A stretch of 64,000 bases of DNA, counting the filler, from Circinaria calcarea (Eukaryota): the NCBI GenBank assembly GCA_051942165.1. It is 15 parts of 15 records of this genome, joined end to end, with 100 filler letters (N's around TTAATTAATTAA, not from the genome) between each part and the next. Parts side by side here need not be neighbours in the genome. Positions count along the whole stretch, not along the records: positions 59,845 to 64,000 come from JAVECS010002436.1; 14 more parts are not named here. The stretch is one strand, 5' to 3'. A model generated the notes under the pieces. The model was not told the DNA's origin, searched no databases, and saw only the letters and a list, made by a program, of their open reading frames with translations. Position 1 is the first letter of the stretch. Every line of letters begins with the position of its first letter. A program made the translations under genes and the position numbers. Below, in pieces: positions 1 through 64,000 of the stretch.

Positions 1-642
1 AGACAGGGAGAAGGACATTTGCAGCAGGGGCAGGGGCAGCTGGAAGCTCCGACCCATAGGGAGGCGAACGAGGGGTCCGCGGCTGAGCAGGAGCAGTATG
101 CGCCGAGTGAGGCTGGGCAAGGGACTACGCTTAGCTATCGCTGAATATGGGTTTCCATATGGTATGCTGCGGTATGAATCAATGCTTCTCAGCTACAGCC
201 CATGATTTGGGTCGTTGTGCTTTGTATGGAGGGCTACGTCCAGGGCCATTCAGGCCAGACGACCAACCATCAAAACAGTAACGGGTACTTAAGGTATCAA
301 TATATCGTTTTTCGTAACAGTTTTGCGGAACGCTCCGAAGCAATAACTGTATGGCTCTCACGAAACTCACTCACTGCCTAAGCGAGACGGCAAGGAAAAG
401 TTTAGGATATTTTCGGTTGAAAGATTAACCTCCTTGGCATCATGATGCGGAGAAAATCAGTTAACCCTGCATTTCGGGCATACCTTGCATAAGATAAGTC
501 AGCCTAACGATGATCGTTAAGATGGAAATGTCGCCCGGGCACTCTTTCTCCCTTGACCTCCTATATCATTGTTGCAACCAGCTATCAGCATTGTTGAGAG
601 CCATTTCGCTCAAAAGCCTTTGTCTAACTGAAGGGACGTTCA

Positions 643-2497
643 ATGGGTCTTTTGGGAAAGTTTGAGCGCAGAGCGCCTGCAACTACTACCGATCCCATCG
701 AGGAGCCTGATGGAATCACTTCCATGGTCGATACCGAGAAGGTTGCTGCAGCTATTCAAGAGGATGTCAATACTCCAGGACATCATCATGTTCATCCAGA
801 TGCTGAGAGAGCTGTCGTTCGGAAATTGGACTGGAGAATTCCTCCATTAGTTGGCGCTCTATGTAGGAGCCAAAGTCTCTGCTCGTGCTTATATCGCACT
901 CTTACTGAGACGGGGCTTCATAGACTTATTGGCCTTCCTGGATCGGTCCAATATCGGGTAGGTATTGCGCTTGCGACCCAGATCTCGAGCGTTCTCCTTT
1001 TTCCGCATACACGACTGCTAAAACATGAATAGAAATGCTAGGATTGCCGGCATGTCAGAGGACCTTCATCTGGTAGGCAATCGGTATCAATGGCTGCTGA
1101 ACGTCTTCTACATCTCCTACATTCTCTTCGAATTTCAAGCTATCATGTGGAAAGTCGTCCCGCCCCATATCTGGGCGACCTTTACCGTCCTCGGTTGGGG
1201 CTTGGTCGCAACTCTTCAATCGACCACTCAATCCTGGGCTGGAGAAATGGCTTGTCGCTTTTTCCTCGGAATTTTTGAGGCAGGTTTCGGACCGGGGATA
1301 CCGTATTTACTGTCGTTCTTTTACCTTCGACACGAGGTCGGCTTACGTATTGGCATCTTCTTATCTGCGGCCCCATTGGCGACCTGCTTTGCCGGTGCTT
1401 TAGCGTATGGTATCACCTCGGGACACTCGCATTTAGCCAACTGGCGGTTGCTTTTCCTGGTGGAGGGTCTTCCCACCATCTTGATGGCACCTGTTGCTTT
1501 CTTCTTCTTGCCTGACTCTCCGGATGAGGCACGCTTCTTGAATGCAGAAGAGAGGCTGGTAGCCAGAGCCAGGGGAGTAAGGCAAGTGGGTTCGGAGAAG
1601 CGATTAGGTGGTGTCGTTTGGAAAGACATTGGTGCTGCACTCTTAGATCCCAAGTGTTGGTTTACCGCCGTAAGTGGAACAAGACGACAGACTAGAGCTC
1701 ATCAACAACTAACCTGTATAGTTTATGTACTTTAGCTGCAATGTTAGCTTCTCGTCACTACCCGTATTCTTGCCTGTATGTTCAAGCACGACTTCCACAT
1801 CGCTCACGTGAGAGATCATTGCTAACATACTATAGACAATTCTCCGCGCCATAGGCTTCACCGCGATCAATGCACAGGGACTTACCGCTCCACCGTATTT
1901 TATAGCGTTCCTGGTCACAATACTCTCGACATACGTTGCGGACAGGATTCAGCAGCGCGGCTATATGATCATGTTCTTGTCTTGTGTTGGGGGCATTGGC
2001 TATGTTCTCCTTGCCACATGTAAATCCGTCGGTGCTCGCTACTTTGGTGTCTTCCTGGCAGCTTCAGGGGTTTTCCCCTGCATCGCCAATATTCTCCCCT
2101 GGGTACTGAGTAAGTCAAACGCCATAAGATGGCATCCGCCATATCAGCTGATTTGGGTGTTTCCCCAGACAACCAAGGATCTGATACCCGTCGAGGCGTC
2201 GGTATCGCCCTTTTGAATATGATTGGCCAGTGCGGCCCCCTATTAGGTACGAACATTTTCCCAGAGGACGATGCACCGAGATATATCAAAGGTCAATCGA
2301 TCTGTGCGGCCTTTATTTTCTTCAACGGTTTATTGGCATTTGGCCTCCGTAGGCTATTGGTGTGGGAGAACAAGAAGCTAGACAAGAAATACGCATCACA
2401 GGTTAGCCAAGGGGCGAATGGGACAGCTGATTCAGAAGGTAAAGGAAGTGCAGTTGCCGAGGAGAACTATGGCCCGCGTTATAGGTATATCCTTTGA
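643..2497 (+). CDS. MFS transporter, anion:cation symporter (Dal5/Tna1-like) family; exons ~643-862, 924-957, 1033-1669, 1722-1775, 1836-2109, 2169-2497
   Basis: Spliced translation gives VVRKLDWRIPP..YLLAFLDRSNIGNARIAG, RFFLGIFEAGFGPG, WRLLFLVEGLPT, LPDSP, AQGLTAPPY, NNQGSDTRRG; GT..AG introns keep frame. Confidence 0.93.
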
Positions 2498-3140
2498 TTT
2501 CAAATTCACTTTGACCCATCTTAGCTTGGAAGTAATCTAAATGACAATTTTTCAAATATCACCATCGGCTGAGGTTTACCTCCCTTGAAGATCTAGGAGA
2601 GAGCCACACGGTGATTTCTCATACATGAATGAATTGATCTTGACAGACGGTTCATTGCTTTCTCTGCCTAGACTGTGTAGTGACTTTAGGCATTCACTTT
2701 GTTTCAAGCCACCTCTCTGATGTATTCGGCTTTGAAGGACGATTGTAATCTGGTCTCGACTCATGAGAGGATTCACACCGAACAGTCTGTGACATCCGTT
2801 CGCCATCAACTCCCCATTCATATCAACTATGCGAGTCATACTCTCTCCTACAAAAAGGCTCATGCCTCTCCCGTGCTTCATCCATCTTCCCAAACACCAT
2901 CATCCACTCAACTACCCTAAGTCTCTACCGACTTCCCCCAAAAACCCCAATCATTGGGCTGGTCTGGTATCTTCTTCTCACCAAAGGGCTTCCTTTCCCC
3001 CTTGACTCGATACACTCCCTCATCCGTTATTCGAGAGACCTTACTCCACCCAAACTTTTCCTTTCCCCTCCTCCTCCTACCTCTCAGGTTCTGAATCAAA
3101 AAAAAAAAAGAAAAGAAAAAGAAAAACTGGGCAGGGCACC

Positions 3141-4186
3141 ATGTGCAACCAAGTCATTACCCAATACCCCCAATGCGGCCACCAAGACTCCGATACCTTC
3201 CCCTGCGACCCCCTCCTCGACACCGGAACCTGCCCCGGCCCCACCACCACCCCTAAGATTCTGACCCGGGACGAGAATACCCCCTGCCACGCCTGCGCCG
3301 AGACCCAGCACCTCAAAGCCGCGCTCCTCCGCATCGAGCAGGACGCCTCCCTCGCGCCCGTTTCCTCCCGCTCCCGCATCCGCTCCAACCACGGCAACGA
3401 CAACGGCAACGGCCCCAACACCGCACAGCCGACAACACACTACCTGCAAACGCGCGAGTTCTTCCCCCGCTGCGGTCACGGCGCGCGCTACCAGTGGACC
3501 GACTTCGAGGCCGACGACCCCCGGCACCGGTACATGGACACGGAGATCCCCTTCCTCGTCTGCTACGGCTGCGAGTCGGCGGGGCTCGAGGCCGTCGCGG
3601 CCTTGCAGGCGAGGGGTCGGTGGGAGGGCAATGATGATCCGTGGGGGGAGAAGGCCAAGGTGGCGGGTGGAGTTGGGGGGTCCGGGACGGCTGCTGGTGC
3701 TGGTGCTGGGACTGATGCTGGTGTTTCGGCTCCTGTGCCTGCGCCGGTTTATGCGCCTCCTACTCCTGCTCCGTCGGGTCCGGTCTCAGGCCCGGACCCG
3801 GCAGACGACGATGACCTCTACGGCTCCTCGGCCCAACGAAGTTTCTACCACGACGACGACGACGACGACGACGCTTCAGGTTCAGGTTCGGGATCGGAAG
3901 AAGGGGACGGGGAGTACGATACCAGCGCCGCCAAGAACAAAGGGGTCCGTGGCCGTCCCGCTCGCTACCCCTCCCCTCGTCGTCGTAGTCGTCGTCGTCG
4001 TCGTCATCGTCGTGACGAGCGAGCTGGATATTCCTCCGACGAAGAAGATGACGAAGACGACGACGACGACGATCGTAACCGCAACTGTCGAGGTGGCAAT
4101 CGCCACAGCCATGATCTCATGCCCGCTCCCCTCCGCACTCACCGTTCCCCATCCCCATCTTTATCCCCAGCCCCACCAGCTTTTGC
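3141..4186 (+). CDS. Hypothetical protein with two Cys/His (CGH..CxxC) modules and a low-complexity acidic/Arg-rich tail; 3'-truncated
   Basis: GC3-rich open frame from ATG to contig end: MCNQVITQYPQCGH..PCHAC and FFPRCGH..LVCYGC. Confidence 0.6.
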
Positions 4187-4286
4187 NNNNNNNNNNNNNN
4201 NNNNNNNNNNNNNNNNNNNNNNNNNNNNNNTTAATTAATTAANNNNNNNNNNNNNNNNNNNNNNNNNNNNNNNNNNNNNNNNNNNN
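4187..4286. other. Artificial 100-nt contig linker (44 N + TTAATTAATTAA + 44 N); same linker at 8472, 12754, 17031, 21307, 25583, 29857, 34128, 38399, 42669, 46939, 51208, 55477, 59745
   Basis: Identical six-frame-stop linker 14 times; intervening contig lengths never increase (4185, 4182, 4177, 4176, 4176, 4174, 4171, 4171, 4170, 4170, 4169, 4169, 4168). Confidence 0.99.
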
Positions 4287-4685
<399 letters not shown>

Positions 4686-5335
4686 CTCGACGGTGACGAA
4701 GGGAATATGCAGCCTGGGTGGAACGGTCTAGAAAGAACGAAAGTAAAGAAGAGGGACGATGAGCCAGAAGAAGCAGCTAGTTGGAGCTTGGGGAGGTATA
4801 TAAAGAAGGACAGCGCAATCACACGTGCTGTCATTACCCTCCGGCGGATACCGTCTTACCTGTTGACTTTGTGCATTTGGACCTCGGCTTGTGATCACTC
4901 ACTCAGCCTTAAAGCAAAGGCTAACGCTCACTTCCGGCCCTTGCAAAAGCTTATTTCTAGCCTCTGCGTATCTTCAAGGGTCGGGCCGATGAGATCATGA
5001 GATCCGCTACTTTGATCCCCCACGCTCGCTTAGACTGTAAACGCTATAATTGTTTCTCAACTTCCCTTTTGACAAGTCCGCTGGTGCTCCCGAAGCCTCT
5101 AAAGCTCTACCCAACGGTTGTGTCACCATGGACATTGAATGGGATGTTGATTTCCAGAAGCGGCTATCTTAACAGCTTCGACGAAGCTTAGAAAGACGAA
5201 TAGTGCTCTATCGGGATAGCTCCCATTTCCAGGGGTGTCCAGCTATACAGCTAAAGAACTGCTTTACATGAAGCCCACTGCCTTAATTAGAATGTCTTTC
5301 CACTTTTTTGCTCTGGTTCTTAGAAGTCCTTCTCA

Positions 5336-7765
5336 ATGCATCTCTTACTCTCTATTGCTCTCCCATCGTTGATGGTCTTCGTCATTGCGGTTCCCTTTCC
5401 TGCATCTCATACTTTCCATGAGAAGCGCGACTTTCCTCCTTCCCAATTGATGAAGCGGTCGCGGACCACTCCTGACACAATCCTACCAGTTCGTATTGGC
5501 TTGACTTAGAGTAATCTTGACAGAGGCCGTGACTATCTCACGGATGTGTGGGTGGCTCCAATGCTTCAAATCTCTCAGTTTCTCGTTCCAGCGGCCTCCA
5601 GCTATTATAGTGGTTAGAATAAAGATGAACCGATGCTCTGTATCTATTGCTATATACTAATCAACTGACACATTACTATGTAGCGCCCATCCGGACTCGC
5701 CAAATTATGCCAAATGTTGAACAATTGAAGCTGTCACCAAAGTGTCCGCCCCATTAAACGAGACGGTTGACATCGTTCGAGATTGGCTGACAGCCTCCGG
5801 AATCGTGTGCATGATAGATTTTACAACCGACCTCTGGACTTTGATATGGACCGACCTTCAAACGCTAGTCACTACGTTCCAAAATATATCTAAGAGCACG
5901 TCGATTATATCACGCCTAGTATTAATTTTCATGCCTTGGTGAAGTGAGACTATATGAAGCGTGGCTTTGGTATGACTAAAGGAGGTTGGAGCACCTACGC
6001 CTCCTAAACATAGGCGACCCTCAAGCCCATCAAGCTCCTAGATGAGTTAGCATCCTATGATGTCCCTACTACTCCAACATGCATCACGTTTTTATACTAA
6101 GTGTCGCCCAATCTCAGGAAGGCCAACCCAACCGATTCCCTTGGTATCTTTGAACAAGGGATTACTATGCCCAAGAAGACCTTGACCTGTTCTTTGAAAA
6201 CTTCACCCAGTAAATTCCTCCAGGCACGCATCCTATTCCGGCATTCATCGACGGCGTAGAGGTACCTATACCTATGGCAGATGCTAACGGGAAAAGTAAT
6301 CTAGATTTCGACCTAGCTTATCCTCTTATATACACAGACTATTACATTATACCAGACTGACGATATTTTCTATGCTACAAACCCCAATTCAACCTCAAAA
6401 AGCGGATTTAATACCTTTTGGGACGCACTTGATGGCGTACATCCTCCCCTCTTCCTGATATTCCAAGGATTTGAGGATGTTGATAGTCTTACTGCACATA
6501 CTCAGCATTTGGCAAAACAGGAGATGACCCGGTCCTTGATCCAATCCACCCTGATCCCAATCCCGCTGAATATAAGGTACCATTACAATGCGTTGTCTAT
6601 AAGCCTACTAACGTTATTTCTGTCTCGTATGGCGATCAAGAGTTCGACATTCCTGTATACTGTCAAGAACGACAGTGTAACGAGTAAGAGTGCCATTAGG
6701 CTATCTGGGCCTCAAACCAAAGCATCTACTTTATCAATTGATTATTTAGATTTTTAAAACTCGGTCTCCAAGGCCATCCAATTTTCTATGCTTCCGAAGA
6801 CGACGGCGTTGCAGGACCATCAGGAGATGGTAGGGTAAACGGATGCCTAGGCCTAGATGACAAGATCTTTAGTCCCGCATGGCCCAACTACGTGGACAAT
6901 ACTGTTATTAAACTGACCTTGTCATATCAGGTGTCTCTGACTTCCTTGCTTAGCTGCCCCTATCTAACTACTGTTGGCGCCACCAAAGCTACCCTGGAAG
7001 AACCGTCTTTAAACCCGAAAGCGCAGTCGTCGACCCCCGCTGGCTAACTATACCGCATCGTATTCTCCTCTGGTGGCTACTTCTCTAATATTCATCCCAT
7101 CGAAAGCTACCAGGCAAGCGCCGTTGCCAGCTCTCTCCAAGCCACAAACCTTCCTTAGCCCTACTGCAGCGGTAATGCCAGCTTCGGCGCAAACAGGGGT
7201 ATCTACAATCGCATCGGTCATGGCTATCCCGATGTTACCGTCACCGGTAATAACATAGCTGTCTATAACGAAGCAGATTTCGGGCTCAGTGGTGGTACTA
7301 GCGCAAGCAAGCTTTCTTGAGTAGTCGCATCGAATTCCGAACGCCATCATGTTCCTTTGATAAAATGATTCATGTTGTCTCCCTTTGATGACGACCTCAG
7401 CAATCATCATACTAGTAATTTCATTCTCACAATCTTTTCCTACCTCACCAGCAACCAGGCTATCCCAACACATTCACTCCTTCCACCCATCCAACCCCTT
7501 CAAAGGCCCCATTAACTCTTTATAGGCACCCTCATATTCGCTTCCATAACTACCCGCATCAACGAAGAACGCCTCGCTCTCGGCAGAATGCCTATCGGCT
7601 TTGTGAACCCCGTCCTCTACGTGAACCCATACAATCTCAATGATATCACTAATGATAGTAATCCAGGGTGTGGGGTTCCAGGCTGTGAAGGAATGGGATC
7701 CTGTCGCAGGGCTAGGGACACCAAACTTTCCGAGGATGCTGGCGTCGTGGTTGGGGTTACCCTAG
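5336..7765 (+). pseudogene. Aorsin / tripeptidyl-peptidase (S53 sedolisin) pseudogene
   Basis: Signal peptide, HEKR, LPVRIGLT*SNLD (TAG 5507), HPDSPNYAKC*, YI*EHVDYITP, SLGIFEQGDYYAQEDLDLFF, GKSNLDF (catalytic Glu to Lys at 6292), KPTNVISVSYG, CPYLTTVGAT, GYPDV, GGTSAS, WDPVAGLGTPNFP; several stops and frameshifts. Confidence 0.9.
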
Positions 7766-8173
7766 AGGAGAGGAAGCAGACAGGTGGGAAGTATTAGGTA
7801 TACAAGCCAATTGGGAGATGGATTTCCCTTTCCGCGGTGATGTGAATGTAGATACAAGTAAGCGGATAGATTATGTATATCTGGATGGTTGGGGGATAAG
7901 GCATTATCCTCGGACGTATTGGCATCTGCTGGTTTGATTCCTCTGAAAGGTGGACAAATATAACGAAATTTCCAACTCAGTATACTAGGCTGACATGACA
8001 TTTAGAAGTAAACTTTGCGCTGCCGACCTGGTGGTTGTATTGCTTTGACTTGCCTATGAGGGACCTCTAATTCGTTCCACACGGGTAATGGAGGTTTGAA
8101 GTGTCAGATCTTGTTAGATCTTGTATGATTTGAAAGGAGTTTTTATACTGAAAAACTGCCATAAAGTAAATGA

Positions 8174-8471
8174 TCACCTCCTCCCCTTCTTCTTACCAGA
8201 ATTAGCTCCCTTTCCTTTCCCACCCCCCGCATCTCCACCTCGCAGGAGACTTCTGGTGCGCATGTAATTGTCGACGATGCCTTGGAGATTACCGCGGTCA
8301 TGCTTGGGTTTCCTTTGTAGTGATGACATTAGCATCCATAATCCTTTTAGTTCCTCCCCTCCTCAGAATCACATACCTGAAATAATACGCCCTGGCCCTC
8401 CTCACCCTCTTGGCTGCCCTCTGCACAACCTCCACCCCCGAAACATTCGGGCTATAAATCTTCACCCACAT
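8174..8471 (-). CDS. IMG1: Mitochondrial ribosomal protein bL19m (Img1-like), C-terminal part, one intron, 5'-truncated
   Basis: MWVKIYSPNVSGVEVVQRAAKRVRRARAYYFR|KPKHDRGNLQGIVDNY..KKKGRR*; L19 YSP..RRARxYY signature. Confidence 0.85.
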
Positions 8472-8591
8472 NNNNNNNNNNNNNNNNNNNNNNNNNNNNN
8501 NNNNNNNNNNNNNNNTTAATTAATTAANNNNNNNNNNNNNNNNNNNNNNNNNNNNNNNNNNNNNNNNNNNNCGGAAGGTTGACGGCTGCAG

Positions 8592-10422
8592 TATACGTTC
8601 CTACAGATCAAAGCTAGATGAATGGGGCTGCCGGAGACGTGACTCCAAGACGCCAACAAAGGCATCACGAAAACGCAAGGTCGTCTGCAACAATGTCGAC
8701 AGCTTGGCGACACCATCCGACGGTCACGATACGATCGAGGTCGCAACACAATGGACGGCTCCTATCTCCAAAGTTATGGAGCCTTGCCCTAACCGAGGCG
8801 CTGATGTGAGTGGAATCCGAAAAGGAGTTGATGTTCCAAAGACAGGGGAAACATACGAAGGTGATGTCTGCGGAGACGGCTTAGAACTAGAAGCACGAAC
8901 AAGTTTACCTATATTCGGGGTTGGGAAAACGTCCGTCAACATCCAAGACTCTCCTGGCCGAAGATCTTTGCATATCGAAGCAAAACACAACTCTTCTGCG
9001 GATGTATCTCCAATATTAGCAATAACATCAGAGAAAACCTCAACTGCCAAAATGCAAGATAATAATGGAGAGCGGCGTCTTCGAATGGCATCGTACTCTG
9101 GAAAACCGAGTTGCCCCACCATTCCACTCCTGGTGAGATCTGGAAGCGAGATCGAGCGGGCCAACAAACATAGCATGAAAGCTTTTAATTCCATGTTTTG
9201 TATGCTACCTGAGCAGCCGACGTCTGATCGGCATTTCCCTCCACCTGGAGATGTAGAGAAGGACGTGGGCTTTTCCCCGCCTCATAAAGCAAAAGTAATA
9301 GACCCGAGCAGGTCAATAATCAATCATCCTGTGTCCATCTCAAACTTAGCAAGAGGCACCGATCCGATAGGCGGACTCCAAACTGCAGAATATCTCCTGG
9401 AACAGTATTTGGCTGAGATTCACGGAAAGCATGCAGAAGATCCGTGCTGGAAAATTGCGAAGATTCTATGCCAACATGTTGATGTTGACCGAGTTGGACC
9501 GTCGGGAAATTACCCGTTACACTCGGTTGTTTACAATGTTCAGCACCACGCGCACGCCGAGCTTGTCCAGATGCTTTTACTGTCCAACGCAGATCCCAGG
9601 ATGCTAAACTCACTGGGCGAATCAGCATTACTGGTTCTAGTGACCTCGGGTACTGCAGCGTCCGAGGTTGTGCCCATCACTGCACATCTTCTAAAAGCTG
9701 GACTGGATTCTATCGAGATTCAACGGGTTTTCTTCGCCGCCTTAGGTCGCTACGATGGCGACACGCGTCAGCAGTTGATCAGGCTTATACTTCAGGCAGA
9801 ATTCAGCTCCGACCGAGCCAGCTCGCTCATCGCAGAATCGACTTCTGAGGCTCAACGCATTGGCGACGGTGAAGATAGAGTTAATTGGGAAGCTAGCTGG
9901 TGGAAACGTTGGCACTCTGCATGTGCAGTAGATGGAAACTGGGCTCGTGCGAAGGAGGACATGCTTGTTGGGTTTACATACCTACCTTTGGAGATACGAG
10001 GAGCTGTCAGCAAAAGCGCAATGGAAGTGGTTGCCCAAATATATATGGACCAGGCAAAGGAAGATCTTGCAAGCTTTAAAGAACGCGACGGCGAATCGGC
10101 TGAAGAGGAATGCGGAGCGCACTGCGATTACATGTTTCAGCTGATTCGAGACTTTCGAAACGACGGCATATTTCCATCGGATACTTTCTTCGAGGAGCTC
10201 TTAGATGTCTATCAAACGCATCCAAACACACTCAACAAGAGACCAAAGTTATACTTGAGAACGCTAAAGTTAAGCTCAGCAGGGGCGGAAGTAGCTGCAG
10301 ACGGGCGCCAGGAGACTGTCAATTGGATCGACCAATCCTCATCACAGTCACTTAGCGCGAGCCTAGGAGATACTATTCGTACAATGTATGGAGTCCCAAT
10401 ACCTGGAGTAAGGGAAGATTAG
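8592..10422 (+). CDS. Probable Clr5-domain / ankyrin-repeat protein, last exon, 5'-truncated
   Basis: Frame open from an acceptor-like CAG at 8591: IRSYRSKLDEWGCRR resembles the end of a Clr5 domain; VDRVGPSGNYPLHSVV..LVQMLLLSNADPRMLNSLGESAL is ankyrin-like. Confidence 0.6.
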
Positions 10423-10816
10423 GTTTTGCGTCTACAAGGACACGAGGATGGCGGTCTCGAAAATAGGAAGGCTGAGATGCTAAGGAAACTTAAATTTGAG
10501 GCTTAATGAAACTGTCGAGATTACTTGTAGCAACTATATAGTACCTATTATGAAGCAATTCTACCAGCTACACCCTTACGAATGTTCTTTGAAGATTAGG
10601 GCTTGCTATATTGGCCGCGTAGTCGACCGTAGCCATGAAGTAGGTCACCGTACATTCCTCTCGACGCCAACGGATACCCGTAAATTGTTTTGATTCCTGC
10701 CACGTTTATCACAATTCCATGTGGCACTTGATTTGTACCATCACCCTACTCATCGATCATCACCTTCTCCATGCGTCTGCTGATTTTACGACTCCCTAAC
10801 TACTCAGTTCATAACA

Positions 10817-11872
10817 ATGGCTTCTCTCCCCACAACCCCGACAACTCCCTCAACCCCTCGTACCCCACGAACCCCCGGCTTCAACACCAAGTCCCCAACC
10901 ATCAAGCGCATCCTACAAGAATCCCGGGAATTATCCCTATCGCCCGATCCCACGCTCCACGCCTCTCCACTCGACGACAACCTCTTCGAATGGCATTTCA
11001 CATTAGCCGGTCCACCGGCTACCCCTTATGCCAATGGAATCTACCACGGCCGTATAATATTACCACCTACTTACCCTTTGCGACCACCTAGTTTCCGGTT
11101 CTTGACACCCAGTGGACGCTTTGAGGTCAACAGAGAGATCTGTCTCAGCATAAGCGGTCATCATGAAGAAAGCTGGCAGCCCGCCTGGGGTATAAGAACT
11201 GCGCTATGCGCTATCCGGGCATTCATGGCGGGAGAAGCAAAAGGACAAGTGGGGGGTTTAGAAATGGGCGAAGCGCCGCGAAAGAGAATTGCAAGCGAAA
11301 GTCGAACGTGGCGGTGTACGGGATGCTGGGGAAAGACGAATGAGGAGGTACTGAAAGAAGTGCAGGATTTATGTGATGAGAAAGGAGAGGGGGAGAGGAA
11401 GGAGGAGATGGTACCGGAGGAGCTGAGATTAGCGTATCGAGAGGAGATGGAGAGTAGACCCGGTACACCGCGGACTCCAGGAACGCCGGGGGTAGACTCG
11501 TCTATGGGTGGTCGAAACGGGCCTTCATTACCGCCATCGTCAATACCTGCTCTAGGAAGAACATCGAGATCGAAACCACCTCCATCACCACTACGGGCAA
11601 CCGCCTCTTCATCTACCTCTTCTTCAACTTCCGTTAGCGAAGCTAGAACCCCATTACACCCTGCACCTCCCACATCACGTCTCGCCGACAGCACGTCCTC
11701 GGTGCAAACCCCGACTCCTGCCACCCCGAATGTTGTTCCTCCCACACCTACTCAGGTTCAAGTGCCAACGGTAGTCACAGCCGCCGAGCCTGTTCCGGCA
11801 TGGGTCGACAAAGCGATTGTAGGGGTGGTATTGGGTTTGGCGGTTATGCTTTTGAAGAAGATGTACATTTAG
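10817..11872 (+). CDS. Tail-anchored ubiquitin-conjugating enzyme E2, UBE2J1/Ubc6 class
   Basis: DNLFEWHFT..GIYHGRIILPPTYPLRPP..TPSGRFEVNREICLSISGHHEESWQPAWGIRT; C-terminal hydrophobic anchor. Confidence 0.93.
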   Translation: MASLPTTPTTPSTPRTPRTPGFNTKSPTIKRILQESRELSLSPDPTLHASPLDDNLFEWHFTLAGPPATPYANGIYHGRIILPPTYPLRPPSFRFLTPSGRFEVNREICLSISGHHEESWQPAWGIRTALCAIRAFMAGEAKGQVGGLEMGEAPRKRIASESRTWRCTGCWGKTNEEVLKEVQDLCDEKGEGERKEEMVPEELRLAYREEMESRPGTPRTPGTPGVDSSMGGRNGPSLPPSSIPALGRTSRSKPPPSPLRATASSSTSSSTSVSEARTPLHPAPPTSRLADSTSSVQTPTPATPNVVPPTPTQVQVPTVVTAAEPVPAWVDKAIVGVVLGLAVMLLKKMYI

Positions 11873-12853
11873 CGCCCCCTTTTACGATCGGGATCCATTC
11901 AGAAAGTCTACGGTTTACAGATTCTGTGCCTGTAAAAAGGAAGTTAATCAGAGCTTCGGAATATAGAAAAGTTCCATGCATCTGCGTTCTAGGAGCACAA
12001 ACGAAAGCGTGAAACCTAGTATACGGATAAGATGCAAGCACCTCATTCATTCCCTGATAGATTTTTCAAAATATACATCTACCCCTACTCCCTACCCCTC
12101 TCCCAATACCGAAAACTTCCTCTCTAGAAATTTAATAAAAACCGGCACTTACACTCGCTGCTTCTCGCTATCAGAATGTAAAGTGGAAAGCCGGCTGATT
12201 CCATGCAAAAATCAGCACATCCTACACCAGATCGTTTCCCGCCGGTTTTTTCTTTTCTTTGAAACCTCCATGGTAATTCTTTCGTTCGCTGCTCCGCTTT
12301 CAAACAAAAGTGGGCAAAGCTACAACGGAACGGGAGTCATGAGTTATCATAAATATAGGGGCCCCAAGCGCCTTATATTTAATTCCGAGAGCTTCTAATT
12401 TATTTAATGCTCAGGCGCAACGTTTGACCGAAGAAGGGGGGGTTTTTTTTAATTTTTTATTCTTGTAGATCCCCCCTACTCCGTAATTCCCGGCGAGAGC
12501 GAGTATTTACACGCAAAATCCCCCCCCCCAACTTGGGGACATTTTGTGTTTTTTCTCTCTTTCTCTCCGCCCGTCTGGTGCTTTTTGCACTTGGGAAAAT
12601 GTAATAAAGTATAGCTATGGTTACTTTTTGTTGGAAGTGGAAGTGGAAGTGGAATCGGAACAGTCATTGGAATCAAGAGGTTAGAATACGCGAAAAACCG
12701 ATCGGGTGGCGACGAGGTGCGCGGGTTGTGGCCTTGGTGGTGAGGGAGGGGGGNNNNNNNNNNNNNNNNNNNNNNNNNNNNNNNNNNNNNNNNNNNNTTA
12801 ATTAATTAANNNNNNNNNNNNNNNNNNNNNNNNNNNNNNNNNNNNNNNNNNNN

Positions 12854-15800
12854 GGAGGAGGCGCTGCAACCGGACAAGACGAATGAACAGGATTTTGAGG
12901 TTGCGAATAACCCGTTTGCCTTCTCTCCTGGCCAATTGAACAAACTCCTCAATCCAAAGTCGTTAGCAGCATACAAAGCCCTCGGGGGGATCAAGGGATT
13001 GGAGCGGGGTTTAAGAACTGACATTGTTGCCGGCTTAAGTGTCGACGAGACTTCGTTGGAAGGGAGAATCACCTTTGGAGAGGCCACCAATCTTACCGAA
13101 AAAAATGACATTTACAGAGGACAGTTGCCACGAGAAGTTGAAGCAGTCCCACCCACCGACAGTGCTTCGCAGTACAGCGATAGGAAAAGAGTCTACAAAG
13201 ATAACCGTTTGCCACCAAAGAAATCCCTGAGCATATGGAAGCTGTTTTGGAACGCCTATAACGATCGAATACTGATAATACTTACAATTGCTGCTGGGAT
13301 ATCGCTAGTCCTTGGAATTTACGAGGCTGTCGGTCGGCCGCGAGAGCCAGATGAACCCCAGGGTGTTGACTGGGTTGAAGGTCTTGCAATCCTAATTGCC
13401 ATAGTTATAGTAGTACTTGTTACTGGCATAAACGACTACAGAAGAGAAAAGCAATTCGTGGCACTGAATGCAAAGAAGGACGATCGACAAGTCAAAGCCA
13501 TCCGTTCCGGGAAAACCGTCTTTATCTCCGTGTACGATGTTACTGTGGGTGATGTTCTTCACCTAGAAAGTGGCGACGCAGTTCCGGTAGACGGCATTCT
13601 TATCAGCGGTTACGGTATTCGATGTGACGAATCTTCGGCTACGGGAGAATCAGATTCAAAGAAGAAAACTTCTGGTGATGAGGTTTGGAGTCATATTCAA
13701 GCAGAAACGGCAACCTCAAAACTCGACCCATTCATCATCTCGGGGAGCAAAGTCTTGGAAGGTGTTGGTACTTACCTGGTCACCTCCGTTGGTGTCAACA
13801 GCAGTTTCGGAAAGATTTTGATGTCCCTCCATGCTGAGAACGAAGACACCCCTTTACAAGTGAAACTGGCCAGGTTAGCCAACTGGATCGGTTACGGTGG
13901 TACGGGGGCTGCTGGACTGCTTTTCATTGTCCTTCTTATTCGTTTTCTAGCTGGATTACCAGAGAATCATGGTTCTGCCGCGGAGCGAGGGTCCGAATTT
14001 CTTGATATTCTCATCGTGGCCATCACCATTATCGTTGTTGCTGTCCCTGAAGGTCTTCCGGTGGCGGTCACCCTTGCACTCTCGTTCGCTACCAAAAAAT
14101 TGTTCCGCGAAAATAATCTCGTCAGACACCTCCGTGCCTGCGAGACGATGGGCAATGCGACCACTATATGTTCTGATAAGACTGGTACCCTCACACAGAA
14201 TAAAATGACCGTGGTCGCTGGGAGCCTTGGTACGGACGTTAATTTTGCTCGCGATATTGCTCTCGATCTCAGTGACGAGGAGGTGAAAGTACAGACTTTC
14301 CATGCCGCTTTTGGAAACCTATCCTCTTCTGTCAAAGATCTTCTAGTGCAATCCATCGCAATCAACTCGACGGCGTTCGAGGGCGAAGAGGACGGGAAGT
14401 CCGCCTTTATAGGTTCAAAGACCGAGACCGCCCTCCTTGCTCTCGCCAGAGAGTATTTTGGCATGGGACCACTCGCAGAGGCGCGTACGGCTACAAAGAT
14501 TGTGCAGTTCATTCCATTCGACTCCAATCGCAAATGCTCTGGGGTTGTCATCCACCTCGCATCTGGCAGCTATCGACTACTAGTAAAGGGCGCTGCGGAA
14601 ATCATGCTTGCCAATGCAACGAAAGAGCTCGTTAATGTTTCGGACCAAAGTTTAGAAATTGATGTTCTAACGCAGTCCGCGAGAAGCAAAGCTTCCAGGA
14701 ATATCACAGACTACGCTGAAAAATCCTTGAGGACAATTGGCATGCTCTATCGGGACTTTCAACAATGGCCACCCGCAGGCTCTCGCACTTTGGAAGACGA
14801 CAAGCATATGGCTGTTTTTGAAGATGTTTTTGAGGATATGATCCTGCTCGGAATCGTTGGCCTGCAGGATCCTTTGAGAGACGGTGTTCCCCTTGCCGTC
14901 AAGCGCTGCCAAGACGCCGGTATTGTAGTAAGAATGGTAACAGGTGACTCCGCTACTACTGCCACCGCGATTGCTACTCAATGTGGAATCAAGACGGCGG
15001 ATGGTATCGTGATGGAAGGGCCAAAGTTTCGAGTACTCTCTGACGAGGATCTGGATGAGGTCTTACCGAAGTTACAAGTTCTTGCACGCTCTTCACCGGA
15101 AGATAAATCCATTCTCGTTAACAGACTCAAGTACCTTGGCCAAATAGTGGCTGTCACCGGCGACGGAACTAATGACGCCCCCGCACTCAAAGCCGCCGAC
15201 ATTGGCTTTTCCATGGGCATTGCGGGTACAGAGGTTGCTAAAGAGGCATCCGATGTCATATTGCTCGACGACAATTTCTCAAGCATTATCAGCTCGATCA
15301 TGTGGGGTCGAAGTGTCAACGATGCCGTCGCTAAATTCCTTCAGTTCCAACTCACTGTCAACGTTACAGCAGTGTTCTTGGCCTTTATTTCGGCTGTTTC
15401 TTCGGCTGATTCTCAGTCTGTCCTGACTGCGGTCCAGCTCCTCTGGGTGAATTTGATCATGGACACCTTTGCCGCTCTAGCTCTCGCCACTGATGCTCCG
15501 ACGGAGAAAATCTTGGATCGCAAACCTACACCTCGAAGCGACCCTTTGATTACTACAACTATGTGGAAGATGATTTTTGGTCAAAGTGTGTACCAACTTA
15601 CTGTCACTTTCGTTCTTTATTTTGCTGGAGCTTCCATTCTTGGCTACGACACCATTACAGATCCGAAACTTATGGAACTGCGGGATAAACAGCTTGATAC
15701 TATTGTATTCAACACGTTCGTCTGGATGCAGATATTTAACCAGTATAACAACCGCCGTTTGGATAACAAGTTCAACATTTTCGAGGGAATACATCGGAAT

Positions 15801-16271
15801 TATTTTTTCATGGTTCTCAACGTTATAATGGTTGGCGGCCAGGTCATGATTATCTTCTTTGGTGGGGAGGCATTCCAGGTCGAAAGGATCGATGCTCCAC
15901 AGTGGGCTATTTGCATTTTGTGCGCACTGCCGTGTATGCTATGGGCAGTGGTGTTGAGATGCATACCAGACGAGTGGGCGGCGGCCGTCTTTGGTGCTGT
16001 TGGAAAGATATTCTTCGGGATATACAGACCAGTCGCCCGGCTGATGTCTTTGATATGCCGGCCAATAGGGAAGGGTTGGAGATCTTTCTCCAAGTTGATA
16101 ATTGCCCCAATGAAAAGAGGATTGAGGCGTGCCTTTTCGAAAATGTCTGGACGGAAAGACACGGAGTCCACCAAACCCTGCGATGAAGAGGCAATAGCCC
16201 TCTCACAAACACCAACACCCGTCTCTCCCGTGAGGAACTTACCACCCATTACGCTTACTACAGCCACTTAA
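12854..16271 (+). CDS. PMC1: P-type IIB Ca2+-ATPase (Pmc1/PMCA-like), 5'-truncated
   Basis: DESSATGES, VAVPEGLP, ICSDKTGTLT, KGAAE, MVTGD, TGDGTNDAPALK, LLWVNLIMDT. Confidence 0.95.
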
Positions 16272-17130
16272 CAGTTGATACATTCTTTCATGTACATCTT
16301 TCATTTTTTGCATAGCGTCGGTGTTTGGCTTCTGCTATGGTTGGATAATATGGGGCATGGCATATACGGCGTTGGATATTGTGTATGGTCAAGAGTGGGG
16401 GGGATTTATTTATTTTTGAGTAGCACATTCGAGTTGGTTTTCATTAGTTCATGGGCGGTAGGAAGGCATTTTCGTTCGAGACACATCGAGGCCGCTTGCA
16501 AGATACCCACTTTCGATACATGGCTAAAACTTGATATATTCAAAATACCCCACTTCCCAGCTATGATGAAACCATATGTATTTTTCTTAATATCTCAAAC
16601 CCCAGTGAAGGCAACCACTTCAACCCCTTTTGCCTTTCCCAAGTCTCTCCCCGCTTCCATCAAACCCCTTGCAAATACAACCTAGGGTCGAGCATGAAAC
16701 ATTCAACATCCCCGGTTCATTACTTTTGCTTTTTGCAACCACGTCCCATATACTTTTCGTCTCCAACAGCCCTAGCCATGAAAACCACAACCCTGATAAT
16801 AGGGCTCGAGTGGAACGTGGAACGGTGCACTACCCCAATCCCAATCTCCGTCTCCGTGCCAAATCGTTTGCTACAGAGGCGGAGGGGGGAAGGGGAGGAG
16901 GACTCGTCTCGCCTCAAGCTCTTTTTGTAAAAGATTACAGCAGAATTAATGGCGGCTCCCCTATTCCTGGTGCTGGGCTTTTGAGGTAGTAAGGAGGTTG
17001 GGAGGTGAGGTAATGTGTATGTTATAGGAGNNNNNNNNNNNNNNNNNNNNNNNNNNNNNNNNNNNNNNNNNNNNTTAATTAATTAANNNNNNNNNNNNNN
17101 NNNNNNNNNNNNNNNNNNNNNNNNNNNNNN

Positions 17131-17271
17131 AGTAGAGATCAGAGCGAAGCGTTCACAAGCGGCGTGGACCTCTTTATGACCAAACCAATCTCGTTCAAGG
17201 AGATTGGTCGACTGTTAGACAATTGGGAGGCGAACAGTGGGATTGCCGGGTATGAGGTTGTAAGTCCTTGA
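17131..17271 (+). CDS. C-terminal receiver domain of a hybrid histidine kinase/response regulator (fragment)
   Basis: SRDQSEAFTSGVDLFMTKPISFKEIGRLLDNW..*; G-x-D..KP end of a REC domain. Confidence 0.8.
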   Translation, partial: SRDQSEAFTSGVDLFMTKPISFKEIGRLLDNWEANSGIAGYEVVSP

Positions 17272-18056
17272 GAAGCGGTAAAAGGGGCTTGAGCTTGGTG
17301 AAGGGGTGTACATGTCAAGGTGAGATTTCATACATGTTTGTATGTGCTTGGGGAACCTAGATCCCAAGGAAAAGCATTGGCGCGGCAGGTAATCAAAGGA
17401 CCTGGTGCATCTGCTGCGCCCACGGCATCGATACCCGACTGGTGGCATAGTTTTAGGATGTTGGTCATAGAAAATGAACCTTTTGGATATATAGAATAGA
17501 AATAGACAAACTTGACACCATATTTACTACATGTGGAGCCATGTGTTAAGTCAGTCAGTCAATCATCACCCGAAGACCTAAAATTCCCCTTGGTGCAATA
17601 GAGAGACCCCCTGCCATACCAAAGCTAGCAATCTTATCGTCTTTGATCGCACACCCCTCGTTTACATCTCAGAGCCCCAGGCCTCCTGGTATGGTAGATC
17701 CGCGAAGAAACCCTCGCTTTAGGATCTGAAATCCATTTCTTGACCCAAAAAAAAGAGAAGCAAAAATGCCCTGCGGATATTTTGTATCCGCGGGCGCCTA
17801 TCTCTCTTACTCACTCCCCTTTAAGATAATAGGAATCGGTGCTCCAGACCCAACCCCAGCCCCTTCCCCCCCCCCCCTTCCAGACCCCAGATAACCCGCA
17901 CGCCGCTGATCACATCACCCGCACAGGGGACTACATGCAGACAGACAGACAGACAGACAAGACAGGGTATTCAACAGGCCGCGGGTATTTGGTCTGTTAT
18001 TCTTGATTCCGGGTTGGTGTTGGTATTGGTGTAGGTGGGGCATATTATCGTTGCCC

Positions 18057-18092
18057 GGATGGATGGATGGATGGATGGATGGATGGATGGAT
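18057..18092. repeat. (GGAT)9 microsatellite; short (CAGA)n near 17938-17959
   Basis: Read directly. Confidence 0.95.
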
Positions 18093-19212
18093 AGGAGACG
18101 GACAAGTGGGAGTGGCGTATGTGAAGGGGGGTTGCCTGTCCCGCCTGTTGGTTGGTTGGTCAGTCATCTAGGTAGGTACCTACCTATCTACGGAGCGGGG
18201 GTTTGTTTCTTTCCTATATGTAACTTAGTACAAGTATGTTTGTTTGTAGAACTACAGGAATCTGGAATAGACAGACAATACGCCCCTTGCTTCCACGCGG
18301 TCAATCAAGAAAGAACCTTGCTTTGTCCATACGGTCTCGTGGGATATTTATCATTTTGCTCCCCCCGAAGGCTGATATAGGTTATGTATATATATGTATA
18401 TATATGGACTACTTGGAAGATAAGGTGGTAGGTAGCCAATCTATCCCTCTCTCTCTCTCCTTCTTTGCCGCAATGGGCCGTGATTCGAAATTTGACTCCT
18501 CCGACTGATATTTTTCGAGGCGAGAGGGAAAGGAAGGAAGGGGTGCGGAGAGTAGTACCCGACCGTTTGCAGCAGGTGGAGATTTGAGACTTTTGGGGTG
18601 GGAAGGGTTTAACTGGTTTCGGCTGCTTATTTTGGAAAAGGAAGGAAAGGGGGTTTTAGGGCTGCTGATGGGAGTTAAGGGGAAGTTTAGGTCCACGGGC
18701 GAGAAAAGGGCTTGGTTAATTGGGAAATATAGCGGTTTGTATGGATTACTGTGGATAGAGGAGATAGGGTGTGTTAATAAAGGTATTTATTTCCCCCCCA
18801 AACGAAGCTCCTTTTTTATTTCTCCTTTGGTAAGAAGTGGAGTGAGGACGACGGTAAGCCGTACTGCACACCTATGTAAAATACAAGCACCCTACGTAAT
18901 CTACTGGTATTATTAATTTACCCTGTCGCTGAGGGGGGATTCATGAAAAGGTGCGTGGGAGAAAGGAATGGCACCTTTGGGGTGCGTGGCAGATGTTCGC
19001 CGTTAGAAAAATTTGACGGGTGGCCAATAATAACTTTTGGCCCATACTCTTACTTAATTCACTCCTTTGTGCCTGAGGCCGTACCAACTGCCCGCCCTAA
19101 CCAGCCCGAGAGTCTCATCGGAAAGTTCCAAATACCCCCCGATCCGGGGCCGTTTCGGGCGATAGCTGAGTTCCTTTCCCGGCACAAACGGCAAAAAGAA
19201 AGGGCCAAAATT

Positions 19213-19319
19213 TGGAGCAGCGGCGGATCGAACGCCGGGCCTTCCGCAATTATACAATTACTGAGTGCTACCGCGACTCGCTATGCAAAGCGGACGCTCT
19301 ACCACTGAGCCACAACCCC
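19213..19319 (-). tRNA. tRNA-Ala(UGC) with ~35-nt intron
   Basis: GGGGTTG TG GCTCAGTGGTAGAGC G TCCGC TT TGC A [intron] T GCGGA AGGCC CGGCG TTCGATC CGCCG CTGCTCC A; G3:U70 Ala determinant; one U:U mismatch in the acceptor stem; T4 run just downstream. Confidence 0.92.
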
Positions 19320-21406
19320 TACTTTTAAGATGATGAATCTTATTTACATTATCATTCATCGCAAAAAACATTCTATTGTAAGAACGCTTGTTTTTGACCG
19401 AGATCTTTTCCGAGCTTTTTTTATGCGATATATGAGTTGAGAAACTTCACGATCTCGATAGAAATGCTTAAGGGCTAAAAGGTGGATGGGGGTCGAGCTA
19501 TCATGTACTTTCAAACTACCTGTCTAGGTGAGCGGCGCACCGTGGACGCAAAATATATGGACTTCTCTTCGCTGAAAAGGTGGAGTGATGGATTTTCACC
19601 AGACGAGAGATTGGAAGTTTCTACATTCTATAATCTACATACAGGTGACGAGTACTGCACGGGATGCTCCTACCCATCCGTTTTCAAAGAATTCGAGGGT
19701 ATGATAGAACCCTAGTCTAAATAGGTCTAAAAATATATGACTCGATAACTGGTGCGTCGTGACTAGTCGATTCTACGTGCGCCGAACTGTCTTGCACGAC
19801 CCCTATCACTTGAATCAGTCGAGGGGGACCTATGGTGGGTGCATCTTGAAGGATTAAAAATAGAGCATATCGGTAGGTACACGTCGGGGTATCGACGCGA
19901 AGGAGGAGCCCCAAACAGTATATCCCTCCCCCTGGAGCTTACAGCACAACAAAATATGACTCCCCTACCCCCAAAAGCAACACTTACCCCAAACCGAACA
20001 ACCTCAACCGTCCCAGGTCCGTTTTTATTGTAATTCCAAACTACTCCCAGTCCCTTCCAATCCCGCACCCACACGACTTGGACCCAAACGGCCGTGAGGG
20101 TGCTTAATCTCTCCCATGCATCATCCATCCATACGAGTAGGCTATAGGATCATTTTCTCGAACCACCTGCCTGCCTGCCTACCACCCATCAACTCACCAC
20201 ACCCCTCGAGGTGGGGACCTACCAGGACAGACCGTACGGGCATCTATCTCCCCCCTTTGCTCTAATTCTACGTGATTAACCAGTAAATCTAACATTCACC
20301 AGATCGGGAGACACTCCTCGAGCATGATTAACTACCTCACTGAGCCTACGTACCTTTCGGGTTATGACTTGGTTGCTGAGGAGCGTAAAATGCCATCTAC
20401 TCTGAGCAAAGTCAGCACGGCTCTCCTTTTTATTTTGGAGTGATAGCAATGGTGCCTTTTGGTGAAGGAGGGGAATGGTGATTTAACGGGAGAGGAGGTT
20501 TGACCGAAGGCGGCCACGCGCGAGATGGGGATGGATAGAACTGGGCTGATCGGTGTGGGTGATATGCTGCATGAGCTTGGGCCGCTCTTTGCGTCTGATA
20601 AGTTAGATGATGCCTTCTCCAGTCCTTTGGTAATCTTACCATTTCCACCGATCTCATATACGCATGTGACCAAGGTTCACGCATTCCAGAACTTGAAAGA
20701 CCCCCCAGTTCCCAAGGTATAACGTGAGGAACGACTCTTGGCACAGTGGGTACCACCCCGTGGACATATATATCTCAGAGGAGACTGCTATTTGCCATGT
20801 TGTTCCGGGGACTTGCTGTTAGTATGTCGCCATTTGGGAACTGGATCCTAATTTGAAAATGAGAAGCTCTGGGTTCTAGCAAAGTAGCAGCTCAGTGGCA
20901 GCGCCTCGTCCCAGGCTTCTATGAGGCAACTACTTCGGCGCTGGCAACTACGTCAATCACGTCGGATATCAAGTAGCCCACTCAATTGAAAGATGGGACT
21001 GCTATGGTTGGGGGTATCATTTCGGTTCCGAAGGGGGTACCGCTCCCTTTTGACGCGTAGAGGGAGTATTTGGGTTATAAGCCTATGACCATGAGAGTCC
21101 TTCTTCATGAGCAATTGGTATTGAACGCAAAGGACGTTTGCCATTGACGGGTTTGAACTTGGTTAGCCAAGTGCCACGAAATCGAAATAATCTCCTTCAT
21201 TCCATGTGTACGTAAGGTTGTTATAGTCTCAAATTACATGGCATAGCAAACAGAAACAGAAATATTCCCTCAAAGATCGAAGACCAACGCCTACCATAGT
21301 TTACCGNNNNNNNNNNNNNNNNNNNNNNNNNNNNNNNNNNNNNNNNNNNNTTAATTAATTAANNNNNNNNNNNNNNNNNNNNNNNNNNNNNNNNNNNNNN
21401 NNNNNN

Positions 21407-22813
21407 GGGGGAAGGAGAGCTGAACGTGGGGGAAGGCGCGGGCGGAAAGGAAGGCGCGGAGGCTGGTGGGGAGTTAGGATCTTCTGGGCATTTTGAGGAA
21501 AGAAGGTTGAGGTGGGATGGAACGGGTGGGAGGTAAGAAGGAAAAGCTTACATGGTTTTTAAGAATCCGTTAGAAGCGACGCCACCGCTTATGACGAGGG
21601 TATCTATCTCCTTTTTGCTTGTGCTGTTGGTTTTCATGGTTTGCAGGGCCATTACGACCCTGCTGGCCAAGTGCTCGAAGGCGACTCTCATCGCTTCCTT
21701 TCCGAGTTCTCTTCTCTCCTCAACATCTATTTCTCCGCTCTTATTTGACATGATCCGTCGGCAGGAGGTCTCTAACCCGGTGAAGCTGAATTCCATACTC
21801 TTGCTTTTCGATCCTGACCTTGTCTCCGCCAATGGAATGCCAAGACCCCAACCCCAGCGCGTCATCTTGCGTTCAAGCTCGTCCGCGCGCCGTAATGGGG
21901 CGCTATAGGCGTATTGCCTGTCTTTTTCAGGAGGAAAGACCAAATCTTCAAGCAGGCGTCCGTACATGATTTCACCTGATGTGGAAAGAATGTCGGATGG
22001 GAGAACAGAGCGGGCAATCTTATCCAGGGCATCACCGATGGCGATGTTAGAAGTTTTGGCTAGAATGCGGTGGGTGGTTAGGCTTTGAGAGTGGACGAGA
22101 AGAGTATGGCCTCCGGAGACGAGGAGAGAGAGGAAAGGGAAGGAAGGTTGAGCTGGCGTAGACGGAGCTGTAGGTTCGAGGGCCGAGACAAGGCGTGGTG
22201 TGAGAGCGTGCGCTTGCATATGGTTCACACCGACCAAGGGAATTTGCCAAGCTACGGCAAGACCTTTGGCTGTGTCGATGCCGGTGGAAAGGCTAGAGCG
22301 CATGCCGGGTCCGCGAGTGACGGAGATAAAGTCAGGTTTACGCTTGAGGATAGGCGCATGGCCGGGTAGGCGGATGGTGATGACTGGAGAAGCCGGCTCG
22401 GAGGGAGCTGGCAGGGTAATAAGAGCCTTGTTTACTAATTCCCCAAGATTGGTTTGGTGAGAATCGAGTGAGACGAGGGGGTGGACACCGCGGAATTGAC
22501 TGTTGTCGGCGGTGACCTTCTCATTGAAATGGAGGCATGCGGATGGTCGAAATGAAGGTTGTACGGAGGACTGCGGGGAAGAGTCATACTTTTCGAGAAT
22601 GGCAACAGATGTATCATCACTGTCTTGTCAACCAGAATTCCAGTCTAGATACCCGCCAGCTTCAGCTTACCATGAAGTTTCAATGGCGAGGGTCAACAAA
22701 GAGCGCCTGGTAGGACGGGTGAGCAGCGCGGATGAGCTCTGCCTTTGATGTAAACGATACTGAGCGGATACTCCACGTGAGCAGATCAGATGCCGACATT
22801 TCGATATCAGCAT
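21407..22813 (-). CDS. QRI7: Mitochondrial tRNA t6A threonylcarbamoyltransferase (Qri7/OSGEPL1), 3'-truncated
   Basis: Arg/Ser-rich presequence, LLTLAIETSC|DDTSVAI, VTRGPGM, GVNHMQAHALTPR, LLVSGGHT, AIGDALDK, FSFTGL, VISGGVASN. Confidence 0.93.
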
Positions 22814-23305
22814 TCGCCTTCCCACCTGACGTATAAAGACTGCCTACTCCCAACTCCACTCCGGACAAAACAATAGTGGGATTCCAAGTGCTCGGGTCCT
22901 GCCGTTCCGACCTCCCGACAGGGAAAACCTTATATGCGGCATTGCCGATCTCGGAAATCTTCAAGATTAGCCGGCAGGGGTCAATCCTTTGGGGAGATTG
23001 CCAAGTGAGATGAAGCTCGAATTCTCTCTCGTACAGTCAGATCGCTCCAGCCTGTCCAATTTCATTTTGTCAACCTCGTTCGTCTTTGCTATTCGAGAAC
23101 TGTACATTTCGGAGTTGCCCTGGATAATCGATAAACGCCAAGCGTCCCGAGAAAAAGCAAATCCTCCGTACAGCCGGAGAGGTAAATGCGCCGAGGCCTG
23201 TCAATTGATACAAACTGACCATCGTAGCGGGGTCCTCGACACTGTTCGCTTTCGGAGGACCTATTGCATCAAAGAATCTGCTGACTCCCGAGTCTATCCG
23301 TCCAG

Positions 23306-25582
23306 ATGGCCACGGTGAAGGAAGCGGTGAAGGAATCCCTCGTAGGAACAACGAGGGAGCCCCAACTGTCGCAGCAGGCTCGCGCCACCTTTGACCGCAA
23401 CGCAAGGCAAGATGATAGCTCGGACGAGCCATATATGACAGAGGAAGACTTTGTCAATGCCATTGCGCCGCCGAACGAAGATTATGTGAGTTCCAGACTG
23501 TGTTGAGACCGTCAGGTGCAAGCAAGCTGTTCTCCATGACGCTGATGGATAATCCAGCACAAAATCAAGCGAGAACAGTACGCAATCCTCTTTGGCATTG
23601 CCGACCGACGAAAGACTGGGCGCGTTACCCTCCACGATTGGGGCCTTTTTGAAAACCTGCTCTCAAAGCCCGACGCCGAGTATGAAATCGCCTTTCGGCT
23701 TTTCGATCAAGAAGAGACGGGTACAATTAAGTACGACGACTTTCAAAGGCTTTACAACATGAATAAAGGAGAGGATACTATACCATTCGACTGGAATTGC
23801 GAGTGGGCCGACTTGTATATAGGAGGGAAGAAGCGACGACATGACATGACATATCCACAATTCTCACAGATGCTGCGTGGTTTACAAGGAGAGCGTATAC
23901 GACAGGCGTTTCACTACTTTGACAAGGATGGCGATGGGTATATAGAACCGGAGGATTTTCAACGCATCATTCTCGAGACGGCGAAACACAAACTTTCAGA
24001 TCATTTGCTCGAAAACCTTCATACCCTCTGCAACATCTCCACCGGAAGCAAGATCTCTTATGCAAACGTTCGCGCCTTTCAAAATGTCATACGGGAGATG
24101 GATCTGGTGGATTTGATCATCCGGAATGCTACACAGAAGAGCGAGGACGGCAAGATTACACGAACAGATTTCCTAAACGAAGCTGCTCGAATAACAAGGT
24201 TCTCCCTATTCACGCCCATGGAAGCCGACATCCTTTTTCACTTTGCCAGTCTAGACGTACCTTCGGGTAGACTAGCCCTGGCTGACTTCGCCAAGGTCGT
24301 CGACTCGTCGTGGCAAAGTGCCTACTCTCTAGGTGTGGGTGTAGCAGGGATAGCTTCCGACGCCGCCAACAAGGCCATGACGAGGTCGAAGAGATACTTG
24401 CACAATGTGCTGGAATCGGCGCATCACTTTGGTCTCGGAAGTTTAGCTGGTGCGTTTGGTGCATTCATGGTCTACCCCATCGACCTGGTAAAGACTAGAA
24501 TGCAGAACCAGCGAAGTGGAAGAGTCGGACAGATGCTGTACAAAAATTCCCTGGATTGCGCCAAGAAGGTGATAGCGAATGAAGGATTCAGGGGTTTGTA
24601 CTCGGGGGTCCTCCCACAACTGGTTGGCGTGGCTCCCGAGAAAGCGATAAAGCTTACCGTCAATGATTTGATAAGAGGGCATTTTTCAGAAAAGGAAAGT
24701 GGAAAAATCTGGTGGCCTCACGAGATTTTAGCCGGTGGTACAGCAGGAGCCTGTCAAGTCGTAAGAAAATCCTGATTCAACCCAAACGCAGAATCAAAAG
24801 TCTTTTGCCTAACTTCTCCTTGTCAGGTCTTTACCAACCCCCTCGAAATCGTGAAAATCCGGCTCCAAGTCCAAGGCGAAGTCGCCAAAACGGCCGACAT
24901 CCCCCGCCGCTCCGCCATGTGGATCGTCAAGAACCTCGGTCTTGTAGGTCTCTACAAAGGTGCCAGTGCCTGCCTCCTCCGCGACGTCCCCTTTTCCGCA
25001 ATCTACTTCCCTACTTACAACCACCTGAAACGCGATCTCTTCGGCGAAGGCCCTAACAAGAAACTCGGCGTCCTGCACCTCCTCACCGCGGGTGCCATTG
25101 CGGGTATGCCGGCAGCCTACCTAACAACGCCTTGTGATGTCATCAAGACCCGTTTACAGGTGGAAGCGCGCAAGGGCGAGACCAAGTACACATCATTGCG
25201 GCACTGTGCCAAGACCGTATACGCTGAAGAAGGTTTCCGCGCCTTCTTCAAGGGTGGGCCCGCCCGCATCCTGCGCTCGTCGCCGCAGTTCGGCTTCACC
25301 CTTGCCGCGTACGAGGTCCTGCAGAAACTCCTGCCCATGCCGGGAAGTACCGACGCCGAGGACGCGGTCCGCGGACCCTCGGCCGGACATGTGGAACCGG
25401 GCGTTGGACTGCAAGAAACCAAGGTACCGTTACCCTATCTCCGCAGTCGGAACGCATTGAAGATTATCCTCGACTTGGATGAGAATTTCGGGAGGCCGAA
25501 GGCGGGGAAGAATGAGGAGGGAAGGGGATGGGTGCCGTTGCCGCGGATGAAGATTCCCACTCCCACCGGGGTGGTGGGGGGG
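23306..25582 (+). CDS. AGC1: Ca2+-binding mitochondrial aspartate/glutamate carrier (Aralar/citrin-like); exons ~23306-23485, 23558-24760, 24827-end; 3' end at contig edge
   Basis: EF-hand [13 protein letters not shown]; three carrier repeats [30 protein letters not shown]. Confidence 0.95.
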
Positions 25583-25682
25583 NNNNNNNNNNNNNNNNNN
25601 NNNNNNNNNNNNNNNNNNNNNNNNNNTTAATTAATTAANNNNNNNNNNNNNNNNNNNNNNNNNNNNNNNNNNNNNNNNNNNN

Positions 25683-26064
25683 ACCCAGACGCTATATGGT
25701 CAGGGTACTATGCGTTTCTCCACAGAAGAGATCAGCTCGTTCAGGAAGCAGATTTGGGAGAACCTGAATGCACTACTTATTGCGTCCAGATGTAAAAAGA
25801 AAGAGACTGGTACCGGTAGCGCAGTATTTTGGGTTTTGGGAAGGAATGAACCTTCTGAAGCAGATACTGTTGTGTTCGGCTTTATTTGTTCTGCACTCGT
25901 CTGCACTGCGTAAGTGGTTTTCGGTGATTTGAGTTTTGTAACTTACTGATAGCGTTTGCAGAGCGCCTGAAACTCGAAAAGTGGTGAAAAGCTTCCCGGT
26001 AGCGGTGGAGTATGCGCGAAGGATTCATGACCGTTACTTTCCGGAGTATATTCTCTGGGAGTAG
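25683..26064 (+). CDS. Metaxin/FAX-like GST C-terminal domain protein, 3' fragment (intron 25910-25961)
   Basis: LYGQGTMRFSTEEI..FWVLGRNEPSEADTVVFGFICSALVCTA|APETRKVVKSFPVAVEYARRIHDRYFPEY. Confidence 0.75.
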
Positions 26065-26973
26065 GTATGCAATTTACTAGAAACGATATGTAATCGAGGT
26101 GGCGTCGCAGAAATACTTGCAATACTTAAAAAACAGCTCCGATTGTAAAAGAGATACTATTTATTCTAGCCCTCCCTATATATTTCTTAAAATTACACCA
26201 TTTGGATAACTATTATATTAGAATGTGCAATAATGGCACGGTGCGAATGCATTGATATTAATATAAATTGGTAGTATTCCATATATTTTATATAGAAGGA
26301 AGAACAATGCGGGCATAGCCTCTATATACTATAATCGTAGAGATAGTAGTATTCGCGCAAATAATATGGGTAATAAACCCTAAACCCTGCATATTCCATA
26401 TGCGTGCCGTGTGTACGCTAAGCCATAGTAACTTGAATCGGATAGTATTAGCCTGAATCGTGATATATTAAATACTCGGAATAAAATACCAAACAACGAT
26501 CTATATTTCTACAAACCTTATTACGACAATGTTATATATACCGTCACCACACTCCTTCTTGAATACCTCTAAAAACCAAGTGGCATTGCTGCCTCCTCGG
26601 AGGCTCACGTCACTCACTTTCCCAATCTTGGCACAAGGATGCTTACTGCTAGTCTCTGAAACTCTCAACGGAACACACGGAGGCAATAAATTTCTAGAAA
26701 CTACTGCCGGCCCGGACTGGCAACGTACGAGTAAGAGGACAAGCAAGTCACAGCTATACCACACGAGGCAGACGATCCCCTGGCTCCCGGACTTGCTGTA
26801 GGTAAGAGAGTAAGAAATACCCAGCAAAGAATACGAGGAGACCATGTCTTGACAGGGCTTACTTTACTCACCAGTCTTATTCAAGGCTGCCTCGCTATCA
26901 GTCTAGTACATGATAATAGTTGCCTTGGTATTTGCTTTCCCTCCGTTGTTTTCCGTTACTCCGAGATGCTCCT

Positions 26974-28879
<1,906 letters not shown>

Positions 28880-29489
28880 TTAGAAATATCTATCGAGTGC
28901 ACGACCAAACACAGCATGTTCACATTGCCACACGGCATTGAATATGCGTCACAGGATGTTGGAGGAAGAGAGATATATACACTTTCCCATCGGCAATAAC
29001 GTTTACATACCAACACCTACTTAGACAGTGTTCGATTCGTTCTCCTCAGTTTCCACATGAAAATTCTCCCAAGCTGGCTTTTTGACCTTTTTCTACCTGA
29101 ATAGCGCAGTTGCTAGTAAGATAACTTCATACACTAAAACACCTTACCATGGCTTCCTGCCTCCCGTAGCGGAGGACCTCAAACCCAAACTCAAGATCCA
29201 AGGCGTCAAGATGTGAATCATGGGCCAAGGGAATTCACTAAAAACAAAAGTGTGGGCTAACCGAAATTGGTACACTTGGTGCGACAATGCTGTATCTCTA
29301 ATAGTAGTTGGGGGGTTTTCATAAGTACATTTCGGGTATACCTCCGCTATGTAAAAAAGCCAAGGGAGGACCAAGCACCGTCACGAGATTCCACATGAGC
29401 TTCGTAACGCTTGGCGAAAATAACAGGACATGACAGGAGAGAATATGCAGCAAAACAGCGAGGGCAGTTCTTAGAGCGAGGCAGAATCC

Positions 29490-29856
29490 TCAAGCAGCCC
29501 CGTTAACCACTATTCTTTCCCCCTGAATACTCAACCTCCCCATTGATTCCATCGCCGCCTTCTTGTCGTCCGTCATCGGATGTAGGGTCGCCACAATCTC
29601 CCTCCTCTCCTTACCGCCGACACTCCCTACCGCCATCGCCACCAGCATCCCATTCTCCCCCGGAACCCACTTGATCGGGCCTTGCGGCCATGCGCGCTGG
29701 CTCGGGGCCATTTCTGCCTGCGGGCTTGCCCATGTGATGTGCTTTTCTTCTGCCGGATCGAGCACGGGTGGCTGGCCATAGGAGTAATCGAGCTCGCCAC
29801 CGTACTTTTTGGGGATGTTGGTTGGGTCGATGAAGGTGGAGAGGGTGCGGAAGGAG
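29490..29856 (-). CDS. CRAL-TRIO/Sec14-like protein, C-terminal fragment
   Basis: TLSTFIDPTNIPKKYGGELDYSYG..GPIKW..AVGSVGGKERREIVA; IPxxYGG is the Sec14 C-terminal signature. Confidence 0.8.
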
Positions 29857-30616
29857 NNNNNNNNNNNNNNNNNNNNNNNNNNNNNNNNNNNNNNNNNNNN
29901 TTAATTAATTAANNNNNNNNNNNNNNNNNNNNNNNNNNNNNNNNNNNNNNNNNNNNCCCTAAATCCTACTTTCACTCACAATCCCCAAAATCCCCGGCAG
30001 GATCCTCCTGTACACCAGGCACAACACCCAAAGGGAAAGGGACTATATATAGCGTCAGAGAAAAATTCGAAACGGCCCCTTTTTTACCGAGAAACCGTGA
30101 CGATTTGCCACAATCAAGGGAGAATGATTCAACTCACCCAGAGAGTACTATACTCGAAATGAATGAATGTAGGCGAGGAGCATTCGGGTTCATTGGAGCC
30201 CTCTACAGCCTTTGGGGGGTCGCGGAAGTTTATTTGTAACGGGCTCGGAGCTGTGCTGTGATGGCACTTTTTGTAAATTGGGGATCCGAGGGGAAGGGGG
30301 TAGTTTCACTCGACTGTATCACGCATCGACTTTTGCCTAGTTCGTACCTTTGTAGTGACATGTAATTTTGAGGAGAAAACAGGGGTCCTGCTTGATTATT
30401 TTATTTTTATGTACATGTAAACAGGCCAAGGGAAGGTATCTGAGCGCCTTATTTCAGCCAGGCCAGTGCATGTTGTCCTGCCTGCAAAGGGTATCATTGA
30501 TGCTAATGTCCACCTGATACTCCAATGTTCATAACCTTATGTAATGCAAAGCAACCCGACCTATGTTCAAATGTAAGCACCCCAACACGACATCCTCCCC
30601 CACGACAGAATGAGCG

Positions 30617-32563
30617 TCAAAGTGTCTGTGCGAGAGCTGGGGACGCATCTGCCTCTAAATTTTGGACGCTACCTAGATTCGAGGGCTGCTCAAGTACCTG
30701 CTGTATCGCCGTAGGATCGAGGTATGATGAATCGCCCTCATGGCCCGTATGAGTCAGGCAGCCGATGCATGCGCAATCGCTCCCGCATTGACAGCCTCCG
30801 CTGATGTCTGTACAGCCAAGGTGCAGACCTTCTTGATCCAAGGGAAATTCCATCGTGTAATAGCTAGAAGATGAATACACGGGATATGGAGGCAGAGGAG
30901 ACCCCAAGGCTGCCGAGGTTGCAAAACCATCCGCGTTCTGATTCATCGGGGTAGCAGCCAGCTCTTGAGGACTTCTTGTAGTTGTTGGCGAAGTGATATG
31001 TTCATGATTCGCAGAAGCATCCCCTGACAGCATATTATGAATGTTTATCATATCGACAGGGCTTCCATAAGAAGACTGGGGTCGGCTGAAATCATGACCG
31101 ACGTGACCATCTTCCAGTATTCGTCCAAGGTCTTGGACATGATGTCGAGTTGTGGCATTATACGGATGAGCAGCACATCCGAGGCAATTACAACCATCAC
31201 CACAGTTGCAATTGTGTATCGAATTGAATATATTACTCCCATCAGCAGAAGGTGCTGCCGATCCTGTAAGACCATAAGGCGCTTGATATGGAATTGTCTG
31301 GGCAAAGCCATTGGGGCTCTGCTGGAGATAAGCTAATCGAGTAGGATTAAGAGGGTGGCTTGCGGTAGCGTAGGTAGGAGGTAGAGTATACAAAGTGGTT
31401 TGCTCAGGACAGAAATACCAGTTACCAGGAACCGGTGAGTGGCCCAACGATGCCTTTGCGCCTAAGCTCGCATCAAGCGGCATCTGCTGAGTACCTCCAT
31501 ATGTTTCATAAGAGTGGTGCTGAGAAACAAAATTATTTGCGTTTCCCGTGCCATTCTTCCCGTTAGTCTGCTCCTCTAAAAATTGTGGGGTTGCTGTGCT
31601 GGTTTTCCCATGGCAACACGAAGTTGGAGCAATTGAAGAGGCCTGTGGTTTGGGTTCATCCACAAGTGCTGGAGGCCATGCTTGAGATCGGGGGGACGAA
31701 ACCGATGACCCCGCATGCGATACGTGATAATCCTGACCATGTACTCCATTTGAGAACCTTTGCGACCTGCCAATTGATGTTCTAGATCTTTCCCTTTCTA
31801 AATCTCGTCCATTAGCATATGCTTCACCTTGCGGTCCAATAGACGAAATTGCCCTATCCTGGTTGCTTTCTTGTATGTAAGCCTTCTCGTTGTGTCCGTG
31901 TAGGCTCCCATTTGTCTGCATAGGTTGGATAAACTCTTGCTTTGGCGATACGCGAGGCAGTAGAGACCCTTTAGTTCGCTGATCGGCTTCAATACCTCTT
32001 GCAACTGCCTGTGGGCTTACGATGCTTCCTCTCTTTTGACTCGCCTTTTGTATTCGGTACGAATCAGTCACGGGCGAAGTTAAGGCCTGAGGTAGATTGG
32101 TGAAAGCATAAGAGTCTGGAGGTGTCTCTGGCTGCAAGGGTAGACCATCAGGTCCAAGGGAATATGCTGGCGCACATATACAACTTGAAGCTACGGCTCG
32201 TCAGTTGAGCGTCGTCAAGATGAACCTTTCAGGAGACAGCTCCACGCCATTCTGAGACTACCTTTAGGAATCCTAACCATCATCACTCTTTCCTTGCCGC
32301 AAGAACATTGATTTTTAGGGTGGGGACAGGTCGACAATGGCCGGCCTGGTTTCTTGACCCGGAGCATGAAACGGTCCCAATGCTCACACCTAGTCGAACG
32401 ATGTCCTCGGATGCATGGTTCGCTAATGCAGTCAGTCAGGGCGAACATGTAAGAAGTCGGTATTATGCGCCGTTCGTAGCGCAATGTAGAACAATGCACT
32501 GCCAGCTGATCGCAAGAGAGCAACTCACCATGCCCACTTATCCCCATTCTCATCTGCCGGCAT
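30617..32563 (-). CDS. Copper-fist transcription factor (Ace1/AceA/Haa1-like); exons ~32563-32529, 32422-32262, 32190-30617
   Basis: KWAC|EPCIRGHRSTRCEH..KKPGRPLSTCPH; Cys clusters CNCGDGCNCLGCAAHP and CQCGSDCACIGCLTH. Confidence 0.88.
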
Positions 32564-33170
32564 CGTTGGCAGACAGGTTCAGTCGAGGTGGGTTCGGCTT
32601 GATGTGAAGGGCTCAGAAATGGAGAGGCTACTTGGAGGCGAGACGCCGCATGCCCTAGAACTCGAGCTTATCGGGATCGAGGCTGGAACCAATAACATCT
32701 TCATCCGACCAAGTATGAGGACCGTCTTGCTCGATTCGAGTCCTCTCAGCTCTTCTTATTCCATGAGCAGGAGGAGCCCAGAATAGGTCCCCGAGGCAGT
32801 CTGTGATTGTGCATAGAATCAGGTAATCGTGTGCGGCTACATATCGAAGTGTACGGAGGTAGAAGGTGGGGGTTTCCCGAAGTCCGTTATCGGCTAGAAC
32901 ACCAAAGGCAGGTGCATGACAATGCAAACAGCTCTCGATATTCCACCCAGTACGAGAAGATCATTCGTGCTTCTGAATAGGAACCGGTCTGGCATAGGAA
33001 ACCAAGATAAACTCAAGATATATTCTGCGTGCACCGATCGAGCTACCCAGTCATAGTGATGCTTTTTATCTACAGACTAAGGGCGAATTACTCTGTGCGT
33101 ACACATAAACAGTGGATCAAATATATAACAACATATCTTCCTCCCCTTCTAACCTATCTAGACTTGCAAA

Positions 33171-34127
33171 TCACCACGCTTGTACCTTCCCCTCGCCTCG
33201 ATCCGATATAGAGTCGTTGCCCCAGTATCGGCCTGTGACGCCCCCAATGTCTTTGAATCCCAGACGAATCGGTATCTTTGCACCATCCGCTGTAATAGCG
33301 ATACGTTAGTGATTTACTACTCCAAGGTCTATTAGGAGGTCCTGCAGCGCTTACCTGGAGATTTGGGTGGGGCCGAACCAACCATCTTGCCCATGTCTGT
33401 TGACACCCACCCAGGGCAACAGCAGTTGATGATGAGCCCTGGGTTTTCGCGTGCAAGTATCGCTGTCAAGGCATTCTCGCAAGCCTTACTAACGCTATAC
33501 GCCTGTTGAGGCCAGCCATTTCGCCTCTCTGTACCCTGCTCGGCACATTTCTAGAATTCGTCAGCTAGCTATCAATAGTTGCTTAATATCTGCCCCAGGG
33601 TAAGATACCTACCTCATAATTCTGCACCATCCCTTCGAGGTCAGATAGAGTCATCTTGGGGTTGCGAAACTGCTGTCTGATCTTGTCGCTATACTGGTTT
33701 AAGCTCGAACCCGTTGAGGATACATTGACAATTCGGCCATTTTTCTTCAGTAGCGGTATGAAAGCTTGGCACATCTGCTTATTGTCAGGACTCACTCAAA
33801 TTTGTAGTGCACGAAGTTACTCACGTGAAGTGTCCCCCGATAATTGGTATCCAGCGTTTTCTTGACATTCTCGGCCGAGTACTCATCATCGAGATTCACA
33901 CCCGCGTTATTTATCAGCACATCGCATCCATTGTGCTCCTTATTGATCTGATCCGCCAGTCCCCGGATACTGGACTGGTCGGCTATATCCAATTTTGGAT
34001 ATCTGATTTGAACACTAGTCGACGAAGATTTGATCCCCAAGTCAACCCCTTTCCTAGAAGTGGCGTAGAGGACAAGGGGTTCTTGGATGCTAGTTGCCAG
34101 TGTGTGGCAGATGGCCTCACCGATACC
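33171..34127 (-). CDS. Short-chain dehydrogenase, carbonyl-reductase-like, 5'-truncated, multi-exon
   Basis: GIGEAIC, LDIAD, DVLINNAG, GRIVNVSS, YSVSK (YxxxK), CCPGWVSTDMG. Confidence 0.9.
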
Positions 34128-34838
34128 NNNNNNNNNNNNNNNNNNNNNNNNNNNNNNNNNNNNNNNNNNNNTTAATTAATTAANNNNNNNNNNNNNNNNN
34201 NNNNNNNNNNNNNNNNNNNNNNNNNNNCCCCTATTCCCCTCCTCCCCTGTTCCCCGGAAACCGTCAAACGCAAAACACCAACAGAACTGTACACGAAATC
34301 CCCATTCCCATTCCCCTTCTCCTTCTCGCACGTACGGAGTACGGTTTACATCAAATATCAGATATCCGAGGGCTGTGGGTTCATTCTGGAGAGGAGAGTT
34401 CGGTTGGGAAAGGAGAGTACCTTATCCAATTACCGACGGGGATATTTATAGAAAGGGTGTTCATCGATTCCGAGCTACTATACTGTGGCTTTTTACTCTA
34501 TGGTAGCGCACACAGGGCTCGCAGAAAGGGGTCCATAGGGGTTCACTGAGGTAATCCATTGGTGGAACTTGGATGCGCCAATAGTATGTTGTCACTACAT
34601 TTATGTTATACAAGGGGTTATGGCCATATTGTTTCTTTCGTCTTCATAGGATATATGGATCACTATGCAAGTCCTCTGTGCTACTGTTGCACATTCTGAA
34701 TAAGGGAGAGGGAGTATATAACCATTCACGCGCAATCTTTGGAGAGACGAGCGATTCGATTGAAACCAAGTTTGTTCTCTACTTGACATAAACCCATGCC
34801 TATTCCCATCCACGCGCGCATCTGTGCTTTGTGGAAAA

Positions 34839-35944
34839 CTAGCTCCAATGGTTCTTCGGTCGTTCCTGCTTGATCCCATCGATCCAGATGTCGACTTTTT
34901 CGTTGTAGAAACAGAACTGGAGATATCGTCAAGAAGGAAGCTGGGGGGTTACTCAGGAGTTGAGGAAAGGGCTTACCCGTCCGGCGACGAAAGCGCATTC
35001 GTGCGTCGGGAGCTTGTACCACCAGATTGCGTCCTTGTGCTCGGTCCCATTGATGGTGACGTTGTAGTAGCTGGGGGTTATTAGTCAAACATGAGGGTTG
35101 ACCGGCGGAGACAAGTTTTACGTACTTTGCGTCTCCTTTGTAAGGGCAACTCGTGATTGTCTTACTCTCTGTCAGGAGCTCGTGCTTGACCTAGTGTACC
35201 GCGTTAACATCCCGGCTGTCGCTACTTCTTTCTTCTCCACATACCGAGGTCTGCGGTAGATAATATCTGGGTGGTAACCCCGTCTCGAATAACATCATCA
35301 CGTTACTGCTCTTCCCAACCTCTACCCCGTCAATCTCGACTCTGACTTCCCGCGTCGAAGGAAGAACGTCGACACGGACATGAGGATCTCTGGGATGAAC
35401 ATATATCTCGACATCTTCCTCGTACCAGGCATCCATGGCGGCGAAGTCGAACCGGACAAGACCTTCCAGCGGCCCGGTATTGAACAATACGGCTATAGGG
35501 CCGCTGTCTTGGCTGAGGATGGTGAAGTTGGAGCTAGAATCCTTGTCCTCCTTCCAGCCATTTGTCTTGACAAACTTGTGAGGGATATAGTACCTAACCT
35601 CGAATCAGCAAGGACTGGTACCGACGAGGATGAGATGTGGAGACTTGAGGTACTGAGGATAAAAGGGATCGTCGCGCTCCCAGACATATTTGGCTTCGAT
35701 AGTATCGACAATGTACTCTTTGTTAAGCAAGATTCGGATTCTCTTGTGGCAAGGTTCGGTTTTGTAAGGACCTCCCCTGGCAAGGAGCTTCTTCGCGATT
35801 GCTGCAAGGCTGTCCAGTGTCAGTACCTAAACACTGCCTCTAATATGACTCGAGAGCCTACTCTGTCATTGCGCTAGGTACGCGGATGGTCTGGGAAGCT
35901 TTGCTGGGCTCTTGGCTTTTTGCCTTGCCTGACCACCAGGGCAT
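34839..35944 (-). CDS. Tandem DUF427 domain protein, multi-exon; start 35944 or 35869
   Basis: KTEPCHKRIRILLN..YVWE..YPQYYIP; DAWYEED..HPRDPHVRVD..LFETGLPPRYYLP..TSCPYKGDANYY..WWY..FCFYNEKVDIWIDG. Confidence 0.85.
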
Positions 35945-36349
35945 CTGGACGAGTTGTTTGGAATTCAGATAAGTAGGCTACGGCGGGATGCTGACTGAAT
36001 GATCACTACCGAGTAATCGGTACCTGGAAAGGGTCGGGATTATCCCGAATCACAACGTGAAGGTTCCCTTCCTCCGTCGATGTAGTTTGGAGGTCCAATC
36101 AAAATACATGAGATGACATTTCCTGGCAAAGGCATGCATGCAACGTTCGTCGTCAGCCAATCATTGTATCCGTCTTCCATGTTCCCCCGGGCTCCTCCAG
36201 CAGAGCGCTATGGTTAGAAACAACAAACGAGGCGGGTGAGCAGAAGTCGTTGGCGAAAAGATCAATATGATACTCGAGGTCCTTTGCAGCAATCATCGCT
36301 CATCGAATAATCGAGTAGCATGAGCGTATAGAAGTCCGGATCCAAACCT

Positions 36350-36372
36350 GATTGATTGATTGATTGATTGAT
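36350..36372. repeat. (GATT)n microsatellite
   Basis: Read directly, about 5.5 copies. Confidence 0.9.
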
Positions 36373-37196
36373 AGTAGACACGGGGATAAGATAATCCGGG
36401 GAATTTAGTATTTACCTACTTCGGACTTGGCTTTACCAATGCAGTGGTACTGTAGGCGGGAAGAAAAGCGCGGATCCCTACCTCACTTAGTACAATCCCC
36501 GGCCAGTTGGGTTAATGACCTGCAGTAGCCTCTATGACTGGGAAGGGGAGCCTCGAATGATTATTGACACGCAGTAGGTGTGAAAGGCGATGCTTTGATA
36601 AACATCTCCATTCAAACACCCAACGCACCTGCAATGTCACACGCTTCTCCCCGCTGGTGACGATGAATGCCAGATACGTACTTGGCTCGTCACCACCTCT
36701 TGGCTCTCTTCTCCCCCGCCCAACCCTTTCCACTCTCGTCCGCCCGCTTTTCCTCTTCAACCACACGTCTCTCCAGTAGACTCGCGACGTGCATATCGAC
36801 GTGCCGAGAGGAGGCTGGGATCCGCTTAGACCGTTGCATCCTCATTCTGCAATTCTCCGTCACCTTACCCCGTACTGCTGCCGTCTTTTTTTCTTTTTCG
36901 TCTGCACGCAGGACCCCCGCCATTTAACCACGCAGCCAAGCTTTGTTACCCCCACGCAGATGTTCGATTGGACGAGCTCCACTGCCAGACAGACTCCTCT
37001 ACAGTGAGCGATAGGCTAAATCAACACACATATTGTTGTAAGTCGACCTGATCCTGTATAACCTGCTTTGTCGTCTGAATGTAGCTGAAGACCCATCGTC
37101 ATCAAAAATTCTAGCTATATGCAATACTGATATGTTGTAGGACGTTTCACCGGAACTTTTTCAGCCATTGATGAGACCACTTCTCTCTGCTCCACG

Positions 37197-38398
<1,202 letters not shown>

Positions 38399-38498
38399 NN
38401 NNNNNNNNNNNNNNNNNNNNNNNNNNNNNNNNNNNNNNNNNNTTAATTAATTAANNNNNNNNNNNNNNNNNNNNNNNNNNNNNNNNNNNNNNNNNNNN

Positions 38499-39925
38499 TG
38501 CTCAAGAGTCTGGTTCTTGATCGCAGCCTCGAGGTCGGCGATTTCTTCTCTTTGGCGTAGGAGATCTGCTTGCTGTTCAAGGACATCTTCGTCGACCTCG
38601 TCAGAAGCGTTGGCATCTGAGCCGGAGGATTCGTCATCGCTGTCTTCTTTCGCCGAAGTAGCGGCTGGAGGAGTCGGGGCTTCGGTATCGGTGAAGTTGG
38701 ATGTTTCGACAATGGTGGGAGCGTTATCAATCACCGGGGTTGACGCAGCCTCGTCAGCGTCGCCCTCCATCATTGCCATCATCAAGTCCGCCTCCAAGCC
38801 ATCATCCTCGACTTCTGCGCCAATAAGATAACCGGTATTCTCGTCCACCTCTCCATCAGCATTCCGGTCACCGTATTCGCTTTCACCTTGCATGCCTGCG
38901 TTGCCTAACATGTCGAACCCTTCCGCGCTTTCCTCCCTCCTGCTCTGCTCTTTGCTCAGTCTGTCCAGATCTATGACCTCGACTCGACTATCTCCCTCAC
39001 ACTCTTCATCAAGTCTGAGTAATCTCTCCACCTCCTCCTCCACAGCCTCAATCGTCCGATTGCTTACTCTCTTACGGAAGCGCCTTTTCCTAACCCATCG
39101 CATTGGCGGTGTCAACCCGTGTGCATACTGCCACGTCGCCTTATCAAGCTCCCGTCCTGGCAAGGGGTAGTCTAATGCATCGTCTTCCTTCGTCACCTGT
39201 CCCAACACAAGTAGCATCTGGCAGATATCCGCACTCTTCCACCACCCTCTCCGATCCCAACTTTTCATTCCTTCAATCACACACGGCAGATCCACCAGAC
39301 AAGCTGCGTAGTGCCTTCCTCTGATAGTTACCACTGCTCGCCGACCATCACGCCCCAAAAATTTCATTCTTACGTCCGCCCCGCCTTCACTCCTTGGACC
39401 CCACCTTTTCTCTTCGACCGCTTTACGTAGGTAGTCGCAATCCTCGCCGGGAGCCATGCGTAATATAAACTCCTCCTCAATGGCTGGGTCTACTTCTCGA
39501 TCAGAGGCTTCGCTATCGTAACCCACCCCCAAGGGTCTATGAGGCGGTTTTCCCTTCGCTTTCATGCGAATGAAGGGTGTTGTCGGAGCACGAGCATTGA
39601 GCTTAATCTTCTTAATTCCCGCGGATGGTACGGGCGCGGAAAGTGGTATGGGATCGTCATCTTCGCTGTGGGCCGCAAAGTCACGCTTTTTGGAAGTTGG
39701 TGTCGAGAGTCTGGGGGGTCGTTCTTTTTTGGGCTTTCGCGGGGCTTTTGCAGGTTTGGCTATAACATCGGGCTGAGGAAGAACGGGAGCTGTAGCTGTC
39801 TTGGGGGTTCCAGAGCCAAATTTGAGTGTCAATTTTGGTGTACTGGTTGAGGGTGTTGCAACTGGTTGAGAGGCGGCATGTCCAGTGGTAGAAAGCTTGA
39901 GCTTGAGGGTTGGTCGTTGTGACAT
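38499..39925 (-). CDS. TAF7: TFIID subunit Taf7 (TAFII55 N domain), 3'-truncated
   Basis: IEEEFILRM, ACLVDLPCVIEGMKSWD..KSADICQML, HGLTPPMRWVRKRRFRKR, IEAVEEEVERLL. Confidence 0.93.
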
Positions 39926-40268
39926 GATGAAGTGAGAGTATATGTTTAATACTATGGTATTTAGTCGCCTTCAAGTGCGATAGAAGGACGTAGTCTACTG
40001 CATCAAGGTGTGATATTGCAAGAATGGGGAAGTAGACTCCTCCGTAGGAAAGGAAAGCGAGGGGAACACCTCGCCAAGTCATTATAGATTATGGGCTCAG
40101 CCCGGATTTTCGCCGAGGGTATCATTATCTATTTTGGATTCAGATTCACCTGAACGCTACATTAGAACAATAGCTATGGGCTGATCTCTCTTATTCATCG
40201 ATCAACCGAACATGGTGCAAGCTAACCTAGAGAACGCATCAAGCAATCTTAAACCCTAAACGCATACA

Positions 40269-40972
40269 ATGTCTTCCAATGCTCTCCATAACTCCCTTCT
40301 ACGCCCACCAGTCCTACATATCCTCCGAGCGGCAGGCTTTAATGCCACGAGGCCTGCTGCTCTTGATACACTCGTGGACCTTGCTACACGGTACATATCG
40401 CTGTTAGCCACTACAGTGGCATCTCGTGCTTATTCAAATCATAATGAGGTCACTCCTACAATTACGGATTTACGCATGGCATTGCAAGATATAGGTGCTT
40501 TAGGGCCTCAGATAGGGGCGATGGAGGAGCAATGCAGAGGCGAAGAGGATACAAGAGGAGTGGATGGTTTCGTGGAGTGGCTAAAAGGCCCCGCTAATAG
40601 GGAAATCAGAAGGATTGCTGGGTTGGCTGCAACTGAGGGTGAGGTGGTGGATGTGGAAGCTGGGGCTGAAAGAGAAGACTTTCTTACCGGTACATTTTTC
40701 CAGTGTGTCGACTGCATGTTTGGTGCTGATATATGTGTTCAGTACTAAAGAAGAAGCACAGCAAGACTGGAGAGGAGTCCCGGTATCAAGGTACGGTGCT
40801 CGGTAAAAGTGCAGATGAGAAGATCATCATAATTGAAGGAGGGCATACAGAAAGTATTGAGGGATGGGAAGCCAAACTGCGCGAGCGGGGGCGGACACTA
40901 AAACCAGATTCCAACAGGAATATGAGCTCTGCTCCCATAAGTTCAGTCAGCAGTCCGCTTTCGGAGATATAA
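40269..40972 (+). CDS. TAF3: Bromodomain-associated (BTP) histone-fold protein, Taf3-like; intron 40690-40742
   Basis: LLRPPVLHILRAAGFNATRPAALDTLVDLATRY..PTITDLRMAL..FVEWLKG..EIRRIAG..DFLT|VLKKKH. Confidence 0.7.
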
Positions 40973-41345
40973 CAAGCCATTCTTTTGACTGGCATGCCGT
41001 GAAAAGATCTCATTCGTTGGTTCTTATTTGGAGTCTCCTCCATCGTTGCCATACGGTCCGGGGATGTTCACAAAGGATCCATCTACACGGCTATCTGCAT
41101 TTGATCCACTATTTCCACCACATTTCGTGATGATGTGCTTCATGTCTTGCAGATCATTCGTCTGTTTCTGGGTGTTCACACAAGTCGACTAGAACCATCT
41201 TCTTTGCGGGTATATCATTCTTCTGTTTCTCCAGTAAGGTGCTTCTCGTCACATCTAGAGCTGCGGCCGCAATTCGATTACCGCCTGGAACCATGCTCGG
41301 TTTTTATATTTCTGCTCGCGCTGCCTTTTCTGACCTTCTGCAGCC

Positions 41346-42298
41346 ATGGACGACCTCAATAGTACCTTTGCCTTGATAATAGAGCTTCAACTGGACGATA
41401 TCGATGAGCTGCGCTGGCGCAGAAGTTATGAGAATCGTGACACTGCTCTGGCAACGTGCAGGGAAAACTTATCACACGCCTACGAGCAATGGGAGAACAG
41501 CCGGAATGGTGACGATGAGGATACACAAGAAATCATATTTCCGAATATAGAAACTAAAAATGAGGGTTCGCAATCCTCCGGTGCCGTCTCTATCTCGTCA
41601 AAAACATCCTCATCAGAGACATCCTCGCCAAAGATATCCTCGCCAAAAACATCCAGCAAAGATCAAAATAATGTTATCTTTCAAGGGATTTGCGATATTT
41701 GCAGGGAAGACAGGCAATTCCTCGACGTACTACAAACGCCATGTTCACACGAATGGTGTGGTCCTTGCATCATAAGACACTTCGAAGCATCATTAAAAAA
41801 TGAGTCATCCTTCCCTCCGAGGTGCTGCGAGGAGGTAATCCCAGTGCAAATTGCAATGGATTTTGTGCGAGAAAGTTATATTCGGAGATTCGGTGCCAAG
41901 GATATCGAGTTATCGACAGAAAATCGGACTTATTGCGCTCGACCAGGCTGCTCGGCGTTTGTACCTCCAGCCTGTATCTCGGCTGATATCGGAACTTGCC
42001 AATTATGTGGACATCGGACATGTACTCAATGCAAAGGGAGCTCTCATGGGGTAGAAGAGTGCCCAGAGGATCCTAACCATCAAAGCCTGCTTACCCTTAT
42101 CTCGAAGAATAGGTGGAGGAGGTGCTATCAATGTAAGATGGTAGTTCAACGTGCCGCTGGTTGCAGCCATATGACGTATGTATTCCCGCATTTCTGCTTC
42201 GTTGTGTGAGGTAGATGTTGATTCTTGGCAGTTGCTTGTGTCGGGCTGAGTTCTGCTATGTCTGTGGGGCAAGATGGAAGACATGTTCTTGCCCTTGA
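41346..42298 (+). CDS. RBR (RING1-IBR-RING2) E3 ubiquitin ligase; intron ~42176-42231
   Basis: CDIC..PCSHEWCGPC..FPPRCC; RTYCARPGCS..CQLCGHRTCTQC..H..C; RCYQC..GCSHMT|CLCRAEFCYVCGARWKTCSC. Confidence 0.85.
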
Positions 42299-42768
42299 AT
42301 ACTCTGACCAAGATGGTGTTGCTAGAATCGTAGATGTCAGGGACCGAACCGATCTTCTTGCCGGTGTCAATATAACAATACAGTTGGATCTATTCATAGA
42401 GGACCTACTAGAAGGACATTACTGCGACTATCAAGCTGGGAAGGGCAGGACCCGTGGAGTTACAACGCTGCAATACATGTTGTGATCACTTTTCCTAAGT
42501 TTTACTTATGTCCAGGCAGGGTCCAGACCGGGTGCAAATGCCAATGGTGATGGAGAATCAGGAGACGAGGGATCTGATCCACCACTCTGTTGAAAGATCA
42601 CAACGGAAGTTCGCCATGGATAATGAACAATTCCAAAACCTTCTGCTTTCACTCGGTATTGCTGGCAGNNNNNNNNNNNNNNNNNNNNNNNNNNNNNNNN
42701 NNNNNNNNNNNNTTAATTAATTAANNNNNNNNNNNNNNNNNNNNNNNNNNNNNNNNNNNNNNNNNNNN

Positions 42769-42845
42769 CTCTTTCCTCTTTCCTCTTTCCTCTTTCCTCT
42801 TTCCTCTTTCCTCTTTCCTCTTTCCTCTTTCCTCTTTCCTCTTTT
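42769..42845. repeat. (CTCTTTC)n tandem repeat, ~10 copies, at contig start
   Basis: Read directly. Confidence 0.95.
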
Positions 42846-43213
42846 CTTTTCTCTTTTCTTTTCTTTTGCTGGGGGGTAAGTGAGTGGGTGGGTGGAATTA
42901 GAAAGCTAGAAGCTAGAGGCTAGAGAGGACGGGGATAGAGGTTGCATCCGTGAGATCTGGAACACACGGTGGACTTTTATTCTTTTCAATTCGAGGGTTA
43001 AAACCGGGGGGGGGGGGATTTCTGGTGAAAGGGAAATATTGGAAAGACGCATGAGGGTTATTTAGTTCGGGCTTCGATTGGAACCTCAATTACCAAACCG
43101 TACCCCTGGAGAGTATTTTATAGAAATTTCTTTGATATTCAATATATGCACAACGGGGTTCCCAAAATGATGCTTATGTACAGATTAATTCCCCCCCCCA
43201 AAACCAAGGGTCC

Positions 43214-44070
43214 TTAGGAGTAGATGGCCCTCCCCGGACTCGCTCTTCCTCGTTCGTACAGCCACCGGTTGTTCAAACCCACACTGGCTCCTTTGCCGAC
43301 CGACGGACTCGGCGTCCTCGGTGTTCCAAACACACTCCCGTCCTTGCCACCCGGTCCCAAAGGCGAGGGGGACCCGTAGCTATGCCTCCTCAATGAATCC
43401 TTGAGTCCTCCGACAGAATTCTGCCATAGGGGACTCGGTGAGGGTGCGAAAGGCGAATTACTGGCTTGGCGTGGACTCCCCTTGCGCGAGACAGGCGAAC
43501 CGGTTCGACTGCCCGGGGTACCGCTCCTCGGGGTGCTGGAGCGAGGGTAGCGCGGTGGCGTGACGTACTGGGTCAATGGTGAAGCGGGAGTGGCAGTGGG
43601 GTCCAGGCCGAGGAGAGAGCGCTGGGTTGGGGTCAGAGGGATATCGGTGAGGGGATCTCGGCGGCGGTAGAGGGGCAGAAGGGCGACGAGGATGTTGAAG
43701 ACGAGGAGAAGGCGCAGAATGAGTACCGGATAGTGCGTGTAAATGTCAGCTACGGGGGGAATCCAGGAGTAGTAGGTGTTGGAGCTGGGTAAAGAGGGGG
43801 GGTTTTCATTAGCTTTTTTTCGGAATGACACAAAAGGGGAAAAGGGAGGACATACTAGGATTGAGTGAGGTCGCGAAGATAATATGTGGCGAGAAGGATT
43901 CCACCGTTCCACGCAATCATCTTCACGTGGCTGCTGGTGAAGGTTGCAGCGTTTTGTCGGGCTGCAATCTCCTCGAATTTGGGATGGCGCCAGGTTCCGG
44001 GTGAGGGCGTGGCGACGGGGGTTTGTGAGAGTTGGCCACCCGGTGTAGACGGGCTTGATCGAGTTAACAT
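43214..44070 (-). CDS. Nuclear pore membrane component (NPCC/Pom34-like); intron ~43855-43785
   Basis: PGTWRHPKFEEIAARQNAATF; TM segments; DPLTDIPLTPTQRSLLGL; VGLNNRWLYE. Confidence 0.75.
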
Positions 44071-44493
44071 GTTTGGGACTCGTTGATCTGGTACGTGCGT
44101 TAGGAGAATGTCATTGTATGCTTGTTGATGTGTAAGGTAGGGAGTGAAAGGATGTCAACAAAGAAAGGGTAATTATTACCAGTAACAATTCCGGTATGCT
44201 GTTTGCGCAATTAAACATGTTCTTTTGTTAGTGGTTAGTTGTTAGTGATTCTACGGACCTGCTGATTAGTACTTTGGTGCACAATGACACTGCCATCTTC
44301 AGACTCGAGAAGCATGTTGAAGGTGAGAAGTTTGCGCGCGGAATATTTTGTTTTGACGTTGGCGGCTGACCGATAGGGCTGCACCAACCCCCGCAAAACT
44401 CAGCCGGGCTTATCTTACACTACACATTTGTCCATAGACATTACAGAGTGTTCAATTAGACTTCACTGCATTGAAAAGCTGTCTTCCAAAGCT

Positions 44494-46273
44494 ATGGCTG
44501 CTAATAATACTCTTCTCCAGCGTCTTGACAGCCAATTGGACCAGCTTTTCTCCGGCTGGAACATCTACACCACTCTCCTTGCCCTCATTCTCATTACCTA
44601 TCTCATCTACCCTCTCTTCTTTCTCCAAGAACCCGATACACATCCTCTGTTGCTAGCACGTCAAGCCTCGGCTTTTCCGGTGAGACAACCTGGTGAATCG
44701 GCCATCTACCGATCATTGGAAGTCCCGCATGGTTATCCTTTGAGGACCGGTCTGAATGTCAAGGATCCAGATGCCCCGAAATGGCAAAGTGGAAGAGACG
44801 GGGATTTGAGAGATGTATGGAAACAAGCGCTGAGGGGATCCGCCGAAGGAGATGGCAAGAAAGCACGCATCATATCTGTCATGGGCCAAGACACGGTTGA
44901 GTATCCACTAGGGGTGATTACGATGTACATTAATATGATCGGAGAGTATTTGCGTGATTCCGGAGCGAAGAAAGTGGTCATCTTTCTTCCCAACTCGATT
45001 GAGTTATTGGTGGCCTTTTTTGGTGAGCGGGCTTCAACGAATCTATATCACTGACGCAACTGACCATATACACAGCGGCTGCCTTTTATGGCTTCATGCC
45101 AGTTCTGATCCCCCAAGGCATATCGCAGGAACAGTTGATACATCACCTAAAAGCAATCAATCCAGATTGTCTTCTTGCACCTGCTGGCACACTTGCTCCG
45201 CAAGCGCTATTACGGTCTTGTCCCAGTATAAAGCGCTTTATCTGGGTAGTTGAGAAAACTAGCCGGCAGATGGATTGGAAGGCCAGCACAGAGGAAGTCA
45301 GTGCAAAGGTTGCTACGTGGCACGACATTATTGAAGAGAAGCGCCAATCTGCCTCATCGGAGCCACCACTGGAACCAGAAGGCTTTGAACCACCACCTGT
45401 AGTCACAGTCTGGCAAGGGAATAAAGGATTAACACATTTTGAGATAGTAGGGTATTCGCAAAAAGTAAGCGTAGTCAGTATGTGCCTGAGAATTCTCACG
45501 ATGGCTAATACTTCATCCATTAGACTATAGTCGCAGCAATCGCCGCTCAGATCTCCGTTCTTCCCCCTACCCATCGACTCGGTACATCTGATCTTGTACT
45601 ATCCCTTGATTCGCTCAGCATATTATATCCCATGATAGTCACTCTAGCTGCTCTATTCTCAGGCGCGTCAATCGCCGTGACTTCTGTGGCTGGGCCGGCT
45701 GCGGATCTTGCGTTGGCCTTTCAAGTCGTCACGCCCACGATCGTTATTGCAACGGCAGACACTCTTTTGAAACTCCACAAGCAGATGAGTACCGCGTCTG
45801 GCAACTTTCTGTCAAGGTTGCAACGCTATTCCCACACTCGTTCCTTAGCTGCAGGTGTAATGCCCAAAGCAGGAAAGCTAACCGGACACGCGAGTCCTCG
45901 GCTGATATACACTTCTGCGAAAGCCGGCGTGGACCTAGTGCCCTTGAGCTCGAAGGAGTTATCAGACTTGAGGCTGTTCACCGGCGCCCGCATCATATAT
46001 GCGCTGACAGCAACGGGTGTCGCCGGCGCCATTGCTCAGACGAATGTGCTCGATTACCGTGGGATAGAGACACCGAGCAAGAAGTCTCATTTTGGACCAC
46101 CTCTGAGCTGTGTGGAAATCAAGTTAGTAGAAACCCCAGGATACGCTATATCAGACCGCGAAGAACCAGTCGGTGATATCGTCGTTGCAGGGCCTGCTGT
46201 TGTAGAGGGCGAAACCGAGATAGGGGTGATTGGCAGCATCGGCAATGATAATACATTAGCACTAGCCGCCTAG
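44494..46273 (+). CDS. Membrane-anchored, divergent AMP-binding/acyl-CoA-synthetase-like protein; exons ~44494-45022, 45076-45464, 45524-46273
   Basis: N-terminal TM, DTHPLLLARQA..RQPGESAIYRS..GRDGDLRDVW, VIFLPNSIE, HFGPPLSCVEIKL, GDIVVAGPAV. Confidence 0.7.
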
Positions 46274-47038
46274 GTATTCCGGTACTTGTGGGAATAAATT
46301 ACATATCACTCGAAAGGGATGGCGACAATAGTGGGCTTCGTAGAACTCCATCGAAGTCTTGTGTATTTTGAGGTGGAAGAGATCACCACTAGAGCCTCAA
46401 CTTCGGTTACCAAAGTAAGCGATGTTCTGGAAGGACCGTCACGGTGTGCCGACAATCCTTCGGATAAACTTCAGCGCAGCATCTTCCGATATAAAAAACT
46501 ATCACTGCCCATCGGCGTTCGAAACGCGTAAGTTCAGATTCTCGTTCGATTAAATTTGCCTGGACATGTTGGTTTCACAAGATGTGCTGTTGTATCCGTC
46601 CTTGAATGCACATAGCAACAAGACCACTGGTCTATCTACTCTTCTGGTTCAATAGCGGTATCTTCGCTGGCTTGCTCTTCGACTTGCTTGTAGTAAATAA
46701 GACTGTGCCGAAGTGAAGTGGCGGACATTTGCGTGCACAAAAACAAGCCCGCACTTTTCAAAATTAAGGATCATGGAGTCATGGTACTCAAAGATTACCT
46801 ACGCTTTGTGAATGCATGTTGACTTGGTTGGATGGCAGGTGCAAGGATCAATCCCCTCTTATGGAGCAGATTCACGGTGACAACGCTCGTCAGTACGTTT
46901 TAGATGTCAAACGTTGCATGGATTTCTATTATCAACAANNNNNNNNNNNNNNNNNNNNNNNNNNNNNNNNNNNNNNNNNNNNTTAATTAATTAANNNNNN
47001 NNNNNNNNNNNNNNNNNNNNNNNNNNNNNNNNNNNNNN

Positions 47039-47659
47039 CACATACATGCTGCGAAAAAGAACCACCGCAGTGAGAATGGCATAAGCATTCTGGTGAAAGG
47101 CGGGGTCCTGCAAGTAATGATAGTACAGGGTGATGAAGGTTGCTAGTGATACTAGGCTGAGAGCGAGAATAAGAGCGAACTGTTTGGATTTCGAATACGA
47201 AAAGGTTGCATAGCACATAAGGCAAGTGGTGTAAATCATGGAGAGCTCATCAACTAGTTGCATAGGATCTGCCACACAACACAGAAATCCGTCAGAACTT
47301 TGGGTCCACATGAAGGAGGACTTTTCGTCGAGATTGAATAAGAGAAAGGCTCGCTATGGCGATCACCTCATTGAGAACCTACACTTCAGCGTGGAGTGAA
47401 AGAGAAAACTACCGGTGCCAACCAGCATGTATCCGACATAGGTGACCAAGAAAATCCTATCATGCCCATATTTCCAGCAGCTGATGATGCCCTTGACGGC
47501 AAGATAGATAAATAGAAGGTTGGTCAGCGTGTTGACAATTTCGGCGGAGTAATAAGTAGCATAGTAGTCCTCTTCGCACCAATTCAGGGTCGACGTGACA
47601 GGGTGCCAGTAACCTTGCTGCGAGGGAGGGTAGGCTACCGACGGAAGCCATGAGGGCAT
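47039..47659 (-). CDS. Alkaline ceramidase (Ypc1/Ydc1-like), intron ~47382-47269, 3'-truncated
   Basis: GYWHPVTSTLNWCEEDY..AEIVNTLTN..VGTGSFLFHSTLK|YPMQLVDELSMIY. Confidence 0.93.
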
Positions 47660-48020
47660 TCTGTTTGTTGTCTCTGCTGGATGCACCAACGGCAGACCTC
47701 GGACAGCAGAGGAAGTCTTCTTGGTTGACCATACAAATACGAAGTATCTCGAATACGGTACCGGTAGATTTCTTGGTACGTGTGCCCGGCGCGACCGGCG
47801 CCGCGCTTTGAGCGACTAACCCAACAGGGCTGAGATATTTCTCGAGGACCCAAGGCCACTTGACTACCTAGTTTCACGATATCGCGATGGCCACTTAGCA
47901 AGACTCAAAACGCGCCTCCTTCGCACCGAGGCTTTTGGAATAACACGACCTGGTCCCGTAGAACTTTGCCTCTCTGGACTTCATCAGCAGGAGCTGGCCC
48001 ACCCAACAAGCGGACCAATT

Positions 48021-48508
48021 ATGTCGATTCCTAATGAAGCTCTGCAGAAGGTACATCGCCGGGTTAAATATTATCTACATTTGATCGGTGGCTGACTATG
48101 GTCACAGCTTGTTCAGGAGATTGAAGCCCAAGCCATTCACGCCCAAAGGGAGATCAACGTTGTTAAGACCGCAGTATCAGCGAAGCAACGAGACGTACGT
48201 CTTCTGGAGCTAACGAGCAGCGAACTCAAGTCACTCCCCAATGATACTAAGGTTTATGAGGGGGTCGGAAAGATGTGAGAGCTCATCCCGTGGGAGGATC
48301 TTCTTTACATGGACGACTAACTTATGTATTCCATCCTAGGTTCGTCTTCAGTCCCAAGACGGCGGTCGAGAAGCGGCTGTCCTCCGAAACCACAGAGCTA
48401 ACATCCGATATTACGAACATGAACAAGAAGCTGCACTATTTGGAAACAACCCACAAGAACAGCCGCGAACACATTGACCAAATCTTCCGCTCCGGAGGGC
48501 GAGCGTAA
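48021..48508 (+). CDS. PFD1: Prefoldin subunit 1; exons 48021-48050, 48108-48274, 48340-48508
   Basis: MSIPNEALQK|LVQEIE..LPNDTKVYEGVGKM|FVFSP..KKLHYLETTHKNSREHI. Confidence 0.9.
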
Positions 48509-50054
48509 TCTTTGTCCAGAAACGCGACTTGATGAAGCAGCTTCTGTGATCGGTCCACGGGCTACATCAGTCCGATATCCATCGTATCAAGTCGTCAGAA
48601 GCGGTTGGCCTAAGATCTGTCACAGCGATTCGTCGCCCGCACCGCATAGACAGTTACTTACGTCATACTGGAGAATCTCTATCCATGGTTGTAGATTTTT
48701 GCGGCTGACTTGTCACGCCATGGGCTATGGGCATAGAGAAACCGGGGAGGGAACTTGATGTAGTTTGGCCGAGGGTACTCGAGTCCAATTGCCTCGCCGG
48801 GCAATTGCTGAGCTTCTGTGACTACCATAGTATTCTGCAGGTGACAAACGGTGACTAGGCTTAGATAACTTTCGATTTGAGCTGGGCGCACATATTTCGG
48901 CCAGAGCGACACAGGGGGCGGCATAAGTCATGGAGGTTCCGAGGTATTACCGACGCATGATATCCAGATTAAATAATCAGCCATGGACCTCCTACCACCC
49001 CTCCGCATATCCCTCCAAAACATATACTGCTGATTCCGAGAGATGGAAAGGGTATTGACTTATTATTATAGTGATTATTTCAACGTCTAAGGTATTCGGT
49101 AATCCATGGCTTATGCTGTCCCCTGTGCCGAGTACTATTTATGTCGGTGTAGCATACCACAATACGGAGGAGCCGACCCGACCGCTTGAACAAGTCGGAA
49201 ATGATTGCTATGATAGTTGGTGTGTCCCCCTCCCAGTCTTGCGCCGCAAACTCTAATTCCCAGTACCGTCTCAACCATCATCAGCCAATCACTAGGTGCA
49301 CCCACTCAAGGGGCTCGCATGACACCCGTCCTTCCTAGGCGTAGTCCCTCCCTCTTCCAACACTGCCGCTCACTCGTTCTGGTCTCTGCACTCCGAATCA
49401 AACGTCTCGAAATCTCCCCGGGCCGGTTTTCCATTGGACCCGAGCTCCCTCGGTTGAAACGATAAAGGGAGATGAGGCCTCGGCTCAACTTGATCGTCCC
49501 AAGCCCCACGCCCAAGCCAGGAATATGACCACCAAGGATGACAGGCTAGCCATGGTGGTATTCGGCCTGCATAATCAAACCGGGACGGGAGCCTGTTGGA
49601 TAACTTTAGCCTGCGCCCAAAAGGAAGAGGAAGCAAAGGAGCGGGGATCGGATCGTAAATTCGAAAATACAGGTAGGGCTGCAATCCCCCCCCCATGGCT
49701 ACGCTGTGATCATTTGGACGCCGCGTGCGTTTGCTGACGGGGATGCGGATCCTTGGCCTCAGCTCTACCGCCCTAGCGCCAGTCATCTGCTTCAAGCTGA
49801 GAAACGGCCCCCAACCGGTAGAAAAACCCAAACCCCTCCCTGACTCTTCTTCTCTTCTCCTCAAATCCGCATCTTACATTTTGCATCTTCTAGTCTTGGG
49901 CTCCCTGCTCATCTTCAAACAAACGACCACAGCAGTGGTGACGAGAAACTCCTCGCCTGCGCATCCTAAGTGGAATCAGGCTGCTTGACATATCAGTCCA
50001 ACCAATAGTCGTTGAGTCGGAAGAGGGTCTCGCACCCAAACTTTTATCGTCACC

Positions 50055-51207
50055 ATGGCGGACTTTTGGCCAGGATGCGATTTACCGACTCCGGTAATCC
50101 TCAATGCCGGTCGCCCAGGGCGAAATCGGCCTCGCCTTCAGAGTGCACATTTACCGGCTCAGCCCGCTGTGTATCTTGGTCCCAACGGTCAGTATCTGGT
50201 GCCTGCTATAGGCATTGGTGGGGGCCACCATCGCGCCGCCTCTACATCGGGCAACCGGCCTGCACAAGTAATCATAAACAACGACAATGGGAACGGATTG
50301 CAATGGGACGATCATTCCCCAAGCCGGAGGCCCCGTAGTCACCACGGTGACCGGGATTATTATCACGATAATTACGAGCGTCGGCCGAGGTCGCATTCTC
50401 ATTCGCGCTCCCGATCGAGAGAGCGGATACGAGTCCATTCCAGAGCGAGACGACGGACGCCGTCTCCATATTATGAAATCGATTACGAAACGGAACGGAA
50501 GCTCGAGAGATTACAAGAGATTGAGGAGGAAAGGGAACGCGAGAGGCGAGAGAAGGAGATTAAAGACGAGCTACAGCGTAAAGCGGAGCGCGAAGCAGCG
50601 GAGAAGGTGAAACGAGAAAGGGAGGAAAGAGAACTCGCGAAGAAAGCAATCGAGAAGTACAACGCCGAAGAAAAAGAGAAAGCGGAGAAAGCGAAGGAAG
50701 CGAAGGAGGCGGCTAATAAGGAGTACCGAGAGAAAATGACAAAGACCCTTCTATTGAACGGATATACCGACGAGGACATCGAGAAGATATTAAACAAAGG
50801 GGACGGGAAAGGGGAAGGAGTGAAGCCTGCGCACCCTAAACCTAGGCATCACGAACCCGTTCATCATCCAATTCCCCATCCCCCTCCAGGGAACACATTG
50901 TCATTGTCTCGACCGACTTATATCAAGGTTCACAGAAAACACCTCGACACCGAAACCCTTGACACATATCATCTACCGTGGGAATGGGATCCGGTTGGTT
51001 ACTCCACTCTACCATTACCCAGTCCGAACTTCTGCTGACTATATTGACAGGTTGATACCAGCTACATCATTATAAAGCAATGGATTCCAGAGCATGATCA
51101 GGATATCCTCTTCGAGCATACTCGAAAGCTACGCGAGCGACGGATGATTACCGACACACAAACTGTCCTGAAGAAAGAAAGGGACCAACTTCTACTTGTC
51201 AGAAGGA
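50055..51207 (+). CDS. Fungal hypothetical protein (RS-rich and coiled-coil region, C-terminal RPTYIKVHRKH..LPWEWD..YIIIK.W..LFEHT domain); intron 50994-51050; 3'-truncated
   Basis: Long open frame; C-terminal motif recognised from ascomycete hypothetical proteins; function unknown. Confidence 0.75.
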
Positions 51208-52656
51208 NNNNNNNNNNNNNNNNNNNNNNNNNNNNNNNNNNNNNNNNNNNNTTAATTAATTAANNNNNNNNNNNNNNNNNNNNNNNNNNNNNNNNNNNNN
51301 NNNNNNNCCAAACGAGGAACACATGCGACGGGGGAAATGCGCAGAAGCACTGGGGGAAGCCAAGCTTCTCGGTTAAGTGGATAGCGTGGGTTCAGTCTAT
51401 GGAGTTATCTAAAACTTGGCTCCGCTTGGGCAAGGAAACGGGGAAGAAGGGGACATTTTTTTCGGTTTAAAGGATTGCATGCTTATAAATCGACCTTAAT
51501 TCCATTCCATTTCTTCCTGCTGGAATCTAGTGAAGAAGCCGCTATCTTAGATAATGAGTATCTTACTTTCTGGGGCGGGGATCCCATTGGATTCTCGGGG
51601 GGTATATTATTTATTGGCAGTATTAATCAATTATCATCTAACAGCTACTCACTTTGACGCTTGGTTTAACCCCCTTGTGGAGATCGCCCAAAAAGAGCCC
51701 CCCCCAAGAAAGCGCATATACTTCTGAGACCAACAGTAATAATCCCTCCGAAAAAGGAAAGTGAGGAATATCCCTTTTCGACTCACATAATGATTCCACC
51801 GGGATTGCTATGTAAGCGGTATTCGTAACATAGAAAGGCCCCTTTTCTCTACCTACTTATACCTATAAAAGTAGATAAGCTGAGTCCTAAGCCCCGCCAA
51901 TAGTACAGACTGGTACAGTGTGCAGCAGTAGAGCGGTAAACTGCATTGTTTACTGTTTTGGCATTGTGGCCCTCCGCACTGGTCTTAATCGGTACCGACA
52001 GCATACACCGCTAGTATACCTCCCCTCGTCAAAACAGGGGTAAACAGGGCCAAACAGCCACGATCATCAGGCATTAAGCCCCTCGGGGCCCCCGCGGGGG
52101 CAAAAAAAGGTAAAAAGGGGCGAAAGGGGGCGGGGGAGAATGGCTAATAGACTTACTCCCTACAAGGTTATATGTGGGGGGCCTGCACTATTGGGCGGCC
52201 CGGGTCTTGAAAGCAGAGCCATACTCCTTCCTTCTGCCCCTCTCCTCTCCGAATTTGAGGAGATGAGATGTTTAAAAATTCACAAGCCGAGAGTCTCATG
52301 TGCCTGTCTGTTTCATGACTACCATATGGCATCCATTCTCCGGACGGGAGTTTCGAACGGTCGGCCATGTTCTAGCGAGCGGTCTGAAAAACACATACTG
52401 TAGAGTAGCGGAGATCTTCTTCACCCAAGAGTTGAGCCATACATCCACATCGGTGCAAATTTTTGCATTCCATAGCTCTTGCCGAAGAACCTTCCCCAGG
52501 GGGATGGAGAGGATTAGGACATGGTTACGTAGATCCAACAAGAAGAAAGGTATATATGTATTTACAGTGTCATAACTCATGAACCTCTCAAACCGAAGCC
52601 TCAACGAGCTTCTTCCCTAACATACCTTTCCCCCATATATGAATATGCCCCCTGCA

Positions 52657-55476
<2,820 letters not shown>

Positions 55477-56318
55477 NNNNNNNNNNNNNNNNNNNNNNNN
55501 NNNNNNNNNNNNNNNNNNNNTTAATTAATTAANNNNNNNNNNNNNNNNNNNNNNNNNNNNNNNNNNNNNNNNNNNNAGTTAGGTAAGTGACAGTCCTCCG
55601 AGATGTGACTGTGTCGTACCACACCTACTATCGAGAATGAGAGACTCACTAGAACAGTATCCCTCTCTAGCTCATAACGGCGTACAAAACACCAATTTGC
55701 CATAATAATTCCCGACATTATGACAGGCCTTACATATCCAATGCTCTTGTAAGTCTACTTCACACAGTCAAAAGCCAGGCGTGTCAAAACGGCAGGCAGT
55801 GAGGTAGGCTGGGATCTACCATTTTCGGTCATGGATAGGGCTGTACGCTGTGTGCATTCTATGCACTAAAAACCTCCAAGACGACCAGGTTGCACAAATG
55901 GTCGCTGCACAGTCTTGGTATGATAGTAGTTTCTTAGCACGACATGACGGACAATGATTCATTCAACCGACTCCAAGCGTCTCCAGCACCAAAGCAATTA
56001 CTGGTTAAGTAACTTGGTTTTTCACAAGTTCCTGTTCACACGAGATCCCATTTCTGTCGACTTATCTACAAGCTCAGCTATACACAAATGCAGAAAACCG
56101 CCGCCTCGCAATACCTTTCAAAGGCGTCCACGCACTAGCAACAGTCCCTCGAAGCGGAATCCTATCCGACAGTCTTACAACGCATCGACAGCGCTGCTGC
56201 CATTTCGTTGAATTATTTCCTACATTCAGAAACTCCCAAAGCAAGAACTCCTTTTCCCTTCATGCTGTCGACCTAATTATCCGCACGCCTCTCCATACGG
56301 TCCGGTCATGATAACAGC

Positions 56319-58753
56319 TCAATGATCATAGCCGGCGCCCCTCTGCCATGGACCTGCGTTGTTTTGCGGCCGGTATGCACCAGTTGACTGAGGAGTTGCT
56401 GTCCGATTATAGGGTTGGTAATCGTACCGTGGAGCTGGAGAACTGTTGTTTGTGGATCTCGAATTGAACACGGTACTGTCATTGTACTGCCCATCACCAC
56501 CGTATACCCCAGAATGATTATCAGAGTACTGAGCAGGAGTACCGTGGCGAGGCGTGCCATCTCCAGGCATGAAAGGAATGTTTGCATCAATCGGCGAACG
56601 AGAACGATCATGTAGGTTTATCTCCCTTGTTGAATGTGATGTAGATGATGGAAGAGGCACGCCTCCAACCTCATGCTGTTTACGCCCAAGAGAACCGGAG
56701 GAGAAGGAATCATCGTCGTCATCAAGATCTCGGTTTTTGTAAGGCATTTTCATGTCTCCCCGAGCTGTTACGCCAAGTGCATCGAGCTCAGTGTTCAGCT
56801 GAGATTGCGACTTGATAAAAGAGCCGCGATCGTCTCGCATGGGTTGATAGCGGGTATCAGGATTCTTTGAGACAATTGCCAAGATCGACGACACAAGGAC
56901 CATGATCAATAGTATAAGGGCGAAGAAAGCATTGTAGACGAAGAATATCACTCCCATGACTCCGGTTACAATTCCCTGAAGACTTGTCAGTAACAGCTTT
57001 ATATGGCGGCCGGGTATCTCTTACAGGTTGGCTGAAGACGTTAGTAAAGACTAGGAGGAAGATGCCGTTGAGAAAATTGACGACGGCAATGGCGATGTTG
57101 AAGACGTTGGTCTTTTTGTCCATCCAGGGCCGAAGAATGCTCACCGCGATTAGTGCAATGGCTTCAATGATGACGAGTGCAATACCCTGGACCGTCGGCG
57201 CATTCTGAGCGAAGGCGATGAAAACTGCTTTGATGACAATGTATACCATGGTGGGCAAAATGAAGTAATACGCTGTGGCGCGAAATTGGACGTAGAGGAA
57301 GCCCCATTTGTTCAGAGCTTTGGGATCGGAGTATAGGATGTATGCTGGGTTCTTGTGCATATTGACAGATCGTTTTGCAATCCGAATGACTTTCATAGCA
57401 GCCCATAATAAGGCAACAGTCATGGCGATGAAGTAAAAAAGCGCGAGTACAATCTCTGCTGCCGAATCCCTTCGAGTCAACTCCCACAGGCAGAGTATGC
57501 ATATCTGCGGGTAGCCTATAAGTACCTGATGCCTGTTAGCACTAGCAAGGCATGTTCGACGCTCGTAATCGACTTACCAGACGGAACAAAATACCCTTCA
57601 ACACGATTTTCCAACCATTACGAAAATCTTGAAACTTATCCCCTTTGAGCCAGCCTGCTTTGACGGCCAGCTCGCAGAAACCCTTGAAAAGAGCTACGCA
57701 AATGGCAACTATAACCACGAAGGCTATGAAAAACGACAATCCCGTTAAGAAAATGTTCGTAGTTTCAATATTGGCACGGAATCCCACGCGCTTGATTCCT
57801 CTCAGAATGGTCACCGTAGTGGAAGCAGAACTGGGAGTGGTCGGGCTATTCTGTCTCTTGATAATTGCATGGTAGGTGTTCATAACCAGTTTCTCAGCTG
57901 TTCTAAGGGACCTCTTTTGCACTTGCACGGACGTGGTTGCTAGGTTGGAAAGAATGGTTGACGGAGTACCTCCAGTAGATCGCTGGTACCAAGTGAGGAC
58001 ATTCTGCATGAACCCAATTCTGACCATGCCCATGGTCCATTGGAAATTCTGAGTCCACGATTGTACAATTGGCGGAAGGTTGACAGCGGTCATACCGATG
58101 ATAGCCTGTGTTTGGAAAAACCCGAAAAGCGACAAAGCATTGGCTGCGATGTGAGCTGCCGTGTTGGAGTGTCCAAGCCCGGAAGTCACCGCGGAAGCAA
58201 GCAAACCAAGACCAGCTATCACGGCGGTTGTCCACTGCACAGCTTCCTGATCAACGGTCTTGCCGTTCGATAGTTCTGCTTCGACGCAAGCGAGCTGCTT
58301 GCCTGTGGTCGCATCTGTGATCAAGATCTTCACCAGTCCGTCGAGATCTGGGACACTAAAGGCAACGCCAGGGATTTGACTGACAACATCCGGGGAGAAC
58401 TGCGAGTTGGAATTGATGACAATTTGACCAGGATTCATAGGGCAAAGGGAGCTCAGCTCCGCGTTACCACAAGGATTTATGGTTTGGTTGAAAGCAGTGT
58501 AACCATAGGCGATGGCTTGTATATTGGCAATAATATTCCCTCTGATGGTTGAGACGCCATTAATATTGTATGTGAGCGTGCCGTTGTCGGGTGTGAATAC
58601 AACATCGAACAATGTCGCCGTGAACCCCGAATTATCTTGACAAGCATTCAGCGAATTCGATTCGATTAGCCGCGCAGCTGTTGCCAGCGTGGAGAGGATA
58701 AGGATGATGGCGGAGCGAAGAGGGAGTGAGTCGACCGTTGATAGTAGTCGCAT
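56319..58753 (-). CDS. FLC/Pkd2 TRP-like membrane protein (ML-like TRP_N + TM domain); exons ~58753-57578, 57525-57025, 56975-56319
   Basis: Signal peptide, AFSVPDLDG, ACVEAELSNGKTV, PPIVQSWTQNFQW, KWGFLYVQFRA, RPWMDKKTN, PDTRYQPMRDDRGSFIKS. Confidence 0.92.
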
Positions 58754-59879
58754 CTTCGTCACCGCTCATGAAAGACTGGAAGCTTATGTAGTCGCCTTCA
58801 CCGAACTGACTGGCGGAAATGACAGATCGTATGGAGCAATGCGACTTGTTCGACTCGTGCCTCTCCTACTAATGCACACTTTCTCCAGAACGATGATTCG
58901 GTTTCATGCAATGCAGCCGACGCAGTCCGAGAAGTGTGAATGAGGATGTAGAGAATGGTGATCGCTCGGCCAATGAGGCAAATCAAGGAAATCAAGTGAG
59001 CGACAACCCCAAGTTAGGGTACTTTTAGTGCATTGACAGGTAGTAGTACTTCTTTGTAGCTGTGCGACGAGCGAGAGGCGGCAAGATTTGGTCTTGAGCG
59101 TCGTAACAATAGATGGAATGAAACAGCGATAGTGGTGGAGAGAGAGAGAGGTTGGATGGCGAGAGTTGTGATGGTGGTGATGTTGTGGGAGATGACAGAC
59201 AATTTCCTCCGTATTCGAACGAGTGGTCAGGGGAGACCATCCATACCATAGCGGAAAGGGTATTACTTTCTACCGAAAATGGCGTGGGGTCAGCCGCGCA
59301 CGCCGCGTAATGCTCCGGACTCTAAATTCATATGATGATTTGTGTACATTCTTGATTTCGTCCCGGACTGCCGGTACTGCTTACCCTTAAAGCCGTTGAC
59401 AACGGTATTGGCTGTAATGCAGAGACACATCGTGGATCCTGTTACATGCGGTAGAAGGTATCACTCCTACTTCCAAAAGCACGCCCTTGAAGAAAAATTG
59501 CCACCTTGTAGTCCAATCAGAATCGCTTTCCTATGAGAGTCCAAGAAGCATAGCCCCCAGCTGAGAGTTTAGTCGGCTGGGCGACATTTCACATGGATAA
59601 TCAACTCGGCCCTTGGCCCAGTCCATTCCGGCACTCGACATTCCATTTCTTTTGATGCCTTGTTAAGGGTGCGGTTCTCAGCATTGGGAGTCAAAGCGGT
59701 CTTTGAATTGGCTCAACGATGCAGGAACCCGCTGTGCGTACTAGNNNNNNNNNNNNNNNNNNNNNNNNNNNNNNNNNNNNNNNNNNNNTTAATTAATTAA
59801 NNNNNNNNNNNNNNNNNNNNNNNNNNNNNNNNNNNNNNNNNNNNCCTGGTGAGTGTAACTAGCACGACTCCTGGTGTCG

Positions 59880-60125
59880 CGGCGACTCGATACGCTGCCA
59901 GAGGGCAAAACGAGCAACACGGCAACCTACTACGTGTCCAAGGAGGACGAATAGGCACACGGCAACTGACTACGTGTTACGAGAAAACGAATCAGCATAC
60001 GGGCCCTGACTACGTGTCCGAGGAGGACGAATCAGCAATACGGCAGCTTGCTACGAGTTAAAGGAGACGAACAAGCACATCTACACACCGGCAGCTTACT
60101 ACGAGTCCAGGAGGACGAATAAGCA
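59880..60125 (+). repeat. Six ~40-nt tandem units, each a predicted stem/internal-loop/stem-loop RNA element
   Basis: Units start 59880, 59920, 59960, 60000, 60041, 60089, all with CGG; stems differ between units but remain complementary. Confidence 0.85.
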
Positions 60126-60337
60126 GATCAGTAATCGCAGAGTGCGTTTACCACGTTGGCCGGCAGGCGCGCGGCAACAACACATTCACCATTTTCCTTC
60201 ACTTCATCAACAACCTCACTTCACCTTATTCCTTGTAATACTTTCAACTTACACGTTGACTGGCAACCAACACATCAGCAAATTGCCACATACACTACAT
60301 TTCTTACCCGTGGAACCATTACATAACCGCATTCAAT

Positions 60338-63300
60338 ATGAGTACCGACGACGGCTTCGGCAGACGACGCCCAGTCCCTATCCTCTCACGCGAAAACTCC
60401 GAGAAATGGTTCCCTCTCTTCGAGCAATGGCTCATCGGTGAAGACATCCACATTGCCTTAACAGCACCAACAATTCAGCTGAATTCTCCTACTGCTGCCA
60501 CCACTCCTACCACCGGTATCAACACTCCATCTAGCGAGGCAACTACAACGCAGAGTGTAACTCTGTCTAATACCGCGGATGATGCAGCATACAGGAAGGC
60601 CGATGCAAAGGTTCAATACTGGCTTGCTATCTGCATTAGCGAAGATGACCAGGAATGGGTCACTGATAAGCTAACAGCCAGAGCAAAGTGGAGTGCTCTC
60701 AAGTCCAAATATGAAGAAAAGCTGCAGACCACCGGAAGGCAATACCTCCAAGACTTTGTCAGCTACAAGATGGAGGCCGGTGTCACTATCGACGATGCGT
60801 GGACATACCTCGGCAAACTCGGCAGGAAGGTCGCCGCAACACAGAAAGATATGGCAGGCCTAGCAAAACCCGAACGACGTTTCCAACAATTGCTGCAAGC
60901 TCTTCCTGACGAATACACTGTCATTCGTGACGCTATTGATGCCCAAGATAACCCGAACATCGAAAGAGGAATTCGAAAGCTGCAAGAGAAAGAGGCTCAA
61001 TTGCAAGCTGACACTGCACTTTGGGCAGGTCAGCGTAAAAGCCAACAAGTAAAGAGCAAGGGCAATGACTACAGTCACGGCAAGCGCTCTTCAAGCAATG
61101 AACACGAACGCCCACCTTTCCGCGGACAAGAACGCAAGCTAAATAAATGCTACCTATGCGGCGAAGAACACCGAATCAGCCAATGCCCTCACCTTCCTGC
61201 CGCCCGCAAGCTTATCAAAGGCAAAGGAAAGAAAAGCAAGAAGGAATCGCCCGCATCGCCCGACATTGACGCCCTCATCAAGCTTCTACAGCAAAAGCAG
61301 CGGAAGAAGCACCGAGCATACAACGTGGAAGATGACTCAGAGGAGGACCCAGAAAGCTCTGACTCAGGCCTCGATCTTGACCCCGAAGATGAAGAAATCA
61401 GCGAAGAAATCGCCGCTTTATCTAAGGACGTCACCCGTAAGATCCCTATGTCTAAATGGGTTGCAGACTCCGGCGCCTCATCTCACATGACTGACCAACT
61501 CCGACTCTTTAGTGGCCCTCTAACTTGCATCAGAAGGCGCACAATTAAGGTCGGAGGGGGGAGATTATATGCCGACCACTGTGGCACAGTCATCATGCGT
61601 GATAAGGATGGGAACTCCATACGTCTTTCCGATGTGCTGTATGTGGACAAGCTCGGCGTGAATCTTCTTTCTGGAAAGCGCATGTGCGAGAAAGGACTTC
61701 GGGGGAGTTTCGACCAGGATGGCCTCTACATGCATGATCGATTTGGCAAGCTGGTTGTCAAGGCCACTGAGCGCGGTGGGGTCTATGTAGTCGATAGGAT
61801 TACAAGTGGATACGACAGCTTCGCGCTGTATTCAAGCACTCAATGTGACCCCAATATTGCCTTCCCAGCAGAAGCAGTAGATGTCATTATGGAAGATAGT
61901 GACGAGATCATTGCAAACCAAGTCGACTGCAGTCAACCTATTAAGCAGAAAGAGATTGACAACTACCAGCTATGGCATCGCCGGTTCGCCCATCTTGGCC
62001 CAGAGAAGATCCGGAACCTACATAAAGTCACCACGTTGGAAAAGCCGATTACAATTGCCACACCTGACCACCATATCTGCGAAGTATGTGCACTCACCAA
62101 GCTCAGGAACAAACGAGCGCACCAAGTCAGTGAAAGGAAGAACGCAATCCTGGCATTAATCTCTATTGATGTATGCGGCCAATTACCTCTATCACACGAA
62201 GGCTATGCCTACTTCCTCGAGATTATAGACAACTACTCGCGCAAGATATGGACCATTCCGCTAAAGCGACGCGAAGACGCACCGAAGGCACTGCGTGAAT
62301 GGCGAGTGAAGACAGAACTTCAAAGTGGAGCAAAGGTAATGGCAGTACGCAGCGATAACGCTACTGAGCTCAAGGCTACCCTGGATGAATGGTGTGCATC
62401 CTTCGGCATCACGCCACAATACACCGTTCCTCATATGTCCATCCAGAATGGCGTAGCAGAAAGGGCAATTCAGACCACTGAAAACTCGGTACGGGCAATG
62501 ATAAAAGATGCCGAACTTCCGATTGAATTCTGGGTGGAAGCGGCAGAGACTGACGCTTACCTGCGAAACCGAACCTCTACTGGCCCAGTCGTTGACGGCA
62601 AGCCAACAAGCCCCGAAGAAGCCTTCACCGGAGAAAAGCCTTCCATCGACCATGTACGCGTGTGGGGCTGCAAGTGCTATTCATATGTTGATGTCAAATC
62701 TCTTCCTGCAAACGGCAGACGAGACAAGTTCATGGATAGAGGAAGAGTGGGAGTCTTCATGGGTTATGTGGATGAAACGGCAAAACGATACCGCCTATGG
62801 GCACCCGATCTAGGGCGAGTAATCACCAGCCACGTTGTGAAATTCAGCGAGAATGAAAAAGGGGGGAGCATAGAGCTCAAGCTACGAAAGCCAGCTACTC
62901 CGAACGTGCTACCGGAGCGTAAGCCTGTTGGAAGACCACGCAAGAATCCAGCACCAACGTCAGCGCCAACAGCATTACTCAGAGCACCCAAGGCAGCTGC
63001 TTCCGCCACGCCAGACACCCCCAAAAGTGATACTCAAAACGCCCAAATGGAATCGGAACAGGCAATGCAGGATAATGCGGAAGTGGAACTCCCAGGTCCA
63101 GACCTGGAAGTTCAAACTGTCCCGAATACCGAAGGCTCAAAGCCTATTGGAATGGTCAAACGATTCCTACACATTGAAATTCCAAAACGCCGTAAAAGAG
63201 AACTCCCGGGCCCAGACCTGGAAGTTCTGGCCCCCTCAATTCCTCCTGCTCCAGAACCAACTTCGCCAGTCAAGAAACCCTCGGATCTGAATCAAGAAAA

Positions 63301-64000
63301 GCCAGCGCCTTCATCTCCTAAAGCCGACAAGAACCCAACAGCCAGACGTTTTCTTCATGTGGAGATCCCGAAGCGCCATATGAAAGAACTCCCAGGTCCA
63401 GACCCGGAAGTTCCAATAATACCAGCCATTAAGGTTTCGGAGCCAAAGGGAATGGTTAAACGCTTCCTGCATGTCGAGATTCCAAAGCGCCGCAGAATAG
63501 AATTCGTCCCAAGCACATCAACCCCGGAACCAGCGTCAGCAAACACAAAGGCGGTGACTACAATCGCGGAGGATCCTCCTCCTAATATGCCACATCCCAT
63601 CGCTGATGTTCCACCCAAACGCCAAAGAGAGGACGATTACGACCCTGCCAAAGACCAGCATATCGCCAAGAGGCTCTGCGCCATGCTTGCATTAATGGCA
63701 GGTGAAGAAGAGGTTGACTGCAGTCAACCTAAAGGTGTCGAAATCCATACCCCCACCAGCTACGCAGAAGCAGTGGGAGATCCTGTTTGGGGAGAGCTAT
63801 GGAAAGAAGCAATAAACGCCGAACTCACTGCGTTAGCATCGAATGGAACATGGGAAGAAGTTGTACCACCTAAAGGCGCCAACATTGTCACAAGCAAGTG
63901 GGTACTCAAGCCTAAACTGCACATAGATGGCAAGCTTGATAAGCTGAAGGCAAGAGTTGTGGCAAGAGGCTTCTCTCAGATGCATGGTATCGATTATGAA
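60338..64000 (+). CDS. Copia gag-pol polyprotein, 1221 codons with no stop up to window end (absent from the ORF track)
   Basis: Manual translation: zinc knuckle CYLCGEEHRISQC (61148-61186), protease WVADSGASSHM, IN LWHRRFAH..CEVC, IDVCG/RSDNATE/QNGVAER, RT start WKEAINAEL..NGTW..KWV..KARVVARGFSQMHGIDYE. Confidence 0.96.
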   Translation, partial: MSTDDGFGRRRPVPILSRENSEKWFPLFEQWLIGEDIHIALTAPTIQLNSPTAATTPTTGINTPSSEATTTQSVTLSNTADDAAYRKADAKVQYWLAICISEDDQEWVTDKLTARAKWSALKSKYEEKLQTTGRQYLQDFVSYKMEAGVTIDDAWTYLGKLGRKVAATQKDMAGLAKPERRFQQLLQALPDEYTVIRDAIDAQDNPNIERGIRKLQEKEAQLQADTALWAGQRKSQQVKSKGNDYSHGKRSSSNEHERPPFRGQERKLNKCYLCGEEHRISQCPHLPAARKLIKGKGKKSKKESPASPDIDALIKLLQQKQRKKHRAYNVEDDSEEDPESSDSGLDLDPEDEEISEEIAALSKDVTRKIPMSKWVADSGASSHMTDQLRLFSGPLTCIRRRTIKVGGGRLYADHCGTVIMRDKDGNSIRLSDVLYVDKLGVNLLSGKRMCEKGLRGSFDQDGLYMHDRFGKLVVKATERGGVYVVDRITSGYDSFALYSSTQCDPNIAFPAEAVDVIMEDSDEIIANQVDCSQPIKQKEIDNYQLWHRRFAHLGPEKIRNLHKVTTLEKPITIATPDHHICEVCALTKLRNKRAHQVSERKNAILALISIDVCGQLPLSHEGYAYFLEIIDNYSRKIWTIPLKRREDAPKALREWRVKTELQSGAKVMAVRSDNATELKATLDEWCASFGITPQYTVPHMSIQNGVAERAIQTTENSVRAMIKDAELPIEFWVEAAETDAYLRNRTSTGPVVDGKPTSPEEAFTGEKPSIDHVRVWGCKCYSYVDVKSLPANGRRDKFMDRGRVGVFMGYVDETAKRYRLWAPDLGRVITSHVVKFSENEKGGSIELKLRKPATPNVLPERKPVGRPRKNPAPTSAPTALLRAPKAAASATPDTPKSDTQNAQMESEQAMQDNAEVELPGPDLEVQTVPNTEGSKPIGMVKRFLHIEIPKRRKRELPGPDLEVLAPSIPPAPEPTSPVKKPSDLNQEKPAPSSPKADKNPTARRFLHVEIPKRHMKELPGPDPEVPIIPAIKVSEPKGMVKRFLHVEIPKRRRIEFVPSTSTPEPASANTKAVTTIAEDPPPNMPHPIADVPPKRQREDDYDPAKDQHIAKRLCAMLALMAGEEEVDCSQPKGVEIHTPTSYAEAVGDPVWGELWKEAINAELTALASNGTWEEVVPPKGANIVTSKWVLKPKLHIDGKLDKLKARVVARGFSQMHGIDYE

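Follow-up and report, generated by a model that had tools for sequence, protein, structure and literature searches.

Six short units stand in tandem in the leader of a Copia retrotransposon from Circinaria calcarea, and each can be drawn as a small hairpin whose stems differ in sequence from those of its neighbours and nonetheless pair. The question raised by this locus is whether such a pattern marks a selected, structured nucleic acid and, if it does, on which strand it folds and what reads it. The original prediction was of a multivalent RNA module on the sense strand, not recognised as any described family, and our analyses addressed both the pattern itself and the explanations that could be offered for it.

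The array and the element that carries it

The window, i.e., the whole stretch of 64,000 nucleotides that was analysed, is not one stretch of chromosome; it is made of 15 short contigs of ~4.2-4.3 kb each, joined through linkers of 44 N, TTAATTAATTAA and 44 N, and the contig that holds the array has its first base at 59845 and runs past the window end (Table 1). Other contigs carry fungus-like eukaryotic genes, including an AA_kinase, NAT and semialdehyde dehydrogenase fusion, which we take to be typical of fungi, as well as a TRP/TRP_N channel, TAFII55 and a P-type ATPase.

Pfam bore out the identification of the element as a Copia retrotransposon, placing gag, the Pol beta-barrel, integrase and RVT_2 one after another in a frame that is open throughout its visible length. 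The matches, in residues of the gag-pol protein, are Retrotran_gag_2 (70-225), Pol_BBD (374-453), gag_pre-integrs (533-588), rve (607-699), SH3_retrovirus (764-841) and RVT_2 (from 1169), which is the domain order of Ty1/Copia elements (Pseudoviridae), with RNase H and the LTRs lying beyond the window. No LTR is visible at the 5' side because the contig, which is short, begins only 35 nt ahead of the array. Gag has a knuckle of the form C-X2-C-X3-H-X4-C with basic residues on either side, which is CCHC-like with a non-canonical spacing, and zf-CCHC is not among the six Pfam families matched by the gag-pol protein at E <= 0.001. The visible part of the element bears no sign of splicing, and this Copia copy looks young or active.

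Table 1. Features of the array-bearing contig, in window coordinates. Units are written as outer stem / internal loop, 5' strand / inner stem (apical loop) inner stem / internal loop, 3' strand / outer stem; the bracketed single A's in units 3 and 5 are the A.A at the top of the inner stem.
Feature	Position	Strand	Description
Contig start ahead of array	59845-59879	+	35 nt; direct repeat CCTGGTG at 59845-59851 and 59870-59876
Unit 1 (U1)	59880-59919	+	CTCG / ATACGC / TGCC (AGAG) GGCA / AAA / CGAG
Unit 2 (U2)	59920-59959	+	CCTA / CTACGT / GTCC (AAGGA) GGAC / GAA / TAGG
Unit 3 (U3)	59960-59999	+	CTGA / CTACGT / GTT(A) (CGAGA) (A)AAC / GAA / TCAG
Unit 4 (U4)	60000-60040	+	CTGA / CTACGT / GTCC (GAGGA) GGAC / GAA / TCAG
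Unit 5 (U5)	60041-60088	+	CTTG / CTACGA / GTT(A) (AAGG) (A)GAC / GAA / CAAG
Unit 6 (U6)	60089-60125	+	CTTA / CTACGA / GTCC (AGGA) GGAC / GAA / TAAG
Rest of leader	60126-60337	+	GC-rich hairpin region, then C/A/T-rich stretch up to gag ATG
Copia gag-pol ORF	60338-64000	+	open for 1221 codons, runs off the window

The leader, taken as 59846-60337 (492 nt), contains no ATG where 6.5 would be expected (P about 0.0025 in mononucleotide shuffles), and as such it fits a 5' UTR scanned on the plus strand. Between the end of the array and the gag ATG there are 212 nt, in good agreement with the approximately 210 nt given originally, and GCCGGC and GCGCGC palindromes occur within this interval at about 60155-60181. 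Ahead of the array, the direct repeat contains two candidate primer-binding sites of the TGGTG... type, with first bases at 59847 and 59872, and there are no tRNA genes in the window with which a primer-binding site could be compared. A relative of the element in one public sequencing run (X8, described below) differs at 59847 and has one base missing at 59878. A 10-nt complementarity between 59847-59856 and 60182-60191 was rejected as being at chance level (by our own estimate ~4-5 such pairs are expected in 555 nt), and the fold of the first 40-74 nt yielded nothing above shuffles.

All six units were re-read at 59880-60125, and their coordinates and stems are as first described. Each is built of a 4-bp outer stem, a 6x3 internal loop, an inner stem of 3-4 bp and a purine apical loop, with an inner stem of 4 bp in U1, U2, U4 and U6 and of 3 bp plus an A.A in U3 and U5. 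The units have lengths of 40-48 nt and follow one another in tandem, as do the units of gypsy/ZAM-type leader arrays; U1 is the most diverged of them, and the stem of U5 is followed by a long CA-rich linker. Tandem Repeats Finder recovered merely 4.1 copies of period 40, at 59917-60079. A covariance model (R1) built from the alignment of the six units (A1) scored them at 47.4, 54.9, 38.2, 51.4, 52.3 and 57.1 bits from U1 to U6 and found no copies beyond the six in the 64-kb window, its next-best match there reaching 10.1 bits (E 1.3). A BLAST search of the leader against the window returned the internal similarity of the array and nothing else.

Covariation, folding and the choice of strand

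Evidence for the hairpins comes from how their stems differ. As the original prediction had it, there are five different outer-stem sequences (CTGA/TCAG is used twice) and every one of their 24 cells is Watson-Crick paired, and the inner stems also covary, with a single U:G, in U5. Counted over alignment A1, 46 of the 48 stem cells are paired, the exceptions being, in U3 and in U5, the A.A that tops the inner stem. Six of the eight pairs have changed on both sides, and only one never varies. None of 500 column shuffles equalled the alignment in pairing, in its count of doubly changed pairs or in covariation score, and a control in which the 3' partners were slid by 1-3 columns left 20.8-47.9% of cells paired. 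Because the units are paralogues with a shared history, a tree-aware null was used as well, in which the 3' columns changed without regard to their 5' partners, over three unit trees and with the observed 10-11 changes. With 20,000 runs for every tree, this null peaked at 41-43 of 48 paired cells and at no point attained 44 of 48. Drift of independent sites therefore does not account for the pattern, which is real, and the six-unit covarying hairpin array is confirmed as a statistically strong observation. The reasoning that neutral drift would not preserve pairing in this manner thus stands insofar as it concerns independent drift, in shuffles and tree-aware simulations alike, but it is not the full argument, since template switching can imitate compensatory change (PMC8794818, in the part available).

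Thirteen columns of A1 are invariant, namely the CGG at the start of each unit, the closing C:G pair, TACG on the long strand of the internal loop, AA on its short strand, and the CA that follows the stem, and 11 of these 13 columns are unpaired positions. They fall into blocks of 1 to 4 bases (CGG, C, TACG, AA, G and CA) separated by the covarying stems, with two short half-sites possible among them. The apical loops, which had been called purine-rich, have purines at 27 of their 28 bases, with AGGA/GAGGA cores, so that on the predicted structure the hairpins expose unpaired purines as psi-like signals do. A hairpin that is recognised via its loops usually shows this combination of fixed loops and stems that drift with compensation. 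The structural reading of the array is well supported, and the array points to a selected RNA element.

The thermodynamic picture is far more modest. The energies of the designated structures are -6.6, -5.5, +0.7, -6.2, -0.5 and -4.2 kcal/mol for U1 to U6, that of U1 being its MFE; U6 alone of the six units folds better than shuffled sequence (z -2.09), and the whole leader does no better than its shuffles (z +1.07), whichever strand is folded. Within the full sense leader the outer stems of all six units have predicted pair probabilities of 0.18-0.52, and those of the inner stems extend from 0.00 to 0.96, U4 being at 0.95-0.96. The hairpins are weak and, if they matter, would need a bound protein or non-canonical pairs in their loops to keep them folded.

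Nor does folding decide the strand: the antisense units are at least as stable (-7.3 to -10.8 kcal/mol versus -3.9 to -8.7 kcal/mol for sense), since G:U pairs close the internal loop there. In the ensemble of the minus-strand leader the outer stems of U3, U4 and U6 are at 0.64-1.0 and those of U1, U2 and U5 at 0.0-0.09. What speaks for the sense strand is limited to one U:G, in U5, and to the context of the transcript.

Relatives and known families

The leader is partly present in 20 of the 22 public runs listed, with a best share of 0.21, in biocrust metatranscriptomes. Four of the runs (X1, X2, X4 and X8) were aligned with it, only stretches at least 80% alike entering the comparison, from contigs that may join different copies. 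Such contigs show neither strand, ends nor true transcription, and transcription of the array is supported only indirectly. The array lies upstream of gag in an ATG-free leader, and it is present in RNA-library contigs from relatives; a psi-like signal would be expected in the genomic RNA between the primer-binding site and gag, or overlapping gag.

A close variant that spans 59846-60086 was found in three runs (X1, X2 and X4) from two studies, and in X2 it has 15 differences in 241 nt, of which five are listed. Two of these, 59978 T>C and 59986 A>G, are a compensatory replacement of T:A by C:G in the inner stem of U3, and a third in the same unit, 59979 A>T, creates a new pair with A59985. 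The remaining two are a purine-to-purine change in the apical loop of U2 (59943 G>A) and a change in the linker of U2 (59958 C>T). Among the five listed of the 15 differences, none breaks a pair.

The relative in X8 is more distant, a contig of 1832 nt from a poly(A) RNA library, which starts 10 nt before 59848 and, across the array region, extends into gag past 61200. The three indels listed for it within the aligned parts of the array, at 59878, 60038 and 60084, are all upstream of U1 or in linkers, the one at 60084 being an insertion of ACA behind that position, in the linker of U5. The stretch across U2 and U3 (59927-59993) has the same length in X8 and is less than 80% alike, a gap in coverage that, like other uncovered stretches, is no evidence of absence, and just after U6 there are 91 letters where the array contig has 40, possibly an extra unit.

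Divergence within the element may also carry information. In the X2 variant it amounts to 6.2% in the array (15/241), 12.6% in the next piece, which comprises leader and the start of gag (46/365), and 16.0% in gag (65/405); in X8 the array pieces are at 5.1% and 8.3% against 16.8% for gag. The lower divergence of the array is a weak hint of constraint, given that only stretches at least 80% alike were compared and that the contigs may mix copies.

The failure to recognise the array as a described family was borne out by Rfam 15, which gave no matches up to E = 10 for 59846-60400 on both strands with permissive filters. A 19-base unit motif had no matches in viral_contigs, six isolated single matches in metagenome_contigs, in GC-rich, bacterial-coding-like DNA from which a surrounding array was absent, and eight single matches in bacterial genomes and MAGs; all 14, being isolated and outside any array, were counted as chance and rejected as homologues. 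This motif demanded the GTCC/GGAC inner stem, so that diverged arrays would escape it. By protein, Gag has 11 relatives, the best with 80% identity, encoded on a 10.6-kb contig, and the rest with 37-51%, and a Gag-based search for the locus gave no relative in viral_contigs or genome_contigs. The literature searched did not yield any account of covarying hairpins arrayed in the leader of a retrotransposon. Tandem repeats in the leaders of LTR-retrotransposons and hairpin packaging signals are each known; their combination as a six-fold, covarying, two-stem array is new as far as our searches show.

One suggested affinity, that the internal loop is reminiscent of a kink-turn, did not survive. 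A kink-turn also has an asymmetric internal loop between two helices with G and A on the short strand, and its defining feature is a 3-nt bulge, after which come G:A and A:G pairs in tandem (PMC8191799, in the part available). In the units the long strand reads CUACGU or CUACGA and, by this rule, offers no G-A after a 3-nt bulge, and the G-A of the short strand (A-A in U1) is one extra A away from the outer helix, as judged at the level of sequence. A sarcin-ricin (loop E) likeness of UA...GAA was rejected too: set against the consensus of that motif, the units have a C at the position of the bulged G, and they have extra bases.

Candidate readers of the array

Given a selected RNA element, the explanation that we favour, by analogy and with somewhat less than even confidence, is that the array is a multivalent, Gag-binding RNA of the packaging type, carried on the sense strand. 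It would be a cis-acting element of the Copia genomic RNA in which each 40-nt unit would fold to a small two-stem hairpin, and the surfaces recognised would be UACG opposite AA, the all-purine apical loop and the single-stranded linker (CA...CGG). The stems, since they vary with compensation, would be no more than scaffolds. Together the six modules would make a multivalent protein platform. The protein reading it would be the Gag of the element itself, by way of a knuckle region that is basic and CCHC-like, and the result would be a psi-like signal for packaging or Gag recruitment beside the priming region. We infer in this that the folded species is RNA and not single-stranded DNA, that a protein, namely Gag, binds it, and that packaging results.

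Among Copia-type elements the best studied is yeast Ty1, the cis region of which lies largely within gag and includes a pseudoknot with kissing loops. The cis sequences for Ty1 retrotransposition are within the first 380 nt of its RNA (PMC4974528, in part), and its TIPIRT domain, like the array, is found in a member of the Copia superfamily, with the cis functions of Ty1 (translation start, packaging, dimerisation and priming) concentrated at the RNA 5' end; a tandem covarying hairpin array is, however, not described for Ty1 in the available portions of PMC4974528, PMC5454406 and PMC6844567. Precedents for the hairpins themselves come from the retroviruses. In MMTV, single-stranded purine loops with GGAG next to the PBS are Gag-binding packaging determinants, and similar motifs are cited for HIV-1 and HTLV-1 (PMC8096270, in part). 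Like the array, these packaging hairpins (e.g., MMTV SL4) occupy the 5' leader near the PBS, or in the array near where it is expected, upstream of or at gag, and their stems present unpaired purines with GGA/GAG cores, which in the retroviral cases are read by a zinc-knuckle Gag (PMC8096270, in part). The array differs in having six near-identical tandem modules, each with an asymmetric UACG/AA loop, and in having no palindromic dimerisation loop in the module; its host is a fungal Copia element, and its role there is putative.

The same RNA could instead be read by a host RNA-binding protein or by the ribosome, with consequences for translation, stability, export or localisation. All of the support for a selected sense-strand RNA structure fits such a reader as well, and scanning ribosomes would have to cross the array in its ATG-free 5' UTR. 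Repeated elements with conserved internal loops are known as retroviral export elements, e.g., the constitutive transport element of Mason-Pfizer monkey virus. Nevertheless, hairpins of +0.7 to -6.6 kcal/mol fall far short of the strength needed to block scanning unaided, the lack of any sign of splicing in the visible part of the element means that a special export signal is not needed, and the array matches no known motif, with zero hits in Rfam. We regard a host reader as unlikely, if worth keeping in mind.

A more radical objection is that the array has no selected function at all and is a hairpin-prone minisatellite, the arms of which are kept complementary by intra-strand template switching. 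Reverse transcriptases often switch templates. During DNA replication or reverse transcription, one arm would serve as the template for its partner. Such switching is reported to make perfect stems and to repair the pairing of stems already present, including by multibase compensatory changes (PMC8794818, in part), and the hairpins it yields are likewise short-stemmed, with both sides changing together. Such an origin would also sit well with the little thermodynamic signal in the units and with the ability of both strands to fold, as a DNA-level inverted repeat would, and tandem-repeat 5' UTRs are common, being found in 19 of 49 Drosophila LTR-retrotransposon families (PMC8872304, in part). 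It would, however, be a mutational origin and not a function, and as far as the available part of PMC8794818 goes it does not predict invariant unpaired bases or an asymmetric loop in six of six units. Across the six units there have been at least 10 matched changes per arm, and in none of them did the 6x3 loop or the apical loop become complementary, which an unselective copying of arms should sometimes have brought about; invariant bases in unpaired parts are likewise left unexplained by a mutational mechanism. The signature expected of a switch is a multibase change in a single arm that copies its partner and may reach into loop positions; the present sequences, which do not resolve single events, have changes on both arms, also in the U3 variant. 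The lower divergence of the X2 array relative to the 12.6% and 16.0% downstream is a weak hint against this rival, with the reservation already made about stretches at least 80% alike and copies possibly mixed, and the intact reading frame implies that the leader has come through recent rounds of selection for transposition. Taken as the cause of the array, template switching seems to us rather improbable.

The array might also act as double-stranded DNA, i.e., as a cluster of sites for an enhancer, insulator or silencer within the transcribed leader. All units open with CGG, which is the typical half-site of zinc-cluster factors in fungi. There are precedents in Drosophila, where 12 Su(Hw) sites arrayed over 340 bp of the 5' UTR make up the gypsy insulator (PMC2374998, in part) and the 5' UTR of ZAM, with the same tandem layout, acts as an insulator and contains an HP1 binding site, and where 39% of LTR-retrotransposon 5' UTRs are tandemly repeated (PMC8872304, in part). 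The leader arrays of gypsy, ZAM, Tirant and accord lie, like ours, between the 5' LTR and gag, consist of several short units in tandem, in which the core is conserved and the spacers vary, and bind protein; theirs, though, present a contiguous consensus in duplex DNA, and no stem covariation is reported for them in the available parts of PMC2374998 and PMC8872304, whereas the conserved bases of our array are split by covarying stems. A protein that reads duplex DNA reads sequence and not complementarity, and so leaves the changes on both sides of the stems unexplained; the invariant bases come as separate blocks of 1 to 4 and do not look like one contiguous site, and the ACGT core is broken in three of the six units. 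We consider this reading improbable.

Least probable of all, and in our view very much so, is that the hairpins act in single-stranded cDNA or antisense RNA, by pausing or guiding reverse transcription or strand transfer beside the primer-binding region, or as the structure of an antisense transcript: the antisense units are predicted to be as stable as the sense ones or more so, the minus-strand outer stems of U3, U4 and U6 have high pair probabilities and the array is 35 nt from a contig start where a primer-binding site is expected, but the U:G of U5 becomes a C.A mismatch on the minus strand, U1, U2 and U5 are hardly predicted there, purine-only loops and an ATG-free leader are features of the sense strand, a precedent was not found in the literature searched on retrotransposon leader structures, and we know of none.

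If the preferred explanation, a Gag-binding packaging platform, is carried beyond this one element, it becomes the proposition that Copia elements outside yeast choose their genomic RNA by a modular, repeat-expandable packaging code of tandem minimal two-stem hairpins, a generalisation that we hold more doubtfully than the explanation itself. Each hairpin would be one docking site for Gag, made up of its purine apical loop and UACG/AA, and copy number would set avidity. The choice of RNA by Ty1/Copia elements is poorly defined beyond yeast Ty1, the signal of which is a diffuse 5' region, and a short, repeated and clearly bounded hairpin module would be a packaging candidate that can be tested directly, its conserved loops and covarying stems dictating the mutants to be made, i.e., loop mutants versus compensatory stem mutants. 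Should template switching prove to be the answer instead, the array would illustrate, in a compact and natural form, how that process acts time after time on units that are paralogues. A six-fold natural docking array might also serve as a tool for tagging or recruitment in fungi. For the biology of these elements, a packaging role would mean that tandem repeats in the leaders of LTR-retrotransposons are not always regulatory sites at the level of DNA, and a packaging code, if true, would give fungal Copia its first sequence-defined psi element and retroelement RNA selection a new architecture.

Composition of the window

The window (1-64000) is made up of 15 contigs, each of about 4.2-4.3 kb and ordered from longest to shortest, and since these are joined by spacers of the form N44 + TTAATTAATTAA + N44, adjacent segments of it are not neighbours in the genome. 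Fungal-type host genes lie on contigs other than that of the hairpin array. The contig before that of the array carries a short tandem repeat (period 15, 1.9 copies), which has no relation to the array.

Features of the window and of the Copia element
Feature	Coordinates	Strand
Acetylglutamate kinase / NAT / semialdehyde dehydrogenase fusion	53161-55476	-
TRP-like channel with ML-like domain	57545-58765	-
TAFII55	38450-39970	-
P-type cation ATPase	12855-16268	+
Period-15 tandem repeat	59146-59174	
Spacer (example)	59745-59844	
Leader	59846-60337	
Segment compared with run X8	60126-60167	
GC-rich hairpin region	60155-60181	
Direct repeats in coding sequence	63086-63416	

Repeats in the Copia coding region

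Direct repeats, comprising a 31-nt core present three times and a 71-nt unit present twice, are situated between integrase and reverse transcriptase, where they encode three copies of the protein motif RFLH.EIPKR...ELPGPD.EV within a proline-rich linker.

The leader and the region 3' of the array

Across its whole 492 nt, the leader upstream of gag contains no ATG, versus 6.5 expected (P about 0.0025), which is consistent with a long, scanned 5' UTR. Just 3' of the array is a GC-rich hairpin region in which two hexamers, GCCGGC and GCGCGC, are self-complementary. This region may serve for dimerisation, but its folding is only slightly above that of shuffles (z -1.16). Immediately after unit 6, the last of the array, a more distant relative assembled from a public poly(A) RNA library (run X8) has 91 letters versus 40 in the window, a difference that would fit one extra unit, i.e., variation in the copy number of the array.
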